Assembly: GCA_964016885.1 (NCBI GenBank)
Contig: OZ024742.1
Location: 293,942,001 to 294,006,000 of the forward strand
From: Eledone cirrhosa
Taxonomy: Eukaryota
Reading direction: 5' to 3'
Length of the DNA stretch: 64,000 nt
Shown here: positions 1 through 64,000 of the stretch, piece after piece
Layout of the letters: each line of letters begins with the position of its first letter
How positions within the stretch are numbered: position 1 is the first letter of the stretch
Translations under genes and position numbers: made by a program
The notes under the pieces: model-generated
Seen by the model: only the letters and a program-made list of their open reading frames with translations
What the model was told of the DNA's origin: nothing
Database searches by the model: none

Positions 1-3000
1 GAGAATCAGCATCAACAGGGAGGTGGCAATAGACACAATAATTCGATTCGCGACTTTCACGCGTTCCATTTGAATGAGAGGAATCAACAGAGAAATGCAC
101 TATTTCAAGCCAGCAGATTGTTCCAGGAATACTGTTGTATGGCATTCGCAAAGATCGAAAATCAAAGGCTAAATTATATAGCTACACATCAGCAACATAT
201 CAGAGCTGAATTGTATAATATACAGGATGCGATAACAGCCGATGATGCCAATTACAAGCAAATTGGTCGACGCATCATTTTACCATCGTCGTTCATCGGC
301 GGCCCGAGATATATGAACATTCGCTATCAGGATGCAATGGCTATTGTCAGAAAGTTTGGAAAGCCAGATTTGTTTATAATGGTTACATGCAATCCTGAAT
401 GGACTGATATTAAGGATGCACTTTTGCCAGGACAACAGCCAAAGGACCGTCCTGATATTGTGGCAAGAGTATTCAAAGGATATCTGAAAAAGATAATGGA
501 TGATGTGGAAAAAGAGGGAATCTTTGGAGGTATAGTTGCTTTTACATACGTAATTGAATTCCAAAAAAGAGGATTGCCACATGCACATTTGCTGATCATT
601 TTACATATAGATTGCAAATTGAGATGTGCTGAGCATGTCGACAGCATTGTGTGTGCTGAACTGCCGGAAATGAGGCACTACGCAACTTGGTGGCAAAGTC
701 AATGGTGCACAACCAATGCGGAGTGGCAAATCGGAAAGCGCCTTGCATGAAAAATGGCTAATGCAGTAAGCACTTTCCGAAATCTTTTGTCACGAACACT
801 TCCTGGAACGATGGGGATGCTCATCCCTCATACAGAAGACGGTCGCCTGCAGATGGCGGTTTGGTCGAAAATGTAAACGGTCGACAAGTTACAAAACAAT
901 GGGTTGTGCCATACAATCCATATTTGATTATGAAATATCGTTGTCATATTAATGTGGAAATTTGTAGCTCAGTGAAAGCTTGCAAATATCTATTCAAATA
1001 TGTTTACAAAGGTCATGATCGGGCAATGATCAATGTCAGGAATGAGGAAGCGAACCAAGGAGATGAAGTTGGCAGGTTCCAGGATGTTCGCTCGATTAGA
1101 TCTAGCGAAGCTTGCTGGAGATTGTTCGATTTTCATCTCAATGAACGCAAACCCAGCGTTCAGAAACTGACGGTTCACTTAGAGAATAGGCAAATGCTCT
1201 GTTTTCAAGACACTAGAAGAGGTGTCGAAAGAATTGCTAACGCACCACCTCCTGAGACGGAATTGACTGAGTGGTTCAAGCATAATAGGGAACATGCTTT
1301 GAACCCGGATCAAAAACAGCTCTACTGCGATTTTCCTTCGCACTATACGTGGGATAAGAAGGGAAAGAAATGGAATGATAGAAAACAAAAGTTGAGATTC
1401 ATGACTATTGGACGGGTTTGTAATGTCCATCCAGCAACTAGTGATGTGTTTTATCTCCAAATTCTGTTGCATAGTGATTTTTCGAGAGGTAAACAGAGCT
1501 TCGCTGATTTGAAAACAATCAATGGCGTGGAATATGAAACATACCAGGCTGTGTGTCAGCATCTGGGACTCCTTCAGAATGACGCTGAATGGAATAACGC
1601 CATGGAAGCTGCAAGAACAACACAGATGCCAGCTCAAATAAGGCAGTTGTTTGTCATGATTCTAGGATTCTGCAATCTTGCCGATCCAAGAGAGTTATTT
1701 GAACGCCATTGGGGAATTATGGCTGATGATTTTAGGCATCATCTTCAGGTCGATGATGAGCAACTGCTTGAAGTTCATTTCAAATGTTTAACAGATTTCA
1801 ATTTGCCAATTCCTGATGAAGAAATGCGGCAACGTGTCTTAGCATTGAACATGGGATTGCAGCTTAGACGGTTGCCACTCGATCGGAGGGAAGTATTTCA
1901 GTTTGACCACTGGAACAGCAATGTATTGTGGATGAACGTATACCAATGTTGACCCAATCTCAGAGAGAATTGGTCGATGGCGTTCTCCACTTGATTTCCA
2001 CTAATGAGCAACTTTGTGCTTTCATAGATGCTCCAGGAGGCACCGGAAAGACATTCTGTTTCAACACTATGTTATCGGCAGTCAGAGCTCAGAGGAAGAT
2101 TGCTCTCCCTGTGGCCACCAGTGGGATCGCTGCCACTTTGCTGAGCCGTGGAAGGACCTTCCACTCATGCTTCAAGGCTCCATTGGCTCCGGATGAGTTG
2201 AGTGTCTGTAACATTACAGGACAAAGTGAACGCACGGGCCTTATACGCAATACGTCTCTGATTATTTGGGACGAGGCTCCAATGGTACACAGATATTTAC
2301 TGGAGGCATTGGACAGAACTTTGAGAGATATCTGCGGTAGTGACCTGCCATTCGGTGGTAAGTTCTTGGTGGCAATTTCAGACAGGTGCTACCAATTGTT
2401 AGGAATGCTCAAAGAGCGCAAATTGTTGATGCATGTCTGAAAAAGTCCCCGTTGAGGCGTCATTTCAGAGTTTTGCGATTACACGATAATATGCGACTTC
2501 ATACGGCCGATGGTTGATGCAGTTGGGAAACGATGAATTGCCACACATTGGTGATAATCAGACTGTAAGAATCCCAGACTATTTGGTCATGCCACTGAAC
2601 CGCCAAGCATTGGGTGTTCCCTAATTTGAATGCTTTTTGGCAGAATATCTCCGGGATATCGGAACGCGTTATTCTAACTCATACGAATGCAACGGTCGAT
2701 GAAATAAATTCACAAGTAGCCGGAATGTTTCCTGGAGAGGAATGGTTGACCGTCAGTGCGGATGCAATGGAGCCTAATCAGCAGAACAATATGGATGTTC
2801 CGACTGAGTATCTGAATTCACTTCAAATACCCGGATTTCCCCCACATATTTTGAGGTTGAAAAAGGGTATGCCGATTATATTGCTTAGAAATATCAATCA
2901 TAAATTGGGTCTTTGCAATGGTTTCAGATTGATTGTTGAGAAATTGATTAACGGAAGAATTTTAGAAGCTAAACTCTTAGGCAGAGAGGAATCGGTTCTC

Positions 3001-3279
3001 ATTCCGAGGATCATGCTGAGACCAAGTAACGATCTGCTGCCATTCATTTGGCAAAGGAGACAGTTTCCCGTCAATTTGGCCTTCTCCATGACTGTCAACA
3101 AGGCAAAGGGACAGACTTTCAAGCGAGTCGGTGTCTACTTGAATGATCCAGCATTCAGCCATGGGCAACTGTATGTTGCTGCATCTCGAGTGTGCGATCC
3201 TGATGGTATAAAATTTGCAATTGATAAAACTAACAGAGGAACAACCCTGAATATTGTCTATAATGAAGCTTTGAGCTGA
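1..3279 (+). mobile_element. Helitron RepHel (HUH Rep + PIF1 helicase), disrupted by stops and frameshifts; 5' part lies outside the window
   Basis: ORFs 70-750 (GKPDLFIMVTCNPEW; EFQKRGLPHAHLL HUH motif), 861-1952 (WVVPYNPYL..HINVEIC..KYLFKYVYKGHD), 1928-2440 (Walker A DAPGGTGKT, SGIAATLL, DEAPM) and 2614-3279 (QFPVNLAFSMTVNKAKGQT, FSHGQLYVAASRV, NIVY). Confidence 0.96.
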
Positions 3280-3310
3280 TGTATGCATATCTTTAATGCT
3301 ATCAATAAGC

Positions 3311-3645
3311 GACGTAAATGATTCGGACATTGGTGCCCTTTGGTCGGTATTGTGAGCTTTGACAGAGTAATCATTTATGTTCAATGTCATTTAATTTCGT
3401 TATGAGCAATAAAAACAAACAAGTATTGGTAAAAATTGCTTTCACTGCTATGTTGCGCAATAAATACCAACAAGTATTGGTAGAAATTGCCTTCACTGCT
3501 ATGAATATTCAACGTAAATGATTCAGACATTGGTGTCCTTTGATCAGTATTGTGAGTTTTGACAGAGTTATCATTTCTGTTCAATGTCATTTATTGTCGA
3601 TAATGAGCAATAAAAACCAACAAGTATTGGTAGAAATTGCCTTCA
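3311..3645 (+). repeat. ~200-bp imperfect tandem duplication in the Helitron 3' UTR
   Basis: acgtaaatgattc.gacattggtg.cctttg.tc.gtattgtgag.tttgacagagt occurs at ~3312 and ~3512; sub-repeat gcaataaa.ac.aacaagtattggta.aaattgc occurs three times. Confidence 0.85.
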
Positions 3646-3990
3646 AATTTATCGCTTCTGATAGCGATGGTAATAAAACCTCATCATATGCTGAGTCAGG
3701 CAAAAAGTTTGGTGCCTATGGCCGGCCAGCGCTAGAGTAATATTGAAAAACGATTCTATTTTCGAAGTAGAAGGATCCGCCATTTGGAGTTCAAACCAGG
3801 CCACCTCCCCGAGTTGAACTCTGGGCAATATTGACTGTCTATTACTGAGTGGCCAAGAGCCTGGAAAATACTGAATAAATTTTTGTGTCATATAATTTGT
3901 TGTTTTATTATTATAGCTGACCACTTATAGATAAGCATGTTATCCATATCCATATTAATTTAGCATTTGTATAAACCATTTCAAGTAAAT

Positions 3991-4391
3991 AGGGACCTTT
4001 TTTACATTGACGGACATCTTTTATATTAATTATCTATATCTATATCTACATATAATATAAAAGATTGGAACTTCCATCATTCTTTTGAGAAACGTGGAAC
4101 AACCACGTCTATGCAATGATACACGTTTTACAGTCAGGCAGAAGATGAACCATCTCCTAGAGGTCATTATTCTAGGTAGGAGCACCTAGAATTGTTCATA
4201 TACTATGCACAAACGGTACAATGAAGAATCTGGTAAATCTAGAAGATTTTTTTTACTGTTTTTGGTATCACACAGACACCACGGACACGCCTCATACTGT
4301 AACCAGACAAACATCCAATACAGTCATTTTCTATTTTACCTGTCTTCTCTTATCATCTGTTTGCCTGAGGAAAGCTGGGTACGTCAGCTAG
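3991..4391 (+). mobile_element. Helitron 3' terminal module ending in CTAG
   Basis: Ends aagctgggtacgtcagCTAG (4388-4391); about 200 bp are near-identical to 5150-5350. Confidence 0.75.
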
Positions 4392-5379
4392 TCTATATAT
4401 TAATTTCAAGAACGTCAGTATTCTGTGTGTCATAATTCTCGATTATCATTGGTTCATAGGTTTCAAACGACTCCGCCCACTTCAACGACGCCAAACTTAA
4501 ATTAATACGCATAATGCCAATGAGGGAGTGAGAGGGGAGAGTAAGAAACAGAGAGGCAAAGTGAACGCTGTAACTATTACCATGTGTGCGTGTGTATGTA
4601 CCTGCGCGTATGTTTATGTGTGTGTGCGTGCGTGCAGTGTTCCACAGAAAGTAAAAACTATCAACATGTGTGAGTGTGTAAGTGTGTGTAAGTGCACGGG
4701 TGCGTGTGTAAGTTTGCGTGCGTGTGCGCGTTTCCATGCGTGTATGTGTGTGTACGTGGGGCGTTCTACAATCGCCACGCAGTTTATCTGTCTGTGTGCC
4801 TGTCTGTCAGTCTAACATACACAGAGTTGTGAAGGGAGTAAACAGGGACCTTTTTTTACATTGACGGACATCTTTTATATTTATTATTGTGTCATTTTTT
4901 GACAATTGCTCGAAATGAATACTGATAATAAAAGCAATTCGACTTTATCAAACAGTGAACTACAGCGGCGACGGCGTGCAGCCAGGAATGAAGAAAAACG
5001 GGCTGAAACCACGCCATCGTAACGCCGAACTTCAGAGGCGAAGACGTGTCGCTATAAATGAAGAGGAGCTGGCTGAACAACGCCAACGAAACACTGGAGC
5101 CAAGCAGCGACGGCGTGCTGCGATGGTTGAAGACGAACTGGCTGAGCATCATCTTTTATATTAATTATCTATATCTATATCTACATATAATATAAAAGAT
5201 TGGAACTTCCATCATCCTTTTGAGAAACGTGGAACAACCACGTCTATGCAATGATACACGTTTTACAGTCAGGCAGAAGATGAACCATCTCCCAGAGGTC
5301 ACTATTCTAGGTGGGAGCACCTAGAATTGTTCATATACTATGCACAAACGGCACGGGCGAAGCTGGGTACGTCAGCTAG
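4392..5379 (+). mobile_element. Internally deleted Helitron unit (TC...CTAG)
   Basis: Starts TCTATATAT directly after the previous CTAG. Contains an R/E-rich helical-repeat coding fragment (4940-5148). Ends cacgggcgaagctgggtacgtcagCTAG followed by T. Confidence 0.7.
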
Positions 5380-5690
5380 TAAATATTATTTAGAAAATGT
5401 GGGTGAAAACACAAACACATATCCTCTTAGCTTCGTCCAAACAAATAAATCTCACACACACACACACGTATACAAATACACACATGTATACACACACACA
5501 CATATACAGTTAGATCCATTCAATCACCACCTTTCCAAACAAGATTATCTTACAAAAAACGCCAGCATCAACAGTTTTCCTAGAGATGCCAACCTGAATA
5601 GACCTGTTTTTTCTCTAAAAAAAATATTTTTTGTTTCTGCCACTGTCCATCTTCCCAATCTTTCTATTTTTCCTTTAATTTCTCATTCTA

Positions 5691-5726
5691 TTTTCTGATG
5701 AAGGACTAGCATCCGAAACGTTAAGA
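5691..5726 (+). ncRNA. Putative minimal type-I hammerhead ribozyme in a Penelope-like repeat
   Basis: tttt-CTGATGA-a-GGA ctagca TCC-GAAA-CGTT-aaga. Flanks ~5560-5757 are homologous to ~63720-63985. Confidence 0.6.
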
Positions 5727-5791
5727 CTCTTTTTCTACTATATCAAGCGTAAAACTGACTGTCGTTTGCCTTTTGCATATCTATCTATCTA

Positions 5792-5887
<96 letters not shown>

Positions 5888-6253
5888 GTTTACAAATATC
5901 ACTGAATTTACTTCAATGAGCTCCAGCCCCTGGTCACTCACTCATTGAGCTAACAAGTTTCTAAGTGAGAAAATGTTGGCTATCAGTCAGGGTGTACACA
6001 ATAGTTAATCAGTAAGATGGCCATGTTTTAGTAATGACACTTCCTTATAAAATTCCTAGTTGGATCACGTTTCTGCACAACATTCTGTTTATAACAGTTG
6101 CAGAGAATTTTCTAATATCAGCAGATATTATGCAATCAGGTTACAGCATGTCTTCACCAGGATTGCCCTTCCCAACATTGTGCTGTTCAAAGTAAACACA
6201 TTTATATTTATTTTGTGTTCCAGCAGACAAGTTGAGGCCATACTAGGGCACCA

Positions 6254-6358
<105 letters not shown>

Positions 6359-6729
6359 TCTCCTTATGTAGAGTACAAAACGTTGAATAATGCTGCTAAT
6401 TTTAGTGGCAATATCAACATGTTTATAATAAACAGCTATTATCTGCGACCTGATTTTGCGTGTGTGTCATTTTAACGGCCTGACCGCATGCGTTGGGCAG
6501 GAAGCGAAATATTTACTTACTATAGGGCTGGCAACCTTATAGTGTGGAAATAAGCTGTCTGAAGATTCATTTCTTTCCATTGGAAATTCTCTGGATTTCC
6601 AATCTTTTGGAATGATGAAACCGTCGGTAACAGCAATAGAACAGATGATTATTTAAATCGTTTTTTTAATTTATTTAGAGAATTGTTTGATAACCGCTTG
6701 CTCAGCTATTTATATATATATATATATGT

Positions 6730-7498
6730 ATATTTGAAAAAAAGGAAAAGAATGACTTCACTTGTAGTGTTAAAAAATTTGATTTAATTTTATAATATTA
6801 TAATATTATGAGTTGGTAGATCTAGTAAGTTCTTCGTTAACTTCGGTGGGACCTTCCCAAACACCCTTATCTTGCGACCTCACCATTTTCTGAGTGTATA
6901 TATGTGTGTGTGTATGTGTGTGTGTACGTGTGTGTGTATGTGTGTGCGTATGTATGCTTTAATTCCTCTGGATCTTCATCATCATCAACACTCATTAACA
7001 CCACACCCCACACCCCAGACACATCCAAATCTCTCTTATATATAGTCACACATCTCAACACAACCTGATCTCAGTTTGACAATCGCCACAGACGAATGCG
7101 AGAAGGTTCTCCAACCCAAGTAAACCAGGAATCTTTAAAATTCTTCCCACGGAAGTTAACAAAGAACTTACTAGATCTACCAATTCATAATATTATAATT
7201 GTTTCTACTTTAGGCACAAGGCCAGCAATTACCCAGTGCATTACTGGTACTTTATCTTATCGACCCCGTAAGGATGAAAGGCAAAGTCAACCTCGGCGGG
7301 ATTTGAACTCAGATCGTAAAGGGACGTAACTATGCTGGAAAGCATGGCGTCCGATCCTCTACCGATACTGCCAATCCACCGTTCATAATATTATAATATT
7401 ATAAAATTAAATCAAATTTTTTAACACTACAAGTGAAGTCATTCTTTTCCTTTTTTTCAAATATACCTAACTGTACCAAGGATCTCACACATTTTCCA
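6730..7498. repeat. Inverted-repeat element flanked by (TA)n, with a nested SINE
   Basis: 6730-6851 is the reverse complement of 7145-7199 plus 7398-7465. Another family member lies at 62124-62345. Confidence 0.8.
7200..7381 (-). mobile_element. tRNA-derived SINE with Meta/MESC-like core and 16-bp TSD
   Basis: Minus strand: A box tggcagtatcgg, B box gagttcaaatcc, core cctttcatccttacggggtcgataagataaagtaccag. TSD ttcataatattataat at 7184-7199 and 7382-7397. Confidence 0.9.
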
Positions 7499-7674
7499 AT
7501 ATATATATATATAAAAACATGAGAAGAAAGAAGAATACTGCGTGGTTGCACATGGGTTACATATGATAAAAATAGTCCTTCGTCAGTGATTTTCCAACCA
7601 TCATTGGTATTTCATCGCATTAAAAATCATATATATATACGTGTTTGCGTGTGTAAAAACAATGATGATGATGA

Positions 7675-7714
<40 letters not shown>

Positions 7715-7916
7715 GTGCTCTTTGTTCGGCATTTTTTCTACGCCTGGATGCCCTTACTATCACCAATCACGCCACGGCGATGGGGGGGTGGGGGGGGGGT
7801 AGGAAGTTGAGAATAATTGTTAGAGAGTGCTAGTGGAAGGGGAAAGGTAGGTTAGGTCACATTGTATGCTGCAGTTCAGGTCGATATATACATATATATA
7901 TTTATATATACATATA

Positions 7917-8799
7917 CAGGGTGAGAACGATATTTGTTCGCAAGATTACTGTCTAGGAAAAAATAATACAGTAGTTTTATTTTTTAAGATTTATTTATCA
8001 AACTTGGGTCAGTTTGTCTTCATGACTTGTTCTTTCGATCTCACTCGATAAACCCGCCATTGGCTTTGATGACAGCCTCAAGGCAGCCTCGGAACCGGCT
8101 ACAGGCCTTCGTCACTGTCTCCCGACTTAGGCCCCTAAAGGCACTTGTGATCCTGGCCTTCAGATCGTCTTTCGTATTGCAGCTAGATCTGTTGGTGTCT
8201 CGTTCCACTGCGCCCCACACAAAGAAGTCGAGGGGGTTGCAGTCAGGCGAGCTGGGAGGCCAGATGTCAGGTGAAGTGTGGTCGACGAAGTTCTCTGACA
8301 GCCAGGCTTGGGTCTTTCGGCTGTAATGGCAGGGCGCTGAGTCTTGCTGCCACACATACGGCCTACCTGCAGCTACCTGGTCCATCCAGGGCTTTACTAC
8401 CTCACTCAGAACGCAGATGTAGCCATCGGTATTCAGCTTGAGGCCCTCAGGGAAGAAGTGGGGTGGCATGACATCACCTTGACTGCTGACGACACCTAAG
8501 ACCAATGTTGTCGCTGGAAACTTTGTCTGCATGACTCTGGGCACGTCTTTGGATGAGACAGCGAGCCACCTGTTGTTCTGGGAGTTGATCTTCTGGTCCT
8601 TATTTGTCCTCCCGGCGCGGATTCCAAGAAGAACTCCGTGTCTCTTCCACAAATTTGGAGGTTTAAAATTATTCATAATCAATTATTCTGAAAATAATAT
8701 AGTCACTGTTTTTATGAAGACAAGAGTGACAACGGAAGTAAAAAAAAATTGCATAAAATTAGCAGTTGAAAATTGCGAACAAATATCGTCCGCACCCTG
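7917..8799 (-). mobile_element. Tc1/mariner DD37D (maT) transposon, internally deleted
   Basis: 27-bp TIRs (cagggtgagaacgatatttgttcgcaa / ttgcgaacaaatatcgtccgcaccctg) with TA TSD. ORF 8041-8682 has QQD-37 aa-D (WPPSSPDCNPLD); the first catalytic D and most of the HTH are missing. Confidence 0.93.
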
Positions 8800-8880
8800 T
8801 ATATATCTAACACAAGTTAGCGTGGAAAATGGACGTTAAACGAAGATGATGATGATTATGATAATGATGATATATATATA

Positions 8881-9044
8881 TCATCATCATCATCATCATC
8901 ATCATCATCGTTTAACGTCCATTTTCCACGCTAGCATGGGTCTGGACGGGAATTGTCCCACTTGAGGCAAGATTGGTTGTCTTGCTCAGGACTGTCTGGC
9001 GGGTTTTCTACGGCTGGATGCCCTTCCTAACACCAACCACGTTT

Positions 9045-9045
<1 letters not shown>
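8881..9045 (-). mobile_element. RTE-tailed SINE fragment
   Basis: Minus strand gtgttaggaagggcatccagccgtagaaaac...gcgtggaaaatggacgttaaac(gat)n. Confidence 0.75.
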
Positions 9046-9096
<51 letters not shown>

Positions 9097-9209
9097 TTAG
9101 TGCATGTGTGTGTATCCAATCTTTGCTGACAGAGAGAATGGATGTTAAATGATGATGATGATGATATACACACATAAACATGGTCACCCGGATAGTAAAC
9201 CAAGTCATA

Positions 9210-11215
9210 CAGAATGGGGTTGTCCGAAGGACTGGCGTAGCAGCATCATCATTAACTGTTACAAGGGTAAAGGAGACGCCCTAGATAGGAGTAACTATAG
9301 AGGCATTAAATTAATCGATCAGGTCATGAAGGTCACGGAAAAAGTAATAGTGCAACTAATCAGAGAGAGAATTGATCTAGATGAAATGCAGTTCGGGTTT
9401 GTGTCAGGCAAAAGTACCACAGACGCTCTTTTCATTGTACGACAACTACAGGAGAAGTACCTAGCTAAAAGTAAACCCCTATACTTAGCCTTTGTCGACT
9501 TGGAGAAAGCCTTCGACAGAGTCCCCCGTTCCATTATCTGGTGGGCTCTTAGAAAACTAGGTGTTGACGAATGGCTTGTGAGAGCTATACAAGCCATGTA
9601 TAAAGAAACAATGAGCAAGGTTAGAATTAACAACGAATATAGTGAAGAGTTTAGCGTAAAAGTTGGTGTCCATCAGGGGTCTGTTCTTAGCCCCCTACTA
9701 TTTATTATTGCTCTTCAGGCTATAACAGAGGAGTTCAAGACCGGCTGCCCATGGGAACTCCTATACGCAGATGACTTAACGCTCATAGCTGAATCAATGG
9801 CCGAGCTAGAGAAGAAATTCCAAACATAGAATCAAAAGGCCTTAAAATTAACCTGGCTAAGACTAAAGTTCTAGTTTGTAGGAAAGAAAATAAGGCGCCG
9901 GTCCCTTCCGGGAAATGGCCATGCTCAGTGTGTAGGAAAGGCGTAGGTAGAAACTCCATTTTATGTCCCAAATGCAAAGTATGGGTGCATAAAAGATGTA
10001 GTGGGATCACAGGTAAGCTAACTAAGAACACAGATTTTACATGTGGCCGGTGCTCTGGTGCAATAAGTAGCAGCAAGTGCCCACAGAATACTAGCTCTTT
10101 CAACTGCGAAGCGGGTTCTATAGAAATAGTGGACAGCTTCCGTTACCTGGGTGACAAAATCAGTAGTGGGGGAGGGTGCTCTGAAAGTACAGTAGCTAGA
10201 GTCAGAACTGGATGGAAAAAGTTCAGAGAGCTTATACCACTATTAGCCGCTAAAGGGTTCTCCCTAAAAATGAAAGGCAGGTTGTATGAGGCCTGCATAT
10301 GAACAGCAATGTTGCATGGCAGTGAGACCTGGGCATTGTGTGCAGAGGATATACGCAGACTAGAGAGGAATGAAGCTTGCATACTCCGCTGGATGTGTAA
10401 TAGTAATATACGCGAACGGCAAAGCATAAACGAACTAAGGAAAAAATTAGAAATAAGAGGGATCAGATGTTGTTTACTCGAGAGAAGGCTACGTTGGTAT
10501 GGTCACGTGATGCGCATGAAAGACGACAGCTGTATAGCAAAGTGCAGGGCAATAAAGATAGACGGTAGCCACGGACTAGGCAGACCCAGAAAAACCTGGG
10601 ACGAACTGATAAATTCCGACCTCACACACTTACACCTCTCCAAGACAATGTCACTGGACTGAGATCTTTGGCGGTACTCAGTAATAGAGAAGACCCGCCT
10701 TACCTAAATACAAAGTAAAACCTACTACAGTCAGTAGGCATCTCTAACAAAATACACCCCCGTCCCACCAGCCCCACCCCATCCACACCGCCCCTTTCAA
10801 TGTAAAGTTATGTTGGTGCCACAAAATCCAGGCCAAAACAAATGAGATCGTGTAGGTGTCACGACAAAAAAACACACAGTCCACGCTGTAATGTGACCGT
10901 GTAGGCAACACGGTAAAAACCTCCCAGTCCCACACTGTAAATGTGGTTGGTGTTAGGAAGGGCATCCAGCTGTAGAAAACCCGCCAGACAGTCCACGCTG
11001 TAATGTGGCTGTGTAGGCAACACGGTAAAAACCTCCCAGCCCCACGCTGTAAATGTGGTTGGTGTTAGGAAGGGCATCCAACTGTAGAAAACCCGCGAGA
11101 CAGTCCTATGCGAGCAAGACAACCACTCTTGCCTCAAGTGGGAAAACTCCCGTCCAAACCCATGCAAGCGTGGAAGATGGACGTTAAACGATGATGATGA
11201 TGATGATGATGATGA
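9210..11215 (+). mobile_element. RTE-clade (BovB-like) LINE, 5'-truncated and disrupted
   Basis: RT motifs NYRGIKL, QFGF, FVDLEKAFDRV, GVHQGSVLSP, YADD; Cys-rich insert; RRLRWYGHVMR; GRPRKTW; long 3' UTR and (GAT)n tail. Confidence 0.93.
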
Positions 11216-11763
11216 AACATACTCACATGTGTATGTATGTACACTTATATAAGACATCAATCTGTCCATTATATCTATAATCAATAACAATCTATATCTG
11301 TTTTGAGAAAAGGTCTTTTCTCCACAAATATATCTTCAAAACATTAGAGTTTGAAGATTATGAAAGGTTAAAGAATTAGGTACCAAAATATATTGTCTTC
11401 AAAATCAAGTGCTGATTTCTCAATATGTTTGATGGATGCTTTTCTAACTTCCTTGCATCATTAATTCTTTTGGAACTTCCCATTTTAGTCACAACAGATA
11501 ATCAAGCAAATATACAAATATTTATGGAAGCAACAAGCATTTTATGGTTGTTGTTGTTGTTGTTGTTGTTTTGTTTTTTTTGTTTTTTTTTTTTGTTTTT
11601 TTGTTTTTTTGTTTTTTTTTTTTTTGGGGGGGGGGTCTACTAAAGCAGGAGCTAACTTCATGCGCTCCATTTTAAGTTTCATGCTCATCATTCATGCTCA
11701 TCATGTTTTACTGCCAGATGCTTTTTCTGCCACCAACCCACTCATGACATGCAGAGATATAGT

Positions 11764-12047
11764 CAGGGCCAGATTTAATGGGGGGGGGGGCAAAAGGGGC
11801 AATTGTCCCAGGCCCCCTGCAGTGTGGGGGGGGGCACCAGTGACAGCCGTACCAATTTATTAGTGCCCTCAGCTGCGCTTTTTAGTTTTAGGATGGTTAG
11901 AATTTTTTTAAATTTAATACCTGTGCCAAGCTACCATTAATATGTAAAATGGGGGGGGGGGTTACTGTGTATTCTAATTTTTTGTGTATGAGGGGCCCCC
12001 CAAACCTGAAGTGCCCCAGGTCCCCCAAGGTCTAAATCCCACCCTTG
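11764..12047. mobile_element. MITE, probably hAT-like
   Basis: Imperfect TIRs cagggccagatttaa / ctaaatcccaccct with G/C-run subterminal inverted motifs; TSD not clear. Confidence 0.55.
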
Positions 12048-12249
12048 AGAACTTATTTACCTATCAACTTTTGTGATGTGACTTGGTAAGTAAATGTGAG
12101 GAAGAAACAATAAAAACAAAGCTATCAAAAACTGTCAAAACCAATGATGCTTGCCCTAAGTTTCTGGTTGATACTTGGTAGACATTGCATATAAAGCAAT
12201 ATCAAAGGAAAATGTTATAATAATGATAATAATCCAAATATAATAAAGA

Positions 12250-12636
12250 TATAGATATAGAAATAACTTGAATGTGGAAAATGAAAACTGAAACAATACC
12301 TATAATAATAGGTGCTCTGAGACAGATTAAAAAAACACTCTGGGATATGCCAATACACATATACAGAGAGATAGAAATAACTTGAATGGGAAAAGGAAAA
12401 CAGAAACAATACCTGTAATAATAGGTGCTCTAGGAACGATAAGAAAACACACAGACAAATACATAACCAAAACCACAGGACTTACAAATATATACAGCAT
12501 ACAAAAGATAGCACTACTAGACACTGCACACATTACGAAAAGTACTATAATTACAATAGAAACAACATCAGCAAAAATTACACTGCTCATACCCAAGGTG
12601 CACAGAGCTGTGCTTGGTAAAGCAGTAATGATGCGC
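12250..12636 (+). mobile_element. R4/Dong-like LINE 3' end (two tandem partial copies) ending in (TAA)n
   Basis: ETIPVIIGALGTI...IQKIALLDTAHI matches the REL-domain C-terminus; an upstream duplicate encodes KTETIPIIIGAL; followed by (aat)n. Confidence 0.75.
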
Positions 12637-12670
<34 letters not shown>

Positions 12671-12673
<3 letters not shown>

Positions 12674-15600
12674 TTTTCTTTATTAACCACAAGGGTTTAC
12701 ATAAAGTAGACATTAAGGACAGTACAGGACAATACAGGACGGTACAAATGGGCATTTCTGCGTGTAAAAAAACAGAGGTTGAAATAAAATAACAAAGAAA
12801 AATTCCCCAATAGGGGGGAGACTTCCGAGGGACATTTGTGGAGAAAGCCCATTAAAAGACCACAGTGGCCCTGACCACCAGGGCAAGTGCCCTCTCCCAG
12901 TTTTCCACCTTTAATTTACAGACACATACTCAGAGAAGGCCCATTCATTCGGGCCATACTTGCTTCTCTCACCCATCTTTCAACAAAATGCTGGGAAGAG
13001 AGCACTTCCCTCTCTACCCTGATTTTCCTTTTCAAATGAAATTTGAAAAAGTTAATCAGGGCATCACCGAAGAGGTAAGTGCTCGTCTTCAGCCCTTTCA
13101 AACGTGTCCACCATACTATCTCTTTCGCCATGGCCACCAGACAGATAAAAACTGCCTGCCCTTCCCGGCTAAAGGAAGGGGGCGGGGCAATCCTCACGAT
13201 GGACTCAGCTGATAGCTGGATCCGTCCTACACGTGACAGCAGGTGTTCGACATAAACCCACAAGTCAGCAATGCTCGGACACTGGACGAGTGCGTGCAGG
13301 ACGGTTTCGTCGCCCTGCGCGCATCTCGGACATGCCCGGCTGACGGCACCTCCATGCCTGTAGAGTTTATCCCGAACTGGCAAAGCTCCTCGGTAGCACT
13401 GCCAGGCCAGGGATTTCTGGAAGTTGTCCATAGGCCCCGGCCCGAAAGTCCTTCCGAAGAGATTGGCTAGTTGATTTTCGTCGGCGCCTAGAGTTTCTCC
13501 AAGTACGTCGTCGCTCTTCCCCTCCACTAATCCCCTATAGAACGCCAAGGTGGAGTTTCCACCGATCACATTGCCCGATTGGTCGAGGGCTGTGAGCGCC
13601 TGAAGACATTCCAGTCTCCAAGCGCTCCCTCTCGGTCTTCGCTTGACCCAGGACTGCAGCTCCGTCAAGGAGACGAGCTGGGGAAAAACGTGTCTAGCAA
13701 ACGGCGACCACACCTGATCACCGTCGAGGAAGAGGTGGAGATGTCGTAGCCTGAGCGCGTGTCTGCGCATCATCAGCCACGGCATGCCCAGCCCTCCACG
13801 TAGCGGGTGTTGACAGCAGATGGACCGCCTGACCATCGCTCCAGCGCAGTCAGGCGGGGCTTAGGACAAGGTACGACGGTCAGGCGGTAGTAGATGACGG
13901 ATGCGATGTACGCATTCGCCACCTCCGCTCGACCTTTCAGGGATAGCTTCCTCTCGGCCCATTTCTGGGTGAGAGAAGCCACCCTGCTCGTCACCTCGTC
14001 CCAGTTTTTGTCCGTCTGGAGGTCTGGACCGAACCAGACCCCTAGCAATTTAACCGGTCCGTCCGTCCAGCGCCCGACGACGCTGTTGGACGGCATGGAC
14101 CTGCCTCTCCAGGTGCCGAGCTGCAGGCCCACTGACTTTTCCTGGTTGATCATTGCTCCTGTCACCGCTTCGTATTCTCTTAGTGTAGTGCCGATCGCCT
14201 CGATGTGTTTGGCGTTCGACACCACTACGGTGACATCGTCGGCATATGCTGACACGGATCTTCCGCATCCTAGTTCGCGCGGGACCCCCCTCAACGTCTC
14301 CAGTTTGTGGAGTAATGGCTCGAGAGTCAATACGTACAATAGGGACGAGAGGGGACATCCTTGGCGGACCGAGCGCATGATGTTGAACGGTTCCGAAAGG
14401 TGACCGTTCACTCTCACTTCAGAGCAGATATCGCTGTGCATGGCAGCGATCCAGCCTCTGAAGACGGGCCCAAAGTCAGCCGCCCTCAGGACTGCCGCTA
14501 GGTAACGATGGTCGACCCTATCGAAGGCTTTCGATTGATCTAAATTGATCAAAGACCCACCCTTGCCAGGTTCCCTAGCTACCCTCTCTACGATGTATCG
14601 CATGAGGTGGAGGTTGTCGTGGATGGATCTGTCGGGAATGGCGCATGCCTGTGCCTCTCCCACCAGACCACCAACGACAAGCGCCAACCTCTTTGCTAGC
14701 ACCTTGGCCAAAATCTTGAACTCTGTGTTTAGCAGAGTTATGGGCCTAAAATTATCTATGTTATCCCCCTTGTTCGGATCCTTTCTCAGCAGCGCCACCG
14801 CTCCTCGGCTCACAGAGCTGGGAATTCTCCCGTTCTGTTGCCAGTTGCAGTAGACGTCCGCCAAGAGGCCTCCGAACAAGTTTGGCATTTGTACGTAAAG
14901 TTCATAGGGCAGACCATCCAAACCAGGCGATTTACTCCTTGTGCAACTAGTCATTGCATCCCGTACTTCAGCGGTTGTTATCGGCTTTTCGCAACACTCC
15001 GCCTCAGTGGCCGAAAGCCGCGGCAGTCCGTCGAGGTAGACACTAAAGTCCATCCCTCGATCCGGCCCGCCACTGCCCCCCGAACAGTTGAGCGAAGTGT
15101 CGCTGAAAAGCTTCACACATTTGCCCGGGATCGAGTAGCATGCGCCCGTCGTGGTCCACCAAAGACCGGATCGTGGCTTTGGTGCCACGACGCGCCTCCG
15201 CCACTCGGGCCCATTGAACGGCTTTCGTCCCCTCGTGTCTGAGAGCACGCACCCTAGCTCTGACAACGCAGCCTTCGTGCTTTGCATTGAAGAATTGGTC
15301 AAGGGCCAATTTCGCTGCAAGTACGTCGGTCGCGATGCCTTTGCTAAGCACCTCGTCTAATTTTCTAACTAGTTCTCCCTCTGCTCTATTTTTCTCTATT
15401 GCTAAAGTCTTACTAAACCTAATGGACTCTATTCTAATTGCTCTTTTCAGAGCAAACCACCACTTGTTGTTGACGATGGCCCCCGTCAACGCCCGCTTAA
15501 CTAGTTCGCTAATCCGGTCTCTGTAGGCCTTGCGCGATGGTAAGGACGCGTTTAGCTTCCAGTAGCCGGGTCCTCGCCTATGAAGCCTATCTAAGTCAAG

Positions 15601-18508
15601 CACACAGATCACGAATTTGTGGTCCGTGTAGCTGACTATCTTGAATTGTGGACAGCCTATGCTAGACCTATCTATTTCCCTACAAAATACTCTATCTAGA
15701 TATGATCTGGATGACCCTATGCGATTTGTCCAAGTCCACATTGGTACATTCGGGAAATCCATTCGGTACCTGTCAGACAGTTCAAAACGTCTGAGCAGGT
15801 TGGTGAGACTCTTGCACCCTCCTTCCCTATCCACTAATCCCACACAATCCCAGCGTGCATCTAAGATCCCGTTCCAGTCGCCCACTAACACTAAAGAGCG
15901 GGACGTTCCAAGAAAGGTCTCCAGACGCCGGAAGAAATCAGGCCGCCCTGCTCCTGTCGGGGCATAGACGGCCACTAACCTGAAAGCTTGCCCGTCTCCG
16001 CTGGTCACGTCCAGCACCACCAACTTACCTTCTGGGTCCAGGAAGATGGCCCGTATGGCAAGATCCAAACCTCTCCGAAAAAGCACAGCAACTCCTCCCC
16101 CCGATCCCGGACGGCTGGGAGATGCGTACACATCGTAGCCGCCGAAGATCGGTGCGAAAGCCTGTGCTTGGAGATTCTGGTCTCGCTGATGGCCACTACA
16201 TCTATGTTTAGTGACCTGAGGTCGTTGAGCAGGTGGCCCTGCTTCCATGACGACCCCAAGCCACGCGCATTTATGCTGCCTATTCTGAGTGAGGTCATGT
16301 TGAAAAGGAGTGGAAAAGATGGGAAAGACCACTTACCTTACTTCTCGTAGGGGAAGGACGGTTTTTCCATCCTTTTCACTGCTTGTGGCCTCCTCAGGAA
16401 GGATGTCCTTATAAATCCTCCTGGAGAGTGCTTGTCGGAAGTCTCCGATGTCTTTGGGGAATTTTTGTTTTAGTGTCATGTACGTTTTCTGTGTGATGCG
16501 AGTGATTTGTATGTGTGGCGGTGGTGTGAATTTTGGGGTTGTTGTGTAGTCTTTTTCTGTGATGCTGGTGTTGTGTTGGATGTAGTGTAATAATTGCTTG
16601 TTGTTCAAATTTAATGCTGTGTAGTGTGTATCGTTTTGGTTGTTTTGTTTTGTTTGCGTTTGTTGTGGGTTTGTTTCTGTTTCGCATTTTGGTGACTTTT
16701 GTGGTGTAGGTGATGGTGTGTTGGAGTTAATGATGGTGATGGTGTTGGTGTTTGGGTTGATGGGGTTGGTGATGCTGGTGTGGATGGTGGCATATCTGTC
16801 CTAACTTTTTTGTTTCTTAGTTTATTTGTTTCCCTCTGTATTTTGTTTTTGGAGGGGGAAGGAAGAGAATTTTTTTTCTTTTTTGGTTTCTTTTTTTTTC
16901 CGGATATCGTTTCCCACTCCTCGTCGTCACAATCTGTCTCCAGTTGTGATAGGCCGGGGAGTGGTAAATCCTGCACAGCCGTTAGTTTTGGTTGTGGTGT
17001 GGTGGATGGTGTAGGCGCTGGTGCTAGTTCTGAAGCGTTGGGTGGTGGTGGTGTTGGTTTTGCTACTGTTGCTGGGGTTGTTGCTGTTATAGTTGCTTCT
17101 GTTGTTGCTGCTACAGTTGTTGCTGCCATCTCTGCTACTGGTGGTGTTGATGGTTGTGTCACTGGGGTGGGTAGGAGAGGTGGCCTCAACCTTTTAGCCT
17201 GAGGGCAGAAAACCCTTAGGTGGGTTCCTTCACCACAAACGACACACCTAGGTCTTCTGCCCTCGACAATTACCGTGAGGTGGCTGCCGTCAGTGAGGTC
17301 TATTACCTCTGGGATCTCCTCAATGCTTTTTTGGTCCGCTTGGATCAGGAGCTCCATCCCAGATCCGGACCAGTTTTCCTGCTTTTCTTTTGCTATTGCT
17401 ATTATTTTCGTGTTGGCTTCGATGCCGGCGAGGACAACCGCTATTAGCCAGGGAATTTCGATGGCCGGTGGAACGTGGGTCACCCTGATCTTTACGAGTC
17501 TCTGGCCACAATAGCTTGGGACGAGTGTGAAGTCGTCACTTTTTAATGGGGCCATGGAGTGTTCTCTAGCCTCCTCTGGTGTTTCAAAGAACACATCCAC
17601 GGTTCCATACTTTTGCCCACGTCTGATGTGGGTTTTTCTTGCCCACACATGTCCCAAAGCTTTTTGGATTTGGGACTCGGATGCCCGTTCCACTCGGCGC
17701 GATTTTACATTTATTGTTCTATACGACACGGTGCATAGGCGCCGATGCTCCATTTTATTAGGTGGGGGGGAGGCTGACCCTGTACCCATCTTTCTTTACC
17801 ATTTGTTTGGCATTTTATAAATCCTCTTGAGTTACCGTGAATGCTTCGAATTGTTTTGCTACTATGGCGAAACTGAGGGTCGGTTTTATAATGTCATTGT
17901 TGTTGTTGTTGCTATCGTTATTTGTGTTAATATTAATTTTAGTTTCAGTTGTGGTGGTGGTGACGTCAGTCGTCTTTGGTGCGGAAGAGTCCATTTTGCT
18001 TGATTTCATTTCGATATCACGAGTTAATTTATTTTTTTCTTCTTTTGTTTCTGTTGTCGCGGTGGTGGTGGGGGTGGTGGTTGTCGCGGTGGTGGTGGTG
18101 GTGGTGGAGGCTTTAACACCTGCAGTCATTGGTAATGGCGGGAAATGAATGTCTGCTTGAGACAAATTTAAAATATTGCTACTGCTTATATTTTTTTTTG
18201 TGTTGGCAAACGTAGTAACATTTACAATGGTGGTGTCGGTGTGAGGTGTTATTTTGTGAGGAAGGCTTTCAGCTGCTTCGTGCAGAGGGGAATTAGCCAT
18301 TTTTTTTCAAAGAAATTTTTGGATAATAATAAAAGTTAAAATTTTGGGCACAAGGCCCCAATCTTTTTGGGTGTCCTTTTCGGAAAACAATGTATGTGTG
18401 CTTATAAACAGTTAACAATAAAATTTTCCATAAATGGCAATTTTTAACAAACGGAAATAACAAACCTTTGCGGAGCTCACGATGATACGATTTACTACGT
18501 AGGTCGCC
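12671..18508 (-). mobile_element. Near full-length Tx1-clade (L1-like) LINE, frameshifted
   Basis: ORF1 pieces 18300-16333 with CCHC knuckle CVVCGEGTHLRVFC. ORF2 pieces 16298-12916: APE (SINARGL, AISETR, LVGDWN, YLDR, TDH), RT (KSPGLDG, RPITLLN, DQSKAFDRV, VRQGCPLS, AYADD) and C-terminal CPRC..ETVLH..C. AATAAA near the 3' end; (TAA)n on both sides. Confidence 0.93.
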
Positions 18509-18540
<32 letters not shown>

Positions 18541-18542
<2 letters not shown>

Positions 18543-19317
18543 CTTTCTTTATTAACCACAAGTATTTACACAAAGTGGACATTAAGGACAGTACAGGACA
18601 ATACAGGACGGTACAAATGGGCATTTCTGCATGTAAAAAAACAAAAAACAGAGGATGTAATAAAAGAACAATGAAAAATTCCCCATCGTGGAGAAAGCCC
18701 ATTAAAAAAAAGCCACGGTGACCCTGACCACCAGGGCAAGTGTCCTCTCCCAGTTTTCCACCTTCAATTTACGGGCATATACTCAGAGTAGGTCCACTCA
18801 CTCGGGCCATTCTTGCCTCTCTCACCCATCTTTCAACAAAAAGCTGGGAAGAGAGCACTTCCCTCTCTACCCTGATTTTCCTTATCAAATGAAATTAGAA
18901 AAAGTTAATCAGGGCATCACAGAAGAGGTAAGTGCTCGTCTTCAGCCCTTTCAAACGTGTCCACCATACTATCTCTTTCGCCATGGCCACCAGACAGATA
19001 AAAACTGCCTGCCCTTCCCGGCTAAAGGAAGAGGGCGGGGCAATCCTCACGATGGTCTCGGCTGATAGTCGGATCCGTTGTCCATGCAGGTGTTCGACAT
19101 AAACCCACAAGTCAGCAATGCTCGGACACTGGACGAGTGCATGCAGGATGGTTTCGTCGCCCTGCGTGCATCTCGGACATGCCCGGCTGACGGCACCTCC
19201 ATACCTGTAGAGTTTATCCTGAACTGGCAAAGCTCCTCGGTAGCACTGCCAGGCCAGGGATTTCTGGAAGTTGTCCATGGGCCCCGGCCCGAAAGTTCTT
19301 CCGAAGAGATTGGCTAG
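18541..19317 (-). mobile_element. 5'-truncated second Tx1 copy
   Basis: High identity to 12671-13470 (ORF 18895-19278 matches the ORF2 C-terminus); bounded by (TAA)n. Confidence 0.93.
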
Positions 19318-19335
19318 TAATAATAATAATAATAA

Positions 19336-20246
19336 ATGATATATGTATGCAATTTGGTATTAATAAGTGTGGAATCCTAGTGATGAAGAGGGGTAAATTG
19401 ATCAGAAGCAACGGAATCCAGGTACCAACATGTGAGATGATAAAGGAAATTGACACTGAAGAGGGATAGAAATATTTAGGTGTTCTGGAGACAGATGACA
19501 TCAAGAACAAAAAAAATGAAGGAATTGATAAGATCTGAATACATAAGGAGAGTAAGAAACATACTAAAATCACATCTAAATAGTAGGAATGTCATAAGTG
19601 CAGTAAATTCCCGAGCTGTGTCTATTATTAGGTACAGTGCGGGAATTCTGAAACGGAATGTTGCTGAACAAAAAGAAATGGATAGGAAGACTAGGAAGCT
19701 ATTGACTATCTACAACATGTTCCACAAGAGGAGTGATGTCGATAGACTCTACTTAAGGAGATCTGAAGGTGGAAGAGGTCTTATCAGCATAGAGGACTGT
19801 GTTCAGATGGAGAAAAACAACCTGCACAAATACATGACTGACAGAAGGGAGCTAATGCTCAGAATTGTACTGAAGGAGAAGACAATAGACTAGGGGATGT
19901 CCAAGGAGGAAATAACAAGGAGGAAGAGCAACCTTCATGAAAAATCCCTTTATAGTACGTTCTTTGAGAAAACTGAATTTAGAGATCCACAGACATGGAA
20001 CTGGTTAAAAAGAGGAGACCTTAAAAGGGCTACAGAAGGAATGCTAATGGATGCACAAGAGCAGGCCCTCAGAACAAAGTGGGTGAAACACCATATTTAC
20101 AAGGAGGAGGCTAGCCCACTGTGTAGGATCTGTGGAGAGAGGAGACTGTGGCTCACATTGTATCCGAGTGTAAACACCTAGCCCAGACTCACTATAAAGG
20201 CTGGAGACATGATGTGATGGGCAGGGTGATCCACTGGCACCTATGC

Positions 20247-20247
<1 letters not shown>
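19336..20247 (+). mobile_element. R4/Dong-like LINE internal fragment
   Basis: KYLGVLE, SEYIRRVRNILKSHLNSRN, MDRKTRKLL, DRLYLRRSEGGRGL, AQEQALRT, CRICG..ETVAHIVSEC, RHDVMGRVIHWHLC; (TAA)n on both sides. Confidence 0.88.
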
Positions 20248-20317
<70 letters not shown>

Positions 20318-20419
20318 GGATTTATTTATTAATTTATTTAATAGTAATAATAATAATTATTATTATTATTATTATACTCACTGAGAATTCAACTGAGAAT
20401 GTAAAAAGATGGACTAAAC

Positions 20420-20596
20420 CAGAGGTTCTCAAACTTTTGGGCCCTCCGACCCCCCCCCCCCCCCCGCCACGTAACACCCTCAGCACCCACCAACCCTATT
20501 TCCAGAGAGACCTGCATACAGCGCCCCCTAGAACTTCTCACTCCTACCCCCACCCACCCCACTCGGAGGAGAGAGCGCCCACTTTGAGAACCTCTG
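20420..20596. mobile_element. hAT (Charlie/Buster-type) MITE
   Basis: TIR cagaggttctcaaa / tttgagaacctctg; perfect 8-bp TSD gactaaac (20412-20419, 20597-20604). Confidence 0.9.
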
Positions 20597-20999
20597 GACT
20601 AAACATTGCAAGACATTTTGTCTGAGCTTCTACCAAGCTATACTCCTTACAATAAACAGAATAATGTGAAGTATTTTATAGTTCTACCATGTTCCAAAAG
20701 CTGTGTTCTTCAATCAATAATGTGGTTCTGAAAGTTGTTCTTCATAAATATATTAAACAATATCCATTATAGCCAACATTCCCTCCCTGTTTAATAACCA
20801 GCCTTATAACTAATCAATAACACTGATTGCACTGGTTACACACACATATATATATATATACACACACACGCACACATACCTACACACACATATATATTTA
20901 TATATATGTGTGTGTGTGCATGTGTGTGTGTGTGCATGCATGTGTGTGTGTGTGTGTGTGTGTGTGCATATGTGTGTGTGCATATGTGTGTGTATACAT

Positions 21000-21535
21000 G
21001 TATCATCATCACCATTGAACGTCCATTTTCCATGCTAGCATGGGTTAGATGAGTTGTCCAAATATGAGCCAAGCCAGAACAGATGACCGTCTCCATATAT
21101 GTATCATCATCATCATCATCATCATTTTACGTCCGCTTTTCCCTGCTTGCAAGGGTGGGATGGTAACTGATTCTGGCTTGATTTCTACAGCTGGATGCCC
21201 TTCCTAATACCAACCTCATTTAAAGTGAGTGCTTTTTTTCCGTGAGTGCATTTACAGTGAGTGCTTTTTTCCTGGGTGCTTTTTTTCCGTGGTGCCTACA
21301 CGTCCACTTTACAGTGAGTGCTGGGGGCTTTTTTGCCGTGGCACCTCCACGACCACTTTGCAGTGGAATGATATGGACCCCAGTCTTATCATCTCATTTC
21401 TACAGCTGAGTAAACTGGAGCAATGTGAAATAAAGTGTCTTGCTCAAGGAAATAATACATCACCCGGTCTGAGAATTAAACTCACAACCTTTCGATTGCA
21501 AGGCCAATGCTCTAACCACGAAGCCATGTACCTCC
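21000..21535 (-). mobile_element. Cluster of SINE fragments (RTE-tailed and tRNA-headed)
   Basis: (cat)n tails, ctacagctggatgcccttcctaa motif, and a degenerate tRNA head with ttgagcaagacactt on the minus strand. Confidence 0.65.
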
Positions 21536-21805
21536 ATATATATTTTTTTTTTCTATGTGGTCTACCCTTCATGGTAGGGTCCGTACTGTAGATAGAACTC
21601 AATGTCTGATCGAACCTATATATATGATGTCTGATAGTATACAGTTATATAACTGCTATAGATCAATCGATATGTCAATATGATCAACCCTCCAAAACGA
21701 TCATAAAACAATGATATGAATATGTTAAATAACTTGACTTTGTTATTATTTTCATTGTTAAATTAATATCTTATATATATGTGTATGTGTGTATTTATAT
21801 GTATC

Positions 21806-21926
21806 ATTCTGAGTTCAAATCCCGCCGAGGTTAACCTTACCTTTCATCCTTACGGGGTCGATAAAATAAAGTACCAGTAATGCACTGGGTAATTGCTGGC
21901 ATTGTGCCAAAAAGTATAAACAATTA
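21806..21926 (+). mobile_element. 5'-truncated Meta-core SINE
   Basis: gagttcaaatcccgccgagg..cctttcatccttacggggtcgataaaataaagtaccag..aaacaatta. Confidence 0.85.
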
Positions 21927-23033
21927 TCTATAAAAGGCAGATTGTTGTTGTGTGTGTGTGTGTGCACGTTCCATGTTTATACATTGGCACAATTTCAAAC
22001 CGATTCGACTCAAAGTCTGTAAGAATGTTGTAAATGGTCTAACTTAGGTCAACGACTATTTATTTCATTCAAACTCACCAACAATTACGGAAATAATCGA
22101 TCAAACTAAATACATGACACTTTATCCCTCTAATACAATCTGATTTACTCTCTCTACTCACCTTAAAATTCGATAAAACTACATACATGCTGCAACTTTC
22201 TCTTATATACGATTAAACTTACAAACTTTAAGAGAGATAGAGAGAGTGAGAGGGAGAGAGAGAGGGGGAACGTTTGTTTTTGAGTGTGGAACGGTCAAAC
22301 ATTTATTTACTTCAATGACAAAGAGAACTTATTACATTTCATACGAAACAACAATTATTCAAAAGCAACAGATAAATTTATTCAACAACAAAAAAAAATA
22401 GCGATAAATCTTTTTTAAAACATCTATCAACGAACGTGGAAGACAGAAGTATCAGTTCATTTACTATACACAATAATATCCTCTATGAGGTCACTAAACC
22501 TGCTAGAAACAGCAGCTAACTCTCCCCCATATCACACCCCTCCCTACTGTCTTAAATTTAGAAAACATATCCTATATGAGGTCACTAAACCTGCTAGAAA
22601 CAGCAGCTAACTCTCCCTTATATCACACCACTCCCTACTGTCTTAAATTTAGAAAACATATCCTCTATGAGGTCACTAAACCTGCTAGAAACAGCAGCTA
22701 ACTCTCCCCATATCACACCCCTCCCTACTGTCTTAAATTTAGAAAACACACATTAGACAACCATGCAGAACAACTCCATTGCAGCTCTGTTGTTCGGCTG
22801 GCATCGTCTACGCGCGTGTTGCGCAAGTACTGTGAAACAATAAATTTCAACACTTCTTTGCACATAGGCGAAATTACAATTGTCATTGCTGGTGCAGCTC
22901 CTGCTTCGGCAGTCCAGGTCTGCAATTCATTCACCCAGTGCCTGGCAGACAAAAAAGTGCTGCCATAAAATGGGTGGTGCAACCTAACTTTAGTAACTTA
23001 CTGACCCCGAGCAACGCTGGGCTTTAATGCTAG
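21927..23033 (+). mobile_element. Non-autonomous Helitron
   Basis: a|TCTATAAAA start; 3' hairpin cccgagcaacgctggg followed by CTAG|t. Confidence 0.8.
22476..22748 (+). repeat. 3 x ~90-bp tandem repeat inside the Helitron
   Basis: atatcct.tatgaggtcactaaacctgctagaaacagcagctaactctccc...ctactgtcttaaatttagaaaac, three copies. Confidence 0.92.
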
Positions 23034-23131
23034 TATATAATATAAGTAACATAAATATGACAACATCGCAGTTAGAGGATCAACATTTATTATGCAATTG
23101 ACATGTGTTTCGTTATAAATATATATATACA

Positions 23132-23876
23132 CTAGCTGAATGACCCAGCGTTGCCTAGTAAACAATAAATATGGAGATTTCTTTTTTTTTCATAATTATT
23201 TGAAAATATCTACATTTTATAAAGAAAATATCAAAATTGTAATGATAATAGAATTTAGAAATGAAAATCTGTCAATCTTGAAGCACCACAGGATAAACAA
23301 TATTCATTGTGTATTTTTTTGTTGGTGTCCAAATGAATAAATTGTTGCTGCTTTCAACTTGTGAGCAACCAACATAAAGCTGATAATGGGAGAAACATGT
23401 AGTAGAGAGATCAAGTCCAACTACCTTGAGGGGTTGACCCTGAGATTTGTTAATTGAAACAACAAAACTTAGTTTGACTGGTAACTGAAGCCTCATAAAT
23501 TCAACCTCAAATACATATACTTGTCAGTCATGAAATATGTATATGTATGTGTAGATGTGTGTGCTGAAGATGTATGTAACTTACTAAGGCATAACATGTG
23601 TAACGAATACACAAACACACAAACATTCAAAGACACATAACACTCATAACAAAATGTGACGTCGTCATCATCATGTTATAAAATGTTGTTTACTTATAGT
23701 CTATAGTAGAATATTTTAGATAAAATGTTATATTGTTTTAATCCAAGTGAAAATATAAATTACCTGTTGTTAATCCTGGGGTCTAAAATTTGATTTGATT
23801 TGATTTGGTTAAGCCATTTGAGAATGCATTAGGAAACAGACAGACAGAGAGACAAAGAATTTTATATAGAGAGAGA
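23132..23876 (-). mobile_element. Deleted Helitron retaining the PIF1 C-terminus
   Basis: ORF 23272-23496 (QLPVKLSFVVSINKSQGQ..FSHYQLYVGCS..NIVY). Minus-strand end gcaacgctgggtcattcagCTAG; TCTCTCTATATAAAA start. Confidence 0.8.
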
Positions 23877-23892
23877 TGTATAAATAAATAAA

Positions 23893-23954
<62 letters not shown>

Positions 23955-23958
<4 letters not shown>

Positions 23959-24125
23959 AACGAGTAGGACCCCGACGGCTGAGCTGGACGTCCAGAATTA
24001 GCCGTCGAAATGGCTTGAGCTCAGCCGTCGGGGTCCTACTCGTTCCTATTACCCACTCTACTACCCTAAGTATTGAGTACTTTGGTGCGTTATGGTCCAC
24101 CTGGTTCCTTACCACATTTCCTTCG

Positions 24126-24128
<3 letters not shown>
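23955..24128. repeat. Hairpin element within (TA)n
   Basis: ~31-bp perfect inverted repeat taggaacgagtaggaccccgacggctgagct; related sequence at 46081-46260. Confidence 0.8.
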
Positions 24129-24179
<51 letters not shown>

Positions 24180-24372
24180 GTAATCTGAGTTTTTAGAATA
24201 TTAATAATAACATTCGATTCGCTTGCAATTATGCAAACAAGCCTCAATTTTGTAGCCATGTCAGTAGAATGAAACACTTCATTCTTGCTCTTGTGTTGGC
24301 ATGTGAACAGAACTGCAAACACTAATGTTTCTGGGTATCACCCTTCATCAGTACAGCTCACTCTTTACATGC

Positions 24373-24434
<62 letters not shown>

Positions 24435-24517
24435 TGTGTGTAACGTTTTTCGAAATATTTACTTGTGCGTTCACAGATTGATTTTTTAGTTTTAGAAGAT
24501 CCCATTTATATATATAA

Positions 24518-25326
24518 CTAGCAGAATGGCCCGGCGTTGCTCGGGATATTCTAAACATAGATTGGCATGTTTATCCCTCCTTTCTGAAACAGTACAGAGA
24601 AGTACGGAAAACCTCGGCCTGGGGATGGTGTCTACATTTTGTGCTTATAAAAAAAAATTGTCGTAGATTACCAGGGGTTTAACTTAATTGGGTGCCTGAG
24701 AGTAAAATGTTCAACCCACGAAAGCCAAGACGATAGGGTTAAGTAAAAAGGCATTCGACAAACTGAACATGTATTTGTTGTGCCATGGTACAATGAAAGC
24801 AATAGTTACAGAGCAGTAAGCATGTGGGACTGCAGTGGTGGAGAGCATGAAGGAATTTAGTTGGATACTTTTAAGGTTACAGGCCCTAACGCAACTAAAA
24901 TGCTAAACAATGCGGTCCCTGGGCAAAAATTTGAAATCTTTTTCAGTCAAGAAAATGTGTGAAACATAAATAATGCATATGCAAATTTTTAAAGAAATCG
25001 GTTGGGTAATTCTCGAATTACAGGCCCTAACGCAACCAAAATGCTTCAAATAATCAGATTTTCGCCTAATGCGGTCCCTGGGGCAAAAAATGAGAAAATC
25101 TTTTTTGCTCAAAATACTTTAAACGACATAAGTAATGCAAATTTTGAAGAAATCGCCTGGATTATTGTTGCGTTATGCCTCATAAAAACCTTTAAAGCCT
25201 AAAATATGCTCAAAATACTCACACGACCATAAGTATTACATGTGTAAAGTTTGAAAAAGATTGGTTAGGTGGTTCTTGAGTTTTAGGGGGACAGACAGAG
25301 ACATTCTCTGTTTTAGATATATAGAT
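24518..25326 (-). mobile_element. Non-autonomous Helitron
   Basis: Minus strand starts TCTATATATCTAAAAC and ends cccgagcaacgccgggccattctgCTAG. Confidence 0.82.
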
Positions 25327-25359
25327 TATATATTAGTGTACAGATATTTGTGCATACAC

Positions 25360-26449
25360 AATAACAAAATATAAACAAACGTATTTATTTCACGAGGCTC
25401 GACAGCAGCAAAAACAACAACAAAAGGGAGAGGGAACGCAATTACATGCTTTTGAATAATCTTAATGGAAAATTATTTGCCTATTCACCCAAGGCGACTT
25501 CACTTTTTATTAGGACTTCTGCATCAATTGGTGAACATACGACGAAACTGTTTCAGAACGGAGGGATAAAGATGCCAATCTATGTTTAGAATTTACACAT
25601 GTAATACTTATGGTCGTGTGGGTGTTTTGAGCAAAAAATATTTCAAATTTTCAATGTCCTAGGGACCGCATTAGGCCCCATTAGCGATCTCTCTATCTTT
25701 TTTAGTCTGTCTTTTTAGATAGATACATAGCTATAACGTCGCGCCCTTATAATATATGTCTGTATGTTTGGCTGTCTGCATTACGACATTATGACAAATA
25801 TTGTTCTCCTTGCTGACGTATTATCTTCGCTATTTTCCAGTCATTGCCAGGAAACGTCTTCACGAACCAAAGTATCGTCTTTCTGTCTTCCTTCGGCTGC
25901 AACATTTTTCGAAATATTTACTTCTGCGTTCACAGATTGATTTTTTTAGTTTCAGAAGATCCCGTTAAGGGTGAAAGCAGCGATTCTTTGCTTAAACTTT
26001 AATCTATTTTAATATATGTTTTTCACACAGGCAACTATACGTTGGCTGCTCAAGAGTGGGAAGACAAATCTCTTTGCATATGCCCGACACGGAAGAACAA
26101 GGAACATTGTGTACATTGTGTACAAGGAGGTGCTACAATCATTTTTTAGGTAAACAAGGCAGAAGGGGATATACACGATTGGCTGAAGAAGGACTAGACT
26201 GTTTTAGTAGTACGACCAACGGCTGCTATCACACCAACAGCTGCAAAAACAACAACAAAAAAGAGAGGGAACGCAATTACATGCTTTTGAAAAATCTTAA
26301 TGGAAAATGATTTGCCTATTCACCCAAGACGACTTTTTATTAGGACTTCTGCATCCATTGGTAAACATATGATGAAACTGTTTCAGAAAGGAGGGATAAA
26401 CATACCAATCTTTGTTTAGAATCCCGAGCAACGCCGGCCATTCTGTTAG
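25360..26449 (+). mobile_element. Mosaic non-autonomous Helitron sequence
   Basis: Ends cccgagcaacgccggccattctgttag|t. 25403-25592 is duplicated at 26242-26422; modules are shared with 24445-24600, 32205-32260 and 37040-37225. Confidence 0.7.
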
Positions 26450-27239
26450 TATATATCTAAACTATAATAAAGGAAGGTCTGCTGTACTGCGTACAGTTTA
26501 TTTCTTTTAATCCAGTTAGTAAAATAAGTTGGATTACTTTGAATAAATAATGAATGAATATTACATAATTTATGTGCTAAATTTCGTAAACATAAACAAT
26601 TTCGTAAAAATAAATAATTTAAAATTGACCTCTTTTCAAAGCTGCACTTCCGGTATATCGTCGCCACCACCGCCACTTCAACTACCATATATATAGAAAG
26701 AGAGAGTGTGTGATGAGAGAGATAGAGAGATTATGATTTTCTACACGCTGACGCGTAGGAGTGTGCACATACATACATCTATATGTATGAGTATATAACT
26801 ATTATGAGTATATAACTATAATCGCGCAAACTGAAACTTATAAAAATACACGGACATAATTCACACAAATACATACATTCACACATACTTTCACACAAAC
26901 ATACATACAGTGACACATACATTTATACAAACACACACATAGTCATGATAGCAGCGTTTGATGAAATTGGAAATGGGAGGGTAAAACAAGTATAATGTTT
27001 TATTTATTTATTTATTAACTCTTTTTTTTAAACTCATTTAATATAATGGTTACAGAATGAAAACAATAGCAAATATAATATATACAAAGGAAAGGGAAAG
27101 GAAAAATAGAAAGGGAAAAAATACACAAGCAGGTAATACCCATCTTAGGCCACAGAACAATATGCAGGCGAAAGAGTGGCAAAACGAGCCGCTACCAGAG
27201 CAAAAGATAGCAATTAGCGAGGAGCACTAGGAAACCTCT

Positions 27240-27690
27240 CTAATAATTTTTGAGGCAAGCCAGCACACTCACAGCGTTACCTGGGGTGATGGCGAAGCTG
27301 AGGTGCTGGAACAACCAAGTGCCCTTATGAACATCACCAGTTACCTCTGTTTGGTGAGCCACCAGTGACAATAAGAATCCCGCTGTCGGTAGCCCGACTC
27401 CCCCAAATGTCTCGAACGCCACAGGCTGGATAATGTAGTTAGCTGACAGAACACGGTCTTTTAGGATGTTGTTCCGTTCAGCTGTGAATGGTGTAGCTCT
27501 CACCCTTACCGCTGCATCCAGAATGTGGGAAGAAGCAAAAGAGTCACTAACTGTGACGTCCAAGGTAAGGCACCTGCCTCTTGACCAGGAGCACAGAGTA
27601 AGACCATCAAGTCTTTTCCCATCAATTCAGGACAACCCAGATGGTTCCAAAATTGAGGGGATGTTTGCCCGGGCCAAAGCTCTTGAGTGG
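27240..27690 (-). mobile_element. CRE-clade LINE 3' remnant (REL endonuclease)
   Basis: RPDGLTL.SW..GRCL.LDVT, PVAFETFGG, WLFQHLSFAI..GNA. Confidence 0.78.
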
Positions 27691-27859
27691 TAATAGGACA
27701 GTGTATGTGCACGCGCGTGAGTTTGTCGGCATTCTTAAATTAGAGACACGGGTGAGTATGTCACTGTTTTTAAGTTAGACATATATATGTGTGTATCCCT
27801 TTCCTTCCTTTTACACACACATACATTCACACATACACATTGTGTGATGGACGGGTGAA

Positions 27860-28290
27860 CAGAAGTCCCTCAAATTTATATACATGTGAATGGAGTTCTA
27901 CTGAAGCAGTTAGAGAAGTTTAAGTATCTTGGAGCCGTGTTCATGAGTGATGGAATGCAGGAGGCTGAATTAAGTGCAAGAATTTCAAAAGCTGATGCAG
28001 TAATGCGCCAGCCTCAGCAATCAGATGAAGGGGAGGGTAGGTGTAAAGGCCAAACTCGCTGTCTTCTTGGTATTCCTGCCAACTCTTACCAAGGATCATG
28101 AATCTTGAGTAATGACTAAAAGAATACAATTGCAAATAAAAGTGGAGAAATGGGTCTTTGGAGTAACGTTACTCAATAAAGTGCATCTCAGAGACCAGAG
28201 AGTCACTCCTGGTAGAGCCGCTACTTCTCCGAATTGAGAGATCACAACTCCAATATTATGAGCATGTGGTTAGAATGTCTCAGTAAAGAA
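27860..28290 (+). mobile_element. Decayed RTE (Expander/Rex3-like) LINE fragment
   Basis: LKQLEKFKYLGAVFMSDG..EAELSARISKADAVMRQ. Confidence 0.65.
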
Positions 28291-28611
28291 TCACTGGACA
28301 CATAATAAATAATTATTGTGGGTAAAGTGGTAGGTAAAATAATAATATTGGGTAAAATTGTGGGTAAAGGTAAAGTGGTGAGTGAAATCAAGAAAGGGAG
28401 AAAGAGGGTAGGAAGTGGAGTAAAGGGGGGTAGGGAAAGAATGGGTTGGAAGAGGCAGAAGTGGATTAAGTGGAGGAAAAACATCAAGGGAAGGAAGGAT
28501 GGAAAATAGGGGGGAAGACAGCAGGTTAAAGAAATAGGGAAATAGAGGTTAAAAAATGGGGTAAAGAGCGATACGAAGTGTGAAAGTGTGGGAAAGAGGC
28601 GGAAAAGGGTG

Positions 28612-31358
28612 TATAGCGAGATTACTGGTTGTATGAATGTAACAAAACGAGACAATGTTTGTGTATATAATATTTAATTAACGGTAGATAGAATACTTGA
28701 CATGTCAAAGATAAATGTTAGAATGAAACAAAGTTAGTAGTTACCGTTTTGATTGCCAGGCAAACGCGGCTGGCAGAGGGCGCCTGGCTAAGGCCAGGCG
28801 CCTGTTGGCCAAATTAATGGCAGAGCCAAATGAGAAGACTCTTGACCTGGTGCCGAAAAGGCAAAGAGAGAGAGGAAGCCCAAAGTTGTTAGTTTTATAG
28901 GGCTCTGACCGGAAGTTGCAGAAAGGGTTCCACTTCCCGTCTAGATCCTAATCAAAACAAGGGAGACAACCGCTACATAACCTCCCGCCAGAATTTTAGT
29001 GTATAAAAATCGAAATGAAAATATGTAGCAAGTTGGCGAGAATGTTGTAACAGGCATGAAAATTACGACAAAAGAATGTTTGGAAAAATCAATGATAGAT
29101 ATCAAGGTAGCCAACCGCTCTTGGCCAGAGAACGACTGGACATCCATCTATCCATCACCCAAAGATACAATGTAATAAAGTAAAAGTAATAGAAGAGCTC
29201 AAAGTTCAAAATATAGTTCACAGGTGTGCAATCACATGACAGCTGGAAAGAAAGTGTGTTCCAGAGAATGAATGCAGGTGGTTTCTGTTCTGTGGTACAT
29301 CGTGAAATTTCCAACCTCCGAATGGATTTTCTCACAGGAAGAGTGCTGCAAAAATGAATTCTCTGGCTTTGGTGAAGCTGTATTGATGTATTGCTGTTGC
29401 TGCTGCTGTTGTCTCGCTGAGTGAGCGTATTCGGTGTTTAAATTCACAGTAAAAAATTTTTTTTTTAGAAAAAAATGAGTTGCGCAAAGTGCTAGAAATA
29501 GCAGCCGAAGTTGATGGTCGATGTTGAGAATGCGTTGATCTGGAAGGGTCCAGAGGCCAGCGACCAGAGAAATAAGCATTCTTAATAAATGCGCGGTTAT
29601 CAACGGTAAATTTACATTGTAAACTTATAAACCGGCAAATAGAAGAATATAGCTTAAGGCTGAAGAATCCTTGGGGGAGAAATGCTATCTCTGGCGTGCG
29701 GCTGTCTGTGAGTAAGAGACATCTCAGTGAATCGAGAATTTATGCTGCCTACACGTGCCAATACAAGGTTGAAAAAAAATATTTCTAACGCGCGAGAAAA
29801 TGATAGTGCAATTTTGAAAGTGACCATGATGAAAAAGAAAGGCTTCAATCAGCATAATTATAGGTGTGAACTTTGGAAAAAAACAAAAAACTAGAACTTT
29901 TTTTTTTTTTTTTTGTGTTTTGAAAGAGTTCGTTGTAAGAAACGAGAAACATATATATATATATATCGTGAAATGTTTTCTTTTGTTTTGAAAGTGTTCG
30001 TTGTAAGAAACGAGAAACATATATATATATATTGGTGAAATGCGACAGTTAATTGATGCGTGAGAGAAAAAGTATGTCTGTGCGAATTCCACATGTGCGT
30101 GTGTGCGTGTCCTTGAGTATTTTCATAGTTTGTCGCTAAATTTGCTGTGTATTCGTAATGTTACTCACAAAACCAGATGTGCTATTTTTTTCTTTTTTTG
30201 GGGGTGACCACTTATAGCGATGAACGGCTGCGTGTTCGTATCACGTCAGGGTTACCAATATAGCGATATTACTGGTTGTATGAATGTAACAAAACGAGAC
30301 AATGTTTGTGTATATAATATTTAATTAACGGTAGATAGAATACTTGACATGTCAAAGATAGATGTTAGAATGAAACAAAGTTAGTAGTTACCGTTTTGAT
30401 TGCCAGGCAAACGCGGCTGGCAGAGGGCGCCTGGCCTTAGCCAGGCGCCTGTTGGCCAAATTAATGGCAGAGCCAAATGAGAAGACTCTTGACCTGGTGC
30501 CGAAAAGGCAAAGAGAGAGAGGAAGCCCAAAGTTGTTAGTTTTATAGGGCTCTGACCGGAAGTTGCAGAAAGGGTTCCACTTCCCGTCTAGATCCTAATC
30601 AAAACAAGGGAGACAACCGCTACATAACCTCCCGCCAGAATTTTAGTGTATAAAAATCGAAATGAAAATATGTAGCAAGTTGGCGAGAATGTTGTAACAG
30701 GCATGAAAATTACGACAAAAGAATGTTTGGAAAAATCAATGATAGATATCAAGGTAGCCAACCGATTGGTGAAATGCGACAGTTAATTGATGCGTGAGAG
30801 AAAAAGTATGTCTGTGCGAATTCCACATGTGCGTGTGTGCGTGTCCTTGAGTATTTTCATAGTTTGTCGCTAAATTTGCTGTGTATTCGTAATGTTACTC
30901 ACAAAACCAGATGTGCTATTTTTTTCTTTTTTTGGGGGTGACCACTTATAGCGATGAACGGCTGCGTGTTCGTATCACGTCAGGGTTACCAATATAGCGA
31001 TATTACTGGTTGTATGAATGTAACAAAACGAGACAATGTTTGTGTATATAATATTTAATTAACGGTAGATAGAATACTTGACATGTCAAAGATAGATGTT
31101 AGAATGAAACAAAGTTAGTAGTTACCGTTTTGATTGCCAGGCAAACGCGGCTGGCAGAGGGCGCCTGGCCTTAGCCAGGCGCCTGTTGGCCAAATTAATG
31201 GCAGAGCCAAATGAGAAGACTCTTGACCTGGTGCCGAAAAGGCAAAGAGAGAGAGGAAGCCCAAAGTTGTTAGTTTTATAGGGCTCTGACCGGAAGTTGC
31301 AGAAAGGGTTCCACTTCCCGTCTAGATCCTAATCAAAACAAGGGAGACAACCGCTACA
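28612..31358 (-). mobile_element. Non-coding LTR retroelement with three tandem 366-bp LTRs (TRIM-like tandem array)
   Basis: LTRs at 28612-28977, 30259-30624 and 30993-31358 (minus strand TGTAGCG...CGCTATA). PBS TGGTAACCCTGACGTGAT follows the two upstream LTRs; purine tract ggcgggagg precedes the two downstream LTRs. 4-bp TSD GGTG at 28608-28611 and 31359-31362. Confidence 0.9.
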
Positions 31359-32444
31359 GGTGTAATGAGGGATAATCAACACCACGAGGTCAACCACAAG
31401 ACAATGAGGTCATGTAAAGTGATATGTGTTTTTTTCACAAGGAATTTGAAGCAATATATACCAAGTAACCAAGTAACTTCAATAGCTCTTCATCATCGAC
31501 TCCGGGAGAAACTCTAGGACCAACCATCAATAAACACCCTAGTGGTCGGTAAATATGATCAACTGTCCTGTATGTCTATTATCAGATCTCCAGTCAGATT
31601 CTTAATCGAACACAGAAGTAGAAGTCAGTGTCACTATATATATATATACACACTATATATATATATATAACTGCAAACGACCTCCGTTATAGAGAGAGGA
31701 GTCAGTGGCAGCTGCCAATGATTCTACAATCAAAGCTTACAGACACCGTACTCTCTCCCTCCACAGAGGCTCACAGTAATATACATGGACATTCACCGTC
31801 GCTAATGCCCATCAGCCTATCATTAGAGCAGACTTCCTTCAGGCTCACTGGTCGATAATCAGGGGAGACGACTTGTTATATATAATAAAGTACCAGTAAT
31901 GTACTGAGATAATTACTGGCCTTGTACCAAACGTCAAAACAATTATACTTCTTTTTTATACACCTGTAAATAACATGTTTATGATGTATATATAAAGGAA
32001 TGCTGTAATAAAATGTACAAATTAAACTGTCTCTTATTTATGATACTAACACTATATATATATATACACACTATATATATATATATACACACTCTATATA
32101 ATCACACACTATATATACATATATACACACACACAGATAGCGAAGTCAATGTACAGAATGGTTTTCATAATGCAGACAGCCAGACATACAGAGACATATT
32201 ATAAGGGTGCGACGTTATAGCTATGTATCTGTCTAAAAAAGACAGACTAAGAAAGAGAGAGGAATGTCGTATAACCGGAAGTGTTGACATTTGAATATTT
32301 AAATAATATCTTTAATCTTTTAACAAAATTTAGTAGACAAAAATACCCCCACTTTCTTACTTGGAAAAAGTTACATCTATGGTGCAAATTTGGTGCCGTT
32401 TGGCGACAAGTTTGTTACATACATACGGCCATCAGCTTTATTAG

Positions 32445-32500
<56 letters not shown>

Positions 32501-32778
32501 AGAAAAACCACAGACCCTCCATCTCCATTCTACTTTTGAAAAGCAGAAGAACTGCGAAACTGGTAAAGGAACCAAATAAATATTTTTTTTTTTTTAAAAA
32601 GACTCCAGTTGCATTTTCGATTTCATCTTTTTTCCTTATACTTTCACTCATGTAGGACACCTCGGTTATTTTTCATTTTGTAAAAAAAACCTCACAGTCT
32701 AATATATATATATATATATATATGTCCCACCCTTGCAAGCAGGGAAAAAGCGGACGTAAAATGAAATGATGATGATGA

Positions 32779-32830
<52 letters not shown>

Positions 32831-32838
<8 letters not shown>

Positions 32839-33380
32839 ATACTTTGGGAGCGTCATGTTGCCAATAAGAAACACACACACCAGTTGCTTTCACTTCAATT
32901 TATTATAATAAATTTATAAATTTCCGGTTGGTTGGTTCCGCAACCAGATGATTGTCAAAGTTCTTTCGTCACACCAGTAACATGTAAATAAACAAATAAA
33001 TAAACAAATATAAACACACACAGACACCCGGATGTAACACATGCGCAAACTAAGCACACAACACACACAAAAACAAGATGGCGTAGGACAGAACAAAGGA
33101 GAAGCACAAAAACAAAGAAAAGAATCCCCAGTCACTGAAGAGGTCACAGAATGTGTGACGAAAGAACTTTGACAATATATAAACAATCATCTGGTTGCGG
33201 AACCAACCAACCAACCGGAAATTTATAAATTCCTAAATTTATAAATTTATTATAATAAATTGAAGTGAAAACAACTGGTGCGTGTGTTTCTTATTGGCAA
33301 CATGACCCTCCCAAAGTATAACAATATCGGTTTCAACACACGTTTTCAGATAAAGAATCTTGCTAAACAAATTCAGAAAC
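32831..33380 (+). mobile_element. Penelope-like remnant: inverted partial pLTR plus forward pLTR, within (TA)n
   Basis: 32831-32974 is the reverse complement of 33153-33327 with small indels; the forward copy contains a hammerhead core. Confidence 0.7.
33131..33173 (+). ncRNA. Putative minimal type-I hammerhead ribozyme
   Basis: GTCA-CTGAAGA-g-GTCACA gaatg TGTGAC-GAAA-gaac-TT-TGAC: 4-bp stem I, 6-bp stem II, vestigial stem III. Confidence 0.65.
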
Positions 33381-33424
33381 GATATATATATATATATATA
33401 TACATGTGTATATATACATGTGTG

Positions 33425-33780
33425 TCATCATCATCATCATCATCACCGTTTTACGTCCGTTCTTCCATGCTAGCATGGGTTAGATGGGTTGTCCTGTTGT
33501 GGGCAGTGTCTGGTCGGCTGACCATGCCTTGCTCATACAGGAACTGATTTTGGCTTGATTTCTACAGCTGGATGCCCTTCCTAACACCAACCTCATTTAC
33601 AGTGAGTGCTGGGTGCTTTTTTCCGTGGCGCCTACACGTCCACTTTACAGTGTGGGCTGGGTGCTTTTTTGCCGTGGCACCTCCACGACCACTTTGCAGT
33701 GGGAGGGTGTGGGGGCATATTGTCTATATGCTTCAGCTTGTACCCATGGGAGGTCGGGTACTCTGTATTACTGCGTGACG
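33425..33780 (-). mobile_element. RTE-tailed SINE
   Basis: (cat)n tail, ttccatgctagcatggg, ctacagctggatgcccttcctaacacc and internal ~43-bp repeats. Confidence 0.75.
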
Positions 33781-33786
33781 CCAGAG

Positions 33787-33827
<41 letters not shown>

Positions 33828-33830
<3 letters not shown>

Positions 33831-36338
33831 TGAGTCCTCGCTCGATATACGGTATATATGCATTCCTGAAAGCCTTACCGTATATCGAATTACCGTATAA
33901 AGAACCCATTATAATATGAAATAGGTAGGGATGCGTTCCAGCACATTGAAAAAGTCATCCCTACAGAAAAGAAATAATGTTTTATTTTATTTACTGTACC
34001 TTACATATGCCGCGTAGTCCATCAGATGATGTGCCTCTTCATTTGTCCCTCCCGAGGCTAAGGGACAGTATGGGTTTCAGCCCTTACTCATCTTGGGCTG
34101 AGTTGGCAGGGGAGGATGAGGGTGATGTGGGAGGCTCAAAACCAACAAACTCGTTGACTGCAGTGGATGTTGAAGGGCCAGCTGTAGCACAGTTGGCAGG
34201 TGTGACTGGCTTGAAGAAAGAGTAGATGGAGGACTGTTTAGCGGTGTTTCTTTTGACTTCATACATTTCTTGGTAAATCTTGACACTTTTCTCAACGTCT
34301 TAAGCCACTTTGCTGCTCCTAGAAGGGTTGGGGTCACGCTCCTTCAGAGTTTCTAAGATTGTTCCGATACTTCCGAGACATTATCTTAGAGTTTTATGTC
34401 CAAGCCACGCACAGGTTCTTCTTCCTCCTCTTCTTCTTTTTCTGTCTCCTGTATCGCCTTGTCTAGTTCTCTGAGTTCATCATTGGAGAGTGGTTCAGTG
34501 TGGCTTTCCAAAAGGTCTTGCACATCATCATCATTAACACCATCGAAGCCAGCTCTATGGCAGAGATTTACAATATCTTTTTTTATTGCACCAATGTCCT
34601 CAGCAAAGCCTTGGAGTCATTCACATATGTTGGCCATAATTTCTTCCAAGCCAAGTTCATGGTAGACTGCTTCACTTCTTCCCAATATGCCTTGATGTTG
34701 TCTAAGCCGTGCTTGATGTTGTACAATTTCCACCATTCCTTGATCGTGGGCTTGTCAGGCCCATCTGTGCCCTTTATCAGCTGCTGCATGGTTCTCCGCT
34801 GGTAGTATGCCTTAAATGCTTTGATGATTGTTTGATCCATTGGCTGAATGAGAGCTGTGGTGTTTGGGGGGGGGGGGACAAAATGTCAATATTTTCTGAC
34901 CAGTCTTCCATTGCCCGTGGGTGGCTGGGGGCGTTGTCCACTAATAGCAGAAAATGGTTGGCAATGTTGTTAGCTAATGCATATTCCTTAAGGGTTGGTG
35001 ACAGATATGAGGTGAAAAAATCCTGGTGAATTGAAGTGATCAGCCATGCCTTCTTATTAGACTTCCATATCACTGGTAGGTATTGCTTAAGTAACCCCTT
35101 GAGTGCTCTGGGAGTTTCAGAATGGTAGATAATGAGTGACTTTAGCTTTAAATCTCCTTCTGCATTCCCTCCAAGTAACAGAGTAACGCGGTCCTTTGAG
35201 GCTTTGAACCCCTTCGCACTTTTCTCCTCCTTGTCAATATAAGTATTACTGGTCATCTTTTTACAATAAAGTCCTGTTTCATCATAATTATTAACCTGTT
35301 TTTTGCTGTACCCCTTCTCTGCAATGCATTTCTCTAACTCTGCCTTGAATTTTTCAGCACTTTCTTTGTCGGAACTGGCAGCCTCACCTGTAACTTTTAT
35401 GTTGTGAAGACTCAAACGTCGTTTGAACTTATCAAACCAGCCTTTGCTTGCCTTGAATACAAAGTCCTCCACCCCCATTTCAGTCTTGAGCCTGTCAATA
35501 ATGGACAATGCTTTCTCACTGATTACATTTAAAGACAGAGGCATATTTTGATGATTTTGGTCGTCAATCCAAATTTTGAGCAACCTTTCCATCCTATCCA
35601 TAATCGGCTCACGATGTTTGGTCAACAGTTTACTCTGTAGACTCGTAGCATTCTCCCCAGCTTTTTTGACAGCCTCACTATTTTTTAAAACAGTCCAGAC
35701 TGTAGACTGGGCTAGGCCTAAGTAACGACTTATGGCAGACGTACCTTGCCCCTGTTCCTTCCTTTTCAAAATGTCCAGCTTTATCTCCAAAGTCAGGCTC
35801 TTCCTCATGCGTTTGGCCTTTCCATCTGCATCAGCAATATTCGCAGGACTTTTGGTGCCATGAGATATGGGGTTATAAGATTTGCCATGATAATTATGCT
35901 CCAAAAACACACCGTCGGGTTTTCTCTTACTTTGAATGACGTCATAACTCTTAACTGATCACTTCAGTTCAGCAAAAATTCTTTCACTGAGAGGACATGC
36001 TAGTTTGACGAACTGAAGTGATCAGTTAAGAGTTATGACGTCATCAACCGATATCTGAACTCGCTCATGATTGGCCAGTTTCTCGGTAAAGTCAGTTAGT
36101 ATGATAGCAGTAGTAACACAATTTTCCCTAGAATTCGAATAGCAGTCAGTTTCCACGAATTCAAGGGGGAATTTATTGCTTACTACAGGTGGCGTTATGG
36201 TACAATATAAACAAAACATGACCAAAAACAGTATCTGTGAATTTTTTTTACCGTAAATAGAATTGATGGTAGTAATTACCCAAAACCGTATCTGTGAATT
36301 TACAGGATAAAGAACTACCGTATATCGAGGACGCACTG
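33828..36338 (-). mobile_element. Full-length Tigger/pogo DNA transposon with disrupted transposase
   Basis: TIRs cagtgagtcctcg(ctcg)atatacggta / taccgtatatcgaggacgcactg, TA flanks. ORF 34777-35910 has CENP-B-like HTH, NYDETGL and VDNAPSH; it continues after a frameshift at the G-run (~34870) as MDQTIIKAFKAYY, with further pieces to ~34084. Confidence 0.94.
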
Positions 36339-36395
36339 TATATATATATATACATATATATATACATATATATATATATATGTATATATATATAC

Positions 36396-36426
<31 letters not shown>

Positions 36427-36469
36427 CATCTATATATATGTATCTATATATGCATATATATATAGATAT

Positions 36470-36507
<38 letters not shown>

Positions 36508-36527
36508 ATATATATATATATATAATC

Positions 36528-36595
<68 letters not shown>

Positions 36596-37245
36596 ATATA
36601 TATATATTATATATATATAGAGAGAGAGAGAGAGAGAAAAGGTGAAGTTGGAAATAGCACGGAAAATATATTTTAGGGTCTTTTTTTTTTTCCTTTCTTT
36701 GATTTGTTAAAGTGACATTATTGAAAAAAGGAGATGGACAATTCTTTTAAAAAGTGTTTTATAATGTATATAAAGTATATAAAGTATTACCAGTTTCGAT
36801 GTATTATTAAAATTCAAAAGACCCCCCCTCCCCCCCAAAAGACCCTAAAATATATTTTCTGTGCTATTTCCAACTTCACCTTTTCCCTATAACCACTGTT
36901 TTGTATAGAACCTTACTTCCCTTTTCTAATATATATATCTAAGTAAAATATCAGTGTAATGACTCCATTTATAACATAAATGTGGTTTTGTCTTTGTATG
37001 TAATTGTTCTCATCGCTCCACATAACGACGTAATTATCTTCACTTTTTTCCGTTCATTGCCAGGGAACGTCTTCACGAACCAAAGTATCATCCTCCTGTT
37101 TTCCTTCGGTTACAATGTTTTTTCGAAATGTTTACTTCTGCATCCACAGATGGATTTTTTTTAGTTTCAGAAGAACCTGTTAAGGGTGAAAGCAGTGATT
37201 CTTTGCTTAAACTTTAATCTGTTATTTTAATAATAAATATATATA

Positions 37246-37982
37246 TCATCATCATCATCATCTATCTTCCACGCTAGCATGGGTTTAGATGGGAATTGTC
37301 CCACTTGAGGCAAGATTGGTTGGATGACCATGTCTCACTCATATAGGACTGTCTGGCAAGTTTTCTACAGCTGGATGTCCTTCCTAACACCAACCACATT
37401 TACAGTGTGGACTGGGAGGTTTTTACCGTGTTACCTACACGGCCACATTACAGCGTGGACTGTATTTTTTGTTGTGACACCTACACGACTTCATTTATTT
37501 TGGACTGGATGTTGTGGTACCAACATAACTTTACAGAGAAAGGGTCGTGTTGGTGGAAGTGGGAGGGTGGAGTAGGGGTAGTGGGATGGGGTGTATATTT
37601 GGTTAAGAGGTGCCTACTGACTGTAGGTTTTGCTTTGTACATAGACAACGCGGGTCTTCTGAATTACTGTGTGGCGCCAAAGATCTCGGTCTAGTGACAT
37701 TGTCTTAGAGAGGTGTAAGTGTGTAAGGTCGGAATTTATCAGATCACCCCAGGTTTTTCTGGGTCTACCTACTCCATAACTTCCATCAATTTTGATCGCC
37801 CTGCACTTTTTTATACAGCTGTCGTCTTTCATGTGCATCACGTGGCCATACCAATGTAGTCTTCTCTCAAGTAAACAGCATCTGATCCCTCTTATTCCTA
37901 ATTTCTCACTTAGTTCATTTATGCTTTGCCATTCGCGTATATTACTATTACACATCCAACGGAGCATGCATGCTTCGTTCCT
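37246..37982 (-). mobile_element. RTE LINE 3' fragment, same family as 9210-11215
   Basis: ORF 37614-37994 is nearly identical to 10309-10662; same 3' UTR and (gat)n tail. Confidence 0.9.
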
Positions 37983-38235
37983 ACACACACCCATTCACAC
38001 ATTCACACTCATACACACCCATTCACACATACACACCGATGCATCAAATATCTTTATTTATTTATTTATGTTGTTGTTTGTTTGTTTGTTTATTGGTTTT
38101 TCAGTTGCATGACAATTTTGATTGAATAGATCTTTGATCAAAGATATTCCAGCTGTGACTCTCTTGTCTTCCTTTTTTTATATTTGACATATTCTATATA
38201 GGATTATATTATCTAATTATTTCTTCCTATTTTAA

Positions 38236-38519
38236 CCCTTTAGTTACAAACCTGGTCAAAACCGGCTCTGATACTATGAAATTACCCAGTACATTACTGG
38301 TACTTTATTTTATCGACCCCGTAAGGATGAAAGGCAAAGTGAACCTCGGCGGGATTTGAACTCAGACCGTAAAGGGACGTAACTATGCTGGAAAGCATGG
38401 CGTCTGACTCTCTACCATCTTAGTAATAAAATAATGAATAATTTTAGTAAATCCCTCAAAATTCTTCATTAATTAATTAAAATAGAATGTATTTCATGAG
38501 AAATGCAGTCACGAAAGGG
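38236..38519. mobile_element. TTAA MITE (piggyBac-like ends) with a nested Meta-core SINE fragment (38280-38418)
   Basis: ttaa|CCCTTT ... AAAGGG|ttaa. Confidence 0.75.
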
Positions 38520-39292
38520 TTAAGATGGTAGGGTGTGACATGTGAGAAACTTGGCTGCTATTTCTAGCAGACTTCCACTAGTAAAAACTTCATTCTAAAG
38601 AAAGTAGTAGTAGCTAAATGTATTTACTAAATAAGGGAGGTCACTCTAACTTTATAACTTAACATTCAGTACTATTTTGTGAACGGGACATCATCCATGA
38701 TTAGTAAAATCGAGATCTTTCAAAACCATATTATGAGATTCATGACAAACCACAAACTACTCGACCATATAAAAATTGTGGATCTATTAGAAGCTGCTAA
38801 AAATTAGCTCCTAAAATATGCATCATCAAAAGCAAAGTCCTGAAGTTTTTTGTCATGTAAAATGTTCACAAAAGGGTCTTTCTAAAACATGTATGGAACG
38901 TATGATTCAGAACGAAAGAAATAGACATAAGCCAACGAGGTGCTGGCAAGATAATCTCCATAAATGGTCTGGTCTAAATTTATATGAACTAAATGAAGCC
39001 ACACAGAATAAGAAACTTTAGAAGAAACTAAGTTATTATAGTACACAATCTGCCATAAGCTGAGATAGTGAATGATGATAACTATTTAAAGAGTAATGAG
39101 AATAGACAATATAAATGACAAGGAAATATGTGTTCAATTGGAATGTCGTATTTCCTCTTTTGGAATATCATTCTACATACAAGACTATATATATAGAGAG
39201 AAAAATAATAGTGAGGTTTAATGTACATATATATATATATATGGGAATGAGATTGGCTTTGTTTTCTGGATGAATATTGTTATACATTAAAG

Positions 39293-39599
39293 CAGAGGTT
39301 CTCAGACTTTTTGGGCCACCAACCACCTCACGGCCTCATAATACCCTCAGCGCCGCCAACCCCACCCCACCCTATTTCCAGAGAATCCTGCCTAACACAA
39401 ATCGTAAATATATAATAAATAAAATCGCTAATTTAGTTTATATATAATAAATAATATAATATATACTATGTATAAATAAATATTATATATTTTTTTATTT
39501 TACCATATTTATATATATGTATTATTTGATATTTAATATACTATTATATCATCCCTACCACACCCAGGACGTTCTCAACGCCCCCATTGAGAACCTCTG
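39293..39599. mobile_element. hAT MITE, same family as 20420-20596
   Basis: cagaggttctca ... tgagaacctctg; TSD cattaaag / cattagag. Confidence 0.88.
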
Positions 39600-40204
39600 C
39601 ATTAGAGTGATCAACCATCTTACTTACACATATATATATATGTTTTAAGCAGAATTTCTTAAACACACAACCATATCTGTTGCCTGCTTCATTTAGTGAC
39701 AAATAGAAATGTGTATAATGTCAGAGATAAAATAAAAAATAGGAATAAAAAATAATATATAGTTTTCTTGTTAGATCCCCAGGTCAAACCTAATTCAGTG
39801 TGACCATCTCACTTTTTTGTACAGTGTATCTGATTTAGCCTTCCTTTGTGAGTTATTGGAAATCTAACTACTACTTCTCACAGGTCCTTCGTGTAAAGGC
39901 TCTCCTATTGTTGATGTTTAACCCCAGATCAGCTTTAATCAAGCAGATCCATAATCCAGTTGTGACCATCAATTTTTATACCATATTTTTTGTTGATATT
40001 TGATTTTTTTTTTTTTCAAACAATCGCTGACTCGACTACACATCTGTAGTTAAATTATTGTTAATAGATTTAATACAGTGAGCATAAAAAATCTAATTAG
40101 CAATATTTATGTGGTGAGGAAAAGATAACATTAGCTTGATGACATTATTTTAAGCCTTTCATTAAGTACAAGAGACAACTTCAGACATATTTAGTTTTTA
40201 TTAA

Positions 40205-40437
40205 CCCTTTTCATACAAACCAGCCTGAAACTGCCTCTGATTTTATGATACACAACTGCCTGTTTTAAAGTGTTGATATGTAAATTAAAACCTTACAACA
40301 TATTTTTATGTAATAAATGTTTAATATGATCCAAACACCAGCTTAACAATAAATTTAGTTACAAATCTTTGATTATTTTCAAAATTATTTGAAAATTATA
40401 GATAATGTCTTTCATTAAAAATGTTGAAGCAAAAGGG
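40205..40437. mobile_element. TTAA MITE
   Basis: ttaa|CCCTTTT ... AAAAGGG|ttaa. Confidence 0.75.
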
Positions 40438-40670
40438 TTAAAGCTTCTTAGCTATACATTAACTTCACTGTAGTTGTCTAAGTAGAGATGAGACACAATG
40501 CAGATAAATACATGACTGGCTGTAAAAAAAAATATCATAGCATAGGGAAGATAACTCTGTTGAGAACATTAATGGGAGAATGAAAACGAGCCTATATGCA
40601 GTCGATCAAGTTGTTAGAAATAGCAGTCAAGTCTATTTATAAACATACCGTTGCCTTAAAAGAGATACAA

Positions 40671-40925
40671 TCATCATCATCACTGTTCAACGTCCATTTT
40701 TCTATGCTAGCATGGGTTAGACAAGTTGTCCTGTTGTGAGAAATGCCAGGTCAGTTGACCATGAGTTGCTCCTACAGAACTGATTTTGGCTTGGTTTCTA
40801 TGGCTGGATGCCCTTTCTAACGCCAATCACATTTACAGTGAGTACTGGGTGATTTTTGTTGTGACACCTACACGACCTCTTTACAGTGTGGGCTGGGTGC
40901 TTTTTGTTGTGACACCAACAGAACC
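40671..40925 (-). mobile_element. RTE-tailed SINE
   Basis: Same tail and ggctggatgccct motif as the other copies. Confidence 0.7.
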
Positions 40926-42319
40926 CCATTAGTGTGAGATAATGATAATGTAGTCTTAGTTATTATACCTTAAAAAAGACATGACAATCAAGGATTAAAC
41001 ACATTTCATGACAGGTCTGCTCAACCAATGCTGAATTGAGGCTAAACATCAGAAACTGTTGGTGTCTACTTCAGCAGTCATATGATTCATTTGAGACATA
41101 ATCATTCCCTCTTTTTATATATCTTGGACTACGTTATATAAGAGGCACCTCTAGTAGTCATCTGACCAGCTAGAAATAGCAGCCAAAACTTCCTGTGCTC
41201 TTTAAAAAAAAATAGAAGATACCACAACTATGTAGTTTTGAATGATAGAAACTCTCTCCAATTAATGTTTGTCAACAGAGTTACTTCCCATATGGATCTT
41301 CATCAGTTTCGACGATGAGTGTTTCAGTTGTTCAGCCAACTCTCAAGTCCCAAATAATAAAGGATGGAGATTAGAATAAGTGTGGGGGGGGGGAGTTAAA
41401 AAATCGGTAGTTTCTGTAGGTTGTCTCCGTTGACATTAAAAAAAAAAAACAGAATTAGTTGTTTAGTTTACATATTGCAACCCCCAACCCATCCTATTTA
41501 TTTTATAACATATGGGATTTACAGTAATGTACTTTTTTGTCATGTATAAAAAAAAATGAATTGTCGCAGGAATGCTACCACTTAAAATAAAATTTCACTG
41601 GAGACAGATTAGCAAAGTTTAATAAGCAGGGAGGTAGGAGAGAATCTGAAAAATGAATAAGCGGTGGTGGTGGCAGGGACGATTGTTTGAGGTACTTGTT
41701 AAATTAACGTGTAATTGGCCAAGTTCCACTTTCTGCTTTATCCATGGCAAATCTCTGAAGCCAGATGCTTCTCCAGCTACCAACCCATACTTTTAGGTAT
41801 GGTAAATGTTCACCAACTTAACGTATACAAACACACATACATACACAGACACAAACATACATAAAACCAAAGAACAGGCTTCCACTACCAATTTCATTCA
41901 CAAGGCATTGATCAATCAAAGGCTATAGATGTTTGCCCAGAGAAGTAGAGCATTCCACATAATTGTGTGCCCTTAACATAATCCTCAAAGAGACTCAGCA
42001 TAACAAAGCTGTACCTTTGAATTACAGCTACCATCCATTCAATGAGCTTCAATAGTTTACATCTACCTAATCTCACTCACAAGGTTTTTGTCGACCCAAG
42101 GCTATGTATAGTAAAAAAGACACTTTCTCAAAGCTAGGACTTCTTGATTGTAAAACAAACTTCTTAACCATACAGTCATACTGCATACGTCCATCTGTAA
42201 TTAAGCTGTTATAAATTAAAGAAAAACTTAACATTTTATAACAGAAATCACACCAGTTTTATGTTCTTCTAGTTACATAACTTAATAAATGAGAAAATTA
42301 AATTAAAACACACTACAGA

Positions 42320-43080
42320 ACCAAAGATGCCATCTGAGCAAAGAAGGAAGCCTACAAAGGTTGGCTTGGAAATAAGTCCTCCTTCTTAGACAAGCAGGCA
42401 CAAAGTCACAGCAGAGACAATAAAGACATGGGAGGAATTTGGAGTTAAACTGGAATCCGACTTCAAATCAGCAAATGAAGTGTTCTGGCACACCATCCAC
42501 CGACTTTGTAATAAGAAGTCCTCCTTCACACCTGTTATCAGGAACGTATCTAAAATTTTCTTTTCTTCATGTGCATTCTTGCAAGGTGGAGAGAACTCTT
42601 TGCTGATCTTCTAAACCAGATCACAACAGCATCATCTGATGTACACGAGGTGCATTGGGGAACACTTGATTAATTTCTTGGAGGCTGAGGTCAGAAGAGT
42701 AGTTAAAGCACTCAAATATGGCAAGGCCACTGGATAAGATGAAATTTGGCCTGAGATGTTAAAAGCCTTAAATAGAGATGGTATTCTCTGGCTGATTCGT
42801 GACCTTGATCTCTGGAAAGGCACCTAAGCAATGGCAATCGTGAGTGATAATCCTAATTTTAGAAAAGAGAGGCAAGAGAAATTGCTCCAATTATAGAGAG
42901 ATCTCCTTGTTAAGCCTCCTTGGTATATTCTATGCTAAGTGTCTGGCAAAGAGATCTAGTGATATTGTCAAGTTCAAGCTAGCTAATGAACAGTGAGGTT
43001 TTCGCCCTGGACTCAGAACAGCCGATCAAATATTCATATTAAGAAATGGTGGGAGTACTGCCAATAAGTGTAGACATGCT
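42320..43080 (+). mobile_element. Decayed RTE (Expander-like) LINE fragment
   Basis: Translates with stops as EVRRVVKALKYGKATG*DEIWPEMLKAL, NYREISLLSL, GFRPG..TADQIF. Confidence 0.7.
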
Positions 43081-43332
43081 TTACTGTAGAGTTAAATACA
43101 CAAATGAATATATAAATAAATTGATATTTCTTTCAAATGAATAAAAAAAAATGTTTAAATAGGTTGATAATTTAATTTAATGTTTTTTTGATTAATAAAA
43201 TATGATCTGATATTTCATAATGAAGTGTTTGAAATTGAAAAAAAAATTCAGTTAAAAAATGTACTAAGAAAGAATATGATGTAATGACATAGTTTTGTAG
43301 TGTGTTGTTTAAATAGCAACAGTTGCTATAGT

Positions 43333-43607
43333 TTAACTAACTAAACCAAGGAAATCATCCATTAATGTGCCAATAGCAAATATATCCTTGGCATCTACTC
43401 TCGTACCAACAATTTTGATACGTATTTCATCATCTGGTTGTATAACGACATCTTCATCTTTGGTTTTGTAACAGGGGGGCATTGATTTAGAGTCAAATTC
43501 CATGTCAGCAGGAATAGAGTGTCGAGAGACAAAACAAGACAAAGGTCCGATATCTGTGAATAAACCAACTTTGTTGACTTGAGTCACAACTGCATCAAAT
43601 ACCTCTC
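43333..43607 (-). CDS. POLR2G: RNA polymerase II subunit RPB7, exon 2
   Basis: AG acceptor at 43609-43608; [32 protein letters not shown]...[16 protein letters not shown]. 244 + 275 nt gives 172 aa plus stop. Confidence 0.97.
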
Positions 43608-43962
43608 CTAAATTAGATGGGAGAAAAAAGAAAAAAATAGTTTAGTTACTAAATAAAATAAATTAGTATAGTTTATATGGAACTTTGGAAAATATGTAAT
43701 TAGGATTTTTTTGGAAAAGCTAGTAAAATGCAAGTTAGAAATACTGGAGTGAAAACTAAAACAAAGTACACAAAAGAAGTTTACACTTTTAACTTAAATT
43801 TCATATTTCAGGGTTAGGATACCTTTTTGAAAATAAAATGGAGTGTGACAGTAGTAACAAGCTATGTTTTTAAAAGTTTAGTATTAATATATTCTGAAGT
43901 TATTAACATTCTGAATACCTTTGTCATTCTTTGAATTAGATAAACAATAAATAGTTGTTTAA

Positions 43963-44148
43963 CCCTTTAACATTTAAACCGAGCGTATCCGGCCAGAATT
44001 CTCTCACCTCTTTCTATTCAAACTGGCTGCTTATAAGGTATTGTTCTCAAAATTAATATCAAAATCTCATAGATTCGATATTATGTGAAATAAAGTGTTT
44101 ACCATGAAAATACAATAGGAACTATAGAGTAATGTAAATATTAAAGGG
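43963..44148. mobile_element. TTAA MITE
   Basis: ttaa|ccctttaacattta ... taaatattaaaggg; related to 52753-52970 and 61057-61253. Confidence 0.7.
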
Positions 44149-44449
44149 TAACCACATGCCACCAAATATAATACTAGCTGCAGTTTGACCAAGTGAAAAT
44201 GAACCACTGTGTTTAATTATTACCCTTTTCTTATTCTATTTCTAATCAAAGATATTGCTTATGATTTCCTATTAATTTTGAAAATTATAAAAAATTATAA
44301 TATAACTTTCTCATGACAAAAATTTCTTCCATAAAATTATGATAGAAGTTTAAATTTTTAATATGAACAGCAAGAGCAAGCATTTTAAGAGTATTTTCCC
44401 TTTCTAAAACAGGGGCTAACGGCTTGAATCCCATGAAAGACTTTATACC

Positions 44450-44700
44450 CAAATGACGTCCTAAAATACCTGGAACGATGAAACAACTATTTTTTCAGCC
44501 TGTGGCATTCAAGACGTTTGGTGGAGCTGGGCCGCTGACAGCAAAGTTCCTATCGTTAGCGGCTCGCCTTACCAATCTTTCAGGTGATACTCGTGAAGGT
44601 ACTTGGTTGTTTCAGCGCCTTACCCTCAGCATCATCCGCGGTAATGCTGCGCGCGTGTTGGCTAGCTTCAAAATTTTCCGACGAACCATGTGGTGTGGGG
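44450..44700 (+). mobile_element. CRE-clade LINE 3' remnant
   Basis: FQPVAFKTFGGAG..WLFQRLTLSIIRGNAA. Confidence 0.75.
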
Positions 44701-44932
44701 TACGCCCGATTGTTGCATTTGGTGGGGGAATTGATGGTTGTTTTTGTTTGTTTTGGTTTTTTTTCCTTTCCTTTTCTTTTTTTCTTGCTTTGATCACATA
44801 TTTTTGTGCCTTATATTCATGAAGTTCTTTTTGAAGCAATGTTTTACAACCAAATGCCTTTCCTGGTGCCAAATATATTGGGTATATTTACAGTGTTTTT
44901 CTGTAAAGTTTTGAGCTTTCATTACAAATAAT

Positions 44933-45116
44933 TGTTTCTACTTTAGGCACAAGGCCAGCAATTACCCAGTGCATTACTGGCACTTTATTTTATCGACCCC
45001 GTAAGGATGAAAGGCAAAGTCAACCTCGGCGGGATTTGAACTCAGATCGTAAAGGGACGTAACTATGCTGGAAAGCATGGCGTCCGACACTCTACCGATA
45101 CTGCCAATCCACCGCC
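44933..45116 (-). mobile_element. Full-length Meta-core tRNA SINE with TSD
   Basis: Near-identical to 7200-7381; TSD ctttcattacaaataat on both sides. A variant copy follows at ~45137-45296. Confidence 0.9.
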
Positions 45117-45320
45117 CTTTCATTACAAATAATGGCTTCTGATTTAGGCACGAGGACAATAATTTGGGGGAAGAGGAAAGTCGATTAAATCGACCCCAGT
45201 GGATTACTGGTACTTTATTTTATCGACCCCCGTAAGGATGAATATCAAAACTAACCTCGGCAAGATTTGAACTCAGAATGTAAAGGGACGTAACTATATG
45301 CCGATATATATATATATATA

Positions 45321-46000
45321 TCATCATTTTACATCCGCTTTTCCCTGCTTGCAAGCGTAGGACGGGTCTTATTCAGCACAGCATTTCTCCACTCGTCACG
45401 GTCCTTCCTCATCTCCACCGTGAGCTTCAGCGATCTGAGGTCTGTTCTCACCACCTCCGCCCATGTTTTTCGTGGTCTACCTCTACCACGTCTTCTTTCA
45501 ACTGGCATTTCCTGGCACTTCTTCACCCATCGGTCATCCTCCATGCGCATCACATGTCCATACCACCTCAGTCTCCTCTCCCGTACACTACATTCTATCC
45601 CTCTCAGACACAGTTTCTCTCTCAACACATTTATGCTGGGTCGTTCACGCACATTGACATTGCACATCCAACGGAGCATGCTTGCCTCATTTCTCTCCAG
45701 CCGTCGCATATCCTCTGCAGTTGCTGCTCATGTCTCACTACCATGCAGCATCGCACTCCTCACACAGGCATCATATAACCGGCCTTTCGTACGCAGGGAG
45801 AAACCCTTCTTCGTCAGCAGCTCCCTAAACCTCTTCCAACCCGTCGTTATTCTAGATACTATGGCCTCGGAACACATGCTAATCTGATCTCCTAGGTACC
45901 GGAAGCTATCCACCACTTCTATAGCACCCGCCTGCATTTGAAAAATGTGTCTATCAATGCGACTTCTACTGTCTAATTTACCTGTACATCTACTGCATAC
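45321..46000 (-). mobile_element. RTE LINE 3' fragment (short-UTR subfamily)
   Basis: ORFs 45728-45937 and 45329-45709 (RRLRWYGHVMRM, GRGRPRKTW); the ORF runs straight into the tail. Confidence 0.9.
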
Positions 46001-46577
46001 GTATCAGGATAGAATCAGTTTGAAACTGGTTAAACCATTACTCAACTTACTTGATACCTGGGGTAGTATGACTATATTATAAGGAGTCGGGACCCGACGG
46101 CTGAACTCTTGCCATTTCAAAAGCTAGTTCCAGACTATTTGAAATAGTATAGTCATGAACTACCCTGTGATAAACAAGCGAAACTCCAGATTGACAACTC
46201 ACTATTCATCCTTAATACTCTGGTATTGAGTACTTTCTCTCAGTCGTCCAGCAACACGGATATATATATATCCGAAAAGATGAAAAGCAAAGTTGATCTC
46301 GGTGGGATTGGAACTGGAACTAAGTGCAGTGAGTCGGGAAAATACTGAGACATTTAATTCAACGCCTTAACAACTCTGCCAATTTACCTCCTAAGAGCAC
46401 GAAATAAAACGAAAATATCCCCTCAGATTCGCCGGATCCATTGCGTATTTTAGGGTTAGGGTTTGAATGCCCTTGTTGTGGATGTACAGTGAATATATAT
46501 GTGAGTAAAGCAGGCAAAATGAATATAGCGTATACGGTGATACAACTTAAATAATATTGAATATATTAATAAAGTAC

Positions 46578-46821
46578 CTTTAAATGGTCTGAAGACGATC
46601 GCTTTATATTTGACAGGATAAACAACAAACCCTCGACTGGGCTGAATCAGACCGGCACCAATGTTATCAATAGAAGTTACAGCAATTACAAATCCATATT
46701 TCCCAGTACAGGTGCCTTCAACTTCCGTAAATAATTTCTTGCGTACGATATTTAATAGATTGGGGCCAAAGTATCGTGGATGAAGTAGAATTTCGTGTTC
46801 TAATGACACGTGGTAAAACAT
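46578..46821 (-). CDS. POLR2G: RNA polymerase II subunit RPB7, exon 1
   Basis: [22 protein letters not shown]...KAIVFRPFK, then G|GTACTT phase-1 donor at 46577. Confidence 0.97.
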
Positions 46822-47658
46822 TTCTAGAAATTAGTTGATAAATAGTCAACACCAAAACTGAAACAACCTCAACTTCTCGCTGAGATAAAACTATGCTTTC
46901 TACGTCACGACAATTGCGTACTGACTGTTGCTTAGGGTATTATTTTAGTATTAATACGTTAATTAAATGTTATATTGTGTATAGTGTAGTATTTAATTTG
47001 AGATTCTGTGTTTAGTTTCAGATTCATTATTATACTTTCGTTCTATTACTGTGTTTTGTAATTTTTTAATACGAAACTAATGCACTAAATATATATTTGA
47101 CGTATTAATAAAGGTTATAATTAAGACATTGGATTACAACGCAATAGTGAAAAAATAGAATGACGTTAGAATGTCAGATAAAATGCTTGGTATTTATTCC
47201 AGGTGTCTACACACTGATTGAAATCTCGCTTAGGTCGACTTTTGCTTTTCACCCTTTCGTTATCGATTTTTAAAAAGTAACAGTCGATTCTCTCTCTCTC
47301 TCTTCCCACACATACACGCACTATATATATATATATATATAATATCGGCGCTATGGTTGTAGTTCCGAGTTCAATCTCAATGGATGGCTCATGGGGTAAA
47401 AGTGTCTGTCACTATCCTACCAAAATAAAATTGCTGAAGAAATTGTTTGTCTGTAGCTTGTCACTATTTTGAGTCCTCAGATAGGTAATAAAATTGTCCA
47501 GCCTTCTCCAAAAAAGGCTGAAAAAGAATAACAATAATTAATGTTATTCGCAGTGTAAGCAGACCAGTGGTCAGATTAAATGATTTAAATAATAAACAAA
47601 ATGAAAATTTTTCACTTTTTTATTTACAAATATCAAGACAGGTCGGAAAAAAAAACTG

Positions 47659-47731
47659 CGACCACGACGAGACTCGAACTCGCAATCTTCTGATTCGAAG
47701 TCAGACGCCTTATCCATTAGGCCACGCGGCC
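47659..47731 (-). tRNA. tRNA-Arg (TCG)
   Basis: GGCCGCGTGGCCTAATGGATAAGGCGTCTGACTTCGAATCAGAAGATTGCGAGTTCGAGTCTCGTCGTGGTCG, 73 nt, full cloverleaf; T9 Pol III terminator 3 nt downstream. Confidence 0.96.
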
Positions 47732-49554
47732 ATCCTGCCAGAGACATCTAAAATTATTATTAATATATTATACAAAACCAATTTCTTTTTTTTTGCTCTA
47801 GTTTCTAATTTTTTTAAATTTTTTATTGCGTTTTATAAGTCATAGAGATTGTAGCTAAACTATATAATCATCTAAACTATATAATCATCTTACTAGTATC
47901 CAATCCTGACCTAGATGGATTTTCGTTCTGTCCTTAAAAGAATTTCGGTAGCGGATTATCAAATGTTATTAAGCATTTCTAAATATTATTTAAAATGTAA
48001 ATAAATTGTAATGTTTTAGTAAATAAATTTATATTTACTATTATTAATTCACTTTTTTTCTTTCTGAAATAATTCGATAAATTTCTCTAGCCTTTGGTAG
48101 TTTTGCGAGATTCTGACGAGATCTCATTTTTTAAACGAAAATACGAACATGAGATAAATATTTCCTTTCTTTTTTTTAAATAAATTTACTTAATTAAAAT
48201 ATTAGATAATGTTTTGCTCTTTCACGTACACACACGCGTGTATGTAAATATATATATATATATATATATATTCAGGTTTATGTTTTCAGTTCTCCCGTTT
48301 GTAAACCCAAACAAGCTTACCTAATGCTGGCGTAAAGTAACGAACTCGAATCCCATGAATTTTTTTAAAATGGAAGGCTATCAGAGATATAATCGAGATT
48401 GTAAATATTTTCACAATGGAAATGCAAAAAAAAAAAGTAGAATCTTATTTTACGCTACAAGAAGTTCTCTTGTTGATGTCTCTGATCGTTCTTGTTCTTT
48501 ATTAATCGCTGTATTCTACCAGGCACACCCATCTCCGATGGTTGGACTTCACATATGGGATAAGGAGAATGAGATTAAATATGCCTTACAGAATCCAACG
48601 ATTAATAATGGATTGCATTATTTCCCCAGAACGATCAACGAGACATTTTCAACTTTCACTTTTTGTGATGAAGAATATTTAATTCGAATAGGCTATGTAG
48701 ACGGTAAACCCTAAAGGGACGCAACACACATCGCTATAGCGTTTCACCAGCCCCTTCTATTGTATGTATCTGTTTATGTATTTCCGTGTAGATCTCTCTC
48801 GACGCTAAACTCCGTCAGTTGCAGACTGTGCATCAACATGAGAGATTTTTCCCCACTAAGTTCGATTACCAACGGCAGAGTTTAAAGAGCAATGGTCAAA
48901 TTCAGTCCATAAGTTGACATTATCAAGCCGTCTTTTTGGCTGCCGACCTCTACCTCTTCTACCAGCCAACTTTCCTTCTAGGCATAACCTACTCACACCA
49001 CGAGTTGATCTTTTGATATGACCGTACAGTTTAAGCACTCTTGACCTAACAACTAATGTGTGTATGTAACTAAAGTATAACGTACGTTGCGAATGGACGA
49101 CTAAATTTGTTAACAATTGATGGTGGAAAAGATTTCAAATTGTCTTAACTCTGGCCGTAACTCATGGTGTATGACACTCTTACTGGCTACATAGCCTCTT
49201 TCAATATAATTCAACCAAAACAAGTGCAGGCATGGCTATGTGGTTATAGGAGTAACAACGGACACAAACTCCACATAGTAAATGATAAAATGAAATATAT
49301 TTATAGATTTTAATAGCTAACGTTATGAAATGCAATTTACTTGATAAAGAATAAACTAAAACTTTATAAACATTAACATTCATCTTAGATTAGAAAAATA
49401 AGGCATTAAGAAGAGTGTTTGGAATGTTTTCTTCTTTCTTTTGTAAGATTAATTGGCCCAGCTAGTGTGTATGGTAAAAACAGTTGTTAATCCTTCATCT
49501 AAAATTTGAAAATCTCCAAAATACAAAAATATTTTCAAAGAAAGAAGCACCACA

Positions 49555-51330
49555 CCACCATTATCATCACTGTTTTATGTCCACTTTTCAATTCTTACAT
49601 TGGTTTGACAGGTCTTTTTCACCCCCAACATCCTTCCACTCATGCAATCCTTCATCATCTCAGTGATTTGAGATCAGCTCTCATAACCTCTACCCACTCC
49701 TTCTTTAGTCTCCTACTTCAGCTTCCCTCCACTGGTATTTCTTGGCACTTCTTCACCTAACGGTCATCATCCATATGCACCACATATCCATACCAGTGTA
49801 GTCTCTCTCCTCCATACTTGCATCTGATTCTTCTTATATCAGCTCATCCATGCTTTATAACATTGCACATCCATTTGTGAATGCTTATTTCACTTCTCTC
49901 CAGCCTTAACATATCCTCTGCATCCACTGCCCATGTCTCACTACCATCCAACATCACACAGTCAACCTTTCATTCATAGAGAGAAACCTTTTGTTGTCAA
50001 CAGAGGTAATAGCTCCCTGAACTTTTTCCATCCTCTTCATATACCAGTTACTATGTTCTCCATTGCCAATTAAATCACGTATGTAAAAGATTTCAACTAC
50101 TTCTATGGATTCTATAGGAAATCGTTTATTTCCCTGATGCACTTACTACCAACTATTCTACCACATACAAAGTCTAGCTTTTCAGTTAGTCTGCCTGCTA
50201 TCCTACTACACCTCTTGTGTACCCAAGATTTACATTGTGTATAACATATATTGTTTCTCCCTATTCCTTTTCTACATATTAAGGTCACTGTCTTCTTTCC
50301 TACTTACTAAAACTTCGATTTTTCCTTAGTTGAGTCTAATATCTTTTAATTCTAAGTTGTTTCTACAACCACAATTCTTCCACTGATTTAGCTATAAAAA
50401 CCAGGTTGTTGGCATGCAGAAGTTCCCATGGATTGCCAGTCTTAAACTTTTCTGTTCTGGCCTGGGGAATTATAATAATCAGGAGTGGGCTGAAGACTGA
50501 GCCCTGAAGAACACCTACCTCTACCCTGAATTCCTCATTAAACTTATTACCTATTCTCACTTTACTAACAGCTCCTCTGTACATGACATCGACTGTTCTC
50601 ACAAGCAACTCATCTACCCCCAATTTCCTTAAGATCCACCAGATAACAGATTATGGTCCTCTGTCAAAGGCTTTCTCTAGATCAACAAAAGCTGGATATA
50701 GTGGCTTACACTTAGCTAGGAACTTCTATTGTAGTTGTCTCACTAAGAGAGTATTTGTAGTGCTCCTTCCTTATACAAAACTAAATTGCCTCTCATCTAA
50801 TTTTACTTTTCCCTAAATGGTTGTGCTTAAAGTCTTTCTGTCACTTTCATAATTTAGTCCATCAGTTTTATGCCTCTTTAGTTACAACTTTCTACAGCAT
50901 CACCTTTCCCTTTAATGAGTACACTGTTATGCCAGTCATTGGATATGAAACTATCACTTACTTCATCAGGTGAATCCACATCTCAGTGATTATATCTAAA
51001 AGAACTGTGGCTTCAACCTTTTTCATCTCTTTTCCTCCCATTCATTCTTCATATTCATTAATCTTTCATAACAGAATTTACAGTCCTCTTTCTTTTGAGC
51101 ATCACTAATGCCATTGATGTCATTTTGAACATCGATTTACTCATATACACTGTTTGCTATGCAGAACACCTCACATCTCTGATCCTTAAGTCGCAGAATA
51201 TAGGCCAACTTCCTGCTTTCAGCTCCTTTGTATGCTATGCATACATGTCATCTAGGTTCTCTTTTGGCGACCAAGTACTGACTGATCTTTGCTCCCCAGT
51301 TTTCCTAGTTTTTCCATGCCTGTCTCTTGG
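49555..51330 (-). mobile_element. Old, heavily decayed RTE LINE
   Basis: VGVLQGSVFSPLL..FKTGNPWELLHANN, collinear with the 9210-10660 copy. Confidence 0.8.
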
Positions 51331-51644
51331 CTTTAACAGCTCTATCTATACATTAAAACAAGTATTTTTCTCTTCATATAATCAGAGACAACTTTAAGTG
51401 GGTTGGTATTAAAAGAGCCTCAGTGTTGTTACAGCTCACATCTACACAGCTTTAGCTGGCCTCTTACCAGGTTGCATCTCATAAGAAGTTTTTCAGATAG
51501 TTTAATTTATAAGGTCCCCAGACCTATCATGAAAAGCAACGTGCAGAACACATCTGATCCTGGTATCAAACCCACAACTGTATAATTGGGAATTCAACAT
51601 GTTAACCACTGAGCCCCACACCTTCATTGATGATTATAATACAA

Positions 51645-51890
51645 GCAAAATTAGAATGTCTCAGGAAAGAATCACTGGTCAGATTTTATGGGCAAAACCA
51701 GCTGGCAAGAGACCCAGAGGTAGACCCCCAGCAAGATGGTTGGATAATATCCATGAGCTTCACTGGTCGTGCTTGGGGATCCAACTGGATCATTTGGAAA
51801 CGGTTGCTTCTTACAGGATCCACTGGAGGGAGTGTTTGATGACTTCCCCCCACGATTCTCTCAGGAATAAGTGGGCAAAGAAGAAGAAGA
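51645..51890 (+). mobile_element. RTE LINE 3' remnant
   Basis: RMSQERITGQILWAKPAGKRPRGRPPARWLDNI followed by an (aag)n tail. Confidence 0.65.
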
Positions 51891-52369
51891 ATCTCTTTTT
51901 TGGGGAGGGTGGGGAACAAGACTTTGTTCAGACAGTATTCTGCAACTGGATGTCATTCCTGATACCATCTTTATTTGTTGTTATGTAAAGTAGATTCGAC
52001 TGATTTTTACATATCAAACCACTGGGCTGTGTAACATATTGTTTTTGTCTAAGATGTGTCATTGCAAAGACACACATGAAGACAAACACACACAACACAT
52101 TTTACTTAAGGTACAATACAAGATTGTGAAGCAAACTTCCGAATAACACAGCAGTTAAAGAAATACATAAATTACTTTATAAAAATAATTTTTAGATATT
52201 TTTTTTATTAAGATAAGAAATCTCGCAAAACAAATTCAAAAACGAATAAATATGTTTTACCAAAACATTACAAATCAGATTTATACGGTGGAGGAAATTA
52301 GAATTAGTGGCAATCATACATTTCCCCAAGACAATTTGTAACAAAAGACGAGACCCCTATAAGGAATCA

Positions 52370-52750
52370 AAATTGGATTGCAGATTCAATTGCATGTGAA
52401 CCTAACATTGCACAACAAATTGTGCAGATTCAGTTGCATGTGAACATAGCATTGGACTACAAATTGTGCAGATTCAGTTGTATGTGAACTTAGCATTGAA
52501 ATGCAAATTGCACAGATTTGGTTACATGTGAATTTAGCATTACACACCAAAGTATGCAGATTCAGTTGCCATGTGAACCTAATATTGCACTATAAAACAT
52601 GCAGATCCAATTGCATGTGAATCTAATATTGCACCACAAAGTGTGCACACCTTTATGAAAACTTAATACTTCACTACAAATTATGCAGGTTCAGTTTTAT
52701 GTGAATCTAATACTGCACCACAACATGCAGACTCAGTTGAATGAAAACTT
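52370..52750 (+). repeat. Minisatellite, ~42-44-bp unit, about 9 copies
   Basis: Consensus ~attgcaccacaaattgtgcagattcagttgcatgtgaacctaac. Confidence 0.85.
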
Positions 52751-52752
52751 AA

Positions 52753-52970
52753 CCCTTTAGCATTTACATTACTCTATATTTACTATTGTATTTTCACAGT
52801 AAACACTTTATTTCACATAATTATCTCACATAATATCAAATCTATGAGATTATGATATTATTTTAAGAACAATACCTTAAAATAAACATGAGCGGCCGGT
52901 TACAGCCAGTTTGAACAGAAAGAGATGAGAGAATTCTGACCGGATATGGCCAGTTTAAATGCTAAAAAGG
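52753..52970. mobile_element. TTAA MITE
   Basis: ttaa|ccctttagcattta ... taaatgctaaaaagg|ttaa. Confidence 0.75.
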
Positions 52971-53235
52971 TTAATGCTACATCAGAAAGTCTGTCACATG
53001 CACATTAAATCATCGTCATTATTAAACCATTATTGTTATTTAAATCAGAAACCATTATTATCTGTTTAAATCTGCTTTTTTTCTGAAGTGGCAAAATCGT
53101 CAGTAAATATTTGCACATTCTGAGTAATAATTCTCTTTACACCATTTCTATCTTCATTACTGGGTATAAAATTTTAATAAAATAAACGTTTTGTTTCCTT
53201 AATAGTTAACACTTCTCGCTTGGTATTTTTGATTC

Positions 53236-53301
53236 TCAGATGGCAGGAACTTGTGTACTTATACGTAAACCATGCATGTCTTTTATTTCCTCTGCCAAAG
53301 C
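53236..53301 (-). CDS. BOLA3: BolA-like protein 3, last coding exon
   Basis: Polypyrimidine tract plus AG, then ALAEEIKDMHGLRISTQVPAI*. Confidence 0.9.
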   Translation of the reverse strand, partial: ALAEEIKDMHGLRISTQVPAI

Positions 53302-54111
53302 CTAAAAAAAGAAAAAGAAAAAAAAGAGATCATCCCTGTTTCTAAAAATACAAAACTGCTAATTTTATTTTAAACCTACCATAATTTAATATTGGAACCT
53401 AGTGTTATGTTCCAAACACCAGCTTAACTCTTTCCCTACCTTATTTCTAATGAAACACCTTACCTATGATTTAGTAATATAACTTCCTTATTTTGAAGTA
53501 GGTATTTAGAAAATAACTATGGTTCTTACATAAAACACCAACTTAACCACTTCATACATGAAGCAGACACTAACACATATACTGATATATATTGGCATAA
53601 TTTTATGTAGTTTCTGTATATCAAATACACTCATAAGGCATTGGTCGGCCCAATTCTATAAAAGACACTAGCCCAAAGTGCCATACACTTGGATTGAACC
53701 TGAAACCATGAAGTTGTAATGCAAATTTCTTAACCAGTATTAGTGTTGGTGTCACTGTATAATCGCCCCAGTAAACCCTGCAAAGTGTTAATGCTGGTGC
53801 CACAATAAAATGCACCCAGTACATTTCATAAAGTGATTGGTGTTAGGAAGAGCATCCAGCTGTAGAAACTATGCTAAAAATGAAATGTAACGGTCAAAAC
53901 ATGATTTCCCAACCAGTCTAATCGCAGACCATGATATCCCATTCAACCTATGTCAGCTTGGAAAGTGGACAAATGATCATGATGGTGATGATATCAGCCA
54001 GGCCTCTGTCTAGTTATACCTAACACTAGCTAAAGTAAAACAGTTTATAATGATCATAATTCTACGAGATTTATATGTAGTATTTAAAAGCATATTTTTA
54101 ATGTCTTCTAC

Positions 54112-54200
54112 CTTGTTTACCATTCGATGTTGTGTCAGCATATTTTTCCCTTGGAAATCTTCACTTTCAATAAATATTTCATACATGGCACCACAACCTC
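54112..54200 (-). CDS. BOLA3: BolA-like protein 3, internal exon (89 nt)
   Basis: AG|GA GGT TGT..: GGCGAMYEIFIESEDFQGKNMLTQHRMVNK|GT; phases match both neighbouring exons. Confidence 0.93.
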
Positions 54201-54211
54201 CTGGAATAGAA

Positions 54212-54500
54212 CATATATAGTAAAGATGGACATTCTGGTAATATACACACATACCATACATATACACATATATAGTAAAGGAGGACATTCTGGTAATATA
54301 CACAAATACCATATACATATATAAAGAGAATATATTAGTAAAAGAGGACATTCTCGTAATATACACACATACCATACACATATATATATATATACACATA
54401 TATAGAATATATAGTAAAGGAGGACATTCTGGTAATATACACACATACCATACACATGTATATAATATATAGTTAAGATGGACTTTCTGCAAGATACACA
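54212..54500. repeat. Intronic minisatellite, ~52-70-bp unit, about 5 copies
   Basis: atatagtaaaggaggacattctggtaatatacacacataccatac repeated. Confidence 0.85.
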
Positions 54501-54756
54501 TGCATATATATATATATGCACAATCAAATACACATACCCCCATAAGAACACACACACAATGCAAAGCACCAAATTGTAATACTAGGGAATTCAGTGTTAC
54601 AATAGTGTGTGACAAGACTGGCCATTTGAATTACAAGTACAGCCCAGCCAACTCTACAGGCTTCCAAATTGTTTCCCCCTCTCTACCCAATTTTACTCCT
54701 AGATGTACCTATTCTAAACAGGAATCACACACATCATAAAAGAAAGGAACACACAC

Positions 54757-54886
54757 CTGATATATCAGCAACGTCAATCTGTGAAGCAAGTGGAAATTTT
54801 TCTTTGAGAATATTAACTATACTTTTTTCACCATCAGTGTAGGTTTGGGCACAGAAATACCTTAGGGAACCAGAAATTCTTGAAAT
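54757..54886 (-). CDS. BOLA3: BolA-like protein 3, internal exon (130 nt); first coding exon not located
   Basis: tttgtAG|ISRISGSLRYFCAQTYTDGEKSIVNILKEKFPLASQIDVADIS-G|GT; splicing yields the DISGGCG signature. Confidence 0.88.
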
Positions 54887-57883
54887 CTACAAAAGAGTGT
54901 TTAGAATATATTTTATTAACATTTTGAATAGAGCTTTTAATAACTAATTTAACATAAATATCGATATTAAATGACATGATGGTGTTAATATTATTAACAT
55001 ATAAGATGGAACATTTTTTTTAGGCTAAATGAATAGTGTTGACCTAGGTAGGATTTGAACTTAAGAGTACAGTGAACCAGAATAAATACCTACCCATTTT
55101 TAAACCCTAACAACTTCGCCATTTCACTACTTTGGTATAAACACTGGAACACATAACAGTTGTTATTATGTAACCCCATCATGTCTACGGATTACATTGC
55201 TTCACGTTTTTAAACAGCCTGGTGATTGGAGAATAACTTAGCTATTCTTTCTAGCAGTTCGGACTGACGTGTAGAGGCTACCTCTTTGGCAGGAACAGGT
55301 TATTGTTTGGGTTTAACCCCTAGGTCAGCCCCGATTGGCCAGGGCTATGATCAAAGGTGTTCCAAGTATGACCATCCTGTCTTTTAAGAGGTGTCTGATC
55401 AGTTTTTGATTTTAAAGGAAAAAAATTGAGCTTTTTGCTTTTTTGTAGATTCTGAATTTTCAGGCTAAAACAAATAAGTGCCGAAAATATAATACACACA
55501 GTGAAAACAAACTATTTATTGTTGCCTCCAAAAGGACAAGAGCAGAATGATTCGATATTTCATGTCTTTGAATCTATCCCATAAATTGGTTAAGTCGTAA
55601 ATGAAAATCTAGATAAACACTGCGAAGACTGTACATAGCTATTTCTCTATATTAATTAACAAATGGAAGATATAATAATAAATCACAAGTAGCTAGGATT
55701 TAAACATAACCCTCGGGTACATTCAGGTTAAGCTTCTGGTTTGAGGATACCTACTTTCCTTCCTCCCACTAGACTTTGAGGTCTTGGACAGTACCCTTTC
55801 CTTCCTGATTAAAGCGAGAAAAGAAATTTACAAATAAAAAAAAACATGACGTTTATTTAAATATCACCTTCAAAAGTACAAGTCAAAATATTTCGACCTT
55901 GTTTGACATGCTTCATTATTTATAAATATAAAGTTTTGTTTGCAACACAATTTAATAAAACAAAAAAAATTAATCTAAATCTAAGCCGGTAAATGTTTAT
56001 GTATTGGGTCGATCCAAGTCTTAGGAGTAACATTAGGTAGAGGGGAGCACGATTTGGAAGCCCGTCGGTGGACTTTATTTGTAATTCGAATAGCCAGTCT
56101 TGCCACACACTATTGTAATACTGAATTCCTCGGGTACACGTGTTTTGGGAATAGTCAACTAGTTACACATTTATTTAACGAGTGTGCAGTTTCGTTGACT
56201 GCAAAACTGAAAGTTTCATCGCAGAAATCGATGGAAGTCCATGCATTTTAATTTATTTATCAAATGGTTTGTTTTGGTTATATAACGTAGGGCATTATCA
56301 GTCCAGAAGTAATTCTGCGTGAGGTTCTTATTCACTGAAATGAATCTTAAAAGAACTATGTTTATTTCTAAACAGAAAATAAACTATTGAAATTATCAAA
56401 TTTTTATTTTTACGATCGAAAAAAAAAAATTACTTTTGTAAAACAATTTATATTTAAAAAAACAGGTTTTCGTTTTCGTAATTAAAAAGTATTAATTAGC
56501 CCTTTAGAACGAATTCTCAGTCAGGATATATTGAGTGGGGTTTTTTTTTTTAAGTAATTATATGTATAATAGTTAAAATAAAGAGCATTTCTAACCTGGA
56601 TCGATGCGAAAAATAATCGAGAAATTTGAGAAAATCTGGATATCATGTTCAACGAATGAAACTAACGAAACATCTGTAATATATCGGTGTTGACGGAATT
56701 ATGTTACCCCAGTGTAGAAATGTCCATGAAGAGCCTCCTCAAACTTTTAGAGACAAAGGCCAAATCCATCTCAAATTACATGTTACCGTCTTCATTAAAG
56801 AATACATTGGACAATTTAGTTCGAGGTATACAAAAAGACGAGAAGGTCATGACTGGAACACATTTGGCCACAGGTCTATTCGAACATCGTCAAAACAACA
56901 AAAGAAAACATTTGACAATAAATCTCGAAATAAGCATAGGAAAATATCTCCGTCCAATTCACCAGATTCATTGCGTATATTACACATTAGGGTTACTTCG
57001 TTGGCTTGTGTGGTGTATGAGTGAAGTATTCAAATGAATCCAGAGATATTTCTTACATTATGGTAGAGAGTGGCTGGTCTTTAATTACGTATATCTGACA
57101 TCTTGAGTTCAAATCTTGCCAGCGTCAATAAAACACATCAGTCAAGTACTTGACTAATCGCTCCCGCTAAAATATCTAGCATTATGCTTATCTTAGAAAT
57201 ATTACCTGCACATTACAATTTAATTTGCGGTATCGAGCATTCACCGGTTCACGTATATCCGGCAATAAAATGAAACCAAAAAGAAATTTAAACCAACAAT
57301 AAAATGAAATTGAATGGCAGGAAGTCGTATTGTATCCAATGGTTGTCTGTCGTAGAGCAATCTAAATGAAATTACAGTTTGTGTTTACGCTCATGACACC
57401 ATTGCTCAGAAATAACCAGAGCCTTGATATTTAGCATCCTAGGCTAGCTCTATAATGTGCTTCTTTAAGTTATTAACTCAATCTTCCCGAATAAAATAAT
57501 TTCAACTTACAGTTTTGGCAAGTTGGCAAACCTAGTTTTTGACACTTCTAACTCAAATAACTCTTAGAAAATTACTAAGCCTGCATTTTCAGTCCACATT
57601 CACCAACGCCAAACCATGTGACAGGTCATAACACCGTACGACTCTTTCAAACATCTTTGGATATTTCCACAATGCTGTTACGCAACAAAGATATTTAGTG
57701 GTTTATTTATTGTTTGCATTTAAACCGAATGAAAATATAAACACAAATAATATACACAATTAATTAATGCTAGAGACCATATAAATATAATAAACAAAAA
57801 TATATAATCAAAGTGAGAGAGAAAAAACCATAAAAAATATCAATTCAACACTAAGTGCGTCAATCGGTCACACATCACAAGGG

Positions 57884-59400
57884 TCATTGGAAATTTTTGA
57901 GGTAAGCCAACACACCATTACCGCGGATGATGGTGAGGCTAAGGTGCTGAAACAACCAAGTACCTTCACGTGCATCACCTGACACCTCGGTAAGGCTAGC
58001 CGCTGACGGTGATAAGAACTTCGCTGTCAGTGGTCCAGCTCCACTAAACGTATTGAATATCACAGGCTGGAAGAAATAGTTATTTGATAATTCCCTGTAT
58101 TTTAGGATTTTATTCCATTTGGCTACTAAGGAGTGACTCACATTTACCACGACATCCATGGCGTGGGAGGGAGCAAAATAATCACTGACTATGGCGTCCC
58201 AGATGAGACATATGCTTCTTACCCAGGGACAAAGGGTAAGACCATCTGGTCTCTTCCCATCACTTCTGGATAATTTAGCCAGCTTCAGAACTGAGGGAAT
58301 ATTGACTCAAGCCAGGGCCTGCTTAATGATCAGATTTGATGTGGCAGGCAAAGCCACCAGCATTCAGGTGGTAAGACAAACCATGGTGACCTGTGGAGTC
58401 AAGGGGCCTACAACAGCGACATCTCAGACCCCCATAGACATTGGCTCCTACAATGAGTTCAATGGATATGTGGAGCTCATCCAGACTGAGAAGACCACCA
58501 ATGTTGGCCACAGGCAGGGCATCAATCCAGTCCCCCAGAATTTTGCACTTGCAGAAAGTAGGTGACACCTCGAAGATTAATCAAAGAGAGAGTTGAAAGT
58601 ATCACTTGAATACAGATTGTTCCATACTTTCTGCCTCTGAATATCCTCATCAGTATCAGGAACTGAGAAACCCAGTTCTCTCCACTGTAGTAAAGCTTCA
58701 TCTATCTCCATGTTGGAAAGGAGAGGTTGTTACCTACTAAAGGGGAGCAAGCATGGATGGAAGAAAGAAAGCAAAATAGAGACTGAAACAAGCATTTATG
58801 CAGACCCAGACTTCCAAACCTTTTGGGCTACACAGCCTGGTCTTAAGACTCTGGAGAGAGTGGCATTAGCCAAGCATTCAAATTCACTCAAGATTAAGTT
58901 GTCAAAGCATTGGTGAGGCAACGAAAATCTGTAAGAGAGACTAACTCTGAGAAAATACAACTTAGGGATTGACAAGTAATTCCTAAGCATAAAAAAAACC
59001 TTGGTGAGGCTCAATAGACACAAAGTTCTTTAGAAGTTACTTGAGGTTAGCCAAATTGGATCGAAAGATGGACTCAAAGGTTTGGTCAGTAATTGGTGTT
59101 CCAAGGGGGCACCACACTGATGAGAGAGGGATTATGATAGAGTGGAAGGAATCTGTAAACAGGTTTATGGTCTGCTGATATGAAGCTGGGTGTTTGAAGG
59201 GCCAGAACTCGCATTTGGAACTGTTGACGTGAAGGCCCCTCAATCATTGTCCTTGCAGATGCAAGGGCCTTATCTATAAGACTCCCATAACAAGCATCAT
59301 ACAGATACCAGACATTCAAATTCAGGTCAGCTCTCATCTTGGTGATGTCATTGATGCCTAGTTTGAAAAAGCAGCTCCGAGTGGGTCCAGTGTGTTGGCT
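57884..59400 (-). mobile_element. CRE-clade LINE remnant
   Basis: LNVWYLYD, GLHVNSSKCE, GDWIDALP, CRCCRPLDSTGHHGL, RPDG, FNTFSGAG..WLFQHLSLTIIRGNG. Confidence 0.8.
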
Positions 59401-59871
59401 TGCCTCAAAAATTTCCGATGACCCTTGTGGTGTGTGATTAACGCATTTAGTGTTGAATTGATGGGTTTTTTTCTCTCGCTTTGATTTTATATTTTTGTGT
59501 ATCATATTTGTAAAGTTCCTAGCAATAATTAATTGTATATATTATTTGTGTTTATATTTTTGTTCTGTAAGAATTATAAACAATTTGTAATGTTATTTAT
59601 ACAACTCTGAATAAAATATATATAAAACTGTGATCCAACGATAACAATATACATACACAGAATGTTAAATATACATGGTAATGAACAAAGAAAATGCTCA
59701 AGGAAAACCACAAATTAACTAATTAATCATTTAGAATTTTATGAAAATCAGGTACTATTTTGCTGAATTCCTGAACACTACACATACATGCATAATATAC
59801 CTACAACACACACATAAGTCGAGTATTGAGCATTGATTACTAAAATATTTAAATAACAGTTTGAAATGGGG

Positions 59872-60432
59872 CATGCATTTCACATCTGGCTTAGGCCTAT
59901 TACCAGCTTTGGGTGTCTTCATTTTACATCTGACCTGGGCTTTATTACCAGTTTTGGAAGGTCTACATTTCACATCTGGTTTGGACCTTTTTATCAGCTT
60001 TAGAAGGCCTACATTTCACATCTTGCTTGGGCCTATTATTAGATATGTAAGTCTATGTTTTCCATCTGGCCTGGGCCTATTACCAACTTTATGAGCCTAC
60101 ATTTTACATCTTGATTTGTGAGCCTATGTTTTCCATCTGGCTTGGGCCCATTACCAGCTTTGGGAGCCTACATTTCACATCTGGCTTGGACCTATTATTA
60201 GATATGAGTCTATGTTCTATATCTGGCCTGGGCCTATTAGTCACTTTATGGGCCTACATTTTACATTTGCCCTGTGACTATTACCAGCATCAGAAGCTTG
60301 CCTTTTACATCAAGCTTCTGACAATTATCAGCTGGTGTAAGAGGCTATATTTTTCATCAGGCCTGGGCTTATTACTAGCTTGGATGAGGAGAAGGTGCAT
60401 TTTACATCTGACTTTGGCTTATTATTAGTAGC
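59872..60432 (+). repeat. Minisatellite, ~42-bp unit, about 13 copies
   Basis: Consensus ~gcctacatttcacatctggcttgggcctattaccagctttgg. Confidence 0.88.
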
Positions 60433-60947
60433 TTTACACAGGCCTGTCATTACAACCATCTCCAGCACTAACTGTATCACTTAAGTAATAAAACATACTA
60501 CTTTTAGAGAGCTATTTGATCAACTTATTGACTCTCTTATTTGTGGATGTCCTCTCCGCTAACTATCGCTTTACATTTATCACATCTCAAATTCTGCTTC
60601 TCAATCACTTAACTAAACATCCTTCAGAATTTTGTTGTGTTCACTTTCATTGCTTTGACTACATAATATTGAGTTCTAACTTTGCCCCTATATATCAATC
60701 AAAAGAGGGCAGCAAATTGGCAAAGTCGTTAGAACGTTTGATCGAATGCTTTATAGTATTCATTCTGGCTATCTGCACTCTGAATTTAAATCTTTGCTTT
60801 TCATCCTTTTGAGATCGATAAAAGAGTACCAGTCGTTTCAAGAATCCATAGTTAATAAAGTAAAACAATTTTAAAGGTTTTTTGAATCAATTTTTAAAAT
60901 AAAGAGAAATTTATTAACTTTGAGACTTGCATCATCCAAATCCAAAA

Positions 60948-61013
60948 TTAATGTCCTGATGAAGCTTTAGTGTTACCTGGTAACAGTGAAGTTGAAACGT
61001 TTGTAGGCATTAA
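60948..61013 (+). ncRNA. Putative type-I hammerhead ribozyme
   Basis: TTAATGTC-CTGATGA-AGCTT..(tgttac ctg gtaaca)..AAGTT-GAAA-C gttt GTA-GGCATTAA: 8-bp stem I, extended stem II, GUA cleavage triplet. Confidence 0.78.
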
Positions 61014-61056
61014 TGAAATGATTTGAAGTACCTTCTTTGGTTTTCAATTGATTTAA

Positions 61057-61253
61057 CCTGGTTGCATTTAAACCGGTTGTATCCAGCCAGAATTTTATCA
61101 CCTCTTTCTGTCCAAACCAGCCACTCATACTGATGTTAAGATATTGTTCTCAAAATAAATAACATCAAAATCTCATAGATTAGATATTATGAGAAAATTA
61201 TGTGAAATAAAGGCTTTTCTGTGAAAATATAGAGTAATGTAAATGCTAAAGGG
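61057..61253. mobile_element. Decayed TTAA MITE
   Basis: Homologous to 43963-44148; ends taaatgctaaaggg. Confidence 0.6.
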
Positions 61254-61835
61254 CTAAATATTTTTATGCTTTGTATTCTTCCAAAAGTGGTTCATTCATT
61301 GAGCTTTTTAGGATTTGGTAATAAACAGGTCTCATACCAAATTTACTCATCTCAAGCACCCAGCTGTAAAGTGGTCGTGTAGGTGTCATGACAAAAAGCA
61401 CCCAGTACACACTGTAAATGTGGTTGGTGTTAAGAAGGGTATCTAGCTGTAGAAGCCAAGCCCAAATCAGTTTTGTATGAGTCAAACGTGGTCATCTGGC
61501 CTGGCTTATCTCATAACAGGACATATCTAACCTATGCTTGCATGGAAAAATGGACGTTAAATGGTAATGATATATAAATATATATATACATATATATATA
61601 TGAGGATGATGATATATATAATCAACATAATTTAACATGTGATTTTTTTTATTCAAGCATAAGGTCCATGTCTCATATACATTCCAGATTTGGCATGGTT
61701 TCTACAGTTGATACCGTTGCTAATGCCAACCACTCTTCAGTGTACAGTGGATACATTTTATTAAGGGTCCAGCACTATGGAGGTTGTCATGCCCTTAACA
61801 CAACTGATGAGTCCTCTGAACCTTTTCTCTCTTAC

Positions 61836-61907
<72 letters not shown>

Positions 61908-62072
61908 ATATTAATAAATGGAAACTATATTTATAAAACCATATTTATTTTATTATACAAGGGCAACCAAGGGAAATTATGGTGCGCTTTCATCAGATAA
62001 AATACACATTTGTTTTATAAATAAATATTGACATACCCGGAAAAAAGACAACCTTAACGGTTGGAGCTTCCT

Positions 62073-62123
<51 letters not shown>

Positions 62124-62125
<2 letters not shown>

Positions 62126-62345
62126 AAAATGTGAGATCCTTGGTACAGTTAGGTATATTTGAAAAAAAGGAAAAGAATGACTTCACTTGTAGTGTTAAAA
62201 AATGTTTGATTTAATTTTATATTATAATATTATGAGTTGGTAGATCCAGTAAGTTCTTTGGGAAGAATTTTAGAGATTCCTGGTTAACTTGGGTTGGAGA
62301 ACTTTTTCACATTCGTCTGTCTGTGGCGATTGTCAAACTGAGATT
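62124..62345. repeat. Second copy of the 6730-7498 element, next to (TA)n
   Basis: Reverse complement matches 7068-7498 without the nested SINE. Confidence 0.85.
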
Positions 62346-62384
62346 CTTTTCCTTTTTTTCAAATATATATACATATATATATGT

Positions 62385-62690
62385 CATCACCACCCTTCTT
62401 GTTTAATGTTTATTTTTCCATGCTTACATAGGTTAGACAAGTTGTCATGTTATGAGACAAGTCAGGTCAGGTGACCATTTCTTGCCCATACGGATTTGTA
62501 TTTTGGCTTTATTTTCATGGCTGGATGCCCTTTCTAATGTCAACCATGTTACTATGTGGACTGGGTGCTTTTTCTCATGGCACCAAAACAACCATGTAAC
62601 AGGGTGGACTGGGTGCTTTTCTGTCATTTCACCAGCTTGACCACCGTACAGGGTGGACTGGATGCTTTTTTTCTCATGAGGAACAGCTTT
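62385..62690 (-). mobile_element. RTE-tailed SINE; further copies at ~61355-61570 (+), ~63130-63350 (+) and ~53740-53990 (+)
   Basis: Shared gaagggcatccagc motif and tail. Confidence 0.65.
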
Positions 62691-63719
62691 TCTTTTAGAC
62701 ATGTATTGAAAACACATGTATTCAAGATTCCTTTTTCATATTTTTGTATAAGTTACTTGGAGTTTGGAACAGTAAAGTTCCTAAATCTTAAATGAGGATT
62801 AATGTGTCATCAATCAGGTATTTAGTTTGGTTTGTGATTAATTACATATTTTCTGTGTTTATTTTCAGCATTATACTGTCGTGTTTCCATAATTAATAAT
62901 CTATTTTTTGTGGAGGATTCTCTAAAATGAATGATGGAAGCAATATCATAGAAAGTGAACATAAAATCACAATGATGATGATAATCATATTTTGTAATAC
63001 TAAAAGTGTATGTATTGTGTTGGTGATCAAACAGAGAAAATATAGGGTTTGAGAGGACCTTTCAGTCATGATGAGTATGTGAAAACATACTAGTACTGAG
63101 GCCTTAATACTCTCTGTAAATTGTTAGTGTTAGTGCTACAAAAAAAAAATGTATCCAGTACATAGTGCTAGTGGTGGTACCACACACTAAGTACACCCGT
63201 ACACCCTGTAAGATGGTTGGAGTTAAGAAGGCAATCCAGGCATAGAAACTATGCTAAATATGGATCATATAAGTAAGATGAGGTCGCTCTGACCCATCTA
63301 GTCTCAGAACATGACAATCTTTCCAACCTTGAAAGTGGATGACGATGAATCTAAGAAAAAAGTTACATTTTATAAATATAATAAAAAGGTTAGTTATTTG
63401 AAACACTGGAAACATATATCCATAAAAATATTTTTAAAAAAACAAAGGAAAAGAGCCAATTGTCAGATTGGATCAAGGAAATGATTCCATTGGTCCTTCC
63501 ATTGCTGATATTATCCACTGGTTGCAATTCCAGTCAAAAAGAGTAACATAAATTAAAAGAATTTTGCTCAAAAACACGACCCAAATCAAAACTGTACACA
63601 CAACCTTGTGATCATGAATCTAACAGCCTAATTTCTAGGTTACTTGCCTTCATGTATCACGAGAAACCTCACAAAAACACTTAATTTTCCAGTTAAACCC
63701 TTTTTCCTATGATTTTATT

Positions 63720-63985
63720 TCCATTCATCATCTTCCTAGAGATGGTGACATGAATGGACCTATAATTTTTATCTAAATTTTTTTCCTATTTCCCACTGCC
63801 AGTCTTCTCAATCTTTCTATTACTTCTTAAATTTCTCATTCTATTTTCTGATGAAGAACTAGTGTCTGAAACGTTCATCCTTACGGGGGTCGATAAAATA
63901 AAGTACCAGTAATGTACTGAGTAATTGATGGCCTTGTGCCAAAAGTAGAAACAATTATTTTCCTACTATATCAAGCATAAAACTA
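63720..63985 (+). mobile_element. Second copy of the hammerhead-containing repeat, interrupted by a Meta-core SINE 3' fragment (63876-63958)
   Basis: tctcattctattttCTGATGAagaactagtgtctGAAACGTT|catccttacgggggtcgataaaataaagtaccag...acaattat|tttcctactatatcaagc. Confidence 0.8.
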
Positions 63986-64000
63986 ATAATATATTTCTTC

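Follow-up and report, generated by a model that had tools for sequence, protein, structure and literature searches.

A Tx1-clade LINE family, young and abundant in the genome of Eledone cirrhosa, inserts into (ATT)n tracts as such; of this specificity we have very little doubt. An earlier note on the DNA studied here had allowed that other copies might mostly have non-TAA 5′ flanks, the repeat then being only a tail. Counting of Tx1 5′ and 3′ ends genome-wide by exact sequence patterns gave the opposite picture: an in-register (ATT)3 stands before 1,570 of 1,687 exact 5′ ends (93%, where >20% of flanks denotes a target preference in the available part of PMC4494074). Non-T bases stand directly before just 10 of the 1,687 subfamily A ends, and all 15 fetched exceptions to exact (ATT)3 turned out to be long ATT tracts with one changed base. 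A sample of 82 copies was drawn by position, beginning with the first on contig C1; of the 52 full-length copies of subfamilies A and B in it, 50 follow at least three exact ATT units. The two subfamilies differ in their 5′ halves, yet both follow ATT. Most of the element is also matched, at 85–99% identity, by contigs from four other organisms, in which no flanks could be seen.

Truncated copies show the same tendency. At least three ATT units lie within 6 nt of the 5′ junction in 11 of 25 such copies and within 10 nt in 14 of 25 (left out of the count are L079 and L081, which are internally rearranged, L096, which is a full-length copy carrying a deletion, and the second row for L066 as well as the second of the identical L107 junctions). 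With ATTATTATT occurring in the background at 103 per 400,000 strand positions, ∼0.5% would be expected by chance, and ATT is enriched ∼100-fold. The 11 truncated copies without ATT at the 5′ junction comprise two at (TTC)n, one at (ACT)n, one at reversed (TAA)n, one at a minisatellite, two directly against Dong and four that are repeat-free; (TTC)n was seen at one flank in 4 of the ∼100 copies examined. Where tracts are interrupted, the interruptions were found duplicated on both sides of the element, with duplications of 13, 16 and 11 nt in truncated copies and of 34 and 49 nt in full-length ones (the long duplications are known from two copies, one of which, L052, is in a tandem pair); the repeat is thus a target and not a tail alone. 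A scan for paralogous empty sites returned mostly other Tx1/Dong junctions, with one informative pair among the matches listed: L168, the empty counterpart of the filled L240, is an imperfect 21-nt ATT tract.

The window, i.e. the whole 64-kb stretch of DNA analysed, contains one array of such insertions (12215..20375; Table 1). Its layout is as the earlier note had described: Dong-like (+), Tx1 (−), truncated Tx1 (−) and Dong-like (+), with TAA runs between them, both Tx1 copies on the same strand, and TAA repeats at every junction, including the truncated Tx1 5′ end at 19317. All six TAA/TTA runs of at least four units in the window are inside the 8-kb array.

Table 1. Features of the array, in window coordinates
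Feature	Position	Strand	Identity or basis
Degenerate (TAA)n, truncated 5′ end of first Dong-like piece	12215..12232	+	sequence
R4/Dong-like family 2 3′ end: C-terminal IPxIIGALG...QKIALL motif and 3′ UTR	12233..12636	+	90–92% to best other copies
(AAT)12, Dong-like family 2 tail and target at Tx1 3′ junction	12637..12672	.	
Tx1-clade element, subfamily A, full-length 5,836 nt	12673..18508	−	90–98% to 33 other full-length A copies
Tx1 3′ terminus: ACC-CTTGT-GGT hairpin, then AATAAA, GAAAAC	12673..12705	−	
ORF2 (APE endonuclease, RT, zf-RVT), interrupted by two frameshifts plus a 37-nt deletion	12916..16298	−	1,139 aa in intact copies
ORF1 region, in pieces here, with CCHC zinc knuckle	16333..18306	−	
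(AAT)11 between full-copy 5′ end and truncated-copy 3′ end	18509..18541	.	
5′-truncated Tx1, 776 nt	18542..19317	−	89% to full copy, i.e. older
(TAA)6 common to two truncated 5′ ends, Tx1 (−) and Dong-like (+)	19318..19335	.	
R4/Dong-like family 1 internal fragment, end of RT to CCHC and RHD	19336..20246	+	94–95% to best copies
(AAT)23.7 (20247–20317), AT-rich spacer, inverted (TAA)4(TTA)6 (20345–20374)	20247..20374	.	

Three descriptions of the elements had to be amended. What had been called a full Tx1 is full-length, but it is a dead copy, given its single-base frameshifts near 16169 and 15077 and the deletion near 13838 relative to an intact copy; its ORF1 region gave no Pfam match above cut-off. 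The pieces at both ends of the array are Dong-like, as claimed, but come from two separate families, not one: the first has no blastn match to loci carrying the second family, and C-terminal protein identity is 30–35%. An internal tandem duplication (12253–12338/12367–12450) is present in the first piece. The second lacks ∼520 nt of 3′ end, including the PD-(D/E)xK region; since it is internal and most other family 1 copies extend ∼520 nt further to their own 3′ end, the (TAA)23 following it is not the fragment's native tail. We favour reading the array as a stack of insertions by a young APE-type Tx1 LINE and by Dong-like LINEs into the same tracts on opposite strands.

The fixed orientation for which a check had been proposed was borne out by other copies: Tx1 and Dong face oppositely in 32 of 33 junctions, while Tx1–Tx1 junctions gave 33 same-strand counts and no opposite one. 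Dong ends make up 33 of 160 Tx1 flanks, and 17 of 80 Tx1 5′ flanks consist of a further Tx1 copy's tail. (One locus pair, L009/L226, considered as a tract created inside Dong, was rejected since the locus is rearranged.) The copies sit in pre-existing ATT tracts, which come to lie on both sides of the insertion, in agreement with the idea that each insertion regenerates targets; with a tract on both sides, fresh targets are offered to both clades. Polarised stacks would be explained in this way without selection. On the combined reading given below, the two clades would together rank among the main sources of the long TAA tracts and LINE stacks found here. The related proposal, that an APE-type Tx1 has converged on the Dong target from the opposite strand, holds for tract specificity and for orientation. 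Convergence is suggested by the unrelated endonucleases of Tx1 and Dong; for the APE itself it is supported in part and needs a qualifier, since the insertion site of a SINE, likely served by this same machinery, is a 5-nt motif and this SINE hardly favours tracts.

This SINE has ∼147,000 exact 3′ ends, and its insertion site is a short ATTAT. The ends run into (ATT)4AT in 8,918 of 146,975 cases (6.1%), as compared with 63 of 80 LINE ends (79%) and 57 of 1,049 background ATTAT sites; relative to background CATTAT sites, of which 2 of 165 start a tract, the SINE is ∼fivefold enriched. Its tract preference is weak, not nil. The 3′ hairpin has the CTTGT loop common to the sister LINEs and the SINE, on a stem GGC/GCC where LINE stems are ACC/GGT or GCC/GGC (compensatory changes), and the first three stem pairs are kept in 96–98% of 167 LINE and 118 SINE ends. 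Target duplications were present in 24 of 30 SINE copies, 23 of the 24 being 11–20 nt long; all begin with ATTA, 16 are preceded by C, and orientation at junctions is the same as that of Tx1. Given the shared 3′ tail structure and insertion signature, the SINE was likely mobilised by the machinery of this Tx1, as judged from sequence; an older relative of laxer specificity, and not A or B, could also have moved it. A likely partner can then be named for a SINE that ranks among the most abundant in the genome and, if the same protein is used, the SINE reveals how that protein behaves without the LINE's own RNA.

Related LINE families contribute 9,724 further 3′ ends, and tracts are short at several of the ATT-type ends among these. 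A sister family with intact copies and 68% ORF2 identity sits in (TATC)n; this lineage appears to have switched to the new repeat.

A mechanism with two layers, in which the endonuclease nicks a short motif and RNA–DNA pairing selects tracts, seems to us the better account. That a SINE probably served by the same enzymes is found at a five-letter word suggests that pairing, and not the endonuclease alone, picks long repeats. On the (AAT)n strand the Tx1 endonuclease would likely recognise a short motif and nick behind ...ATAAT. As the duplications of the SINE and of truncated copies indicate, the first nick would fall in the AAT strand, across from where (C/T)ATTAT starts, and the default duplication would be 11–20 nt. 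ORF2p would bind the 3′ hairpin with its CUUGU loop and prime inside read-through (AUU)n; this manner of priming is suggested by finding no poly(A) tail at any of the 82 sampled 3′ junctions, despite an AATAAA 6 nt before the junction. Full-length RNA would begin in or at the upstream tract; the cDNA end could then anneal to (ATT)n, yielding the in-register ATT/G junction as well as duplications as long as 49 nt. ATT repeats on the element's RNA would in this way steer Tx1 to long tracts by pairing.

It is also conceivable, though in our judgement rather unlikely, that the endonuclease with the rest of ORF2p requires long (AAT)n by itself, and that another clade member, of relaxed specificity, moved the SINE. 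Truncated copies, which have no 5′ leader, are still found in long tracts (6–20 units in several), and the hairpin-loop region of the endonuclease follows the target: it reads NRIGS in those families that sit in ATT (A, B, C and D1) and NRSGT, NRSGQ or NISGT in TATC families; SART1Bm, needing at least three telomeric units according to the accessible text of PMC7265360, would be a precedent. However, grafted loops, in the portion available of PMC1950540, do not carry specificity over as modules. Among 30 + 40 related copies none had a short target like that of the SINE. A/B truncated copies outside tracts show SINE-like sites with duplications of 11–16 nt. Enzyme specificity alone also fails to predict that full-length copies lie in tracts in nearly 100% of cases and truncated ones in nearly 50%.

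That the enzyme reads ATTAT only and the element itself brings both tracts (as an RNA-copied leader and tail that slippage has lengthened), with no preference for microsatellites, we consider improbable. It would account for three full-length copies with a long 5′ tract and none at the 3′ junction (L038, L085, L235), for the long 3′ tract of nearly all truncated copies, even those with no tract in the 5′ flank, and for filled sites having a median of 12 + 14.5 units, more than the tract of the lone empty paralog. It does not account for the duplicated tract interruptions, for the truncated 5′ ends that adjoin ATT far more often than by chance, or for Dong and Tx1 ends at Tx1 flanks in numbers far exceeding the random ATTAT expectation. 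Hardly credible is a repeat that is a 3′ tail only, with 5′ ATT derived from tandem duplication of units or from survival in harmless places: a few units were indeed duplicated as blocks (L066, L107) and another Tx1's tail does form some of the 5′ flanks, but beyond the tract these flanks mostly differ in sequence, three distinct 5′ ends and many truncation points all adjoin ATT, several copies are tail-less (ATT followed by CTT, ACT or a minisatellite), and the 5′-end counts for full-length and truncated copies refute it for most copies.

The two-layer mechanism can be addressed directly: the sisters reside in different repeats and the SINE is likely moved by the same protein, so that the roles of enzyme and RNA are separable. 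Two sisters with intact ORF2 and different repeats would be a ready-made swap experiment for a change of LINE target specificity; gain or change of microsatellite targets by APE-type LINEs is described as poorly understood in the available part of PMC3812793. Tentatively, we combine the pieces as follows: an endonuclease of ∼5-base specificity acting with RNA–repeat pairing, convergence with Dong on the repeat, a change from ATT to TATC in the sister with intact ORF2, and mobilisation of the ∼147,000-copy SINE without the RNA layer.

Assignment of the family to the Tx1 clade follows from several features. ORF2 of the intact copy L046 has an N-terminal APE domain (PF03372), an RT (PF00078) and a C-terminal zinc finger (PF13966); aligned to Tx1L, it retains what we take to be the APE catalytic residues. 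The RT is closer to Tx1L (325 bits) than to human L1 ORF2p (181 bits). A quick RT tree of 58 rows, built without L1, places the family near Tx1L and U2-flanked elements and apart from RTE and Dong; together with P0001 and an Argonauta protein it makes up a separate clade there (99 SH-aLRT), the sister group being unnamed proteins at ∼40%. ORF1 of the Tx1 clade carries a gag-like zinc knuckle, and the ORF1s of A, B, C, D2 and E contain C-x2-C-x4-H-x4-C.

Among known systems, Tx1L has the same domain order, at an identity of only 27–30%. Keno inserts into U2 snRNA genes, whereas flanks here are ATT; the Keno-like, U2-flanked relatives L175 and L178 belong to the same broad group on another branch. 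Metagenome relatives are distant (mostly 23–34% identity): the 30 inspected all lacked terminal ATT tracts, and among 20 loci scanned two were in U2 and one beside U1. Microsatellite-targeting Tx1 families are already known: Kibi and Koshi of teleosts target (TC)n and (TTC)n, and crocodilian families are in (TTCC)n/(TTTC)n (available portions of PMC4494074 and PMC3812793). These are likewise APE-type Tx1-clade LINEs specific for a microsatellite, but the targets here, (ATT)n and (TATC)n, are rich in A/T rather than pyrimidine runs, and the host is a cephalopod. From Kibi and Koshi the family is set apart by target; no named Kibi or Koshi sequence is among the 120 matches listed. In the literature searched, Repbase and the supplementary target lists of PMC4494074 excluded, we found no Tx1 family with ATT or TATC targets.

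The flanking Dong-like families have an R2-like RT (R2 is best in PDB, E 3e-23), and CCHC, RHD and PD..D..K motifs; TAA adjoins their 3′ ends as well as several truncated 5′ ends. Dong, DongAg and DongBg belong to the R4 clade, have a restriction-like endonuclease and target TAA. The 120 matches listed include no named Dong, and the Dong/R4 label reflects motifs and target. Compared with this Tx1, Dong has an unrelated endonuclease and uses the opposite strand. In Octopus vulgaris, Dong-R4 and L1-Tx1 are both recorded as recently active in the available part of PMC13282606, which does not mention insertion targets. A close parallel is SART/TRAS of Bombyx, where a single tandem repeat hosts two LINE families pointing in opposite directions (accessible text of PMC7265360); here, too, two LINE families share one repeat and face oppositely. 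SART and TRAS, however, are both APE-type R1-clade elements of telomeric repeats, whereas here an APE-type and a restriction-like element meet in a dispersed microsatellite.

The earlier note had proposed that the repeat (TAA)n, or (ATT)n on the opposite strand, is a target of the Tx1-clade LINE, and had suggested the 5′ flanks of other copies as the check; genome-wide, these flanks bear the proposal out. Of 1,687 exact 21-mers from the 5′ end of subfamily A, 1,570 directly followed ATTATTATT, in register; a base other than T preceded only 10, and these, as well as five further exceptions from C1, a contig of this genome, had in every case a long tract with one altered base. In a sample made up of the first 82 Tx1 copies along C1, at least three exact units stood upstream of 50 of the 52 full-length copies of subfamilies A and B (median 12 units). 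In truncated copies (25 independent junctions: 28 rows, five dropped and two added) at least three ATT units were present within 6 nt of the 5′ junction in 11 and within 10 nt in 14; the remaining 11 count against ATT targeting. Arbitrary stretches totalling 200 kb gave a background of 103 ATTATTATT in 400,000 strand positions, and the chance of ATTATTATT in any register within 6 nt is about 0.5%. At some Tx1 and Dong junctions (L058, L061, L085, L279, L047, L063) (TTC)n tracts adjoin (ATT)n; possibly the sites are shared with an element that has a GAA tail or targets GAA.

The C1 sample contained three 5′ types, A, B and C, with a common ORF2 or 3′ end and unlike 5′ UTR and ORF1 (L052 compared with the full-length window copy; L044, L091). 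Type B merges with A near nt 2129, its ORF1 being 44% identical to that of A; mosaics exist, such as L044, C-like at 5′ and A-like at 3′. The 3′ UTR gave 6,976 exact 23-mers genome-wide, and a 209-nt query from the 5′ end had many matches at 100%. Since ORF2 is open (1,108–1,204 codons, stop to stop) in at least five A and at least eight B copies, the family is likely to be active now or to have been so very recently. The closest named protein among the matches listed was from Argonauta hians (69%), which makes an octopod the likely host. In three metagenome contigs a Tx1-type ORF2 is followed by snRNA sequence, U2 in two and U1 in one; U1 is found 1.7 kb beyond the ORF match and may be there by chance.

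In all 33 counts of a Tx1 next to another Tx1, the two shared a strand (17 counts come from the 5′ side and 16 from the 3′ side, and some junctions enter twice), in agreement with the fixed orientation anticipated earlier. A Dong-like element of family 1 was found within 130 nt in 33 of 160 flanks of 80 Tx1 copies, opposite to Tx1 in 32. The idea that insertions regenerate targets also held, as a tract is left on both sides of each insertion; therefore, Tx1 and Dong renew one another's target. At L017, L108 and L295 a 5′-truncated Dong-like copy stands head to head with the Tx1 5′ end without intervening repeat, possibly by deletion during or after insertion.

The layout of the array was as first described, and all TAA/TTA runs of at least four units in the 64-kb window lie inside it. 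Its full-length Tx1 is no longer intact, carrying two frameshifts and a deletion of 37 nt. The Dong-like pieces belong to two different families: the first is a genuine 3′ end, the second is internal and lacks the last ~520 nt. Identities of the pieces to relatives (about 90%, 89%, 95% and 97%) indicate unequal ages, which would fit growth in steps.

Features in the window, and family E copies on contig C1
Feature	Location	Strand	Remarks
SINE	about 7201–7381	−	
LINE, presumably RTE-like	9149–10662	+	RT with PHD-like zinc finger directly after; start at (ATG)n run
Tandem units of 112 nt	10876–11215		followed by (GAT)9 run
Tx1	12673–18508	−	APE, RT, zf-RVT matches
Relatives of 112-nt units	21103–21365; 33425–33701	opposite to units	after (ATC)n runs
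SINE	44934–45117	−	
SINE, 3′ end	63933–63952	+	
Family E copies	C1, loci L326–L357		located in (TATC)n

Interruptions in a tract recur on both sides of the insertion, over duplicated lengths of 13, 16 and 11 nt for truncated Tx1 copies and of 34 and 49 nt for full-length ones. At one paralogous locus the empty site is occupied by an imperfect ATT tract of 21 nt. Beyond the observed location, orientation, pre-existing targets and duplications of Tx1, the favoured model is that the AAT strand would be nicked after ATAAT, and that priming would occur inside read-through AUU, as a poly(A) tail was present at none of the 82 sampled 3′ junctions. In full-length copies the cDNA end would anneal to the tract; this would explain tract frequencies near 100% for full-length versus about 50% for truncated copies, as well as the longer duplications.

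An abundant SINE of roughly 190 nt, with what we take to be a tRNA-type B box and with 146,975 exact 3′ ends genome-wide, has a Tx1-type 3′ hairpin (GGC-CTTGT-GCC; in LINEs ACC-CTTGT-GGT or GCC-CTTGT-GGC). The first three stem pairs are kept in 96–98% of 167 LINE and 118 SINE ends; the copies being related, these are three stem versions, not 285 events. Window SINEs have 16–17 nt duplications beginning ATTAT; in the first 30 copies duplications were present in 24 (11–20 nt in 23 of these), all beginning ATTA, with C preceding in 16. Only 8,918 SINE 3′ ends (6.1%) are followed by (ATT)4AT, against 63 of 80 LINE ends; in the background, tracts start at 57 of 1,049 ATTAT and 2 of 165 CATTAT sites. 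If the SINE uses this Tx1 ORF2p, the protein alone would read about five bases, and the tract preference of the LINE would need a cis-acting factor. It seems less likely that recognition is by the enzyme only and that the SINE has a different driver. That tracts are carried by the element itself is improbable. A repeat that is only a tail is very improbable, several Tx1 copies having no tail at all, with ATT passing directly into CTT, ACT or minisatellite.

Related 3′ ends, searched for by pattern, numbered 9,724; among them, family D types (70–82% to A) end in ATT and family E types in TATC. In 32 copies chosen by the E-type 3′ end, TATCT lay within 12 nt in 23, at least two TATC units were present in 17 and at least three in 11, and three ATT units in none (background TATCTATC: 60 per 400,000). 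A common 5′ start follows (TATC)n in six of eight long E copies, and several truncated ones likewise follow (TATC)n. Three E copies (L353, L356, L329) have an open ORF2 of 1,167–1,172 codons, 67–68% identical to A. At L351–L353, E-type copies, one with intact ORF2, lie within a ~50-nt minisatellite holding CTATC. The target preference of E is looser than that of A. In an 18-row tree E is sister of D1 (95/97), nested among ATT families, and monophyly of the latter is rejected (p-AU 0.014, for a group chosen in the light of the first tree, with inter-family recombination evident); ATT is therefore likely the older target. At the hairpin loop of the endonuclease, ATT families have NRIGS, and E has NRSGT, NRSGQ or NISGT; according to PMC1950540, the same loop in L1 influences target choice, but not modularly.

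No ATT- or TATC-targeting Tx1 was found in openly accessible literature (Repbase and subscription journals lie outside this scope), and the available parts of PMC9115989, PMC4824008 and PMC8869645 held nothing further on such targeting. The microsatellite-specific Tx1 families printed in the available parts of PMC4494074 and PMC3812793 are those for TC, TTC, TTCC and TTTC, with TAA given there for Dong only. Dong is APE-type in PMC3812793, Dong-R4 in PMC13282606 and R4 restriction-like in PMC4640811; for O. vulgaris, the available portion of PMC13282606 gives 13 L1-Tx1 families as active and names no targets for them. SART and TRAS, as described in PMC7265360, also occupy one repeat on opposite strands, as Tx1 and Dong do here.

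What the first reader, a model, noticed from the sequence alone, without database searches (positions are those of the whole stretch)
60948..61013. Canonical-looking type-I hammerhead ribozyme in otherwise anonymous DNA
Seen: the full core CUGAUGA/GAAA/GUA, an 8-bp stem I (UUAAUGUC/GGCAUUAA, one G-U), stem II AGCUU/AAGUU extended by a UGUUAC/GUAACA hairpin, and a 2-bp stem III. Known: minimal type-I hammerheads mark Penelope-like element pLTRs and retrozymes. Inference: this is a solo pLTR or retrozyme-like unit of an unannotated family and may still self-cleave.
Basis: partly seen in the sequence, partly recalled or inferred. Interest (0 to 1): 0.75.

Follow-up and report, generated by a model that had tools for sequence, protein, structure and literature searches.

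The report
Fossil hammerhead in decayed Penelope element
This is a real hammerhead (self-cutting RNA) motif, but it sits in the broken tail end of an old jumping gene of a known type, one of at least 160 decayed copies, and it is predicted to cut poorly or not at all, so it is ordinary.

Summary
The motif is really there (60947-61014, +; predicted cut after 61005) and far above chance (1 hit in 300 shuffled windows). The DNA is not anonymous. It is the 3' end of a truncated Penelope-like retroelement (60839-61353), with an inverted 5' piece and a later TTAA-flanked insertion. The family has at least 162 candidate copies, none closer than 86%. Walking upstream through siblings reached a broken RT plus C-terminal endonuclease gene with Hydra-clade motifs. 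One sibling shows ribozyme, start codon, RT and endonuclease in order. Hydra elements with hammerheads are published, including one from octopus (PMC8557442). No same-strand tandem was seen, so it is not a retrozyme. Across 38 copies the core is as mutated as its flanks, and 11 of 38 keep it, about what chance gives. This copy has no partner ribozyme in cis, a damaged dimer loop and a predicted slipped stem I. Cleavage is untested. Earlier notes of this scan report other Penelope-type hammerhead families in this genome, but none matched this sequence. Verdict: a new family member of a known kind, low interest.

The parts
60947..61014 (+). Type-I hammerhead motif: stem I 9 bp, core 60956-60962, long stem II, GAAA, 2-bp stem III with 4-nt loop; predicted cut after 61005
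   Evidence: Sequence; folds; alignment of 38 copies
60839..60915 (-). Inverted piece of the same element: family positions about -88 to -5, the stretch that normally lies just upstream of 60918
   Evidence: blastn to siblings on the opposite strand, 76-86% identity; profile hit; both junctions inside one contig of run X1
60918..61056 (+). Forward arm of the Penelope-like element (family positions +1 to +139) that carries the hammerhead; ends at the family's short terminus
   Evidence: 162 candidates, 40 scored, best other copy 86%; 41 of 72 arms end at +120 to +150
61057..61253 (.). Later insertion: about 200-bp element with short terminal inverted repeats, between TTAA (61053-61056) and a one-mismatch copy of it (61254-61257); piggyBac-like label is recalled
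   Evidence: Termini compared; copies elsewhere in window and loci, 71-94%; very deep repeat cover
61258..61353 (+). Rest of the Penelope-like arm: the roughly 100-nt 'tail' to the family's long terminus (+238)
   Evidence: Aligns with siblings that lack the insertion; profile hit +137 to +238; 19 of 72 arms end at +225 to +250
60690..60835 (+). Left neighbour: an abundant unrelated repeat that stops short where the inverted piece begins
   Evidence: Three other copies continue past this point with other sequence; deep repeat cover

Best explanation
The motif is the hammerhead of the 3' terminal repeat (pseudo-LTR) of a truncated, decayed copy of an old Penelope-like retroelement family that is likely of the Hydra clade, and this copy is predicted to be a passive fossil rather than a working ribozyme. 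Shown: the repeat family, its link to a broken RT plus C-terminal endonuclease gene, two fixed 3' ends about 100 nt apart, and equal decay of core and flanks. Inferred: an ancestral tandem transcript carried this hammerhead with a self-complementary loop III, so that two copies would pair and cut, probably with help from the element's protein. The element's enzyme nicked AT-rich DNA and began reverse transcription at either of two sites downstream of the ribozyme, giving short- and long-ended arms, often back to back. This copy stopped after about 330 nt, later took a 200-bp insertion in its tail, and has drifted since.
For: Family: 162 candidates, best other copy 86%; homology extends about 1.5 kb upstream across siblings. 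Gene link: the upstream part encodes a C-terminal endonuclease region; 7 of 24 loci fetched with it carry the window unit downstream on the same strand, one being the seed locus. Sibling L152 has the hammerhead arm (77% to the window unit), a start codon 40 nt past the long end, and broken RT and endonuclease pieces at 37-57% to an intact 832-aa relative. Hydra motifs seen: DKT, CxCX5C, CxxC, CxH, no CCHH cysteine pair (definition in PMC8557442 section 11). N-terminal, RT and linker stretches match the published Hydra proteins by eye. Homologs carry PF26215 and in 2 of 120 PF01541. The U-U opposition at the base of stem II in the family (32 of 38 at each side) also appears in many published Hydra hammerheads. 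Ends: 41 short, 19 long, 12 other of 72 arms; 45 of 72 have a microsatellite within about 40 nt against 18% background. Decay: mismatch rate 0.111 core, 0.113 stems, 0.124 flanks; 11 of 38 cores intact, about 8 expected from the core rate. This copy: active fold 3.9 kcal/mol above the minimum; in-register loop-III dimer +1.3 against -9.5 for siblings with the family loop; an off-register duplex that would bury core bases scores -7.7; slipped stem I probability 0.69.
Against: No cleavage assay. This copy has a stronger stem I than most siblings, and a comparable architecture (2-bp stem III, tetraloop) cleaved 22% as a monomer in axolotl (PMC7229834 passages). Young intact relatives also score poorly as monomers in the same fold test, so that test discriminates little. 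Core G/C columns are slightly less mutated than stem or flank G/C columns (0.116 against 0.17, 4 columns). Pfam here and PDB recognised neither RT nor endonuclease, and no tree with named Hydra proteins was built. The unit is about 5 kb against 'generally <3 kb' for Hydra, and RWK reads RWR in relatives. This copy has no microsatellite at its ends.
Confidence: 0.85

Rival explanations
1. Same origin, but this copy still self-cleaves measurably as a monomer if transcribed.
For: All 13 core positions intact; only 7 places in the genome match a tight family pattern with intact core, this being one; 9-bp stem I and long stem II; axolotl precedent of 22% monomer cleavage (PMC7229834 passages).
Against: Minimal PLE hammerheads showed no monomer cleavage (PMC4209133 parts 1-2), and the anole one needed its protein (PMC11167929 parts 1-2). 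Predicted slipped stem I 0.69 and stem III 0.008. G10.1-C11.1 is absent.
Confidence: 0.25
2. It is a monomer of a non-LTR retrozyme that moves through circular RNA.
For: Type-I topology; other families in this genome are reported as retrozyme-like by earlier unchecked notes; retrozymes are proposed to derive from pLTRs (bioRxiv 10.64898/2026.07.22.740005, part 1).
Against: 0 of 73 overlapping loci hold two same-strand copies; both two-copy sites are inverted; copies are variably 5'-truncated ends of a coding element.
Confidence: 0.03
3. This one copy was domesticated and is kept by selection for a host role.
For: Intact core; a single-copy open frame on the same strand 12 kb upstream (48325-48714) could be an exon of a host gene.
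Against: Chance explains an intact core in about a quarter of copies; the copy is 16% from the family majority, above the 14% mean; a probable allele differs at 60963; no gene spanning the site was shown.
Confidence: 0.03
4. Chance look-alike.
For: No Rfam hit; covariation does not beat the column shuffles clearly (20-21 of 500 for two measures, 123-336 of 500 for the other three).
Against: 1 hit in 300 shuffles; 83.7% of cells paired against 29-53% when slid; position matches that of hammerheads in intact relatives.
Confidence: 0.01

Closest known systems
Hydra clade of Penelope-like elements, including Hydra-1_Obim of Octopus bimaculoides (Craig et al. 2021, PMC8557442; section 11, passages and supplement parts read)
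   Same: C-terminal endonuclease, DKT, CxCX5C linker, CxxC and CxH, no CCHH, sense-strand hammerhead near the 3' end, microsatellite targets, inverted 5'-truncated arms.
   Different: Hammerhead sequence differs from Hydra-1_oBim; stem II is 12-13 bp; unit about 5 kb with a 3' region above 1 kb (published: generally under 3 kb); tail about 100 nt (paper: 30-40 bp); RWR rather than RWK in relatives.
[quoted passage not shown]
   Same: Type-I topology, long helix II, extra base after the core, palindromic loop III in the family, mostly single dispersed motifs, some opposite-strand pairs.
   Different: Longer helix I (9 bp against 4-5); G-U in place of the usual G10.1-C11.1; this copy's loop III has lost its in-register symmetry.
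Poseidon PAc of the green anole (Frangieh et al. 2024, PMC11167929; parts 1-2 of 4 read)
   Same: Two fixed 3' ends defining a tail; hammerhead upstream of them; AT-rich targets.
   Different: In PAc both start sites lie inside the ORF; here both ends lie upstream of the start codon (long end 40 nt before it in L152) and about 100 nt apart.
Metazoan non-LTR retrozymes (PMC7229834, passages read; bioRxiv 10.64898/2026.07.22.740005, part 1 of 5 read)
   Same: Type-I hammerhead in an AT-rich animal repeat.
   Different: No tandem monomers; linked to a coding element.

Membership tests
Type-I hammerhead (PLE type) | Conserved core CUGANGA, GAAA, UH | tested here: met
Type-I hammerhead (PLE type) | Three helices around the core, helix I open | tested here: met
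   helix III only 2 bp
Type-I hammerhead (PLE type) | Self-complementary loop III for in-register dimers | tested here: inconclusive
   Met in siblings L164, L168 (-9.5); not in this copy (+1.3, two U-U)
Type-I hammerhead (PLE type) | G10.1-C11.1 pair (typical, not universal) | tested here: not met
   G-U in 25, A-U in 10, G-C in 1 of 38 copies
Type-I hammerhead (PLE type) | Self-cleavage after H17 | not testable with these tools
   Needs an assay
Rfam hammerhead models | Score at gathering threshold | tested here: not met
   No hit on the motif
Penelope-like element (EN+) | One ORF with RT and endonuclease beside a hammerhead-bearing terminal repeat | tested here: met
   Family level: L152, L153; the window copy itself holds no coding sequence
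Penelope-like element (EN+) | 5' truncation, inverted arms, optional tail | tested here: met
Hydra clade | C-terminal endonuclease without CCHH; CxCX5C linker; CxxC and CxH | tested here: met
   Family copies L153, L158 and intact relatives, read
Hydra clade | DKT motif | tested here: met
   L152
Hydra clade | RWK motif | tested here: inconclusive
   RW then a stop in L152; RWR in intact relatives
Hydra clade | Insertion at (TA)n | tested here: met
   45 of 72 arms near a microsatellite of any listed type against 18% background; not this copy
Hydra clade | Generally under 3 kb (a tendency in the paper) | tested here: not met
   About 5 kb estimated from L152 and L153; 5.05-5.2 kb between hammerheads in three intact relatives
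Hydra clade | Groups with Hydra RTs in a tree | not tested
   Named Hydra proteins were compared by eye only
Non-LTR retrozyme | Tandem 150-450-bp monomers, each with a hammerhead | tested here: not met
Non-LTR retrozyme | Non-coding family | tested here: not met
Non-LTR retrozyme | Expressed as circular RNA | not testable with these tools
   No RNA run was on offer

The most novel reading that the evidence does not exclude
This insertion records twin priming by a Penelope-like element. The inverted piece ends 5 nt before the point where the forward arm begins, with no duplicated sequence, as if both DNA ends were primed on one RNA and the second primer landed internally. Sibling L068 shows a similar near-abutting inversion. 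With the two start sites 100 nt apart upstream of the start codon, this would extend the two-site model to the Hydra clade. One search listed three papers on other elements and no report of this in PLEs. A later deletion of the outer half of an ordinary inverted arm explains it equally well, and the clipped repeat on the left favours that.
Probability: 0.2. Interest if true: 0.45.

Novelty: new member of a known kind. Interest (0 to 1): 0.17.

Why it matters
The motif itself matters little: a loose hammerhead pattern matches about 15,300 places in this genome against about 1,040 for the control pattern, and this is one decayed example. The by-products are more useful. Hydra-like elements are very abundant here (21,719 candidates for one RT piece; about 40 of the 150 scored sit in open frames of 800 aa or more, hand count), while Pfam here misses them. 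Intact 5-kb copies with two identical hammerheads offer ready material for testing what these ribozymes do and where reverse transcription starts.

Tried and rejected
Rfam at both thresholds: no hammerhead hit on the motif. Covariation as proof of selection: rejected. The one clear two-sided change (A-U in 23, G-C in 8 of 38) follows a subfamily split, so it may be a single event. Pfam on five family fragments and three intact ORFs, and PDB on one: nothing relevant. Expression: no RNA holder listed; this is no evidence either way. Host gene: an RPB7 exon at 46459-46830 points away from the site; the single-copy frame at 48325-48714 stayed unidentified, so whether the motif lies in an intron is open. 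A reading of the family's ORF on the strand opposite the hammerhead was dropped once the endonuclease appeared on the same strand. No target-site duplication was seen for this copy. The microsatellite mask over-masked; only unmasked columns were used. Eight of 46 full-length copies with large gaps or truncated ends were left out of alignment A1. Paper searches. The O. vulgaris repeat paper (PMC13282606, passages) mentions Penelope-like elements but not hammerheads or Hydra; its library and the preprint's supplements were not seen and may already hold this family.

Full report
Observation. The motif is present as described, on the + strand at 60947-61014. Stem I has 9 bp with one G-U. The core is intact. 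Stem II has 13 pairs with one G-G mismatch. Stem III has 2 bp and a 4-nt loop, and the predicted cut is after 61005. The region folds better than shuffles (z -3.6). A core-and-stems descriptor found 2 hits in the window and 1 in 300 shuffled windows. Rfam does not recognise it. One contig of run X1 spans 60794-61093 without a difference.

The genome. It has 3.0 Gb in 1796 contigs. I did not pursue its identity. A loose hammerhead pattern matches 7616 + 7672 places against 525 + 511 for the reversed control, so such motifs are common here.

The family. The 139 bases at 60918-61056 have 162 candidate copies, of which 40 were scored; the best other copy is 86% identical. Siblings share sequence up to about 1.5 kb upstream. 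That upstream part encodes, on the hammerhead's strand, the C-terminal part of a Penelope-type protein. Of 24 loci fetched with it, 7 carry the window unit downstream on the same strand, one of them the seed. Sibling L152 is nearly full length: hammerhead arm, a start codon 40 nt past the long end, then broken RT and endonuclease pieces at 37-57% identity to an intact 832-aa relative. Intact relatives have ORFs of 830-855 aa; in three of them two hammerheads of their own lie 5.05-5.2 kb apart around the ORF. No intact member of the window's own family turned up.

Clade. Craig et al. 2021 (PMC8557442, section 11) define Hydra by a C-terminal endonuclease without CCHH, a CxCX5C linker, CxxC and CxH motifs, DKT, RWK, canonical hammerheads and (TA)n targets. 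The family meets all but RWK, which is unreadable in L152 and RWR in relatives. Its unit is longer than the usual 3 kb. The supplement lists Hydra-1_Obim from octopus, with a different hammerhead, and shows a U-U opposition at the base of stem II in many Hydra hammerheads, as in this family. Protein stretches match by eye. Pfam here and PDB found nothing relevant; precomputed domains on homologs include PF26215 and, in 2 of 120, PF01541. That PF01541 is GIY-YIG and PF26215 typical of these elements is recalled. No tree was built, so I say likely Hydra.

Anatomy of this copy. A family profile maps three pieces: 60839-60915 inverted (positions -88 to -5), 60918-61056 forward (+1 to +139), and 61258-61353 forward (+137 to +238). 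Between the last two sits a 200-bp element with terminal inverted repeats at a duplicated TTAA. Across 72 distinct arms, 41 end at +120 to +150, 19 at +225 to +250 and 12 elsewhere. The profile itself ends at +248, but 14 of the 19 long ends run into microsatellite. Two fixed ends match the tail signature that Frangieh et al. 2024 traced to two reverse-transcription start sites (PMC11167929); that the same holds here is inferred. Both sites with two hammerhead arms are inverted, and none is tandem, which rules against a retrozyme as defined in PMC7229834 and the 2026 preprint.

Is it alive? In 38 aligned copies (46 full-length found, 8 left out for gaps or truncation) mismatch rates are 0.111 in the core, 0.113 in stems and 0.124 in flanks. 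Eleven cores are intact, against about 8 expected, in a set biased towards this copy. Stems pair in 83.7% of cells against 29-53% when slid, but covariation is weak, and its main case follows a subfamily split. This fits a structure built by the ancestors and neutral decay since. In this copy the family's self-complementary loop III has changed. The in-register dimer scores +1.3 kcal/mol against -9.5 in two siblings, and the palindrome that remains is off register and would bury core adenines. A rare G at 61007 allows a slipped stem I (probability 0.69). The left arm lacks the hammerhead, so there is no partner in cis. Against this reading: young relatives also fold poorly as monomers, and a similar axolotl motif cleaved 22% alone. 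Published PLE hammerheads did not cleave as monomers or needed their protein. I put measurable monomer cleavage at about 0.25.

Novelty. This is a new family of a described clade with a described ribozyme, in a host group where the clade is already reported. The one oddity is the abutting inversion, also seen in L068. It looks like twin priming (term recalled from L1 work), but the clipped repeat on its left suggests a later deletion. Interest 0.17.

Noticed in passing
window about 24177-24375, - strand, core at 24351: A second type-I hammerhead (3-bp stem III, short stem II) between two (TA)n runs. It belongs to a young family: 1379 candidates, top copies 95-97% identical, often in inverted pieces, no match to the Hydra-like protein in 11 loci. 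A better candidate for an active ribozyme than the finding.
   Followed up: partly
G000 genome-wide; L148-L161: Large expansion of Hydra-like elements: 21,719 candidates for one RT piece, about 40 of 150 scored in open frames of 800 aa or more, many near-identical, units about 5.1-5.2 kb. Larger than the published Hydra elements and missed by the Pfam copy here.
   Followed up: partly
window 60963: A/G difference next to the core in 2 contigs of each of runs X1-X3 at roughly single-allele depth; probably a heterozygous site.
   Followed up: no
window 61057-61253; 52749-52974; 43971-44148; L005: A TTAA-flanked terminal-inverted-repeat element with three copies in the window; in L005 one sits at the same short end of this family.
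   Followed up: partly
window 48325-48714 +: Single-copy 129-aa open frame with no Pfam hit, near a tRNA and the RPB7 start; possibly an exon of an unidentified gene.
   Followed up: partly
window 46459-46830 -; 47659-47731 -: RPB7 (RNA polymerase II subunit) N-terminal exon and a tRNA gene.
   Followed up: no
window 762-3279 +; 12916-17795 -; 8041-8682 -; 34777-35958 -: Other mobile relics: PIF1 helicase region (Helitron-like, recalled), an RT plus endonuclease LINE (label from reading the ORFs), and two DDE transposases.
   Followed up: no
window 59876-60293 and 52379-52723: Degenerate tandem arrays with a 44-bp period.
   Followed up: no
alignment A1, columns 19 and 77: One subfamily has a C-A mismatch next to the core in stem I in 17 of 24 copies, so the mismatch looks ancestral there.
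   Followed up: no
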